The position numbers and the translations under genes are program-made. Positions 1 through 41,400 of a stretch of DNA of 41,400 bases are shown piece by piece (positions within the stretch are counted from its first letter, which is position 1; every line of letters begins with the position of its first letter). The stretch is from NCBI GenBank assembly GCA_035712685.1, contig DASTAL010000169.1, forward strand, positions 1 through 41,400, given 5' to 3'. This DNA is from Rudaea sp. GTDB taxonomy: Bacteria > Pseudomonadota > Gammaproteobacteria > Xanthomonadales > Rhodanobacteraceae. Below the pieces are notes generated by a model. The model was not told where the DNA came from. It made no database searches and worked only from the letters and a program-made list of their open reading frames with translations.

Positions 1-141
1 TGATCGCCCGCTCAAGTGGACGGAGGTGCCTTACGAGACCTATCACGCCAACCCGATGCACGCGCGCGCTTGACATCCGCCTGAATATCGCGATCATGTG
101 CCACCAGTGGGTTAATCCCACCAAACATCCAAACCCGCCCA
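1..141. repeat. 141-bp terminal overlap identical to 41260-41400 (circular contig)
   Basis: Sequence 1-141 (tgatcgcccg...aaacccgccca) recurs exactly at 41260-41400; it cuts through a gene, as expected for an assembly overlap. Confidence 0.97.
70..97 (+). promoter_or_regulatory. Putative late promoter (pR'-like)
   Basis: TTGACA at 70-75, 16-nt spacer, GATCAT at 92-97; lies after the Q-like region and before a terminator and the terminase genes. Confidence 0.6.
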
Positions 142-160
142 TGTGGCGGGTTTTTCGTTT
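131..160 (+). terminator. Intrinsic terminator (tR'-like)
   Basis: AAACCCGCC-catgt-GGCGGGTTT followed by TTCGTTT. Confidence 0.8.
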
Positions 161-174
161 CCGGAGATCGACCC

Positions 175-336
175 ATGCGCCTCTACCTCGCCGAAGCAAT
201 CCGCATCAACGGATTGCCGGCGGCGCGTCGCCGCGCGGAAATCGACCGCCTGCCGCTTGGCAGTCGCACCCTGATCGCGGTGCTGGCGAAGCATCTCGCA
301 GAGGGCGGCGCATTCCGCGCCAAGGTGACAGCATGA
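175..336 (+). CDS. Hypothetical protein, 53 aa (MRLYLAEAIRING...; not in ORF track)
   Basis: GGAGA at 163-167, ATG 175, stop overlaps the next start (ATGA at 333-336). Confidence 0.6.
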   Translation: MRLYLAEAIRINGLPAARRRAEIDRLPLGSRTLIAVLAKHLAEGGAFRAKVTA

Positions 337-578
337 CCATCCTGACCTCGAAGGATCGCAACGATCTGCCGTCGCACGTGTTCGGCTTGCCCAAGGAGCG
401 CAAGTACCCGATGCCGGACAAGGCCCATGCAATCGACGCCAAGGACCGCGCGACCGAGGAATACCACAAGGGCCATATCACCAAAGCGCAGCGCGACGAG
501 ATCTTCGCGCACGCTGACCGCGTGATCGCGGCGCACAATCGCCACGAAACCGCGCGCGTCCTGTACGACAAGAAGTAG
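333..578 (+). CDS. DUF6582-like small protein, 81 aa
   Basis: Motif RNDLPSHVFGLPKERKYPMPDKAHA; ATG 333 coupled to the upstream ORF; the track start at 96 spans a terminator. Confidence 0.7.
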   Translation: MTILTSKDRNDLPSHVFGLPKERKYPMPDKAHAIDAKDRATEEYHKGHITKAQRDEIFAHADRVIAAHNRHETARVLYDKK

Positions 579-582
579 GCCG

Positions 583-1011
583 ATGCCCGCGCACAGCAAA
601 CGCAGCCAAGCGCTCGACGATCGCATCTGCGAACGCCTGGCCGATGGCATCCCGCTGCGGACCATTTGCCGCGACGAGAAGATCAGCCACGTCACGGTCG
701 CGACCTGGCGCGAGCAGGACAAGGACTTCGACAAGCGCTGCAAGGACGCGCGCGACAAAGGCTTCGACGCGATCGCCGAAGGCGTGATCGACATCGCCGA
801 CGCGACCGACGACTATCGCATCGACGGCCGCAAGGTGCCGCGGCGCGAACGCGACCCGCAACGCGACAAGCTGCGCGTGTGGACGCGGCTGGAACTGCTG
901 AAAAAGTGGGACCCGAAGCGCTACGGCGACCTGCAGAAGCACGAGCACAGCGGCAAGGTCGGCATCGAGCAGCTCGTGACCGAAAGCCGCAAGACCGACG
1001 CCGCCGACTGA
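583..1011 (+). CDS. terS: Terminase small subunit
   Basis: N-terminal HTH (ICERLADGIPLRTIC...TVATW), RDKLRV...KWDPKRYGD; directly upstream of terL. Confidence 0.88.
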   Translation: MPAHSKRSQALDDRICERLADGIPLRTICRDEKISHVTVATWREQDKDFDKRCKDARDKGFDAIAEGVIDIADATDDYRIDGRKVPRRERDPQRDKLRVWTRLELLKKWDPKRYGDLQKHEHSGKVGIEQLVTESRKTDAAD

Positions 1012-1012
1012 C

Positions 1013-2446
1013 ATGGCGCTTTCGGCGGCTGCTTCGCGCATTCGGGAATGGCGCGAGCATCCGGACGTGTTCGTGCGGGAAGTGTTCGGCGTCGAGCCGG
1101 ACGCCTGGCAGCTCGACGTGCTGCAGGCTTTCCCGACGACGCCCAGGACGGCCATGTGCGCATGCAAGGGACCAGGCAAGACCTCGACGCTGGCCTGGAT
1201 CGCGTGGAACTTTCTGCTGACCCGGCTGCACCCGAAAATCGCGGCCACGTCGATCACCGGCGACAACCTCTCGGATGGCCTGTGGACCGAGATGGCGAAG
1301 TGGCAGGCGCGGTCTGACCTCCTGCAGACCGCGTTCCAGTGGACCCGCACGCGGATCTTCGCCAAGGACCATCCGGAAACGTGGTGGATGAGCGCCAGAA
1401 CGTGGCCGCGATCCGGTTCGAAGGATCAGCAGGCGGACACGCTCGCAGGCCTGCACGCCGACAACCTGCTGTTCCTGATCGACGAGGCGGGCGGCATTCC
1501 GGACGCGGTGCTGGCGGCAGGCGAAGCGGGCCTTGCGAACACGGTGGGCGGCAACGAGGCGCATATCGTCATTGCCGGCAATCCGACGCATCTCGAAGGT
1601 CCGCTGTATCGCGCCGCGACCAGCGAGCGGCACTTGTGGAAGGTGGTCGAGATCACCGCGGATCCAAACGATCCGAACCGCACGCCCAGGGTATCGGCGC
1701 AGTGGGCGAGCGAGCAGATCGAGAAGTGGGGGCGTGACAACCCCTGGGTGCTGGTCAACGTGTTCGGCAAGTTCCCGCCGGCGTCGATCAACGCGCTGAT
1801 CGGACCCGACGAGGTCCGCGCGGCGATGAAGCGCACCGTCACGGAAGCCATGATTCAAGGCTTGCCGATGATCCTTGGCGTGGACGTGGCGCGCGAAGGC
1901 CTGGACGCCAGCGTGATCTACAAGCGCAAGGGACGCAGCGCTGCGCCGCCGATCGTGATGCGCAACGTCGACGGCATCCAGGGCGCAGGCCGCACGTCGC
2001 AGGAGTGGGAGACGTCGAAAGCCGATGCCTGCTTCGTGGACAACACCGGCGGGTTCGGTGCGTCATGGATCGATCAGCTTCGCGTGCTCGGCCGCACGCC
2101 GACGCCGGTGCACTTCGCCGGCAAGCCGACCAACGAGCGCTACGTCAACAAGCGCAGCGAGATGTTGTTCGAGGCCGCGCAATGGGTGAAGGACGGCGGT
2201 TGTCTGCCGGACGATTCGCTGCTGCTCGGCGAGATGGTGGCGAGCGAGTATTTCTTCAAAGGCGACAAGATCGCCGTGATCGAAAAAGACCAGGTCAAGG
2301 CGAAGATCGGACGTTCACCCGATCACTTCGATGCCTTGGCGTTGACGTTCGCTTACCCGGTCGCGCCGCGCGATGCGCACGGCAACCGGCCCGGCGCAAC
2401 GGTTCCGATGCAAAGTCAAACCTACGACCCTTACGCGAGACTCTGA
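1013..2446 (+). CDS. terL: Terminase large subunit
   Basis: Walker A-like CKGPGKT, Walker B FLIDEAGG, coupling motif AGNP, nuclease GVDVAR and SPDHFDALALTFA. Confidence 0.95.
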   Translation: MALSAAASRIREWREHPDVFVREVFGVEPDAWQLDVLQAFPTTPRTAMCACKGPGKTSTLAWIAWNFLLTRLHPKIAATSITGDNLSDGLWTEMAKWQARSDLLQTAFQWTRTRIFAKDHPETWWMSARTWPRSGSKDQQADTLAGLHADNLLFLIDEAGGIPDAVLAAGEAGLANTVGGNEAHIVIAGNPTHLEGPLYRAATSERHLWKVVEITADPNDPNRTPRVSAQWASEQIEKWGRDNPWVLVNVFGKFPPASINALIGPDEVRAAMKRTVTEAMIQGLPMILGVDVAREGLDASVIYKRKGRSAAPPIVMRNVDGIQGAGRTSQEWETSKADACFVDNTGGFGASWIDQLRVLGRTPTPVHFAGKPTNERYVNKRSEMLFEAAQWVKDGGCLPDDSLLLGEMVASEYFFKGDKIAVIEKDQVKAKIGRSPDHFDALALTFAYPVAPRDAHGNRPGATVPMQSQTYDPYARL

Positions 2447-2448
2447 CC

Positions 2449-2667
2449 ATGTGCATGGGCGGCGGCACACCGAAACCCCCGAACACGCCGGCGATCACGC
2501 CGGTGATTCAACCTTCGCAGGCCGTCAACACGCAGTCGATGATGGACGCGAACGCCGAACGTCGCCGCTTGCAGGCGCTTTCAGGCCAGCAGTCGACGAT
2601 CCTGACCAGCGCGACCGGCGCGGCATCCTCGCCGACCGGCGCAGCCAAGACCCTGATCGGATCCTGA
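2449..2667 (+). CDS. Small virion-associated protein (MCMGGG...), 72 aa
   Basis: Sits between terL and portal; MC start and STILTS...KTLIG end are typical of epsilon15/BPP-1-like phages. Confidence 0.75.
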   Translation: MCMGGGTPKPPNTPAITPVIQPSQAVNTQSMMDANAERRRLQALSGQQSTILTSATGAASSPTGAAKTLIGS

Positions 2668-2671
2668 CGCC

Positions 2672-4426
2672 GTGAGCAAGCCCGCAAAGGCACCCGTCAA
2701 GGCTGCCGGCGAATCCAAGCTCGACCGTTACCGCTTGCGCATTGCCGGCATCCGCAATTCGCGCTCGTCGTGGGAAGCGCACTGGCGCGACATCCAGCAC
2801 TACATCAGCCCGCGCTCGGGCAGGTTCTGGCTCGGCGACACCAACATCGGCATCAAGAAGTCGCAGCGCATCATCAACAACGCGCCGACCCAGGCCAGCA
2901 AGACGCTCGCCGCTGGCATGATGAGCGGACTCACGTCGCCCTCGCGGCCGTGGTTCCGGCTAATGACGCCGGATCCGAACATGATGGAAGTCGGCAGCGT
3001 GAAGCTCTGGCTGTTCACGGTCGAGAGCCGCATGCGCGACGTGCTGGCGCGCTCGAACCTGTACCAATGCTTGCCCAACCTCTACCGCGAGCTCGGCGAC
3101 TACGGCACCAGCCTGATGCTGTGCGAGGCCGACGATGCGTTCGTCTGCCGCTTCGCGCCGCTGACGATCGGTTCGTACTGGCTCGCCACCAACGACAAGC
3201 GCGAGGTCGACACGGTTTATCGCGAAGTCGAAATGACCGTGCGGCAGGTGGTGGAAAAGTTCGGTTACGAAAAATGCTCGGGGAACGTGCGCTCGCAGTT
3301 CGACGCGCAGCACTTCGAGAACCGCATCACTGTCGACCACCTGATCCAGCCGAACAACGAGCGCAACCCCAAGCTCCTCGACGCCAAGAACAAACCCTGG
3401 TCGAGCTGCTATTGGGAACGCGGGCAAGCGCAATTCCTGCGTGAATCTGGCTACACGAACAAGCCGTTCTTCGCGCCGCGGTGGGACGTGCTCGGCGATG
3501 ACATCTATGGATCGAGCCCCGGCATGGACGCGCTCGGCGACGCCAAGATGCTGCAGGTGCGCGAGAAGCAGTTTGCGATGGCGATCGACAAGCATGTCGA
3601 CCCGCCGCTGGTGGGCGGCCCGGATCTTCGCAGCAGCGGCGTCAACGCGCTGCCTGGCACCGTCACCTTCGCCAACCCGCAAGCCGGCGGCTTCGGGCTG
3701 CAGACGATCTACCAGACCACGCCCGACTACCAGGGCGCGCTGCAGGACAAGCAGGACATCATCAACCGCGTGCGCGACGTGTACTACGCGAACCTGTTCC
3801 TGATGCTGGACCAGCAACCGCAGACCGGCATGACCGCAACCGAAGTCAACGAGCGCGTGCAGGAAAAGATGCTGGCGCTCGGCCCGGTGCTGGAACGCTT
3901 GAACAACGAGCTGCTCGATCCGCTGATCGACCGCGTGTTCGGGCTGATGGTGGAAGCCTCGGCGCCGTATTGGGATGGCCGCTTGAATGGTGCGCCGCTG
4001 TTGCCGCCGCCGCCGCAGGAGCTCTCCGGCATGCCGCTGCGCGTCGAGTACATCTCGATCCTGGCGCAAGCGCAAAAGTCGCTGCAGGTGGGCTCGATCC
4101 AGCAGGTACTCCAATTCGCCGCCGGCGCTGCGAGCGCGTTCCCGCAGGTGCTCGACAAGGTCGACATTGACGAGGCGATCGATCAGTACGCGACCGACCT
4201 CGGCGCGCCGCCCTCGATCATCGTGTCCGACGACAAGGTCAAGGCGATTCGCGCACGCAAGCAGCAGATGCAGCAGCAGCAGCAGATGGCCGCGATGGCG
4301 CCGGCGTATGCGCAATACGCCAAGGCCGCCAAGGACGCGAGCGCGGCCCAGGCGACGCCCGGTAGCCTGCTCGGCGCCGCGGGCGCCGCGATCAACGCCG
4401 GTCAGCAAGGCGTGCCGCAGCCGTGA
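2672..4426 (+). CDS. Portal (head-tail connector), T7 gp8/BPP-1-like
   Basis: LAAGMMSGLTSPSRPWF, YGSSPGMDALGD, MTATEVNERVQEKMLALGPVLERL. Confidence 0.95.
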   Translation: MSKPAKAPVKAAGESKLDRYRLRIAGIRNSRSSWEAHWRDIQHYISPRSGRFWLGDTNIGIKKSQRIINNAPTQASKTLAAGMMSGLTSPSRPWFRLMTPDPNMMEVGSVKLWLFTVESRMRDVLARSNLYQCLPNLYRELGDYGTSLMLCEADDAFVCRFAPLTIGSYWLATNDKREVDTVYREVEMTVRQVVEKFGYEKCSGNVRSQFDAQHFENRITVDHLIQPNNERNPKLLDAKNKPWSSCYWERGQAQFLRESGYTNKPFFAPRWDVLGDDIYGSSPGMDALGDAKMLQVREKQFAMAIDKHVDPPLVGGPDLRSSGVNALPGTVTFANPQAGGFGLQTIYQTTPDYQGALQDKQDIINRVRDVYYANLFLMLDQQPQTGMTATEVNERVQEKMLALGPVLERLNNELLDPLIDRVFGLMVEASAPYWDGRLNGAPLLPPPPQELSGMPLRVEYISILAQAQKSLQVGSIQQVLQFAAGAASAFPQVLDKVDIDEAIDQYATDLGAPPSIIVSDDKVKAIRARKQQMQQQQQMAAMAPAYAQYAKAAKDASAAQATPGSLLGAAGAAINAGQQGVPQP

Positions 4427-4737
4427 GACAGCAGGAAATCGAACGCGAAGCCGCGGCCAGGCGCGAGGCGCGCTACCAGCGCGCGCAGCACAAGGACATC
4501 GCAGCGCTGCTCAATACGCCGGAGTTCCGGCGCTACGTGAAGCGCTATCTCGCGCTCTGCAACGTGTTCAAGACCACGTTCACCGGCAACAGCGAAACGT
4601 TCTTTCGCGAAGGTCAGCGCTCGATCGGCACCACGATGTTCGGCGAGATCATGCAGGTGAGCCCGGAGCGGTTCGCCGACCTGATGCGCGAGCCGATGCC
4701 CGAGGACGACGACGAGCAGGGCGCCGCGAAAACCTGA
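4423..4737 (+). CDS. Bbp19-like protein
   Basis: TFFREGQRSIG motif; between portal and scaffold; GTGA overlap. Confidence 0.75.
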   Translation: MRQQEIEREAAARREARYQRAQHKDIAALLNTPEFRRYVKRYLALCNVFKTTFTGNSETFFREGQRSIGTTMFGEIMQVSPERFADLMREPMPEDDDEQGAAKT

Positions 4738-4773
4738 TTCACCCCGACGCGCACCCGCGCGCCGGCCATCCAC

Positions 4774-4800
4774 AAGCCGCCTTCGGGCGGCTTTTTTGTT
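4774..4800 (+). terminator. Intrinsic terminator
   Basis: AAGCCGCC-TTCG-GGCGGCTT followed by TTTTGTT. Confidence 0.85.
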
Positions 4801-4814
4801 GACCCGAGGAATCC

Positions 4815-5528
4815 ATGACCGAGCAATCACCCGCCGCTGCCACGACCCCGAACGCAGCCGCCGCCGATGCAACGTCAGGAACGCCGACCCCTCCCGCGGC
4901 TGCTGCAACGCCGCCCGCTGGATCGGCGACACCTGCAAACCCTGCACAACCCGCTGCAACCGTCGTCAACGGTGACGGCAAGCCAGCCGAAGGCGCAGCC
5001 GCGCCCAAGCCTGGCGAAGCTGCCAAACCCGGCGAAGCACCTGCAGGCGCGCCCGAAAAGTACGAATTCGCGCCGCCCGAAGGCATGACGCTGGAACCCG
5101 AGACCACGACGCAATTCGAGACCGTCGCGCGCGAACTCAACCTCACCAACGAGCAGGCCAACAAGCTGCTCCCGCTGGCCGGGGAGCTGGTCAAGCGCAA
5201 CGTCGCGATGCAGCAGGAAGCGCAGGTCAAGCAGGTTCAGAAGTGGCTCGATGAATCGAAGGCCGACACCGAGTTCGGCGGCGACAAGTTCGACACGAAC
5301 GTCACCGCCGTGCGTGCTGCCGTCGCGCGATTCGCCACGCCGCAACTGAAAGAGCTGATGGATCAGACCGGGCTCGGGAATCACCCCGAAGTCGTCCGGC
5401 TTTTCTATCGCATCGGCAACGCCATCGCGGACGACAAGTTTGTCGCAGCGCCTCCCGCTGCGCCGAAGAAGTCGACCGCGTCGGTTCTGTTTGATCACCC
5501 GACCTCTCACCAAGGAAATCAGTCATGA
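4815..5528 (+). CDS. Capsid scaffolding protein
   Basis: A/P-rich N-terminus, APEKYEF, TGLGNHPEVVRLFYRIG; directly before the MCP gene. Confidence 0.85.
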   Translation: MTEQSPAAATTPNAAAADATSGTPTPPAAAATPPAGSATPANPAQPAATVVNGDGKPAEGAAAPKPGEAAKPGEAPAGAPEKYEFAPPEGMTLEPETTTQFETVARELNLTNEQANKLLPLAGELVKRNVAMQQEAQVKQVQKWLDESKADTEFGGDKFDTNVTAVRAAVARFATPQLKELMDQTGLGNHPEVVRLFYRIGNAIADDKFVAAPPAAPKKSTASVLFDHPTSHQGNQS

Positions 5529-6577
5529 CCAATCTCACCGTTCCATCCGGCGCCGTCACGCTGCTCGATTGGGCCAAGTCGATTGACCCGGAAGGCAAAG
5601 TCTCGAAGGTTGCCGAGCTGTTGGCGCAGACCAACGAAATCCTGATGGAGATGCCTTTCATCGAAGGCAACCTTCCCACCGGCCACCGCGCCACCGTGCG
5701 CACTGGGTTGCCCGCCGCCATCTGGCGCAAGCTGTACCAGGGCGTGCCGCCCTCCAAGTCGCTGCGTGCGACGATCGAGGACTCGTGCGGCATCCTCGAA
5801 GCCCGCTCCGAAGTCGACAAGGATCTTGCCGACTTGAACGGCAACAGCGACGCGTTCCGGCTCTCCGAGGGCCAGGCGTTCATCGAGGCGATCAATCAGA
5901 ACATGGCCCAGGCGGTCATGTACGGCGACTCGACGATCAACCCCGAGCAGTTCAATGGCCTGTCGCAGCGGTACAACACCATCAACACGGCCAATTCGCA
6001 AATCGCGAAGAACGTGATCAGTGCCGGCGGTTCGGGCAACTGCTCGTCCGTGTGGCTGGTGCTGTGGGGTGAGAACACCGTGACCGGCATTTTCCCGAAG
6101 GGGTCGCAAGCCGGCCTGTTCCATCAGGACCTCGGCGAGATCGATGCGTTCGACGCCAACCAGGGCCGCTTCCGCGCCTACGCCGACATCTGGAAGTGGA
6201 AGTGTGGCCTGCACGTGAAGGACTGGCGCTACGTCGTGCGCATCGCCAACATCTCGATGACCGACCTGCTCGGCCAGTCCGGCACGCAGCTCAACACCGC
6301 GGCCACGTGGCTGCCGAAGCTGATGGTCAAGGCCTGCGCCCGCATTCCGTTCATGGGCATGGGTCGCGCCGCGTTCTACGCCTCGCGCTCGGTCAAGGAA
6401 ATGCTGGCCGTGGGCGCGATCGACAAGTCGCAGAACATCATGTCGATCCAGGCCGCAGCCGATCAGTTCGGCAAGGTCGAACCCGGCTTCGTCGGCGCCG
6501 GCGGCACGCTGCGCGTCAACGGCATCCCGGTGCGTACGGTCGATCGCATTCTCGAAACCGAGACCGCGCTGACCTGA
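5525..6577 (+). CDS. Major capsid protein (BPP-1 Bbp17/epsilon15 gp7-like)
   Basis: TLLDWAK, TNEIL, GHRATVRTGLP..WRKLYQG, GLHVKDWRYVVRIANI. Confidence 0.95.
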   Translation: MTNLTVPSGAVTLLDWAKSIDPEGKVSKVAELLAQTNEILMEMPFIEGNLPTGHRATVRTGLPAAIWRKLYQGVPPSKSLRATIEDSCGILEARSEVDKDLADLNGNSDAFRLSEGQAFIEAINQNMAQAVMYGDSTINPEQFNGLSQRYNTINTANSQIAKNVISAGGSGNCSSVWLVLWGENTVTGIFPKGSQAGLFHQDLGEIDAFDANQGRFRAYADIWKWKCGLHVKDWRYVVRIANISMTDLLGQSGTQLNTAATWLPKLMVKACARIPFMGMGRAAFYASRSVKEMLAVGAIDKSQNIMSIQAAADQFGKVEPGFVGAGGTLRVNGIPVRTVDRILETETALT

Positions 6578-6619
6578 TCGGTGGCCTGATCGGGTTCGCC
6601 CGATCTGGCTTCGCTGATC
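6576..6619 (+). promoter_or_regulatory. Long hairpin after the MCP stop (mRNA stability or processing element)
   Basis: GATCGGG-TTCG-CCCGATC core with extended flanking pairing; no U-tract. Confidence 0.5.
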
Positions 6620-6649
6620 GTCAACCCCATCACTACGAGGAATTTCCCC

Positions 6650-7138
6650 ATGTACGTCGACACCCAAACCTCGTTCTCGGACTCGCAGGCACTCACTGCC
6701 ACGGCGATTTCGAGCAACGTTTACGACCTCTTCTCCACCCTCGCGGGTGGCACTTCCAGCGCGGGCGGCGTCTCGCCCAACACGAAGCTCGACATCGGCT
6801 CCGGCCCTGGCGACCTGTACCTGGTCGTGCGTACCAACGTGGCACTGACCGGCGGCACGACGCCGACACTCGCGATCACGCTGGAAACGGCCGACGATGC
6901 TGGCCTGACCACCAACGATCAGGTGTTGTTTTCAAGCGGCGCGCTGGCCCAGTCGGCGTTCACCGCTGCGGGCTCTACGCTGGTTGCCATCCGCCTGCCG
7001 ATCGCGCTGTATCGTCGCTACGTGGGCCTGCGCTACACGATCACCGGCGGCCCGCTGACGGGTGGCTCGGTCGATGCGTTCCTGACGCCGACGCTCGACA
7101 TCAGCCGCGTCTACCAGTCCGCGATCAACGTCCAGTAA
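6650..7138 (+). CDS. Capsid cement protein (Bbp16-like)
   Basis: MYVD..FSDSQALTATAISSNVYDL, RRYVGLRYTI; follows MCP; GAGGA SD. Confidence 0.88.
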   Translation: MYVDTQTSFSDSQALTATAISSNVYDLFSTLAGGTSSAGGVSPNTKLDIGSGPGDLYLVVRTNVALTGGTTPTLAITLETADDAGLTTNDQVLFSSGALAQSAFTAAGSTLVAIRLPIALYRRYVGLRYTITGGPLTGGSVDAFLTPTLDISRVYQSAINVQ

Positions 7139-7207
7139 TCGGACGGCGATCGGTAGGCCATCGGTCGGCAATCGACCGTTCAACCCTCCCGCAAGGAGAA
7201 CAGCGAC

Positions 7208-7423
7208 ATGACAAACGTAAAGGTGAAGGCCATCGAAAACGGCCACGACGGCGTGCAGTACCGGAACGCCGGCGAAGTTTTCGAGATCGACAAGGGCCGC
7301 TTGAAAGACGGCTCGACCTGGTTCGTCAAGCTGGCTGATGCGCCGGCCGAAGCCGATGACATTGTGGGCGCCGACGCGTCCACGGTGCCTGTGGATCAGG
7401 CTGCCGAACCGCCCGCGGCGTGA
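7208..7423 (+). CDS. Hypothetical virion-region protein, 71 aa
   Basis: AAGGAG SD; YRNAGEVFEI motif common after cement genes. Confidence 0.7.
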   Translation: MTNVKVKAIENGHDGVQYRNAGEVFEIDKGRLKDGSTWFVKLADAPAEADDIVGADASTVPVDQAAEPPAA

Positions 7424-7448
7424 CCGCTTGAGTTGACAGTGGCGAACG

Positions 7449-7478
7449 AGAGGGCCGGGTTTTCCGGCCCTCTTTTTT
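7449..7478 (+). terminator. Intrinsic terminator
   Basis: AGAGGGCCGG-gtttt-CCGGCCCTCT followed by TTTTT. Confidence 0.85.
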
Positions 7479-7489
7479 CAGGATCCGCA

Positions 7490-8191
7490 ATGTCCTCTTC
7501 CGCAACCGAAATCTACAACCGCGCGCTCTCGCGGATCGGCATCGACCAGTTCCTCGGCGACCCGACCGAAACCTCGAAGGCGGGCACGTTGTATCGCATG
7601 TGGTACGACGCCAGCCGGCAAACGTGCCTGCGCGATTTCCCGTGGAACTTCGCGACCACCATCCTCGCGCTGGCGCCGCTCGCGAACCTCACGGTGCCAG
7701 GCTGGGGCTACGTCTACGCCTATCCGGTGGATTGCCTGCAGGCGCGCCAGGTGTGCAATGCCGATGGCGCGCGCACCACGCTCGCCGGCGTGCTGTACGG
7801 CGACACGTTCGATTATCCGTGGAGCACCGCCTACCAGGGCGGTTATCCGGCGATCGGCGTGCCGAAGATGCCGTTCAAGGTGCTGTCGATCAAGAACGGC
7901 TCGGGCGGCAATCAGCGCGTGATCGTGACCGACATGCCGAACGCGTTCCTGGTCTACACGATCGACGTGCAGGACACCGGGCAATTCGACGCCGGCTTCG
8001 TCGACGCGCTCGAATGGCTGATCTCGTCAGAAGTCGCCGGTCCCTTCATCGGCGCGCCCGCCGGGCAGCAAGTGGCCGAGCAGTGCGGCAAGTATTACCG
8101 CAATGCGGTGCTCAACGCGCGTGCGCAGAACCTCAACGAGTCGACGCCTGACACGCGGCCCGACTCCCCCGCGGTGTCCGCGCGGCTATGA
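7490..8191 (+). CDS. Head-tail adaptor / tail tubular protein A
   Basis: EIYNRALSRIG, PWNFAT, YAYPVDCL, FDAGFVDAL; ATG 7490 lies after the terminator. Confidence 0.85.
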   Translation: MSSSATEIYNRALSRIGIDQFLGDPTETSKAGTLYRMWYDASRQTCLRDFPWNFATTILALAPLANLTVPGWGYVYAYPVDCLQARQVCNADGARTTLAGVLYGDTFDYPWSTAYQGGYPAIGVPKMPFKVLSIKNGSGGNQRVIVTDMPNAFLVYTIDVQDTGQFDAGFVDALEWLISSEVAGPFIGAPAGQQVAEQCGKYYRNAVLNARAQNLNESTPDTRPDSPAVSARL

Positions 8192-9345
8192 AAGTCATCC
8201 AGCCGTCATTCACAGGCGGCGAAATTTCCCCGAGCCTGTACGCGCGTACCGACTTGGAGCGCTACGCGTCCAGCGTGCGCACCTGCCGCAACTTCATCGT
8301 GTCGAGCTTCGGCGGTCTCTACAACCGACCGGGAACGCGTTACATCGCGCCGACCAAGACCAATCAGAAGGTGCGCCTGATCCCGTTCCAGTTCAACACC
8401 GAGCAGACCTACGTGATCGAGCTCGGCAACGGTTACGCGCGGTTCTACTCGAACGGCTTCCAGGTGACGAGCGGCGGCAGCCCAGTCGAGATCACGACGC
8501 CCTGGTCGGCGACCGACGTGTGGGACTTGCGCTTCACCCAGTCGGCCGACGTGCTGTACCTGACGCACCCCAATTACCCGCCGCAGATGATCGAGCGCAC
8601 CAGCGCATCGAGCTTCACCATCACGCCCTACGCGGCAAAAGAGGGACCGTTCCAGCCCGTCAACCCGGATCAGTCGGCCCTGATGGCCTCGAGCGCCGTC
8701 ACCGGCAACGTGACCCTCACCAGCAACTCGGGCGCGTTCCAGGCGGGCATGGTCGGCCAGTTTGTCTATCTCGAAAACGCGAACCTCTCGGCCAACAAGC
8801 CGTGGACCTCGGGGGAGAAAAATTGCGCGGTCGGGCAGTTCCGCGTCAACGCCGGCAACACGTATCAATGCATCGCGCAGTCGAGCGGCGGCACGTATGT
8901 GCTATGCGGCGGCAACGCGCCGCAGCACAACGAGGGCGCCGAGTGGGACGGCCCGGGCGACGTGCGCTCGGATGGCACGGCCAACTATTCCGTGGGCTGT
9001 CTGTGGCAGTACATCGACGCCGGCTACGGCATCGCGCAGATTACCGGCTTCACCAACGCCAACACGGTCAGCGCGTTCGTGACCAAGCGCTTGCCCGCCG
9101 GCGTCATTGGCGGCGCGGGCACGCCGGCGCACACGTGGAGCATGACGGGCGATGGCAGCACCGTGATCTTCCCGCTCGCCGGCAACGTCACCAACATCCC
9201 GACGAATTACAGCGTCACGATCGGCGGTGTCCAGGTGCAGTGGAACCCGAACTATGACCCGAACCCGAACGGCCCGGCGCCGATCGGGAGCAGCGGCAGC
9301 GGCGGCTTTACGGGCGGCGGTGTTGGGCAGGGATCACGCCAATGA
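8188..9345 (+). CDS. Tail nozzle (tubular protein B), N-terminal part
   Basis: QPSFTGGEISPSLYARTDL, RPGTRY, LIPFQF, FTQSADVLYLTHPNYPP. Confidence 0.88.
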   Translation: MKVIQPSFTGGEISPSLYARTDLERYASSVRTCRNFIVSSFGGLYNRPGTRYIAPTKTNQKVRLIPFQFNTEQTYVIELGNGYARFYSNGFQVTSGGSPVEITTPWSATDVWDLRFTQSADVLYLTHPNYPPQMIERTSASSFTITPYAAKEGPFQPVNPDQSALMASSAVTGNVTLTSNSGAFQAGMVGQFVYLENANLSANKPWTSGEKNCAVGQFRVNAGNTYQCIAQSSGGTYVLCGGNAPQHNEGAEWDGPGDVRSDGTANYSVGCLWQYIDAGYGIAQITGFTNANTVSAFVTKRLPAGVIGGAGTPAHTWSMTGDGSTVIFPLAGNVTNIPTNYSVTIGGVQVQWNPNYDPNPNGPAPIGSSGSGGFTGGGVGQGSRQ

Positions 9346-11072
9346 CCGCCGCCCAGGGCTGGACCGTCGACAACGTCGCGCACACGATCACGTTCAACGT
9401 CGCGCCTGCCAATGGCGCGGCGATCGTGGTCGAAGAGTTTGCGCAGGGCGCCGTCAACGCCACATACATTTGGGCGCTCGGCGCGTGGGGTCCGTATTCC
9501 GGTTATCCGGTCGAGGTCGAGTTCTTCTCGAACCGCTTGTTTTTCGCCGGCACCGTCAACGCGCCGTTCACGGTCTGGTCGACCAAGATCAGCCAATGGA
9601 ACAACTTCGGCAAGAGCGTGCCGACCGAGGACGACGACGCGATCACCGCGACGCTCGTCGCCAAGCAGGTCAACGCGATCACCGACCTGTTGCCGCTGAA
9701 AGACCTCGTCACCATGACGACGGGCTCGGAATGGCGCACCACCGGCGGCACGTCGAACGTGCTCACCCCGAGCACGATCAGCTTCGTGCCGCAATCGAAC
9801 TATGGCTCGGGCAGCGTGCCCGCGCTGATCGTCGGCAACTCCGCGGTGTTCCTGCAGGCGCGCGGCAACTATGTGCGCGACCTTGGCTATCAGTTCGCGG
9901 TCGACCAGTACGCCGGCGAGAACCTGACGGTGTTCGCCTCGCACCTGGTGCAAGATCACACCATCGTCGACTGGACCTATCAGCAGACGCCGTTCTCGGT
10001 CATTTGGGCGGTGCGCGAGGATGGCGTGCTGCTCGGACTCGCCTACTTCAAAGAGCAGCAGGTCATGGGCTGGTTCCACTGCGATAGTTGGAACGGGTTC
10101 TATGAATCGGTCTGCTCGATCACGGAAGGCGACGAGGATGCGGTCTACGTGAGCGTGCGCCGCGTGGTCAATGGCTCGACGGTGCGCTACGTCGAACGCC
10201 TCGACACGCGGTTCCAGGCCGACCAGCGCGATTATTTCTTCGTCGATGCGGGGCTCACCTACGACGGTCGCAACTCGACCAACGCGCCGGCCGCGACGAT
10301 GGAGCTCACCGGCGGCACGACCTGGACCAGCGCCGACAACCTGACGCTGACCTGCGCCGGTTATGCGCCGTTCGCGTCGACCAACGTCGGCGATTGGGTC
10401 AAGCTCTACGCCTACACGGTCCAGACCGATTCCAACGGCAACACCATCACCGACGAGTTCGGCGCGATCCAGTACACGCAAACGATCCTGGTCTGCAAGA
10501 TCAACGCGTTCGTGAGCTCGACGGTGGTCACGGTCAACTCGATCGGCAACGTGCCAGCGAGCCTGCAGGCGACGCCGACGAGCTCGTGGGATTTCTGCCC
10601 GGTCACGTTCTCGGGCTTGAATCACCTGATCGGCCAGAACGTTTCGATCCTGGCCGATGGCAACGTGCAGCCGCGGCAGGTGGTCAGCAACACCGGGACC
10701 GTGACGCTGCAGGCGCCGGCGTCGGTGGTGCATGTCGGGCTGCCGATCACCGCGGACATGGAAACGCTTGAGATCAACGTGATCGGCGGCCAGGAGGTTC
10801 GCGATCGACGCAAGGTCGTGAACAAGGCGACGCTGATCGTCACCGACAGCCGCGGCGCGCTGATCGGTCCGGACGCCAACAACCTGCTGCCGATGAAGGG
10901 CAGGCTGGTGAGCGACGGCTACTGGAACCCGAACGCGCTGCAAGAGGACTTGATCGAGGCCTACGTGCAGACGACGTTCCAGACGCAGGGGCGCATCTTC
11001 GTGCGCCAGGCCGATCCGTTGCCGCTGACGGTGCTCGGCGTCATTCCCGACGTGGCGATCGGCGGTGGTTGA
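9342..11072 (+). CDS. Tail nozzle (tubular protein B), C-terminal part
   Basis: GYP..FFSNRLFFAGT, VRDLGYQF, FFVDAGLTYDG, RQADPLPLTVL; ATGA overlap with the first part. Confidence 0.88.
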   Translation: MTAAQGWTVDNVAHTITFNVAPANGAAIVVEEFAQGAVNATYIWALGAWGPYSGYPVEVEFFSNRLFFAGTVNAPFTVWSTKISQWNNFGKSVPTEDDDAITATLVAKQVNAITDLLPLKDLVTMTTGSEWRTTGGTSNVLTPSTISFVPQSNYGSGSVPALIVGNSAVFLQARGNYVRDLGYQFAVDQYAGENLTVFASHLVQDHTIVDWTYQQTPFSVIWAVREDGVLLGLAYFKEQQVMGWFHCDSWNGFYESVCSITEGDEDAVYVSVRRVVNGSTVRYVERLDTRFQADQRDYFFVDAGLTYDGRNSTNAPAATMELTGGTTWTSADNLTLTCAGYAPFASTNVGDWVKLYAYTVQTDSNGNTITDEFGAIQYTQTILVCKINAFVSSTVVTVNSIGNVPASLQATPTSSWDFCPVTFSGLNHLIGQNVSILADGNVQPRQVVSNTGTVTLQAPASVVHVGLPITADMETLEINVIGGQEVRDRRKVVNKATLIVTDSRGALIGPDANNLLPMKGRLVSDGYWNPNALQEDLIEAYVQTTFQTQGRIFVRQADPLPLTVLGVIPDVAIGGG

Positions 11073-11511
11073 AGCACGTTGCGTGCCGGTCGAGGCCTGG
11101 CACGTGGAACACATCATCGCGCACATGCGCAACGCCGATTGCGCCGAAGTTCGGGCACTCGGCGGCCTGACGCCGCGGCAGGCGCTTGAACAGAGTCTGG
11201 AAGCTCGCGGATCGTGCTGGACGGGGTTGCTGGACGGCGAGCCCGCGGCGATTTTTGGCGTGTGTCCGCTCACGGTGACTGGCGGCATGGGCGTGGCGTG
11301 GCTGCTCGGCACGCCGCTGCTGGAACGGCATTGGCGCACCTTTGCGCGCTACTCGTCCGCCCGCGTGGCGGAACTGCTGGATCACTACGACGTGCTGGTG
11401 AACATCGTGCACGCGGATAACCGCGTGGCGCTGCGCTGGCTTGCATGGCTCGGCGCGACGTTCACGCCGAACGGCGACAAGGTTTATTTCGAACTTCGAG
11501 GTCAATCGTGA
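11065..11511 (+). CDS. T7 gp13-like GNAT-fold virion assembly protein
   Basis: MRNADCAEV, GVAWLLGT, LVNIVHADNRVALRWLAWLG; follows the nozzle. Confidence 0.8.
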   Translation: MVEARCVPVEAWHVEHIIAHMRNADCAEVRALGGLTPRQALEQSLEARGSCWTGLLDGEPAAIFGVCPLTVTGGMGVAWLLGTPLLERHWRTFARYSSARVAELLDHYDVLVNIVHADNRVALRWLAWLGATFTPNGDKVYFELRGQS

Positions 11512-11870
11512 AACTTGGAATGCCACCACCGGATGAAGATGGCGTGCGCCGCGTGCGCCTGGGCTTCGTCGAATTCGCCGCCGTCGTCGTGGCCATCACG
11601 CTCGGCTGGTGGCTGGTCTCGCAGCTCGTCTCGGCGCAGTACGACGCGCAGATGAAGGCCAACGCCGACACCGCGACAGCGATCGTCGGCCTGCGCACGC
11701 AAGTCGCGGTGATGAGCGACCAGATCGCGACCTTGACGACGCAGCTTGCGGACATTCCCTCGCTGGCGCGCACCCAGGCGCAAATCCTCGCCGGGCAGGC
11801 GGACCACGAGCGCCGCATCGAACGGCTTGAAAACGACCACGGCGTGAGGGTGAAGGGATGGACGCATTAA
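11508..11870 (+). CDS. Membrane protein with coiled coil (holin/antiholin candidate)
   Basis: One TM (FAAVVVAITLGWWLV) then a heptad region ending HERRIERLE; GTGA overlap; precedes the endolysin. Confidence 0.55.
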   Translation: MKLGMPPPDEDGVRRVRLGFVEFAAVVVAITLGWWLVSQLVSAQYDAQMKANADTATAIVGLRTQVAVMSDQIATLTTQLADIPSLARTQAQILAGQADHERRIERLENDHGVRVKGWTH

Positions 11871-12421
11871 AGCGACTTGCCGCATGGCTGTTCGGCCTAT
11901 TCAAGCTGCCGCCGACCACGGACACGCCGGTCACGGTTCCCGAGCCCGCGCAGCCGGCAGAATTGCCCGCGCCGCGGCCGACGCCCAAGTCGATCACGGT
12001 CACGAGCGCGACCACCGTCGAGATTGTCGCGCGCACGCTGTGGGGCGAGGCGCGCGGCCAAGGCAACACCGGCATGCAGGCGGTGTGCAACGTGATCCAG
12101 AACCGCGCCAAGAATCCCGGCTGGTGGGGCAACGATCTTCGCAGCGTATGCCTGGCGAATGAGCAATTCGACTGCTGGAACCTGAAAGACCCGCAAGCGG
12201 CCAGGATGCGCGGCCCGATCAATGACGGCGCGTTCGTGATTGCGACCGCGATCGCGAACAAGGCCGTCGCCGAAACCCTGGCCGACCTCACCCGCGGCGC
12301 CGATCACTACTTCGCCGAGACGATCCCGACGCCTTCATGGGCCTACGGGCGCTCGCCGACGTTCGTGTGTGGCACGCCGGGCGATCGGCACTTTTTCTAC
12401 AAGATCGGTCTTGGAGGCTGA
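11858..12421 (+). CDS. Endolysin, SleB/Hydrolase_2-type cell-wall hydrolase
   Basis: VARTLWGEARG, VCNVIQNR, QFDCWN, GADHYF, HFFY. Confidence 0.9.
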   Translation: MDALKRLAAWLFGLFKLPPTTDTPVTVPEPAQPAELPAPRPTPKSITVTSATTVEIVARTLWGEARGQGNTGMQAVCNVIQNRAKNPGWWGNDLRSVCLANEQFDCWNLKDPQAARMRGPINDGAFVIATAIANKAVAETLADLTRGADHYFAETIPTPSWAYGRSPTFVCGTPGDRHFFYKIGLGG

Positions 12422-12422
12422 C

Positions 12423-12710
12423 ATGCACCTGATCGCCGACTTCCGCAACTTTCACAGGTTCCGCAGCGTTCAATTCGGGCTCCTGGCGACCGCGTGCGGG
12501 GCGGGCGTCGCCGCCTATGGCGCTGCGCTCGCCATCTCGCCGAGCGTCGTGTCGGGCGTCCCGCACTGGCTGGTGACGCTGCTGACGGTGGGCAGCATGG
12601 TGCTGCCGTTCGCGTCCGTGATCGCGCGCGCCGTCGCACAGCCGAACCTTCCGCCGCCGCCGCCCAAGCCGCCCGGCGCCAACGACTTCCACCAAGGAGA
12701 CACGCCATGA
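12423..12710 (+). CDS. Holin (2 TM), 95 aa
   Basis: MHLIADFRNFHRFRSVQ start, two hydrophobic segments, ARAVAQP end; GGAGG SD. Confidence 0.75.
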   Translation: MHLIADFRNFHRFRSVQFGLLATACGAGVAAYGAALAISPSVVSGVPHWLVTLLTVGSMVLPFASVIARAVAQPNLPPPPPKPPGANDFHQGDTP

Positions 12711-12883
12711 TCTACATCATCGCCCTGCTGCTGCTCGCGATCGCCGCGCTCGAAGCCTTGCGCGTGCGCGCGGCCCGCAATCACACCACCGTGCTGACCG
12801 TACTGCACGCCGAAATCGCTGACCTCAAGACCGACGCCGAGAAGTTCGAGTCACGCTTCGACGGCGGGACGATCCCGAAATGA
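12707..12883 (+). CDS. Small membrane protein, 58 aa
   Basis: AAGGAG SD, MIYIIALLLLAIAAL, overlapping start/stop on both sides. Confidence 0.7.
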   Translation: MIYIIALLLLAIAALEALRVRAARNHTTVLTVLHAEIADLKTDAEKFESRFDGGTIPK

Positions 12884-13245
12884 TGGCGTGGCTGTGGGCG
12901 AAGGTCAGCAAGTACGCGGCGATCGCCGGCGCGCTGATCGCGGCCATCGGCGCCGCGCTGACCTTCGGCTTCCTCGAGGGAAAAAAGACGGGCGCGGCGA
13001 AGGGCGAAGCCGACGCGGCACAAGCGAAGGCGGCAGCGGCAGAACACGAGGCCGCGGTCGCCGCGTCCGACCAAAAGGCAGAACAAGCAACGGTTGAGAC
13101 CGTGCGAGAGGTGCAAGATGAAATCCAGAAACTCCCCGATGCGCCCGCGCAGCAAGTCGGCACGGCTGATCCTCATTCCGCTGCTGGCGAGTTGCGCGAT
13201 GATGGCTGGGTGCGCGCCGACACCGGTGCGGACGGTCATCAATAA
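12880..13245 (+). CDS. i-spanin (Rz-like)
   Basis: N-terminal TM followed by an Ala-rich coiled coil; overlaps a lipoprotein ORF. Confidence 0.78.
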   Translation: MMAWLWAKVSKYAAIAGALIAAIGAALTFGFLEGKKTGAAKGEADAAQAKAAAAEHEAAVAASDQKAEQATVETVREVQDEIQKLPDAPAQQVGTADPHSAAGELRDDGWVRADTGADGHQ

Positions 13246-13411
13246 CTGCTCGCCGTGGTCGCCGATCAACCCGAGCACGAAAGACGTACTTTCGGACTCC
13301 ACGGCCAAGCAGATTCTCTCGCACGACTGCATCGGCGTGCGCCTCGGCTGCTGGCCGCCGCCGTCACCGCAGGCGTGCGTCGCGCCACCCTCACCAACCA
13401 AGACCGAGTAA
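13118..13411 (+). CDS. o-spanin (Rz1-like lipoprotein)
   Basis: GAGGT SD, signal peptide with lipobox MAGC, Pro/Cys-rich; overlaps the i-spanin 3' end. Confidence 0.78.
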   Translation: MKSRNSPMRPRSKSARLILIPLLASCAMMAGCAPTPVRTVINNCSPWSPINPSTKDVLSDSTAKQILSHDCIGVRLGCWPPPSPQACVAPPSPTKTE

Positions 13412-13416
13412 ACCCC

Positions 13417-14013
13417 ATGTGCGTCGTGATCGGAACTACTGCCGCGTACGTACTGATGGCCGCGAGCGCGGCGACCGCCGTGGTCGGCACCGCTTACGCG
13501 ATGAACGCGGAAAAGAAAGCCGCGGCCTACAACGCGCAGGTCGATGTCCAGAACGCCAAACTCGCCAACACGCAAGCGCAGAACGCGAACGCGATGGGGA
13601 GTTACGAGGCCGACCAGGCGCGCATCCGCGGCAACCTGATGCGGGGGCAACAGCTCGCTACGATGGCCGCGAACAATGTGGACGTGACCACCGGCAGCGC
13701 CGCCGACATCCTCGGCGATACCGCCATGACGACGGCCACCGACGAGCGCCAGGCGCGCATCAACGCCGCGCAACGCGCCTACGGCTTTCAGGTGCAATCG
13801 CTCTCTGACATGGGCGCCGCGCAGTATGCCAAGTACCAGGGCAAGACCCAGGCCACCGGCACGCTGATCTCGGGCTTGTCGAGCGTGATGGGCAGCATGT
13901 CGCGGATGGGTGGCGCTGGCATGAACTCCACCAGCACCCTGGCGACGAGTGGCAACTATGGCGGCATGTACAACGGCGACACGTCCGCCTTCATGGGGAG
14001 TTACGGCCAATGA
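13417..14013 (+). CDS. Ejection / internal virion protein (gp14-like)
   Basis: MC start with hydrophobic N-terminus, GQQLATMAANNVD..GSAADI. Confidence 0.82.
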   Translation: MCVVIGTTAAYVLMAASAATAVVGTAYAMNAEKKAAAYNAQVDVQNAKLANTQAQNANAMGSYEADQARIRGNLMRGQQLATMAANNVDVTTGSAADILGDTAMTTATDERQARINAAQRAYGFQVQSLSDMGAAQYAKYQGKTQATGTLISGLSSVMGSMSRMGGAGMNSTSTLATSGNYGGMYNGDTSAFMGSYGQ

Positions 14014-16844
14014 TCCGCGTTCCCACGGTCGGGCTGGCCGACATCCAACCGGAGGCGATGCCGAGCGCGCGCATCGGCAACCAGGTGAGCGCCGAAGGCA
14101 TGGGCGCGAACATCGGCGAGGCCGCGATCGGCCTGGGCGACCGCCTCGGCCAGATCGGCATGATGGAAGAGCAAAAGGCGAACCTCGCCGCGCTCAACCA
14201 GGCGCGCATTGCGCTGGCGCAGCACGAGTCCACGTTCTTCGATCCGAACAACCCGAGCGGAGCGCTGGCGTACAAGGGCAAGGACGCGCTGCAGGTTCCT
14301 GGCCTGCTGCAGAACGACCTCTCGACGTTCGCATCGCAGTACCGCCAAGGTCTCGCCAATCCCGCGCAAAAGGACATGTTCGATCGACTCGTGGCCGAGC
14401 ATTACCTTGCGGTGTCCGATCGTGCCAACAGCTACGCGGAGCAACAGAAGGCCGGGTACGAACACCAGTCGGCGGAGGGGGCGATCGGGGTTTCGATGCA
14501 AGGCGCGCTATCGAAAGCGGGCGCTGGTGATACCGCCGGCGCGCAACAGGCATTGTCCGATGGCATCGCCACCATCAGGCAGTACGGCGAGGTCAGTGGC
14601 TGGGCGCCCGAGTACACCCAGTACAGCGTCGGCAAATTCACGAAGACTGTGCAGGCAGCGATCGACGCCGCCAACGTGTCAAAGGCCGAAGTCGCGATGA
14701 CGCAAGACCCGCAAGGGTTCCTGCACGACAGCAACGCCCGCCTCGGCGTCGGCCAGTACAGCCCGGACTCGACCGCCGTCAGCGGCGATCCCAACGCACC
14801 GCGTGGGATCCGCAACAACAACCCCGGCAACATCAAGCAGAGCGGCATCGCCTGGAACGGCGCGGTCCCGAGCGCAGATCCGTCCTACGTGTCCTTTGCC
14901 TCGCCCACCGCGGGCATTCGCGCGCTGGCGCTCAACGCCTACCACATGCAGCAAAAGGACGGCGCGCAGACGGTCGGCGACGTGATCTCGCGCTGGGCGC
15001 CGGAATCGGACAACAACGACACCCAGGCCTATATCGCCGACGTGTCCAAGCAGATGGGCGTCAACCCCTCGACGCCGGTCGACCTGCAGGATCCCACCCA
15101 ACTCACCGCTCTCACCAACGCGATCATCACCCATGAAAACGGAAAGAACCCCTACAGCGCCGAACAAGTCCAGCAAGGCGTCGATGCCGCGCTCGGCAAG
15201 AGCAAGGTGCCCCCAGTCCACGTGCCGCTCACGACCAACGGCAGCGGCGTGATCATGCCGGCGACCGACGGCGATACCCAGGCGCCTGCGATCGGCGAGC
15301 TCGGGAAATCCGGCAATCCCGTCGTCGACAGCCTGAAACCCGATCAACTGGTCGAACTGCACAACCGCGCGCTGACGCTGGTCAACAAGGATCAAGTCGC
15401 GATGCGCAGCAGCATCGAGCAACGCGTGCGCGACGACACCGCAGCCTTCCAGAGCGGCCAGCAGGTCAAGCAACCGCTCACCCTCACCGAGTTCACCCAA
15501 GCCTACGGCGACCAGCAGGGCATGGTCGCATACGGCGCCTACGCGTCGAACCAGCAGCTCGGCAAGGATCTCGCGACGGTCAACACCTTGAGCGAACCGC
15601 AGATGCGTGCCTTGGAACAAGCGCGCGCGCCGCTGCCCAATGCCGCCGCGGCCGCGGTCGATCCGCAGCACCCGATCCAAGAGGGCGCGGTCGCGCCAGG
15701 ACAGAACGCCGCCGTGCGCCAGGCCGACGCGAAGATCCTCACCAGCGCGATCAATCGGACCCTGGCGGCGCGCAACAGCGACCCGGTGCAATGGGCGCAG
15801 CAGGCTGGGATCGGTGACATCAAGCCGCTCGACCTTTCCGCGCCCGACAAACTCGCCGCCTCGATCGCCGCGCGCGTGGCGCCGATGCACACCTTGGCGC
15901 AGCAGTACCAGATGCCGATGCGCATCCTCGCCGGTCCCGAGAAATCGGCGCTTTCGCAAACCTTGAACGGCATGCCGGCGCTGCAGAAGGCCGCGTTCCT
16001 GGGCGCGCTCTCGACCAAGATGCAAGGCCCGGCGTATGACCAGGTGTTGCAGGCCATCGGCGCGAATTCGCCGGTGGCCGCGACCGCGGGCCGGATCATG
16101 GGCGCCGATCACGCGGTGCAGGTGGGCACCACGGGCTCGCTGTGGTGGAAGCAACCGACCGACATGAGCGCGGCCGACGTCGCCGAAACGATGCTCACCG
16201 GCGAAAGCCTGATTACCGGCACGCCGATCGTGACACCGGCCAAGCGCGAAAAGGGCGACCCGCCCGCGCCCAAGCAGCCGAAGTTCGCGATGCCGCCCGA
16301 CACCGCGACCAACGGCTTGCGCTCGACCTGGACCAGCGTCGCCGGCGATGCGTTCCGCGGCGATGGCGCCGCCGACGCGCAGGCGTATCAGGCCTATCGC
16401 GCCATGTACGCAGGCCTCGCCGCCAAGCAGGGCAAGAGCGATGGCGTGCTCTACCCGAAGATCGCGCAGCAAGCCGCCAAGGCCACGCTTGGGAACGTCG
16501 TCGATTGGGACGGCCACAACGTGCTGCCGCCCTACGGCATGAGCCAGAACGCGTTCACCGATGCGGTGAACAAGGCCTGGCAGGGGGCGCGCGCGAACGT
16601 GCCGGGCGCCGACGAGGCGGACGCGAGCGCGTTCACCCTCGACCGGCTGGGCCCGAATGCCTACACCTTGAGCAGTGCGGGCGCGCCGGTGCGCGACAAG
16701 GCCGGCCGCCCGGTGGTGCTGCGCATCGCGTACCCGGCCGGCGATCCGACCGCGACCGCGCAACCGCAGGCGGCGGCGAAATCAGCCGCCGCGCCGAACA
16801 CCCTCGGGCAGCAAGTCATGGCGAACATCAATGGCAATGGATGA
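14010..16844 (+). CDS. Ejection protein (gp15-like) with an embedded muralytic domain
   Basis: 944 aa, synteny; internal PRGIRNNNPGNI...ISRWAP..DNNDT..YI...IITHENG lysozyme-like domain. Confidence 0.8.
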   Translation: MIRVPTVGLADIQPEAMPSARIGNQVSAEGMGANIGEAAIGLGDRLGQIGMMEEQKANLAALNQARIALAQHESTFFDPNNPSGALAYKGKDALQVPGLLQNDLSTFASQYRQGLANPAQKDMFDRLVAEHYLAVSDRANSYAEQQKAGYEHQSAEGAIGVSMQGALSKAGAGDTAGAQQALSDGIATIRQYGEVSGWAPEYTQYSVGKFTKTVQAAIDAANVSKAEVAMTQDPQGFLHDSNARLGVGQYSPDSTAVSGDPNAPRGIRNNNPGNIKQSGIAWNGAVPSADPSYVSFASPTAGIRALALNAYHMQQKDGAQTVGDVISRWAPESDNNDTQAYIADVSKQMGVNPSTPVDLQDPTQLTALTNAIITHENGKNPYSAEQVQQGVDAALGKSKVPPVHVPLTTNGSGVIMPATDGDTQAPAIGELGKSGNPVVDSLKPDQLVELHNRALTLVNKDQVAMRSSIEQRVRDDTAAFQSGQQVKQPLTLTEFTQAYGDQQGMVAYGAYASNQQLGKDLATVNTLSEPQMRALEQARAPLPNAAAAAVDPQHPIQEGAVAPGQNAAVRQADAKILTSAINRTLAARNSDPVQWAQQAGIGDIKPLDLSAPDKLAASIAARVAPMHTLAQQYQMPMRILAGPEKSALSQTLNGMPALQKAAFLGALSTKMQGPAYDQVLQAIGANSPVAATAGRIMGADHAVQVGTTGSLWWKQPTDMSAADVAETMLTGESLITGTPIVTPAKREKGDPPAPKQPKFAMPPDTATNGLRSTWTSVAGDAFRGDGAADAQAYQAYRAMYAGLAAKQGKSDGVLYPKIAQQAAKATLGNVVDWDGHNVLPPYGMSQNAFTDAVNKAWQGARANVPGADEADASAFTLDRLGPNAYTLSSAGAPVRDKAGRPVVLRIAYPAGDPTATAQPQAAAKSAAAPNTLGQQVMANINGNG

Positions 16845-19800
16845 TCCGGGCCTCAACTCGAACGGCCTCACCGCCGACGAGCAGGCGACGTTCGAAGGTC
16901 TTTACGGCGCTGACGCGGGCACTGCGGGCGCGCCGAAACCGGGCGCGCTCACCGGCTGGTGGCATGCCGCTGGTGCCGTGCCGCACGCGCTCGCGAATGT
17001 TGGACTTGACGTGTACGGCGCCACGAACACCGCGCTGCGCGGCGCTGTCGATTCAGTGACCGGCGCGCATGATTTCAGCAACCTTGCCGGTGAGCCCGAA
17101 GGCTACGGCGCTGGCACACCATTCAAGGCCGCGCCCGACACCTTGCGCAGCAAGGTGGATGACGCCGCCGAGGAAACCGCGCAGCAGGTGGCGGATTTGC
17201 GTTCGGCGACCGATCAAATGTACCGGCCCGATCCGCATACGACTGGCGCTGCAGGGAACCTGTTGTTCGGTGCCGTCGATCCGCTGGTGCGCATCGGCGT
17301 CGGCTCGGTGCTGACGCGTGGCGCGGGCGGCCTCGAATTCGCCGCCGGCACCCAGGGTTACGAGCGCGCCCGTGAGCTTGAAGCGCAAGGCGTCGATGCT
17401 GGCACCGCGGCCGAATCGGGCGCCATCTCCGCAGGCACCTTCGAAGCGATGGGCGCGGTCGGCGGCGAAGAGGGTTCGCTGGCATCCCGCGTGCTGAAAA
17501 GTGGCGCGGTGAACTTCGCCGGCGGCATCGCCAACCGCGGCGCGGACTCGGAAGCCTTGAAGGCCGCCGGCTACGACAAACTCGCCGCGCAAGAACAGTG
17601 GAACGATGCGCAGACGATGCTTTCCGATGCGCTGGTGGGCCTGGCGTTTCCGCTGATGCACGAGGGCATCAACCGAGGGCTCGACGCCGCGGCCACGCGT
17701 GCCGAGAACAAACTGGCCGACAAGATCGCCGCCAACCCGGAGCTGTTCGACAAGCTGCACGATGGCACGGGCTACGTGCCGGCGGCCAACGTCGACGCCG
17801 CCATGACGAGCCTCAACGCGCGCCAGGCGGCCGACACCGCACCCGGCATCCCGACCGATTTCGCCTCGCAAGGCTTGCACTACAAGGCGCTCGACGCCGC
17901 CATCAAGCAATCCGTCAACGGCGACGACGTGCAGGTCGAGCCGATCGTGCGCGGGATGCAGACGATTCCGCGGCCGGTCGATCCGGCCAAGGCGGAAGGG
18001 TTCGCGGAAGCCTTGGCGCCCGAGCCCGAAGCCGATCCGTTCCGCTACGCCGAGCGCGACGCGAACGGCGCCATCACCGGCTATCGCAACGGCGACGACT
18101 TCATCCCGGCATTCAAGAATCTCACCGACGCGCAGCGCGAAGTCGAAGCGCGCGCCGCCGCCCAGGTGCTCGATGATCCCGAGGCTGCGATTGCCGCCTA
18201 TTCCGCGCTGACCGGCAAGGATCACGACACCCAGGGCGGCAACCTCATCAACACCGACAGCGCACGCGAGTTGTTCCCCGACTACGGTGCCAGCCCCGCG
18301 GCGCGCTCGATGAATGCGCTCGCGGTGCACGAACCAGCGTCATGGATCGCGAAGCGTGCGTGGGAACGAGCGCTGGCACGTCCGGTGCGCGAAGGCAAGA
18401 ACAATTCCGTATTCTTCACGGGAGGCGGCACAGGTGCCGGCAAGAGCACGGGGCCGCGACGCATCTCGGACCTGGCTGACAAGCAGGAGGGCGCTGACAT
18501 TACGTTCGATGGCAATCTCAACGGCTTCACGAGCGCCACCAAGAAGATTGATGCGGCGCTCGCCTCTGGCCGCAAGGTTCACATCCTCTACACCTTCCGC
18601 GACCCGGTGCAGGCGTTCATCCATGGTGCGCTGCCGCGTGCCGAGCGCTACGGCCGCACGGTTCCGATTCCGGTTCACGTCGATACCCACGTTGGTGCCG
18701 CTGAAACCTACCTTCGTCTGAAGAAGCATTACGAGGGCAACTCGAACGTCGTCATCGAGTCCATCCGCAACGATTACAAGCCGGGCGGCCGAGGCACTGT
18801 GACGCGTGGCCTTCCGGACGATGAAATCGCGCAGCGTGCCACCGCCGATCGTGGTAAACTCTCGTCGGAGGTTCGAGATGCCTTTGAACGAGAAAGACAA
18901 GCAGGCCGCGTTTCAGACCGGGTCTACTACGGCACCCTCGGCACCCGTCACTCCGACATCGTTGACGCAGCTTCGCCAAGCAGCCGAAGCAGCGCACGCA
19001 CGGATGATCGCAGAGCGCAAGCCGGGCCAACCCCCCACGGTGACGCCGGAAGTGATCGCATACAACCAGGCATTGAGCAGCCAGCCGCCAACGGCAGGGG
19101 ATCAGAAGTGGGCGGCGTGGTACGCCCAACTCCAGGAATCGGACCACTGGGATCAGGCTCGGGGGGTATTCGTCCCGAAGGCCAACCCGCAAACACCCTA
19201 AACCCCGCCGCTGGCGGGGTTTCTGCTTCCGGGGCCGACGCTTCCATCCGTTCCTCGGACGCCGCCTACGGCACGCCCGACCGCCACCCATGGGTTGACC
19301 TCGACACCACGAAGAACATTCCGCTCGCCGGCGGCGTGAGTGCGGACGGCCGCACGATCTACATCAGCCGGTACATGCCGAAAACCGTCGAGATCGACGG
19401 CAAGACCATCGACGCCATCGAAGGCGTGACGGTGCACGAAGTCGAAGAACAGAAGGTCATGCTGCCGGACGGCCCGAAGGATGCCGAATACATGGCGGCG
19501 CTCAAGGCCGACATCGCCTCGGAAGCCAAGGCCAACCCCAAGAGCCCGAAGGTTTCGAGCAACGATCTGAAAAAGGTTGCGCGTGGCGTGGCGTTGCCCT
19601 ACCCGAAGGCGCACGCGATCGCGACCATCCGCGAGAACGCATTCATCCGCGCAAAGTACGGCATTGATCCGGAGAAGTATCAGAAGGCGCTGGCGGACGG
19701 CATCGAGGACGCCCGCAAGAAGGCCGCGCAGGAAGGCAACATTCCGGCCGACCTTGACCGCACGCCCTACGAGGACACGGGCCTCACCAAGCTGCTGCCA

Positions 19801-21543
19801 ACGAAGCCCGGCGGCACGCTGATGCAGAACCGCGACCGCGCCCGGGCGGCGAGCCTGACGCAGATGGCCGGCATCGCGAACGCGCCCGATGCGCAGCGGC
19901 TCGGGTTCAGTCGCGACCCTAACACCGGCGCGCCGATGGTCTCGGCCGAGAATGCCGACGCGGCGATTCCCGAAGCCGACCAGGGCAAGCAGGATGTCGT
20001 GATCTTCGCTGATGGCCGCAAGGTTCCGGTGCGCTATGCGGTGGTCGAAGCCGAGGATGTCGCCGCCTCGCACCAGGCGGACGGCAGCGTCAACCCCGAT
20101 TACGAAGGCGCGCCGCTGCAGGCGCTCAACAATGGCCGCGTGGCAGGCGTGCAAGCGGCCTGGAAGGGCGGCAAGGCCGACACGTACAAGGCCGGGCTCG
20201 TCGCCGACGCCGCGATGTTCGGGCTCGATCCCAAGGCGATCGAAGCCAAGGCGCAGCCGATGGTGATCCGTCTGTACGACGCCAAGGCCAATTTCGGCGA
20301 CATGGGCAAGGCTTCGAACGAGTCCGGCAGCCTGGGGCTCTCGCCGACCGAGCAGGCCTTGACCGATGCGCGCGCGCTGCCGGACCTCGACACGCTGCCG
20401 CTGACCGAGTCCGGCGAGATTTCGAGCCGCGCCGACGATGAGTTCCACCGCGCGTTCCTGCGCAATCTCGGCGTCAACGATGCCGCCAAGCTGGTCGACG
20501 CCAGCGGGCGCTTCAACAAGACCTATCTCGACCGCCTGCGCGCGGCGCTGTTTGCACGGGCCTACGGCGATCCGCGGCTCATCGAGATGCAGACCGAATC
20601 GACCGATCCGGTCGCGCGCAACGTCCTGAACGCGTTGACGGCCGCGGCACCCGAGTGGGCCAAGGTTGACCAGGGCGCGCCGCTCGGCGACTACGCGACG
20701 CGTCTGACGGCCGCGATGGACTTGGTTCGGCAGGCCGGCGAATCGGGTGAGTCCGTGGCGCAGAAACTGGCGCAAGGCGACCTGATCGCCCGCGACCACC
20801 GCGGCGATGCGTGGGCGAAGTTCTTCGCCGACAATGCCCGCTCGGGCAAGCGCATCGGCGAGGCCTTGCGTGACGCCGCTCGCATGATCGCATCGGAGCA
20901 GCGTAAACTACTCAACGGCGACATGCTCGGCGGCGGCAGCCGCAGCGAAAGCGACATCACCGAGGCCGTGCTGAAAATCGCCGAGGACCGATATGGAAAC
21001 GAACGACCCGCTCAATCCGGCAGCCTCTTCAATGCCGCCGGCCGACCCGCCCGCGATGCAGCGGCTCGACCGGCTGCTGATGTGGCACGCGATGGGGCAC
21101 GCGAACAAGCTCAAAGTGAACGAGCCCAAGCTGACCATGCCGCCGCCGGAGAACGCGCCGCACCCGAGCCCGACGCAACGGGCGCCGCTGACGCTGGTCG
21201 CCCCGCAGGCGATGCCGTAGGCGCAGCCGCGGATGGTGCCGACGCGCAAGCACCTGCAGGACCGCAAGGCGAGGCTGGCCGAGCTCGACCAGGCGAGCCA
21301 GGTGGTGATGCGCAGGATCCGGAAGGACGCGCGGGAACTGGCGCGGCTGCGCCAGGAGATCGAGACATTGCACGCGCCCGCGAGGCCGTCACCCGTCGAC
21401 CCGACTTGATGCTGCCCGAGGGACTGACCGCGGCCGAGGCGATGCGCCAGGCCGACGAGGAAGTCGCGCAAGCCGAACGCGACGCCGCGGCGTTGAAGTC
21501 TGCCGTCGACTGCTTCCTGCAATTCGGGAGTGATGCCGCATGA
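16831..21543 (+). CDS. Giant polyvalent ejection protein (epsilon15 gp16-like ends) with Zeta-toxin-like kinase, HExxE and ddrB-ParB-like domains, about 1570 aa
   Basis: PDPHTTGAAG N-motif and AVDCFLQFG C-motif; FTGGGTGAGKST...FDGNL...RAERYGRTVP; QNRDR..AS and VRYAVVEA..ASH...NNGR. Start at ATG 16831 or 16837. Confidence 0.8.
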   Translation: MAMDDPGLNSNGLTADEQATFEGLYGADAGTAGAPKPGALTGWWHAAGAVPHALANVGLDVYGATNTALRGAVDSVTGAHDFSNLAGEPEGYGAGTPFKAAPDTLRSKVDDAAEETAQQVADLRSATDQMYRPDPHTTGAAGNLLFGAVDPLVRIGVGSVLTRGAGGLEFAAGTQGYERARELEAQGVDAGTAAESGAISAGTFEAMGAVGGEEGSLASRVLKSGAVNFAGGIANRGADSEALKAAGYDKLAAQEQWNDAQTMLSDALVGLAFPLMHEGINRGLDAAATRAENKLADKIAANPELFDKLHDGTGYVPAANVDAAMTSLNARQAADTAPGIPTDFASQGLHYKALDAAIKQSVNGDDVQVEPIVRGMQTIPRPVDPAKAEGFAEALAPEPEADPFRYAERDANGAITGYRNGDDFIPAFKNLTDAQREVEARAAAQVLDDPEAAIAAYSALTGKDHDTQGGNLINTDSARELFPDYGASPAARSMNALAVHEPASWIAKRAWERALARPVREGKNNSVFFTGGGTGAGKSTGPRRISDLADKQEGADITFDGNLNGFTSATKKIDAALASGRKVHILYTFRDPVQAFIHGALPRAERYGRTVPIPVHVDTHVGAAETYLRLKKHYEGNSNVVIESIRNDYKPGGRGTVTRGLPDDEIAQRATADRGKLSSEVRDAFERERQAGRVSDRVYYGTLGTRHSDIVDAASPSSRSSARTDDRRAQAGPTPHGDAGSDRIQPGIEQPAANGRGSEVGGVVRPTPGIGPLGSGSGGIRPEGQPANTLNPAAGGVSASGADASIRSSDAAYGTPDRHPWVDLDTTKNIPLAGGVSADGRTIYISRYMPKTVEIDGKTIDAIEGVTVHEVEEQKVMLPDGPKDAEYMAALKADIASEAKANPKSPKVSSNDLKKVARGVALPYPKAHAIATIRENAFIRAKYGIDPEKYQKALADGIEDARKKAAQEGNIPADLDRTPYEDTGLTKLLPTKPGGTLMQNRDRARAASLTQMAGIANAPDAQRLGFSRDPNTGAPMVSAENADAAIPEADQGKQDVVIFADGRKVPVRYAVVEAEDVAASHQADGSVNPDYEGAPLQALNNGRVAGVQAAWKGGKADTYKAGLVADAAMFGLDPKAIEAKAQPMVIRLYDAKANFGDMGKASNESGSLGLSPTEQALTDARALPDLDTLPLTESGEISSRADDEFHRAFLRNLGVNDAAKLVDASGRFNKTYLDRLRAALFARAYGDPRLIEMQTESTDPVARNVLNALTAAAPEWAKVDQGAPLGDYATRLTAAMDLVRQAGESGESVAQKLAQGDLIARDHRGDAWAKFFADNARSGKRIGEALRDAARMIASEQRKLLNGDMLGGGSRSESDITEAVLKIAEDRYGNERPAQSGSLFNAAGRPARDAAARPAADVARDGAREQAQSERAQADHAAAGERAAPEPDATGAADAGRPAGDAVGAAADGADAQAPAGPQGEAGRARPGEPGGDAQDPEGRAGTGAAAPGDRDIARAREAVTRRPDLMLPEGLTAAEAMRQADEEVAQAERDAAALKSAVDCFLQFGSDAA
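18852..18872 (+). promoter_or_regulatory. Internal extended -10 and SD for the nested gene
   Basis: TG-G-TAAACT at 18852-18860; GGAGGT at 18867-18872; ATG 18878. Confidence 0.6.
18878..19201 (+). CDS. Nested alternative-frame gene, 107 aa (candidate antitoxin)
   Basis: Strong SD; a terminator starts at its TAA; the host frame here is low-complexity with many A/T-ending codons. Confidence 0.7.
   Translation: MPLNEKDKQAAFQTGSTTAPSAPVTPTSLTQLRQAAEAAHARMIAERKPGQPPTVTPEVIAYNQALSSQPPTAGDQKWAAWYAQLQESDHWDQARGVFVPKANPQTP
19200..19228 (+). terminator. Terminator-like hairpin inside the giant ORF
   Basis: AAACCCCGCC-gct-GGCGGGGTTT followed by CTGCTT, starting within the nested gene's stop codon. Confidence 0.7.
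20993..21220 (+). CDS. Nested alternative-frame ORF, 75 aa
   Basis: GAGGA SD at 20983-20987; G/C-ending codons in this frame while the host frame is a low-complexity shadow. Confidence 0.55.
   Translation: METNDPLNPAASSMPPADPPAMQRLDRLLMWHAMGHANKLKVNEPKLTMPPPENAPHPSPTQRAPLTLVAPQAMP
21233..21409 (+). CDS. Nested alternative-frame ORF, 58 aa coiled coil (not in ORF track)
   Basis: MVPTRKHLQDRKARLAELDQASQVVMRRIRKDARELARLRQEIETLH...; almost all codons end in G/C; same frame as the preceding nested ORF. Confidence 0.55.
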   Translation: MVPTRKHLQDRKARLAELDQASQVVMRRIRKDARELARLRQEIETLHAPARPSPVDPT

Positions 21544-24083
21544 AATCCGAATGCGCCCTGCGCGTGGCGCAGACCCTTGGGCGCTCGCTTTCGGCCGTCG
21601 AGAGCCGCGACATCGAGACCCGGCTGCGGCTCGCGCGCCGGCGCCTGGCGCGGCAGGATCCCGATGGTTGGCAGAAGCTCACCGCCGAGGAACAAACCGA
21701 ACGCGCCGGCGCCGAGGCCGCTCGCGAGATCACCCGCGACGCGATCGCCAAGCGCATTCGCATGGCGCAGACCATCGTCGCGCACGACCGCATCGAGAAT
21801 TACATCGCCTCGCAGCGCGCGGCCGGCATCGACAAGGACGGGATGCAGTCGATCGACCGCCTGCTCGAATCCAACCCGGACGGCAAGAACAACATCGTCT
21901 CGCTGCACTCGGCCATCCAGGGCATCGCCGCGGCGGCGAGCACGTATCTGACCCGGAGCTGGCACGTCGCCGGTGGCCGGTTCTTGAAGCTGCTGCGCGA
22001 TCCGCGCGCCGAGGCGCTGCTGGTGCGCGCGCTGCACGGCGACACCAGCGTCCCGAAGGCCTTCCAGGATGCCGCGCGCGATTTTCACACCCTCGCCGAA
22101 CGCCTGCGCCAGCGGTTCAATGCGGCCGGCGGCGACGTGGGCAAACTCGACAACTGGGGCATGCCGCACTCGTGGTCGCTGCAAAAGCTGCTCAAGGCCG
22201 GGAAAGAGGCGTGGACCGACACCATGTTGCCGTTGATGGATCGCGATCAGTACGTGCACGACGACGGCTCGCGCTACAGCGACGACGAGATGCGCGCCTT
22301 CCTGGGTGAAGCCTGGCAATCGGTGGTCACGAACGGCGCCAACAAGGTACTCGCCGGCGATCGCGTGGGCGCCGGAATCAAGGCCAACCGGCACAGCGCC
22401 GAGCGCCAGATTCATCTCACCGGCGCCGATGCGTACCTCACCGCCATGCGCACGTTCAGCGACCGCGGCGTCATGGATGCGATGTTCGGCCACGTGCGCC
22501 GCATGAGCCGCGACATTGGCCTGGTCGAGCAGTTCGGCCCGAACGCCGATCTCGCTTTCCGCCAGGCGCTCGAAACAGAAACCAACCGCGCGATTGTCGC
22601 GCACCCCGAGCGCGCATCGCACTGGACGAGCTATTCGAAGCGACTCACCGATCGCTACAACTACGAGGTCAACGGCTCGCCGATGCCCTCGACCTGGTAC
22701 GCGAAAGCGGTGCAGGGCTGGCGCAACCTCAACATGCTGAAACTCGGCGCGACCGCGATCAACAGCCTGGGCGATTGGGGCACGATGCTCACGACCGCCC
22801 ACGTCAACGGCGTGCCGAAAACGAAGATGTTCCTCAACGAGCTGCGCGCGCTGAATCCGCTCGATCGCAGCCAGCGCGCCATCGCCGCGAGCGCGGGCCT
22901 GATGGTGCGCGAGTATTCGCAGACGCTCGCACGCTTCGGCGACGAGCTCGGCGCGCACGGCTGGACGTCCAAGGTCGGCAACACCATGCTCAAGGTCTCG
23001 CTGGCGCCCTACGTGTGGCGCGCGCGGCAGCAGGCTTTCAGCCTCGGCATGATGGACCAGGTCGGCAAGGCGGTGGCCGCGCATACCTCGATCGACGCGC
23101 TCAACGACGACGACCAGAAGCTCACCAAGCACTTCGGGCTCGATGATCGCGACTGGCAGGTAATGCGTCTCGCCAAGCCGGACACTTGGGGCGGCAACCA
23201 TACGCTGCTCACCCCGGAATCCATCTACCAGATTCCCGACGCGCAGCTCGAAGCCGCGGGCATCGACAACCCGCAACTCGCGAAGGACAAGGCTGCCTCG
23301 AACCTGATGGCACTGGTCTACTCCGAACAAGACCGCGCCATCCTCGAACCGGGTCCGCGCATCAAGGTCGCGCTCGGCGGCATGTCGGACCCGGACAGCG
23401 CGAAGGGCATTCTGCTGCGCTCTTTCAGCCTGTTCAAAACCTACTCGTTCGACATGACCTACCAGCACTTGAACCGCGCGCTCAAGTATTACGATTCATG
23501 GAAGGGCAGCGTCGGCTACCTCGCGGCGCTGGTCGCGGCGACGACGGTGTGCGGCGCAACGGCGAACGCGATCAACGACCTCATCGCCGGCCGGGATCCG
23601 CGCACGCTCAACCTGTCAGCGAAAGAGGGCTGGAAAAATTGGATCGGCGCGATGGTGCGCGGCGGCGGCCTGGGCCTTTATGGCGACTACCTCATCAACA
23701 CCGCCGGCGCCCGCGGCAACACGCTCGCGGAAACCCTGCTCGGGCCGCTGGTCTCGGACGCGTCCTCGCTGCTCGACTTCGGGCAGAAGGCGATCGCCGC
23801 CAGCACCGACCCCGACGCCGACACCGAAAAGAAACTGCACTCGCCGGCGATCGAGGCCGAGCGCACGGTGCGCTCCTACATTCCTGGCGCGAACCTCTGG
23901 TACACCCGCGCGGTGCTCGATCACCTGATCTTCAACGATCTCTCCGATTACCTTTCGCCCGGCTACATGCAGCGCCAGCAGTCGCGCGACCGCCAGCAGG
24001 GGCACACGCATTATTGGCAACCCGACCAGGCGTTCCCTGATCGCGCGCCCGACTTCTCGCACATCGGCGCATCGCAGAACTGA
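21540..24083 (+). CDS. Ejection protein (epsilon15 gp17-like)
   Basis: MKSECALRVAQTLGRSL, FNAAGGDVGKLDNWGMPHSW, GGGLGLYGDYL, PGANLWYTRA. Confidence 0.85.
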   Translation: MKSECALRVAQTLGRSLSAVESRDIETRLRLARRRLARQDPDGWQKLTAEEQTERAGAEAAREITRDAIAKRIRMAQTIVAHDRIENYIASQRAAGIDKDGMQSIDRLLESNPDGKNNIVSLHSAIQGIAAAASTYLTRSWHVAGGRFLKLLRDPRAEALLVRALHGDTSVPKAFQDAARDFHTLAERLRQRFNAAGGDVGKLDNWGMPHSWSLQKLLKAGKEAWTDTMLPLMDRDQYVHDDGSRYSDDEMRAFLGEAWQSVVTNGANKVLAGDRVGAGIKANRHSAERQIHLTGADAYLTAMRTFSDRGVMDAMFGHVRRMSRDIGLVEQFGPNADLAFRQALETETNRAIVAHPERASHWTSYSKRLTDRYNYEVNGSPMPSTWYAKAVQGWRNLNMLKLGATAINSLGDWGTMLTTAHVNGVPKTKMFLNELRALNPLDRSQRAIAASAGLMVREYSQTLARFGDELGAHGWTSKVGNTMLKVSLAPYVWRARQQAFSLGMMDQVGKAVAAHTSIDALNDDDQKLTKHFGLDDRDWQVMRLAKPDTWGGNHTLLTPESIYQIPDAQLEAAGIDNPQLAKDKAASNLMALVYSEQDRAILEPGPRIKVALGGMSDPDSAKGILLRSFSLFKTYSFDMTYQHLNRALKYYDSWKGSVGYLAALVAATTVCGATANAINDLIAGRDPRTLNLSAKEGWKNWIGAMVRGGGLGLYGDYLINTAGARGNTLAETLLGPLVSDASSLLDFGQKAIAASTDPDADTEKKLHSPAIEAERTVRSYIPGANLWYTRAVLDHLIFNDLSDYLSPGYMQRQQSRDRQQGHTHYWQPDQAFPDRAPDFSHIGASQN

Positions 24084-24105
24084 CGCCACCAACCGAACAC
24101 CACCC

Positions 24106-24132
24106 AAGCCGCCGCAAGGCGGCTTTTCTTTT
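24106..24132 (+). terminator. Intrinsic terminator
   Basis: AAGCCGCC-GCAA-GGCGGCTT followed by TTCTTTT. Confidence 0.85.
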
Positions 24133-24144
24133 GGAGCAGCGGCC

Positions 24145-26133
24145 ATGACCGTCACCACCACCACCGCCTCGCAAACCTTTCAGGGCAACGACACCGCGAC
24201 CGCGTTCCCGTGCCAGTTCGAGATTTTCCAGAACACCGACATCAATGTGTTTTTCGTGAATCCGGCCACGGGCACGCAAACCCAGGCGGTGCTCAATACC
24301 GATTACACCGTGGCGGGCGCGGGCGCTTCGGCAGGCTTCACGGTCAACACCACCGTCGCCGTTCCCACTGGAACGAACCTCTACGTGGTGCGCGCGCTGC
24401 CGCTGACGCAACTGATCGACTTCACCAACCAGGGCGCGTTCTTCCCGACCCTGCACGAAACTGCGTTCGATCGGCTGTGCATGCTGATCCAGCAGATCGC
24501 GAACTTCTCGGAAGGGCTCAACATCACGATGCCGCCGGGCCTCGTGCCACAGCCATCCGCGAAATTCCCCATCCCGCTGGCTGGCAGCCTCATCGGCTGG
24601 AACGCCGCCGGCGATGAGCTGGTCAACACCGGGCCGACGACTGGCGCGGGCGGCATCTCCGACATCAACGTCGCGGCCAACGCAGGCGTGCAATCCACGA
24701 AGCTCGCATTCACCCAGGCTGGCACGGGCGCGGTGGCGCGGACGGTCCAGGCCAAGCTTCAGGACGTGGTGAGCGTGGCGGACTTCGGCGCCGTAGGCGA
24801 TGGCGTCGCGGACTGTACGGCGGCGTTCCAGGCGGCCCTCAACGCGGTATCAACTGCGGGCGGCGGCTGCGTCACGGTGCCGAACGGCAGCTATGTGGTG
24901 GGCGCCCTGACGCTCGCCAGCAACGTGCGGCTGGCCGGCGCAGGGTTGGCTTCGACGACCTTGATCCCGGATGCCGCCAGCATCACCGTCCTTTCGGGAA
25001 GTTCCTGCAACAACGTTGTGGTCGAGAACCTCTCCATCGGCTGCGCGGCAAAGACGGGCGTGACGGGAATCTCGTTCACCAAAGGATGGCAATGCACTAT
25101 TCGGAACGTGCAATTTGAAGGCTGCGCCACTTCCTTCGTGATCGACCGTGGGAGCTTCTACGACGTCTCTGGAATCTTTTTAACCGGATCTTCCAGCATC
25201 GGCGCAGGCGGTTGCAAAATCTGGTCGTCCAGCGACACCGACTACGTCCATGATGTGGTGCTGCGGAGCGTGGCCATCACCAATGCCGGAAACGGCGTCA
25301 CCGGCACGGGCATCTACATCCGCCGCGGCGTGAGCGTGCTGGTCAGCAACGCGCATGCGAACGACATGGTGACGGGTGGCACCGCACAGAACTTCATCGT
25401 CGTCGAGAACGACTCGCAAGGCTGCAAAATCGTCGAATGCGGTTCGCCCTACTCCAACATCGGGCTGCTCGTTCAGACGGGCAGCGGTGTGGCCGTGGCT
25501 CCCACGTTCCTCGACGTGATCAGCTTCGACTCGGATCAGTGCGTATCGCACGCGATCGACATCGAGGATGGCGAGTGGATCCGCATCATCGGCGGCAATC
25601 TCACGGCGTCAGGTCGAACCCCAGCCGCGTTCGCGCTCCTCATCAACGGCGCGACGAGCGTGTTCGTCGACGGCGTGACGGTCCAGGGATTCAGCAGCAC
25701 GCCGGGATCGGGTATCTACATCGCCAACGGCACGGACATCCAGCTTCGCAACTGCGTGATCGACACCTGCTACTACGGCTTTACGTTCGCGGCCACCAAC
25801 GCGGGAATCACGATGATCGGGTGCGCGTTGCAGAATTGCTCCAACGCCTTCAACGGGGCGTTGCCCTCCGATGCGGGCAGCTTCTTCTACGGCAACAAAG
25901 GGCTTAGCTCCTATGCGAACACCGTGCCGGGAATGCCCGCCTCGGGAACCGCGCTGGTCAATCCGTTCCCATTCGCTTGTCGCATTTGGGTGTGGGCCGG
26001 GACGGTGAGCGCCTTCCATGTTGCCGAAACAGGCATCCCGGTTGGAACTCCTTTCTACACGGACCTGGAACCTGGAGAGTCGATCAAGATTACCTACACC
26101 TCGGCGCCGAGTTGGACGTGGCAGGCTAAATGA
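24145..26133 (+). CDS. Tailspike / depolymerase (T7-tail-like N-terminal anchor and pectate-lyase-like beta-helix)
   Basis: GNDTATAFPCQF...HETAFDRLCMLIQQ anchor; VSVADFGAVGDGVADCTAAFQAA; beta-helix-type repeats. Confidence 0.88.
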   Translation: MTVTTTTASQTFQGNDTATAFPCQFEIFQNTDINVFFVNPATGTQTQAVLNTDYTVAGAGASAGFTVNTTVAVPTGTNLYVVRALPLTQLIDFTNQGAFFPTLHETAFDRLCMLIQQIANFSEGLNITMPPGLVPQPSAKFPIPLAGSLIGWNAAGDELVNTGPTTGAGGISDINVAANAGVQSTKLAFTQAGTGAVARTVQAKLQDVVSVADFGAVGDGVADCTAAFQAALNAVSTAGGGCVTVPNGSYVVGALTLASNVRLAGAGLASTTLIPDAASITVLSGSSCNNVVVENLSIGCAAKTGVTGISFTKGWQCTIRNVQFEGCATSFVIDRGSFYDVSGIFLTGSSSIGAGGCKIWSSSDTDYVHDVVLRSVAITNAGNGVTGTGIYIRRGVSVLVSNAHANDMVTGGTAQNFIVVENDSQGCKIVECGSPYSNIGLLVQTGSGVAVAPTFLDVISFDSDQCVSHAIDIEDGEWIRIIGGNLTASGRTPAAFALLINGATSVFVDGVTVQGFSSTPGSGIYIANGTDIQLRNCVIDTCYYGFTFAATNAGITMIGCALQNCSNAFNGALPSDAGSFFYGNKGLSSYANTVPGMPASGTALVNPFPFACRIWVWAGTVSAFHVAETGIPVGTPFYTDLEPGESIKITYTSAPSWTWQAK

Positions 26134-26316
26134 CGGCGCTCGCAACAGCGGCGGCAGGCGGTCCGGTGAGCGTGGGGACGTTGCTGTAAAAGTGTCTACC
26201 CAATGCGCCGCGCCGACGCAGGAATGCGGGTTACAGCGGTGGATAACTCGCGGAAGGTAGACGCGTCGAGTTCCCGAAAGCTCCACGTGAAACAACCGCT
26301 TGCGCGTTCGCGGCTT

Positions 26317-26366
26317 CCGGACTGTTAATCTGGGGGTCCTTGGTTCGAGTCCAAGTTCGGGCGCCA
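26317..26366 (+). other. attP core: 3' half of tRNA-Asn(GTT)
   Basis: CCGGA-CTGTTAA-TCTGG anticodon arm, CTTGG-TTCGAGT-CCAAG T arm, TTCGGGC-G-CCA; no 5' half; next to the integrase 3' end; IHF-like ATTCAACAACTTA follows. Confidence 0.9.
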
Positions 26367-26422
26367 AATTCAACAACTTACGCGGTGGATAACTTGCCGC
26401 TGTCTAATCTGATAAAAAACGT

Positions 26423-27358
26423 CTACCCGATGGGCCGGATCGCTTCCGGTTTCACGCGGTAATGCTTGCGCGTCGTGCCTTCATCTTCGTGCGCCAAAAG
26501 CTGCGCGGCATGGGTGAGGCTGTCGGCGTCGCTGCCGGTTTTCTTGCGCAAGTCGTGGAAGTGGACATCGCCGATCCCGGCGCGCAATTTAAGCTTGCGC
26601 CACGACGCCCGAAAGCCGCTTGACGTGTACGCCTCGCCGTCGCGGTTGATCAGCAGCGGCGCCGCCCCGATCCGGCTGCGCGCCATATCGCCCCACAGCA
26701 CCCGCAACTCGTCTGACCAGCCAATCAGGATGGTCTTGCCGGTCTTGCCCGTGCGAACCGTGATGCCTGCCTCGCTGGCGTCACTCAGGCGCAATCGCAG
26801 CAAATCCCCCTGCCGCAGCCCCGTCAGATACGCGAAGCGCAGAAACGGCTTCCAGCGCGGCCATGCTGCGGTGATCAGCGCGGCCAGTTCCACATCGGTC
26901 ACGTACCGCTGGCGGGGTCGCTCCGTGTTCCGGTAGCGCAAGCCCGCGGCCGGGTTCGCCCCGGCATAGATTCCGGCGTTCAGCGCCCAGGTGTAGACCG
27001 CCGACAACAACGCCCGCTCCCGGTTGCCCGACACGTTGCCGCGTCGCCGCACGTATTCATACACATGATCCCGGCGCAGTGCTTCCAGCGGCATGCGCCC
27101 AAACACCGGAACCAGTTGCTTCATCGCGTCCCGATAGCTGGTGATCGTGGAGGGCTGCAATCGATCCGCGCTGTCGGCGATGTATTGCGCGAGCGCCTGC
27201 GCGATCGTTCGGATCGGCGCAGCTTCCCGGCCTTCCCATTCCGCCCATGTTCGCAACGCCTGTCCATAATCGCGCCCGAGATGCGTCCAGACGTGTCCGC
27301 GCACGTAGTAATACGCGCCATGTTTGCGGTGCAGCCGTGGCGGAAGATCACGCGGCAC
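26423..27358 (-). CDS. int: Tyrosine integrase, about 311 aa
   Basis: TGLRQGDLL (R), KTGK (K), FHDLRK (HxxR), LLAH (H), KHY (Y); GTG start overlaps xis. Confidence 0.93.
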   Translation of the reverse strand: MPRDLPPRLHRKHGAYYYVRGHVWTHLGRDYGQALRTWAEWEGREAAPIRTIAQALAQYIADSADRLQPSTITSYRDAMKQLVPVFGRMPLEALRRDHVYEYVRRRGNVSGNRERALLSAVYTWALNAGIYAGANPAAGLRYRNTERPRQRYVTDVELAALITAAWPRWKPFLRFAYLTGLRQGDLLRLRLSDASEAGITVRTGKTGKTILIGWSDELRVLWGDMARSRIGAAPLLINRDGEAYTSSGFRASWRKLKLRAGIGDVHFHDLRKKTGSDADSLTHAAQLLAHEDEGTTRKHYRVKPEAIRPIG

Positions 27359-27563
27359 GCATTGCTTTCCAGTTGGGCGCGGGTTCCGCGCGCTTGGGTC
27401 GCTCACCGTAGCCCCGCCAATCGCCGCGGTCAACCAAGGGGCGCCCGCTCTGCGGCTGCACCGTGAAGCGTATGCCCATCGCCGCCAGCGCCTCGCATTG
27501 CCGGGCATGCCATGCATACCCGGTAATTTCGCGAACCTCTTGGGCGGTCAGGCAAAGGCTCAC
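27348..27563 (-). CDS. DUF4224-like excisionase candidate
   Basis: LTAQEVREITGY...QCEALAAMGIRF..GRPLV...PNW; directly upstream of int. Confidence 0.8.
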   Translation of the reverse strand: MSLCLTAQEVREITGYAWHARQCEALAAMGIRFTVQPQSGRPLVDRGDWRGYGERPKRAEPAPNWKAMRAA

Positions 27564-27564
27564 G

Positions 27565-27948
27565 TCATTCCTCCACCGGCACCAGCGCGACGCGCTTGCC
27601 TAACCACTCGACCGGAAACGGCTCCGTGAAATACCCGGTAATAGTGACGCCCGGATGCTTGCCGCTTAGATCTACGGCGTGCAGACGCACGGTTGGCGTA
27701 TCCGCAATTTTCGCCTTGAGCGCCGCAAGCTCGGCCTCGGCGCGCTCGGCACGTTTTTGCAATGCGCGCCATTCCTCGCGTGATGGAACGTGCAGCAATT
27801 CCTCCGTCATGCCAGAAACATCACCACGCAGTCGATCCCGCTCGCGGATCGCGGCGTCGATGGACGCTTTGACTTGGCCCGGATCATCGTATGCGTCGAT
27901 AAAACCACGCTCCAAAAGCTCGCTGATTGATTCAAGCGTAATGGTCAT
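27565..27948 (-). CDS. Hypothetical protein with a coiled coil, 127 aa
   Basis: GGAG SD, ATGA overlap, KRAERAEAELAALKA. Confidence 0.75.
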   Translation of the reverse strand: MTITLESISELLERGFIDAYDDPGQVKASIDAAIRERDRLRGDVSGMTEELLHVPSREEWRALQKRAERAEAELAALKAKIADTPTVRLHAVDLSGKHPGVTITGYFTEPFPVEWLGKRVALVPVEE

Positions 27949-28157
27949 TTCGGAGGCTCCGGCGGCAGAAAATCGACCCGCATCCCGTCTTTAATCCATT
28001 GCTTCCATCTTTGCTCTGCCGCAGCCAGCCGCCGCAATTCGGCGCTGATGATCGTGAATTGCGGGCCATGTGAGCCTACACCTTGGACTCGCAATGCATC
28101 GCGCAATTCGCGCATCGCGGTTTGCACTTCCGGCCTCAACTTGTCGAGTGCGCTCAT
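27945..28157 (-). CDS. Hypothetical protein, 70 aa (MSALDKLRP...)
   Basis: ATGA overlaps on both sides. Confidence 0.7.
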   Translation of the reverse strand: MSALDKLRPEVQTAMRELRDALRVQGVGSHGPQFTIISAELRRLAAAEQRWKQWIKDGMRVDFLPPEPPK

Positions 28158-28270
28158 TTCTGCACCAGCGCGAAACTGACGAGTACGCACGCCGCACAGA
28201 AGATGAATAGTGCGAGCAACATTACCCCGTTGTTGCCGGGATCAGACAGCCAATCCAATATGCGTTTCAT
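28154..28270 (-). CDS. Small membrane protein, 38 aa (not in ORF track)
   Basis: MKRILDWLSDPGNNGVMLLALFIFCAACVLVSFALVQK; AGGA SD; ATGA overlap. Confidence 0.6.
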   Translation of the reverse strand: MKRILDWLSDPGNNGVMLLALFIFCAACVLVSFALVQK

Positions 28271-28386
28271 TGCTCGTTCCTGTTCAGGGTAAATGCCTGG
28301 CGGATAACGCCGATAGGCGGTGCGATTCGGCGCGGTTGTGCGGTTTCGGTGCTGTGTTACGCGGCGGGTTTACACCCCACTATGGG

Positions 28387-28405
28387 GTTGAACTAATAGT
28401 TATGC
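28387..28405 (+). mobile_element. attI-like primary recombination site
   Basis: GTTGAAC-TAATA-GTTATGC (L box, 5 bp, R box) at the head of the attC array, with no matching attC left half. Confidence 0.7.
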
Positions 28406-28603
28406 GTCATCGAGCACCCGGTCTGCATGCCGTTTGTATCGCTCCACTTCGGCAGCTCCAACCCGTTTCGCGGGTCCACCCGTGTCGAGATTGAAGTCAC
28501 CGAAATCCGCCTCGTCAGTGGCTCGCTGCAATGCATCATCCATTCCCTCGGCCTTCACGAGAACATCGCAAAAAGCAATCAGCTTCACGTTGTAGTAGGG
28601 CAT
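28400..28603 (-). CDS. Cassette 1 gene, hypothetical, 67 aa
   Basis: AGAGGA SD; the TAA stop is the complement of the core G-TTA. Confidence 0.8.
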   Translation of the reverse strand: MPYYNVKLIAFCDVLVKAEGMDDALQRATDEADFGDFNLDTGGPAKRVGAAEVERYKRHADRVLDDA

Positions 28604-28626
28604 CTCGTTTCCTCTTGTGGCATGAC

Positions 28627-28684
28627 GCATAACAATTCGGTCAAGCGGAGCGCGTACCGCGCCCGCTTACCTCAAACGTTAGGC
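28627..28684 (+). mobile_element. attC site 1 (58 bp)
   Basis: R'' GCATAAC, 5 nt, L'' GGT(C)AAGC, L' GCTTACC, 6 nt, R' GTTAGGC. Confidence 0.95.
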
Positions 28685-28872
28685 GCGTCCACGAACTTGC
28701 TAATCGTGCAGCCTTCGGAAACGTAGTGCACTGCTCCAGTGGCTGTGTCACGAAATATCCAGCTATCGCCAGTCGCGCAAGGTTTGTGCAGCACTTCCGC
28801 ACACTCGCATAGCGTCATCTGTGCGCCATGAAAACTCACTTTCACAAGGTCTCCGCCACTTATATTGTTCAT
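28672..28872 (-). CDS. Cassette 2 gene, hypothetical, 66 aa
   Basis: AGGT SD inside the attC2 R'' box; reads through into attC1 (...PNV*). Confidence 0.75.
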   Translation of the reverse strand: MNNISGGDLVKVSFHGAQMTLCECAEVLHKPCATGDSWIFRDTATGAVHYVSEGCTISKFVDAPNV

Positions 28873-28877
28873 CACGC

Positions 28878-28960
28878 ACCTAACAATTCATTCAACGCGA
28901 CCGCCAGCCGTCGCCGCTTTTACATGCGCCTCGCGCGGCGCGTTAATTCAGGCGTTATGC
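28878..28960 (+). mobile_element. attC site 2 (83 bp)
   Basis: R'' ACCTAAC, 5 nt, L'' ATT(C)AACG, L' CGTTAAT, 6 nt, R' GTTATGC. Confidence 0.95.
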
Positions 28961-29530
28961 CGCAAACAAAGCGTCGCTGCGGCCCCATTGTTGGGCCATC
29001 GCGTCCGCGATCCCTGCGAACGTCCGGCTCCGTTCTTTCCAGCGTTCCGCACTTGGCGGCATCCGGTGCACGCGCGCTTCGCGGCCCTCAACAATCTGAG
29101 TGGGTGTCAGCCTCGGCAGTCCCTTCAGCCATAAGCACGTCGCCTTTGTCTCGCCGTGCCCGAACTGCCACGGCTGTATTACCTGGTCAGGCTTGCGCCA
29201 CAAGCTCGACATCACGCACACCGGGTTTTCAATCGCTATGCGCGGTATCGGCGCGCGTGCCAGCGCCATGAAAAAGCTCACCGCGCTTTGTTGCCTGCCG
29301 TCCATGCGCTTCTCTGCAAAATGCCGCGCGCCGCTCACGCTCAAGTGCGTGCAGGGCGGGTGCGCAATCATCAAATCAAACGGGTAATCCAGCACATCGC
29401 GCACGTCGCCTTGGTAGTGCTGGCCTTCGGTTTCGCTCGGCAACAGGTCGCAACTCATCGCGTCATGCCCCCCCCGCGTAAAGGCATCGCGTACGACGCC
29501 GCTGTACTCGCATGCAATCAAAACGCGCAT
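28955..29530 (-). CDS. Cassette 3 gene: short DNA cytosine methyltransferase-like protein
   Basis: VLIACEYSG (motif I-like), AHPPC (IV), IENP (VI); AGGA SD; TAA lies in the core site. Confidence 0.8.
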   Translation of the reverse strand: MRVLIACEYSGVVRDAFTRGGHDAMSCDLLPSETEGQHYQGDVRDVLDYPFDLMIAHPPCTHLSVSGARHFAEKRMDGRQQSAVSFFMALARAPIPRIAIENPVCVMSSLWRKPDQVIQPWQFGHGETKATCLWLKGLPRLTPTQIVEGREARVHRMPPSAERWKERSRTFAGIADAMAQQWGRSDALFAA

Positions 29531-29552
29531 CGTGTTTCCTGTTGGGTTTGCA

Positions 29553-29610
29553 GCCTAACTACGCGTTGCAGCGGATCGCCTACGGTTGCCGCTCAACTTG
29601 GGTGTTATGC
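29553..29610 (+). mobile_element. attC site 3 (58 bp)
   Basis: R'' GCCTAAC, 5 nt, L'' GTTG(C)AGC, L' GCTCAAC, 6 nt, R' GTTATGC. Confidence 0.93.
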
Positions 29611-29611
29611 G

Positions 29612-29821
29612 TCATGCTGTGGCGTCCAGAATTATCTGCGCAAACTTACGCAGCGCCACACGCCCGCTGTAGGTAGTTACAGGCGCGGGTTTGCCGGCAT
29701 CGCTGCCAACCCACAAATAAGCATTGCGTCCGCGCCCCACCAAGACCATCTGGCCGTCGTTGCGGTCGCAACGGAGTCTTCCGGTGTGCCCTTCTTCGAC
29801 AGGCTTCACGATTCGCGCCAT
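29612..29821 (-). CDS. Cassette 4 gene, hypothetical, 69 aa
   Basis: GAGGAG SD, ATG 29821; fills the cassette. Confidence 0.8.
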   Translation of the reverse strand: MARIVKPVEEGHTGRLRCDRNDGQMVLVGRGRNAYLWVGSDAGKPAPVTTYSGRVALRKFAQIILDATA

Positions 29822-29844
29822 TTTGTTTCTCCTCGCGGCACGCC

Positions 29845-29912
29845 GCATAACAAGTCAATCAACCTGACGCTCATCCCTTCGGGATTCGCGCAGGTTATTT
29901 CCAGCGTTGGGC
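29845..29912 (+). mobile_element. attC site 4 (68 bp)
   Basis: R'' GCATAAC, 5 nt, L'' AAT(C)AACC, L' GGTTATT, 6 nt, R' GTTGGGC. Confidence 0.95.
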
Positions 29913-30139
29913 GGCTGTTCGAATTGAACAGTCGGCCCGTGCTTCGGTGAAATATCCAGCCCGCAATGTGCGCGAAACACCAGTCCGCATTTCATGCACG
30001 GCCACTCCACACGGTTGTCGTGGTCGGCGCCGGGCACGGCGTGTAGGTCGTGCAGCGAAAACACATGCCTGCACCATCGCTGGCGCAACCGCCCAACAAG
30101 TCGGTCAACCCGACGTTCACTTCGCTGCGCTTCGTTCAC
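29855..30139 (-). CDS. Cassette 5 gene, small Zn-finger-like protein
   Basis: CRH...CMKCG motif; GGAGG and GTG lie inside attC5; stop lies inside attC4. Confidence 0.72.
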   Translation of the reverse strand: MNEAQRSERRVDRLVGRLRQRWCRHVFSLHDLHAVPGADHDNRVEWPCMKCGLVFRAHCGLDISPKHGPTVQFEQPPNAGNNLRESRRDERQVD

Positions 30140-30162
30140 GCGGGTTACCTCCAACGTTAGCC
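30091..30162 (+). mobile_element. attC site 5 (72 bp)
   Basis: R'' GCCCAAC, 5 nt, L'' GGT(C)AACC, L' GGTTACC, 6 nt, R' GTTAGCC. Confidence 0.95.
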
Positions 30163-30422
30163 ATCGCGGCCAGGTCTATCTCATCCACAAAATCGCGCAG
30201 CTTGCGCTTTCCGTCTTTGATCCTTTGCGCGGTCCAGTGCTCCGGCATAATGCCGATATGCTGGACGGAGAAATCGACCGTCAGCATGTGCAGCGCGCGG
30301 CGATAATCGCGCCGCCAGAACGTCCAGATAATCCCGCCATCGTGGCCGCGGGTGCGCGACCAGGTGACATCCCTGTCTTTCCGTGGCCGACGCGGTTCAA
30401 GGTGGCGCGCTGCGAGGGTCAT
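30117..30422 (-). CDS. Resident hypothetical gene whose 3' end is the array insertion point
   Basis: ATGA-coupled to the upstream gene, no attC on its 5' side; C-terminal VGGNPRERSAAK is encoded by attC5. Confidence 0.75.
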   Translation of the reverse strand: MTLAARHLEPRRPRKDRDVTWSRTRGHDGGIIWTFWRRDYRRALHMLTVDFSVQHIGIMPEHWTAQRIKDGKRKLRDFVDEIDLAAMANVGGNPRERSAAK

Positions 30423-30943
30423 GCGGCTTCGAGATCCTCGCCGCCTTCCGTGTCGTTGCTGGCGCGCGGCGCAGGTGGCGCGAGGGTCAGTTCGACCTCA
30501 TGCCCGAGCGCTGCGGCGAGCTTCGCAATGTCGTGGTCCTCGGGATAGGTCGAGAGGGTGAACTCGTGCTTCGCGCTGCCGCCGGCGACGGCCTCGACGC
30601 GCGACTTCTTGAACTCGCCGGTCAACACCAGCGCATCATCCTCGTCGAAGCCGGTCACGATCGACGCGACATAGCCGGGCCATTCGCCGCTGATCTTGAG
30701 CGGCATTTCGAGATCAGGGAACGCCAGCGTGGTCAGCTCGCCATTGAAGGCGTCGACCTGTTCGCCGGCGTGGCCGCCGCGATACAGCGCCGGCCGGATG
30801 CCCGGCAGGATTTCGTCGAGGATCGCGCTCGACCCCACGCGCTCGAATTTCAGATCGACGGCGCGCACGTCGTCCTCGCCGTGCTTCTCGGTGCGGATGT
30901 TCAGATGGACGAGTTTCACGCGTTCGTTGTTGAGATAGAACAT
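30419..30943 (-). CDS. Conserved phage hypothetical protein, 174 aa
   Basis: AGGAG SD; NIRTEKHGEDDVRAVDLK motif seen near phage recombination genes. Confidence 0.8.
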   Translation of the reverse strand: MFYLNNERVKLVHLNIRTEKHGEDDVRAVDLKFERVGSSAILDEILPGIRPALYRGGHAGEQVDAFNGELTTLAFPDLEMPLKISGEWPGYVASIVTGFDEDDALVLTGEFKKSRVEAVAGGSAKHEFTLSTYPEDHDIAKLAAALGHEVELTLAPPAPRASNDTEGGEDLEAA

Positions 30944-31090
30944 GGGTCTCTCCTGGTGGCGGAAGGCCGGTTACTCTCGTCCGGCGGCGGCGCGATGCAG
31001 GGGTTCATCTGCCGTCAGGTGGCCGCTTCACGCCGTTCGGAGGGGAGATCGAACGGCGCCACACGGCAGCGCGGTCGTTGCGTGCCCGCG

Positions 31091-31918
31091 CTATTCGGCC
31101 AACTCCTTCGCGCGCTTGTCGTACAGCGCATTCAGGGCTTCGTGTTCGGACTCCGGAAGGGCGCGGATGAGGTCGGCGGCGGCGTCCAGCGCATCGCGAT
31201 CCGCGGCATTGGCGAGCGCGTCGTGGACGTTCACCCCGACAAGTTCAACCGTTTCAACGACTGTGCGCTCGGCTTCCGTCAACGGCTCGTGTTCCAGCAA
31301 TGCGCCTTTGAGCGCATCGAGAGTGCCCTCCGCATTGGCCGGCGCGGCAACCTCGACATGCGCCTGTGCGCCGCCCCACACGTCCTCGACTTCCTCGCGG
31401 GTGAGGATGCCCATCGAAACCTCGGGGGCGTACACACGCGACCAGAACCCGGCTGCGCGGTACAGGAACATCAGCTCGGGCATCGTTGCCCACTTGCTGC
31501 CGGGCTTTTTTAGCCAACCCTCGGCCTTGACCATCGTCCATGTAATCCAGGGCCCGACGCAGCGTTCGCCGGTGGCCTTGTCCTCGGCGAACGCGCGCAC
31601 GCGATAATCGTCCTTCGCGGGATCTTCGCCCTTGACCTCGAATCGCATGGGCGTGAAGCGCCCGCAGGCATTCACGGTAGCGATGAGAAACGACGACGAC
31701 CACGACGGCTTTCCTTGGATCAGGTGCAGGTTCTGCATGACCTGCAGCGGCGACGCGCCGATGCGTTCTGCGATTTCGAGCGCGATCAGGACATTGGGCA
31801 GGTTGCCCCGATACGCCTGCGGGATGATGTCGCTGGACGCGAGTGCCTTCGCCTTGCGCTGCGCAAGCTCGAAATGCGACACCGGCGGTGCGGCGGGAAG
31901 CGTGGTGACTGCGTTCAT
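31091..31918 (-). CDS. recT: RecT-like single-strand annealing recombinase
   Basis: SSDIIPQAYRGN, PLQVMQNLHLIQGKPSW, SKWATMPELM..YRAAGFW; follows an exonuclease. Confidence 0.8.
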   Translation of the reverse strand: MNAVTTLPAAPPVSHFELAQRKAKALASSDIIPQAYRGNLPNVLIALEIAERIGASPLQVMQNLHLIQGKPSWSSSFLIATVNACGRFTPMRFEVKGEDPAKDDYRVRAFAEDKATGERCVGPWITWTMVKAEGWLKKPGSKWATMPELMFLYRAAGFWSRVYAPEVSMGILTREEVEDVWGGAQAHVEVAAPANAEGTLDALKGALLEHEPLTEAERTVVETVELVGVNVHDALANAADRDALDAAADLIRALPESEHEALNALYDKRAKELAE

Positions 31919-31975
31919 GGTTGTGTTCCTTGGGTTGAGTTCTGCGCCCCGTATCGCCGGGACCACGCGGGCCTT

Positions 31976-32068
31976 TGGACTACCGAGCCCACATCACGGA
32001 GTTGAACCGCACCACGTCTCACCAGACCTCTGCCACCGATCAGGAATCGAACCTGCCTTTTCTGTCCA
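31976..32068 (-). ncRNA. Candidate structured RNA with two T-loop hairpins
   Basis: CAGG-TTCGATT-CCTG and GCGG-TTCAACT-CCGT, enclosed by TGGAC/GTCCA; intergenic. Confidence 0.5.
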
Positions 32069-32911
32069 TCAATCGTTCAATGCCCATCGCGGCAACGCCA
32101 AGCGTGTAATGTCGTTGGTGTAAGTCGGCCACTCGCCGGTCTGCACGCCGTGCGCGATGCGTTCCATGCCGCGCGCGCGCAGGTCGTACCCGCGCTGCTC
32201 GGCCTCGGCGTCGATGTAGTACAGCGCGACCGCGTAGGGCGGTTCTTTCTCGACGGCCAGCAGCAGGTAGTTCCGCAACGGGTTGCCGAGCATGCGGAAG
32301 CCTTCGGCGTAGTGCGCGTGCTGGACGTGGTAGCCGTACTTCGCGATGTCGCGCGCGAAGGCTTCCGGGCTTGCATCCAGCGTCGTCTTGACGTCCAGCA
32401 CGAACGGTGCTTTGCCGTCCACGTAGTAGTCGGCGCGCGCCTTGCACGGCAGGCCAGTTACATCATCGGACCAGCGGAGCGTGACCTCGGAGTGACCGTC
32501 GCGAACCGCGCGCCGCGCCCACGGATGCGCCAATACTGCCGCGATCATCGCGTGGGCGCGATCCATATCTTCCTGCAGGATGCAGTTCACGCCTGGGTGC
32601 TCGGCGTTCCATGCGTCACGCGCCGCGCGCGCGACCTTGGTGCGCAGATCCCCGAAATCAGGCTGCACAGCCCATTCAGAGGCGAAGCGGTCCGGCTCCA
32701 ATAGTGCGGCATGGAACGCTCGGCCGAAGGCCAGCGTCGGCGTGTCGTTGTCGTCGATGGTTTCGATCCATGCCTTGTAATGCGCGGCGGAGCGCAGCGC
32801 CTGCTTGATGCCGCTGTTGCTGACCTCACCAAGCACACGCCGGTGGTACTCGTCGGCAGGGAAATCGAACAGAAGATCGGCGACGAAGGACGGGAATACC
32901 TGCGCGTTCAC
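32069..32911 (-). CDS. recE: RecE/DUF3799-like PD-(D/E)XK exonuclease
   Basis: YH...SNSGIK, FGRAFHAALLEP, CKARADY, DVKTT, YGYHVQHAHY. Confidence 0.88.
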   Translation of the reverse strand: MNAQVFPSFVADLLFDFPADEYHRRVLGEVSNSGIKQALRSAAHYKAWIETIDDNDTPTLAFGRAFHAALLEPDRFASEWAVQPDFGDLRTKVARAARDAWNAEHPGVNCILQEDMDRAHAMIAAVLAHPWARRAVRDGHSEVTLRWSDDVTGLPCKARADYYVDGKAPFVLDVKTTLDASPEAFARDIAKYGYHVQHAHYAEGFRMLGNPLRNYLLLAVEKEPPYAVALYYIDAEAEQRGYDLRARGMERIAHGVQTGEWPTYTNDITRLALPRWALND

Positions 32912-33381
32912 GCTCTTACTCCTTTTGCACGTTTTGCAGCGCGCGCTATTACCGCGTTCTTGCAAACGGCATCGAGGAACTTCGGCGTAGGGTTCCATCT
33001 GCCGGAGTCGTGGAAGTGACGCGTGTTCGCTTCGGCCGTCACCCATTCCAGGTTCCCTGTGCGGTTGTCGTGACGATTGCTGTTCTTGTGGTTCACCTGC
33101 GGCAACCGCAGCGGATTTGGAATCCATGCTTCCGCAACAGCACGATGCACGAGAATCGAAACCTTCTTCCCGTCCTTGCACGCGCTGAACGTGATGTATC
33201 TGCGTTCGGTATTGAGACGACTCCATGCGCCGGGATGGTGGCGCTCGATGTTTCCTTTGCCGCCGGTCTGCCAAGTGCGCGCGTGCCGCCATACGCGTCC
33301 GTCCGCGGTCACGGAATAGATGCCTTCGTAACCAGGTATCGGACGCATGGCCTGTTCGATCGGGACGAGTTGCGCGTTCAC
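32908..33381 (-). CDS. NUMOD4-HNH homing endonuclease
   Basis: IPGYEGIYSVTADGRV; VHRAVAEAWIPNP..PQVNHKN..DNR..NLEW. Confidence 0.92.
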   Translation of the reverse strand: MNAQLVPIEQAMRPIPGYEGIYSVTADGRVWRHARTWQTGGKGNIERHHPGAWSRLNTERRYITFSACKDGKKVSILVHRAVAEAWIPNPLRLPQVNHKNSNRHDNRTGNLEWVTAEANTRHFHDSGRWNPTPKFLDAVCKNAVIARAAKRAKGVRA

Positions 33382-33581
33382 GGCTGCGGCTCCGCGCCGG
33401 CGTTCTCGACCTCGACACCGTTGTCGAGCGCTTCGACGAGCCGGTCCTGCGTCGCCACGGTCGCGGTGAACGGCCGCGTGACGTGCTTGATCGCCTGCGA
33501 CTGGCTGATCGCGCGGACCAGCCGCGGCGGGGCTTTGGTGTCGCTCGAATCATCGACGATGTAGATACGTGCTTTGCTCAC
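33378..33581 (-). CDS. Hypothetical protein, 67 aa
   Basis: AAGGAG SD; RIY...RLVRA..SQAIKHV. Confidence 0.78.
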   Translation of the reverse strand: MSKARIYIVDDSSDTKAPPRLVRAISQSQAIKHVTRPFTATVATQDRLVEALDNGVEVENAGAEPQP

Positions 33582-33733
33582 TGCTGTGTTCTCCTTGGAT
33601 GAAACCGCCCCGCGCTGTTTTCGGTTGTCCCATTACTCAATGGAAGGGTCAGCGCGGAGCGGTGTAGGGAGCGAACCCGACAGGCCGAACGGGAGGGGAG
33701 TCGTCGGGAGTTCCTGCCGGGTTCGCATAAGGG

Positions 33734-33931
33734 TCAGCGTGTGATGATCGCGAACGCGGCGGCAGCCACGAGCGCGACGAATGGAATGATCGCCAGCACG
33801 GTCTTGACCGGATGGCCGCGGCGCACGAACTGTTCGCGGCGGATGCCGCCAGGTGTCGTGCGGTCCATGCTTTCGAGCAGCGCATGGGCGGCGAGGCGTT
33901 CGGCGTGATCTCTGGCTTCCTCGCGGCTCAT
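33734..33931 (-). CDS. Hypothetical protein with a C-terminal TM, 65 aa
   Basis: GGAGG SD, ATGA overlap. Confidence 0.7.
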   Translation of the reverse strand: MSREEARDHAERLAAHALLESMDRTTPGGIRREQFVRRGHPVKTVLAIIPFVALVAAAAFAIITR

Positions 33932-34278
33932 GGCGTTCCCTCCGTCATGGCACGATGTGCGCGCTCGGATTCGCAGGCGCGGCGTTCGGTGAGCGATTCG
34001 CGCTCGAATACTTCATCCTCGGCGTCCGCTACGGCATCCTTCGCCGCATCGGTCGCGGCCTCGATGATTTCCGCGCGCAGCCGCTGGATCAGCACGCGGC
34101 CCGCGTGGCGTTCGTCGCCATCCATCGCGGCGAATATCAGATCGTTTTCGGCGACACGAGACAGGTTGTGCAGCGCACGCGCCCACATTTCCGGGCTGCG
34201 CAGCGCGAGTTCACGCGCCTGCCGAACGTACATCTGCACGCTGTCTGCGCCGTGCGTTGCGATTGTCAACTGACGCAT
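33928..34278 (-). CDS. Hypothetical protein, 116 aa
   Basis: GGAGG SD; contiguous with its neighbours. Confidence 0.72.
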   Translation of the reverse strand: MRQLTIATHGADSVQMYVRQARELALRSPEMWARALHNLSRVAENDLIFAAMDGDERHAGRVLIQRLRAEIIEAATDAAKDAVADAEDEVFERESLTERRACESERAHRAMTEGTP

Positions 34279-34506
34279 TTAGCGATCCTCCATCATGTAT
34301 TCAGTGGCATCGATGGCTGCCTGTTCGCGCGCGTCGAATTCGGCGGCGTCGAGCAGTTCCTGGAACTCGTCAGCGTGCGCGTCAATCAGTGCACACACGG
34401 CGGCCTGCACGCTGGCATCGGATGGCCGCCAGTAGTCATAACCGGCGTAGGCTTCCTGTTCCGGCAGCGTGATGTCGTGGTGCAGCGGCTTGCGGGTGGC
34501 GTTCAT
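34279..34506 (-). CDS. Hypothetical acidic protein, 75 aa
   Basis: GAGG SD, ATGA overlap. Confidence 0.7.
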   Translation of the reverse strand: MNATRKPLHHDITLPEQEAYAGYDYWRPSDASVQAAVCALIDAHADEFQELLDAAEFDAREQAAIDATEYMMEDR

Positions 34507-34991
34507 GGCAGCGCCTCGTTCGTGACAGCGAACTTGCCGAAATGCTTGATTGCAGCGCTGTCGTATGCAGCGGCAGCCTCACGTGGCGTCGTAAACAACC
34601 CCAGATAGATATTTCGTCCGGATACCTGTATTTGCGCCTGATATTTCCTTGTTTTCTTATGGAGGGTGACTCCGCGCAAGTCACCGCGCGACGTGCGGTT
34701 CGCGCAGTTTTGCGATTGATTACATTCGCGCAAGTTTTCTATACGGTTGTCGTGTCGAACGTGATTGATGTGATCAATCTGACCATCAGGCGCGCGCCCC
34801 TTACATAACAACCATACGATGCGGTGTTCGGCGTAACGGTGGGTGTTCAGACGCAGCGCTCGATAGCCGTCTGGCATTACATGACCGGCGCGTTTACCCG
34901 CTTTCTGACCGCGCACCCAATAAACGCAACCACTGTCATAGCGAAGGAAGCGCGACGCTTCGTCGAATGATGGGAACGGGCGGATGTTCAT
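34503..34991 (-). CDS. HNH-AP2 homing endonuclease
   Basis: HRIVW...IDHINHVRHDNRIENLR; RGV..KYQAQI..YLGLF.TPREAAAAYD. Confidence 0.92.
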   Translation of the reverse strand: MNIRPFPSFDEASRFLRYDSGCVYWVRGQKAGKRAGHVMPDGYRALRLNTHRYAEHRIVWLLCKGRAPDGQIDHINHVRHDNRIENLRECNQSQNCANRTSRGDLRGVTLHKKTRKYQAQIQVSGRNIYLGLFTTPREAAAAYDSAAIKHFGKFAVTNEALP

Positions 34992-35173
34992 TGCACCGCC
35001 TTCGCCAGCGCGGCGCGTGCGCTCCAATACGCCGCGACCAGGATTCGCGAGGCCGCGCAATACTCTGAATGACTCAACTCTCCCGCCTGATAGCGCGTCA
35101 GCAGGGGCCGTGATTGCGCCTCGTATTGGTCCTCGATGCTTTGCCGATCAGGCGTGAACTTCGGCGCGTTCAT
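34988..35173 (-). CDS. Hypothetical protein, 61 aa
   Basis: MNAPKFTP...ARAALAKA; ATGA overlaps. Confidence 0.65.
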   Translation of the reverse strand: MNAPKFTPDRQSIEDQYEAQSRPLLTRYQAGELSHSEYCAASRILVAAYWSARAALAKAVQ

Positions 35174-35346
35174 GCGAACCCCCAAGCAATCGCAATGAAT
35201 GCCACGAACGCCACCGCGCCAGCGATGAAGCACAGCAGCGCAGGCGTCAGGTCGTCGCAGCCGCGCGGGCCAGCGTCTGAAAATGACTCGACCTTCGGCA
35301 GGCTGAAAGGCGGCTCGCCGCGGCTCATCGGATCGCGGCGCTTCAT
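35170..35346 (-). CDS. Small protein with a C-terminal TM, 58 aa (not in ORF track)
   Basis: GGAGG SD; MKRRDPMS...LLCFIAGAVAFVAFIAIAWGFA; ATGA overlaps on both sides. Confidence 0.65.
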   Translation of the reverse strand: MKRRDPMSRGEPPFSLPKVESFSDAGPRGCDDLTPALLCFIAGAVAFVAFIAIAWGFA

Positions 35347-35603
35347 GGCGACACCTCCCCAAGCAGCTTCACGGCCGCCTCGTACTTCGCCCGCTCGCTG
35401 GCGCGCAGGTCAGTCCGCAGACGCACGATGGCGACCATGTGTTTGAGGCAGCCGACAAGCTCGGGAACGCGCACGATCCCGCGCGAGTCGCCGTTGGTGT
35501 ACACGACGCACACGGTGTCGCCGCGGGCGTCGCGAACTTCGGTGACGTGCCGACGCCCGGTCTGGACGGTGCGCCATGGAGCCTTGGAAAATTTCGTGGC
35601 CAT
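35343..35603 (-). CDS. Hypothetical protein, 86 aa
   Basis: MATKFSKAPW start, similar to common xxTPGPW phage proteins. Confidence 0.7.
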   Translation of the reverse strand: MATKFSKAPWRTVQTGRRHVTEVRDARGDTVCVVYTNGDSRGIVRVPELVGCLKHMVAIVRLRTDLRASERAKYEAAVKLLGEVSP

Positions 35604-35607
35604 GGCA

Positions 35608-35940
35608 TCAGTCCCAATACGGCCGGCCGTACACCGCGGGCGCGCGGCCTTCGGCGCGATCCACGTACTCGCGGTAGTAGTCGTGCGAGTCCGGAATGCT
35701 TTCGCCCTGGCAGTGGATACGGTCTTTGCCGAGCAACTGCGCCAGTTCGGCACCATCGGCTTCGCTCAGGTAATCGAAAGGCTGAACACGGCGCGCAGGC
35801 GGCGCGCTGATCGTGATCCAGCCGTACGCCGTGCCGCGGCCACCAGTCACGCTCCACGCCTTGCCCGAGCGTTTGCGCAGCGCGGTTCTGATCCGCGCGA
35901 TCGTTTCGTTGCGATTGAAGTTGAAGCCTTGTTCGTTCAT
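35608..35940 (-). CDS. Hypothetical protein, first gene of the pL operon, 110 aa
   Basis: GGGAG upstream; IRTALRKRSGKAWSVTGGRGTAYGW. Confidence 0.78.
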   Translation of the reverse strand: MNEQGFNFNRNETIARIRTALRKRSGKAWSVTGGRGTAYGWITISAPPARRVQPFDYLSEADGAELAQLLGKDRIHCQGESIPDSHDYYREYVDRAEGRAPAVYGRPYWD

Positions 35941-35971
35941 ATCCCGTCTCCCGTTCTGATCAACGGAAACG

Positions 35972-36014
35972 AGATTACCAAACGGTAATTTGCCTGTCAA
36001 TACCTTTTAGTAAT
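35972..36014 (-). promoter_or_regulatory. pL promoter with two operators
   Basis: TTGACA (36000-35995), 17 nt, TAATCT with TGn; ATTACCaaacGGTAAT (35974-35989) and AATACCttttAGTAAT (35999-36014). Confidence 0.85.
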
Positions 36015-36055
36015 TTTCTTTTCAACGCCGCTACGTGGCGTTCCGCGGCGCCTTC

Positions 36056-36334
36056 TCAATGACTGCTGGACGCCTTACCCGGCGCGCCCCACTGCTTGAC
36101 CGCCTGCCGATATTTCGCGGCCAAGGTGGCCGCTTGGGTTTCCTGTTCCGGGGTCAGGTGCTCGGGAAGGACGACGGGAATGCGGTCATTGCCCGCGTTG
36201 ACGACGTGCACGTCTTGGACGTCCGGAGGGGAGGGAATGGCACCCAGAATCCGATTTCCCTGGACGATCACCGCGGCCAGGATGGCGACCAGGAGACCGC
36301 AGATGCACGCGAACCCGGCAATTCTGATACCCAC
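36056..36334 (-). CDS. Membrane-anchored protein downstream of the repressor, 92 aa
   Basis: GGAGG SD and GTG start; N-terminal TM; lies between cI and pL. Confidence 0.65.
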   Translation of the reverse strand: MGIRIAGFACICGLLVAILAAVIVQGNRILGAIPSPPDVQDVHVVNAGNDRIPVVLPEHLTPEQETQAATLAAKYRQAVKQWGAPGKASSSH

Positions 36335-36456
36335 GTCGCACCTCCACAATCGTTGACGTTCTTGCATTGCGAAGCCGTCTCACCCGATGGAACCTGCGCG
36401 GGCTTGGATATTTCATTCAAGCACTACAGGGGGCTGTATGTCGATTGATCTAGATC

Positions 36457-36987
36457 CTACTTTTCGGGCTTGGTGCGCGCAGCAGAACCGCCGCGCTGTC
36501 GAGCTTTCCCAGCCGCTGCCTCTTCGCTCTGAACTTCGCGCGCGATACTTACGAGCCCAGCAAGAAAGCCATGCTCCGTCGAAAAGTTGCGCTCCTTGGC
36601 CGAGGCCATCACATCATCCAGGAATAGCGCAGCTACGCCCTGCGAGCCACGAAACACCGACAGCGCAAGGCTCTCGAGACCAATCCGAACGGCCTCCGCA
36701 TCGTCACCTGCACGTGGTATCCGGATGAGTGGGGCTAGGTTGGCCTGATCTGGCAGCGGGGACACGAGGAAGCCTTTCGGCATGCCGCCCTGAATTTCGA
36801 GTTTGCGCGCCCGCTTCTCACTGAAGGATTTTGTGCGCAGCAGTCCCGATAGTTCGCCTTGGTTGATTGCGTGCCCGCGTTTCTTCGCGTCGGCAAGGAA
36901 CGACGCCTGCGAGCCCTCGAACCGATCGACGATCCAGTCCCGAAGGCGCTTGCGGCGCACTGCAACGATTTCAGAGTCCCTGGGCAT
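36457..36987 (-). CDS. cI: Prophage repressor (HTH, no S24 peptidase domain)
   Basis: RRKRLR..GSQASF...ELSGLL..SFSEKRARKLE..GMPKGFL; divergent from cro across the operators. Confidence 0.8.
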   Translation of the reverse strand: MPRDSEIVAVRRKRLRDWIVDRFEGSQASFLADAKKRGHAINQGELSGLLRTKSFSEKRARKLEIQGGMPKGFLVSPLPDQANLAPLIRIPRAGDDAEAVRIGLESLALSVFRGSQGVAALFLDDVMASAKERNFSTEHGFLAGLVSIAREVQSEEAAAGKARQRGGSAARTKPEK

Positions 36988-37000
36988 AAGGTCAGTATCG

Positions 37001-37057
37001 ATTACCGTCCAGTAAATGACCAAAAGGTATTGACAGCCAATTACTGAATGGTAATAT
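37001..37057 (+). promoter_or_regulatory. OR operators and pR promoter
   Basis: ATTACCgtccAGTAAA, ATGACCaaaaGGTATT, ATTACTgaatGGTAAT; TTGACA 37030-37035, 16 nt, TGn-TAATAT 37052-37057. Confidence 0.85.
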
Positions 37058-37063
37058 CGGGCG

Positions 37064-37282
37064 ATGGAGACTCTTCGCGCCTACTTGGCAACCCTGACGC
37101 CCGACGAGCAAACCGAATTTGCGGTTCGCGCCGGGACCACCCTCGGCTACTTGCGCAAGGCCCTCTCGGTCCAGCCCCGCCTGGACGGCGCGCTGGTTCG
37201 ACGCTTGTGGGTTGAAAGCGACGGCGCCGTCTCCCGACACGACTTGCGGCCTGACATCTGGCCGCTGAAAGACGCAGCTTAA
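37064..37282 (+). CDS. cro: Cro-like (YdaS family) regulator
   Basis: FAVRAGTTLGYLRK HTH, GAVSRHDLRPDIW. Confidence 0.88.
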   Translation: METLRAYLATLTPDEQTEFAVRAGTTLGYLRKALSVQPRLDGALVRRLWVESDGAVSRHDLRPDIWPLKDAA

Positions 37283-37377
37283 AACCCGCGGCAGCGACGA
37301 ACTGCCGCGGGATTCCAGCGCGGGCAAGGGATGCCCGCCAACACTTCAGGGACGCTCGCAACGCCGCAGGAGGCGTC

Positions 37378-37605
37378 ATGGGCGACAACACCGAAGATGT
37401 CCGCACCAAGATTTCGGCCGAAGAGCACGAATTCTTGAGTGCTGTGGCGCTTGGAACGGGGGAAGAAATCGCTTCCATCACGCGCCGTCTCATCCGTGAG
37501 TTCCTCGCTGCCAAGCGCCACGAATACACGATAGCGGCGCGGTTTTCGGAGGCGAAGGGAATTGCGGGGATGCCGGCGGGAACCGTCAGGCGTCAGCGCC
37601 CATGA
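37378..37605 (+). CDS. CII-position small DNA-binding protein
   Basis: AGGAGG SD; DVRTKIS strand followed by helices (ribbon-helix-helix-like). Confidence 0.7.
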   Translation: MGDNTEDVRTKISAEEHEFLSAVALGTGEEIASITRRLIREFLAAKRHEYTIAARFSEAKGIAGMPAGTVRRQRP

Positions 37606-37994
37606 CCCACGACTTCGCCGCCGAACGCGCACGGGCGCAAGCTGCCATCGCTGCCGGGAAGGTCAGGCCCGGCGAGCCATGGGCGCCCGTTGCGCACCTT
37701 TACCGCCGCACCGATCCGACCCCGAGCAGGCAAGCCGCCGAGCACGTCACCGCCATCGGCAGCCGCGCCGACCACCTGAAACGCATCATCGCCGCCGTCG
37801 TCGCGCGCCCGGGTCGCACCAGCGCCGAGCTTGCCCAAGACATCGGCATGGAGCGCCACGAGGCCGCACGCCGCACCGCCGACGCCGCCAATGCCGGCCT
37901 GATCGTCCGCGGCCCGAACAAGACCTGCAGCGTCGGCGGCAGGGCTGCCGTCACCTGGTGGCCGCGCCGCGCCGCACTTCCGGAGGCCGCTTGA
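37602..37994 (+). CDS. Winged-helix DNA-binding protein
   Basis: RRTDPTPSRQAA, PGRTSAELAQ, RTADAANAGLI, TWW. Confidence 0.75.
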   Translation: MTHDFAAERARAQAAIAAGKVRPGEPWAPVAHLYRRTDPTPSRQAAEHVTAIGSRADHLKRIIAAVVARPGRTSAELAQDIGMERHEAARRTADAANAGLIVRGPNKTCSVGGRAAVTWWPRRAALPEAA

Positions 37995-38236
37995 TGAACG
38001 TGATCGTCTCTGTCCGCGACATCGACGGCGTCATGCACGCCCGAGCTTTCGAGCCCGACGAAGCCGCCAAGGCTCGCGCGTACCTGTCCGGAATCCTGCC
38101 GCACGCCGAGGAACGCGAGCAGCCCGGCATCGTGCGCGCGCTCGCCTCGCTCGATCGCATCGTCGACCCGCTGCACGCGTATGACGACGTCTACACCATG
38201 CCGAACGCCGTGCCGGCGTGGGTGCCGGATCCATGA
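37994..38236 (+). CDS. Hypothetical protein, 80 aa
   Basis: GGAGG SD, TGATG overlap. Confidence 0.7.
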   Translation: MNVIVSVRDIDGVMHARAFEPDEAAKARAYLSGILPHAEEREQPGIVRALASLDRIVDPLHAYDDVYTMPNAVPAWVPDP

Positions 38237-39105
38237 GTCGGGCGCGCAACATCAAGCCAGGGTTTTTCAAGAACGAGGACCTGGTCGAGCTGCCGTTCGA
38301 ATACCGGCTTTTGTACATCGGGCTCTGGACGCTCGCCGACCGCGAGGGCCGACTTGAGGATCGACCCAAGCGCATCAGGATGGAAGTCTTTCCCGGCGAC
38401 GAGGTCAACATCGAGGCGGGAATGTCTGCCTTGCACAGTGCTGGTTTCGTGCACCGATACAAAGTCGACGGTGTCGCGTATGTGTCTATTCCTGCTTGGA
38501 AAAAGCACCAGAACCCGCATTGTCGCGAGGCCGCGTCTAGGATACCTCCGCCAAGCAAGGCAAGTGCAAGCACAGTGCCAGAACGGTGCGCGCACAGTTC
38601 TAGCCCGGCTGATTCTCTGATTCCTGATTCTCTGATTCCTGATTCAAAAGCTGCTGTAGATACACCCACGCAAGATTCCGCGCGCGACCCCGAACCGCCG
38701 CCCTCGCCAAGCGAGCGCGAAAGCGCAGCACCCACGCTGCCCATCAGCGAAGGCGCCCGAGCCTGCCTCGCCATGCGCCAGGCCGGAGCTATCCGCGTCA
38801 ATCCCTCGCACCCGATCCTGCTCGCCGGCATCGCCGAAGGCGCAACGCCCGAGATGTACGCCAACGCCGTTCGAGAAGCTATCGACCGCGGCAAGAGCGA
38901 ACCCTTCGCCTACGCCATCGCCGCCGTGCGAGGCCAGCTCGCCGAAGCCAAACAACCACCCCAGGAGCCCACCCATGCAAACCGCAGCCCAAGCCGCAAG
39001 CGCAGCGTTGTCGAGCGTGTCGAAGCCGCCATCGTCGAGCGACGCGAACGCGAAGCCGCTGCGGCAGCCCCAGGCACCGCGCTTGTCGCAAAACTCGCTG
39101 GATAA
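38233..39105 (+). CDS. Replication initiator (O-like)
   Basis: RARNIKPGFFKNEDL...LWTLADREGRLEDRPKRI; internal repeats. Confidence 0.85.
   Translation: MSRARNIKPGFFKNEDLVELPFEYRLLYIGLWTLADREGRLEDRPKRIRMEVFPGDEVNIEAGMSALHSAGFVHRYKVDGVAYVSIPAWKKHQNPHCREAASRIPPPSKASASTVPERCAHSSSPADSLIPDSLIPDSKAAVDTPTQDSARDPEPPPSPSERESAAPTLPISEGARACLAMRQAGAIRVNPSHPILLAGIAEGATPEMYANAVREAIDRGKSEPFAYAIAAVRGQLAEAKQPPQEPTHANRSPSRKRSVVERVEAAIVERREREAAAAAPGTALVAKLAG
38609..38645 (+). repeat. Five CTGATTC repeats, probable origin region
   Basis: CTGATTC at 38609, 38617, 38624, 38632 and 38639 inside the initiator linker. Confidence 0.65.
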
Positions 39106-39637
39106 TTTTTGGGCCCGCATGGCCGCCATGTTCGGCAACACCTGGGCAAGCCAGTTCGGCGAATCCCCCACCGGACTCGCCGGCGATACCTGGGGCGCCG
39201 CGCTCGCCGGCATCACCCCGTCGCAAATTTCCGCAGGCCTGCACGCCACGCTCGCGCTCGGCGCCGAGTTTCCACCCAGCGCGCCACACTTCCGCGCGCT
39301 CTGCTTCGGCATCCCCAGCTTCGCCGCGTTCCGCCACGAAATGACCCATGCCCACGTGCCGCGTTCGCCCTTCGGCGTCAAGGCCTGGGAGTTCGTCGAT
39401 GCGTTCCGGATGCGACAAGCCGACCAGCGAGAAGCTGACCGGATCGCGCGAGATGCCTATGACCTGGCGAAAGATTTCGTGATGCGCGGCGGCGAGCTGC
39501 CCGAGGTTCACGCGGCGCTGCGTGCACCGCTCGAACCGGAGCGCAAACCGCCTGCGCCGCCCGAGGTTGCGAAGGCGCACCTCGACAAGCTGCGCGAGAT
39601 GCTGGCCGATCCTGCGGACGAGGGAGATCAGGCATGA
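38975..39637 (+). CDS. P-like replication (helicase loader) protein
   Basis: AGGAG SD; FWARMAAMFGNTWASQFGE...FPPSAPHFRALC; overlaps the O-like gene. Confidence 0.7.
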   Translation: MQTAAQAASAALSSVSKPPSSSDANAKPLRQPQAPRLSQNSLDNFWARMAAMFGNTWASQFGESPTGLAGDTWGAALAGITPSQISAGLHATLALGAEFPPSAPHFRALCFGIPSFAAFRHEMTHAHVPRSPFGVKAWEFVDAFRMRQADQREADRIARDAYDLAKDFVMRGGELPEVHAALRAPLEPERKPPAPPEVAKAHLDKLREMLADPADEGDQA

Positions 39638-40098
39638 CGTCGGACGCCAGCAGCGAAACGGTGCGCGGTTACGTGTTCTTCGTCTACGGCATGCCCGCGC
39701 CGCAAGGCTCGAAGAAGTTCGTCGGCATGGTCAAAGGCCACGGCGTGATGGTCGAGTCGTCGAAGAAGGTCAAACCGTGGCGCCAGGACGTGAAGGCCAG
39801 GGCGATCGAGGTGCGCGAAGGCGCTGCGCCGCTTGAGGGTCCACTGGTCGCGCGGATGGTGTTCACGCTGCCGAAGCCGATGTCGGCACCGAAGCGCAAG
39901 CGCACTTACGCCGACAAGAAACCGGACCTGTCCAAGCTGGTGCGATCGACCGAGGACGCGCTCACCGATGCCGGGCTCTGGCGCGACGACGCGCGCGTGA
40001 TCGAGTACACGCGGCTCGCGAAAGTGTTCCCCGGCGAAGATCCCGAGGCGCTGTCGTCGCCCGGTGTGCGCATCATGGTCCAGCAGGCGCACCCCTGA
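39634..40098 (+). CDS. rusA: RusA Holliday junction resolvase
   Basis: PAPQGSK, KPDLSKLVRSTEDAL, WRDDARV. Confidence 0.92.
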   Translation: MTSDASSETVRGYVFFVYGMPAPQGSKKFVGMVKGHGVMVESSKKVKPWRQDVKARAIEVREGAAPLEGPLVARMVFTLPKPMSAPKRKRTYADKKPDLSKLVRSTEDALTDAGLWRDDARVIEYTRLAKVFPGEDPEALSSPGVRIMVQQAHP

Positions 40099-40472
40099 TG
40101 GCGACCGTCAACGACCGCTTGAACAAGCTCGGCGGCGCCGCGCACGCGCACGAGCGCAAGCTCACGTTCACGCCCGAGGCATTGCGCGCAGCCAAGCGCC
40201 GCGAACGCCTGGCGCGCGAACAGCGCGAGGCCTCGAAGGGACGTTTCGCGCTCGGCGATGTCGTCGAGTGGACGCCGCAAGCCGAGCTGCACTACGGCCG
40301 CGTCGTCGAGATCGTGCCGGCAGGCCGCTATCCGTCAAAGCGACCAAGCCTGCGCGTTTATGGCTACTACCGCGACCACGAGAGCTACGTCGTCGAATGC
40401 AAGGGCGATGGCTGCTACTGGCCGCGGGTTCCGCTGCTGCGCCGCACGGAGGGATCAGGCGATGATGCGTAG
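40098..40472 (+). CDS. Hypothetical protein, 124 aa
   Basis: TGATG overlap; FALGDVVEWT...RDHESYVV..YWPRV (SH3-like). Confidence 0.72.
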   Translation: MATVNDRLNKLGGAAHAHERKLTFTPEALRAAKRRERLAREQREASKGRFALGDVVEWTPQAELHYGRVVEIVPAGRYPSKRPSLRVYGYYRDHESYVVECKGDGCYWPRVPLLRRTEGSGDDA

Positions 40473-40950
40473 AGGCAACCGCGATGATGTCGTCGTCACC
40501 GAATCGGTTACTGATTCCGGGCTGCGTTCGCTCATGATGCGAATCGTCGATCAGCGTCTGCAGCAGTGGGCGGTCGAATATCGCGATCACCCGACGCGTG
40601 CGTGGACGATCCTCGCCAGGCTGATAGATCACGCTGGCTTCGTGCCTGACGTGCGCGGCCACGTGCCAACACCGATCAACACGCAAGCCGATGAGATAGA
40701 GCAGATCGTGCAACGCATGAGCACGAACGGCATGCACAAAGCCGCGATGGTGCTGCGCTGCGAATACTTCGACAAACACTCACCGGATGAGGCAAGGCTT
40801 GAGCATCTACGTGCAGTCGGGTGCAAAACGAGCCGGAGTGGTTACTACGAATTGCTCAACATCGCCAAGTTCTACGTTGCCGGAGCGATCAACGTGAGTG
40901 AAAAAATTGGGAGGGTCGGCGATGCGGTACGGTCGTTCAAATCATCTTGA
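40462..40950 (+). CDS. Q-like late antiterminator
   Basis: GGAGG SD; RLQQWA...VLRCEY...YYELLNIAKFYVAGAI; lies upstream of a promoter-terminator pair. Confidence 0.6.
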   Translation: MMRRGNRDDVVVTESVTDSGLRSLMMRIVDQRLQQWAVEYRDHPTRAWTILARLIDHAGFVPDVRGHVPTPINTQADEIEQIVQRMSTNGMHKAAMVLRCEYFDKHSPDEARLEHLRAVGCKTSRSGYYELLNIAKFYVAGAINVSEKIGRVGDAVRSFKSS

Positions 40951-41332
40951 AATAGCGAATGACTTGCACGCCGTGTACTGCGCGTTCGCGGAGGATGAAG
41001 GTTGGGTCTACGTGAAGATTGGCATGAGCGTGCGACCTTTTCAGCGAGTCAAGACGTTGACCACAGGATGCCCATTCGAGATCAAGCGCTTCGTGTTTTG
41101 CCACATCGGCAACATGCACGTCGCGCGCAGTTTCGAGGCGCTCGCAAAGGGCGCCCTCATGGATCACAGAACGCGAGGCGAGTGGTACAGGTTCAAGCCA
41201 GAGATGGGCGCGGAGTTCCAGCGCATCATCCGCGCGGTGTATCGAAAGGCGCTCGGGTTTGATCGCCCGCTCAAGTGGACGGAGGTGCCTTACGAGACCT
41301 ATCACGCCAACCCGATGCACGCGCGCGCTTGA
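40922..41332 (+). CDS. GIY-YIG / T5orf172-family protein
   Basis: VY...YVKIGMS..PFQRVKTLTTGCP...RGEWY; its stop overlaps the TTGACA of the late promoter. Confidence 0.85.
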   Translation: MRYGRSNHLEIANDLHAVYCAFAEDEGWVYVKIGMSVRPFQRVKTLTTGCPFEIKRFVFCHIGNMHVARSFEALAKGALMDHRTRGEWYRFKPEMGAEFQRIIRAVYRKALGFDRPLKWTEVPYETYHANPMHARA

Positions 41333-41400
41333 CATCCGCCTGAATATCGCGATCATGTGCCACCAGTGGGTTAATCCCACCAAACATCCAAACCCGCCCA

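What the first reader, a model, noticed from the sequence alone, without database searches (positions are those of the whole stretch)
28387..30162. Integron-like cassette array built into the phage early operon
Seen: five co-oriented sites (58, 83, 58, 68, 72 bp), all with R''(..AAC), 5-nt spacer, L'' with one extra C, variable stem, L', 6-nt spacer, R'(GTT..). Each bounds a single-gene unit. Their sequences differ but the structure is conserved. Known: this is the attC architecture. The cargo looks like phage accessory genes rather than typical bacterial cassettes. Inference: a site-specific system for acquiring, reordering and dropping accessory genes, drawing on a phage-adapted cassette pool. 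attC sites have been reported in phages; I cannot check whether this arrangement has been described.
Basis: partly seen in the sequence, partly recalled or inferred. Interest (0 to 1): 0.95.

Follow-up and report, generated by a model that had tools for sequence, protein, structure and literature searches.

The report
Swappable reversed gene cassettes in phage
A temperate phage keeps five small early genes in integron-type cassettes, each gene facing opposite to those of typical bacterial cassettes, and likely borrows its host's integron enzyme to swap them, which would give phages a modular gene pool of their own.

Summary
Observation confirmed. Five co-oriented attC sites lie at the stated coordinates. 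A covariance model built only from bacterial attC sites finds all five (28-58 bits; next best 9.8).

All five genes lie on the attC bottom strand, opposite to most bacterial cassettes and in line with the phage's leftward early operon. The array starts at an attI-like site (G|TT at 28399). The phage has no integron integrase; its integrase is an ordinary phage one.

In other metagenome runs the units break at G|TT: cassette 4 recurs 100% identical with different neighbours, and four of five left boundaries are seen. Four of five relatives lack an array here; the fifth has its own inverted array nearby. Among other viral attC arrays, 15 of 16 PHROG-matching genes are on the bottom strand.

The attP core matches tRNA-Asn of a genus in which 13 of 19 genomes carry IntI. 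Best reading: host IntI swaps phage-adapted, inverted cassettes in trans (inferred, not assayed).

Phage CALINs are published (Qi 2023); eight literature searches found no description of the inverted layout. This scan noted the layout before, on other DNA (22 findings, at least 19 genomes).

The parts
26320..26366 (+). attP core: 3' part of a tRNA-Asn gene
   Evidence: 47 of 47 nt identical to G198; same 47 nt in the called tRNA-Asn of G092, both genus g35; differs from tRNA-Asn of the binned genus g1 in 5 of 5 genomes
26423..27367 (-). Phage tyrosine integrase, not an integron integrase
   Evidence: phrog_1 E 1e-43; no TIGR02249 match at E 0.001; a host IntI gives only E 0.11 against the window
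27348..27563 (-). Excisionase
   Evidence: phrog_8896 E 2.6e-11
28268..28372 (.). Non-coding adapter left of the array; holds the ribosome-binding site of the next phage gene; function unexplained
   Evidence: 82.5% over 103 nt with phage locus L145, where it also sits beside an inverted attC unit; does not fold like attC, z +0.9 to +1.1
28369..28405 (+). attI-like docking site: CCCC..GGGG inverted repeat, L box, G|TT crossover at 28399/28400
   Evidence: Aligns with attI of 9 g1 integrons; top of 82,736 positions with a 9-site matrix, 11.4 bits against 9.0 next; 17-19 of 33 identical to four other attI. Divergent: bacterial sites score 4-48 bits in leave-one-out
28400..28678 (+). Cassette 1 (279 bp)
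   Evidence: Its R'' pairs 7/7 with the R' at 28399
28400..28603 (-). Gene 1, 67 aa, unknown; stop TAA is the complement of the TTA in the R' box
   Evidence: No Pfam, PHROG or NCBIfam hit; 2 homologues at 78-79%
28627..28684 (+). attC1
   Evidence: 58.2 bits
28679..28954 (+). Cassette 2 (276 bp)
   Evidence: Pieces in X2 and X3 begin at 28678, one with 33 unlike bases beyond
28672..28875 (-). Gene 2, 66-67 aa, unknown; ends two codons inside attC1
   Evidence: 65% homologue in L234 has no attC by scan, HMM or CM
28878..28960 (+). attC2, of a type also found in bacterial arrays
   Evidence: 55.6 bits; 75-80% matches in genus g1 genomes, some beside intI
28955..29604 (+). Cassette 3 (650 bp)
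   Evidence: Pieces in X3, X4, X7 and X8 begin at 28953-28954; in X7 a different attC end precedes it
28955..29530 (-). Gene 3, 191 aa, orphan C5-cytosine DNA methyltransferase-like protein
   Evidence: phrog_757 E 2e-72; PPC and ENP motifs visible (their role as C5-MTase motifs is recalled); 14 of 21 listed differences synonymous in this frame
29553..29610 (+). attC3
   Evidence: 27.7 bits, E 8e-5
29605..29906 (+). Cassette 4 (302 bp)
   Evidence: 29604-29908 found with 0 differences in an X4 contig, with unlike DNA on both sides
29612..29821 (-). Gene 4, 69 aa, unknown
   Evidence: 6 homologues at 62-84%; 62% homologue is an inverted cassette with another attC in L148
29845..29912 (+). attC4
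   Evidence: 47.7 bits
29907..30156 (+). Cassette 5 (250 bp)
   Evidence: Two X7 contigs have a different attC end before 29906
29855..30139 (-). Gene 5, 94 aa, conserved Cys/His; predicted GTG start and GGAGG ribosome site inside attC5; reads on into attC4
   Evidence: 5 of 7 differences synonymous in this frame; P0009 shares the 17 attC-encoded residues, P0010 and P0011 lack them; homologue in L326 lies between two opposite-strand attC
30091..30162 (+). attC5
   Evidence: 52.6 bits
30117..30422 (-). Native phage gene flanking the array; its C-terminus now runs through attC5
   Evidence: Five relatives end M-x-x-x-A-stop at this point with no attC
31091..32911 (-). RecT-like annealase and exonuclease VIII upstream in the same operon
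   Evidence: phrog_561 and phrog_412
35972..36000 (-). Predicted leftward early promoter
   Evidence: TTGACA-17-TAATCT, an 87% inverted copy of the region of the rightward promoter at 37030; not called by the promoter scan itself

Best explanation
The phage carries an attI-like site and five attC cassettes whose genes lie on the attC bottom strand, has no integron integrase, and likely uses its host's IntI in trans to insert, excise and exchange these cassettes. Shown: site anatomy, gene strand, absence of intI, unit boundaries at G|TT in related DNA, and the same layout in other phages. Inferred steps: (1) an attI fragment was captured once, by a non-IntI event, facing against the leftward early transcript; (2) host IntI recombines folded attC bottom strands at G|TT as in any integron; (3) because the platform is backwards to transcription, only cassettes with an inverted gene would be read from the phage early promoter, and the same cassettes would be antisense to Pc in a bacterial integron, which would keep phage and host pools apart while they share one recombinase; (4) each gene travels with the attC at its 5' end, which can supply the ribosome site and start; (5) the newest cassette would sit farthest from the promoter, the reverse of a bacterial integron; (6) the cargo, such as an orphan DNA methyltransferase, likely tunes the phage to host defences.
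For: attC model hits. R'' pairs better with the cassette's own left R' (7,6,6,7,7 of 7) than with its array partner (6,5,6,5,5); in 78 viral spans 56 against 10 are 7/7. Cassette 4 is identical from 29604 to 29908 in another context; left boundaries at 28678, 28954, 29604 and 29906 seen in runs of several studies. attI resemblance. attP points to genus g35, where 13 of 19 genomes have IntI over the cut-off; G198 has both the exact 47-nt core and an intact intI. ORF-cover orientation: viral spans 41 inverted, 11 canonical, 26 unclear of 78; bacterial spans 7, 45 and 24 of 76. PHROG hits: 15 of 73 bottom-strand ORFs against 1 of 62 top-strand, that one opposite a methyltransferase. None of the five cargo proteins hit 13 bacterial array loci. 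IntI1 recombined 5 of 6 tested phage attC sites (PMC9892861).
Against: No recombination was observed directly. The attI-like site is divergent (11-12 bits; margin only 0.2 bit with the 3-site g35 matrix; a G000 background site scores 11.9 with the g1 matrix). The joint linking its flank to cassette 3 appeared at 85% likeness but not at 93%. No relative with this exact site and other cassettes was found in assembled collections. The host is uncertain: G000 has no IntI over the cut-off, nor has G092, and genus g36 has 0 of 28. The short contigs that show G|TT boundaries cannot be shown to be phage. Viral loci were chosen with a motif from attC1 and attC5, so they are not a random sample, and 5 of 23 scored loci were mostly canonical. 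Only 1 of the 80 closest methyltransferase loci has an attC just upstream.
Confidence: 0.7

Rival explanations
1. The array is a frozen block. It was assembled by IntI elsewhere, in another phage or host, came in as one piece by mosaic exchange, and is no longer a substrate in this phage.
For: The right junction is not an IntI product and 4 of 5 relatives lack an array here. The attI is divergent and lacks the conserved upstream motif of the g1 Pc regions. G000 has no IntI.
Against: All five attC are intact with near-perfect circle pairing. Cassette 4 is 100% identical in another context, which implies recent movement as a single unit. The genus indicated by attP mostly has IntI. This rival still needs an inverted cassette pool to exist.
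Confidence: 0.13
2. attC families act as homology linkers and the phage's own RecE/RecT system swaps genes between them; IntI plays no current part.
For: recT and exoVIII lie 1-3 kb upstream. Homologous genes carry different attC bodies (L148, L326, and an X7 end at 29565).
Against: The five sites are too dissimilar for the repeat finder to group them (one weak pair). Observed boundaries sit at G|TT, not within attC bodies. Structure and extra bases are kept rather than sequence.
Confidence: 0.08
3. The phage's own tyrosine integrase, or another phage protein, recombines the attC sites.
For: The integrase lies 1 kb from the array and is the only tyrosine recombinase identified in the window.
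Against: It is an ordinary phage integrase with an excisionase and a tRNA-Asn attP. Similar arrays occur beside an unrelated integrase in L082.
Confidence: 0.03
4. The sites recombine in mirror fashion, on the top strand at R'', so that each gene travels with the attC downstream of its stop codon and the cassettes are canonical after all.
For: attC sites are near-palindromes, and top-strand recombination exists at low frequency (PMC5027507). Predicted folding favours the bottom strand in only 3 of 5 sites.
Against: The X4 contig carries gene 4 with attC4 at its 5' side and not attC3. The extra C and the covariance model both place the top strand on +. The half site is at the left end.
Confidence: 0.03

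Closest known systems
Phage-borne CALINs (Qi et al. 2023, PMC9892861; parts 2-4 of 7 read, supplement searched)
   Same: Cluster of attC sites without intI in a phage; methyltransferase cargo; IntI1 recombines such sites; one prophage CALIN (Shewanella M16-3) starts with an attI.
   Different: The parts read treat these as carried integron components and a route for spreading bacterial cassettes, and call the TJE1 and PH101 arrays typical in structure. They do not describe genes systematically on the bottom strand, placement in the early operon, or a phage-specific pool. The figures could not be seen, so some of their 17 CALINs may be inverted.
Sedentary chromosomal integrons of the host family (genera g1 and g35)
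   Same: attC types and attI architecture; same circle-pairing rule.
   Different: No intI, no recognisable Pc motif, heterogeneous and shorter attC (viral median 68 against bacterial 90 bp), genes inverted (bacterial 45 canonical against 7 inverted).
Wrong-orientation insertion by top-strand recombination (Nivina et al. 2016, PMC5027507; passages)
   Same: Gene faces the attI promoter and cannot be read from Pc.
   Different: There the whole cassette, attC included, is flipped, and the paper says this was never seen in natural integrons. Here the attC sites face attI normally and only the ORF is reversed inside the cassette.
SALINs and attG insertions (preprint 10.1101/2022.09.11.507474; passages)
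   Same: Cassettes placed outside an integron by IntI in trans.
   Different: attG insertion leaves native sequence on both sides. Here the left side is attI-like, and the native gene end in relatives lacks the GTT target.

Membership tests
attC site | R''-5 nt-L''...L'-spacer-R' with AAC/GTT pairing and an extrahelical base in L'' | tested here: met
   5 of 5
attC site | Match to an attC covariance model | tested here: met
   Model from 32 bacterial sites, not the IntegronFinder model: 5 of 5, E 2e-12 to 8e-5, rough E-values
attC site | Bottom strand folds more stably and is purine-rich | tested here: inconclusive
   Bottom more stable in 3 of 5; top-strand GC skew negative in 4 of 5
attC site | Recombined by IntI on the bottom strand at G|TT | not testable with these tools
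   Only footprints: boundaries at G|TT
CALIN | Two or more attC sites with no intI nearby (PMC4889954) | tested here: met
   Five sites; no IntI in the window or over the cut-off in G000
Complete integron | intI gene beside the array | tested here: not met
Complete integron | attI site at the start of the array | tested here: inconclusive
   Top-ranked but divergent match; use supported only by weak joints
Complete integron | Pc promoter reading into the array from attI | tested here: not met
   Conserved upstream motif of g1 absent; no promoter called there; a weak promoter cannot be excluded
Canonical gene cassette | ORF on the attC top strand, attC downstream of the stop | tested here: not met
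   All genes on the bottom strand; frame confirmed by synonymous bias for genes 3 and 5
C5-cytosine DNA methyltransferase (gene 3) | Family match and catalytic Pro-Cys motif | tested here: inconclusive
   phrog_757 E 2e-72; Pfam PF00145 13.7 bits, below the cut-off of 22; no PDB relative; activity untested

The most novel reading that the evidence does not exclude
Phages maintain their own integron cassette pool. Ordinary phage early genes are turned into cassettes by gaining an attC at their 5' end, in reverse. These cassettes are silent in bacterial integrons, expressed in phage operons, and shuffled between unrelated phages by the host's IntI: a counter-defence mirror of the anti-phage integron. 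Because the same gene families occur without attC and with several different attC bodies, these arrays offer before-and-after snapshots of how cassettes are made.
Probability: 0.5. Interest if true: 0.9.

Novelty: new variant of a known kind. Interest (0 to 1): 0.76.

Why it matters
Integrons are seen as bacterial devices, recently as stores of anti-phage genes (search listing and abstracts). Here the same recombination grammar appears turned to the phage's use: reversed genes, a captured docking site, no enzyme of its own. If host IntI acts on these arrays, phage accessory-gene mosaicism has a site-specific mechanism, and attC arrays mark where to look for counter-defence genes (7 of 15 PHROG-matching bottom-strand genes in other arrays were DNA-modification enzymes). 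How cassettes are created is an open question (PMC4889954 calls the mechanism unknown). Gene families seen with and without attC make it approachable by comparison.

Tried and rejected
Loose attC grammar: uninformative, 8 hits per shuffle.

Rfam: 0 matches at the gathering score.

Exact patterns for the attI flank: 0 in viral contigs and 0 in metagenome contigs. The adapter pattern returned only the L145 contig. An attI pattern over 401 family genomes gave 2 three-mismatch hits besides the window; the pattern was one N too long, and neither hit has intI beside it, L281 also no attC.

Sixth attC at 28304-28374: rejected, it does not fold and has no model hit.

Origin of attC5 from the flanking gene end: an 18-of-19 nt match to L081 is probably chance plus ribosome-site constraint, since four other relatives have the same type of end and attC5-like sequence is common in other runs. 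Left unexplained.

Host equals binned genus g1: doubted, attP does not match its tRNA-Asn.

No RNA holder listed. No joint within the array in run X1, the possible source; it holds contigs only, so rare circles cannot show.

Gene 4 search of viral contigs: 0 confirmed. Cultured-phage collection: 21 records, all matching only the methyltransferase. Methyltransferase in 1 of 400 other family genomes, without attC.

AlphaFold models of genes 5 and 4: pLDDT 59 and 55, too low, no fold search run. The protein atlas gave no answer for gene 2, so its look-alikes there remain unknown.

The Fisher test is not used, because spans are not independent. SOS control of host intI was not tested.

Full report
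Setting. The window is a complete circular phage contig (141-nt terminal repeat) with terminase, head and tail genes, an integrase and excisionase, and a leftward early region with RecT, exonuclease VIII and HNH genes. It is contig C169 of the bin G000. The array lies between the recombination genes and xis-int, at lower GC than the genome (0.56-0.60 against 0.64).

The observation. The five sites exist as described. A strict grammar finds only these five in the window, against 0.04 per shuffle in 200 shuffles. A covariance model built from 32 bacterial attC sites, hand-picked for diversity from arrays fetched, has well-supported pairing. It scores the five at 28-58 bits, on the + strand only; the next hit is 9.8 bits. 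An HMM from 78 bacterial sites ranks them first to fifth in the whole bin.

The extra C places the attC top strand on +, while all five genes are on -, like the rest of the early operon. The frames are real: 14 of 21 listed differences in gene 3 and 5 of 7 in gene 5 are synonymous on the - strand, against 0 of 8, 3 of 15 and 1 of 7 in the + frames. Cassettes run from G|TT to G|TT: 279, 276, 650, 302 and 250 bp. Each R'' pairs better with the R' at the left end of its own cassette than with its partner in the array, as expected for units that once circularised. Two genes stop on the TAA of the R' box, one just before it, and two read into the next attC. Gene 5 appears to start inside attC5 behind a GGAGG. 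One homologue shares those 17 residues and two lack them.

Left end. 28369-28405 aligns with attI sites upstream of intI in nine genomes of genus g1: a CCCC..GGGG repeat 25 bases before G|TT. It ranks first of 82,736 positions, but at only 11.4 bits, and at 12.2 against 12.0 with a three-site matrix from genus g35 (3 of 12 g35 loci matched the extraction pattern). It is attI-like and divergent. The motif that precedes Pc in g1 is absent.

Right end. Five relatives (L081, L082, L236, L237, L244) end the flanking gene M-x-x-x-A-stop with no attC; the window's gene runs on through attC5. An X4 contig also stops matching at 30161. So the platform was joined to the phage by a non-IntI event (inference). 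Four of the five have no attC hit in the DNA held; L082 has five opposite-strand attC sites about 1.1-2.6 kb further on, with genes on its + strand.

Do units move at G|TT? Six of the 22 listed runs were laid, all contigs. In X4 a 614-nt contig holds 29604-29908 with no difference, and unlike DNA on both sides: gene 4 travels with the attC at its 5' side. Pieces start at 28678 (X2, X3) and at 28953-28954 (X3, X4, X7, X8). In X7 different attC ends precede cassettes 3 and 5. Thus four of five left boundaries are seen. A joint from the attI flank to cassette 3 appeared in X3 at 85% likeness but not at 93%, so it is weak. The tables were cut to the best-supported rows, and these short contigs cannot be shown to be phage.

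Is there a phage pool? A motif from attC1 and attC5 found 67 viral loci. Four were dropped: two duplicates and two that carry IntI. By ORF cover, 78 spans gave 41 inverted, 11 canonical and 26 unclear; 76 spans in 12 bacterial loci gave 7, 45 and 24. As an independent check, 135 ORFs from both strands of 79 spans (one duplicate locus left in) were scanned: 15 of 73 bottom-strand and 1 of 62 top-strand ORFs match PHROGs; six are methyltransferases and one is Mom-like. Homologues of gene 4 (L148) and gene 5 (L326) are inverted cassettes with different attC bodies. The gene 2 homologue has none, and only L018 of the 80 closest methyltransferase loci has an upstream opposite-strand attC. None of the five cargo proteins was found in 13 bacterial array loci. 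The viral set is biased by its motif.

Who supplies the recombinase? Not the phage. G000, 84% complete, has no IntI over the cut-off, though 41 of 60 relatives do. The attP core does not fit genus g1. It fits genus g35 exactly in G092 and G198; 13 of 19 g35 genomes have IntI, G198 among them. Genus g36, with a near-matching tRNA, has 0 of 28. The host is therefore likely g35-like and the binning doubtful. Qi et al. note that SOS raises both IntI activity and prophage induction; this was not tested for this host.

Mechanism. Host IntI most likely works on the array as on any CALIN (in-trans mobilisation is proposed in passages of PMC4889954 and 10.1101/2025.06.18.660453). The distinctive step is orientation. 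With attI facing against the early transcript, only inverted genes would be expressed, and they would be silent behind a bacterial Pc. This is inference; expression was not measured.

Literature. Eight searches found phage CALINs (PMC9892861: parts 2-4 of 7 and one supplement search) but no account of inverted-gene arrays in phage operons. Passages only were seen of PMC5027507, PMC4889954, 10.1101/2022.02.06.479319, 10.1101/2025.06.18.660453, 10.1101/2022.09.11.507474, PMC13366799 and PMC8618304. The library lacks most subscription papers, and figures and preprint supplements were not visible. Earlier notes of this scan describe the layout in other phages (22 findings, at least 19 genomes), none by sequence likeness to this array. 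They are not counted as evidence.

Verdict. A real CALIN with a divergent attI, in a form not found in the papers searched: a new variant of a known kind. What this window adds is footprint evidence at four boundaries, relatives without the array, and a candidate host genus that has both the attachment site and IntI.

Noticed in passing
window 28268-28372 and L145 3525-3635: A roughly 100-nt non-coding adapter with short direct repeats is shared at 82% by two otherwise different phages. In both it sits at the promoter-distal end of inverted attC units. In L145 a G|TT at the homologous place is followed directly by an HNH gene unit; in the window the 31-bp attI-like segment follows.
   Followed up: partly
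window 30135-30165 and L081 6925-6945: The end of the flanking gene in array-less L081 matches the attC5 arm at 18 of 19 nt with one gap.
   Followed up: partly
G000 contig C169; window 26320-26366: The phage's attP fits tRNA-Asn of genus g35, not of the bin's genus g1; the contig may be misbinned.
   Followed up: yes
L147 and L186: Two viral-collection contigs carry an IntI-like gene (50-54% to a host IntI) next to attC sites; L007 has a more distant one (39%).
   Followed up: no
L082 6880-7200 and L145 2749-3003: By eye, two phages carry similar small genes as inverted cassettes with different attC sites; not aligned.
   Followed up: no
L326 849-1742: Prophage-like contig in G475 with three opposite-strand attC hits, at least two with a GTTC rather than GTTR box on the gene strand; the gene 5 homologue's ORF starts in one site and reads into the next.
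   Followed up: partly
L226 9536-17770 (G020): A bacterial array with a run of similar cassettes of about 255 bp and near-identical 97-bp attC sites.
   Followed up: no
window 35990-36019 and 37011-37040: A 30-nt inverted duplication (87%) covers both divergent early promoters, a likely shared operator. The ORFs between them had no PHROG hit at 1e-6.
   Followed up: partly
window 32908-33381 and 34503-34991: Two HNH endonuclease genes in the same early operon.
   Followed up: no
L176 2415-2993: Mom-like DNA modification gene as an inverted cassette in another phage.
   Followed up: no
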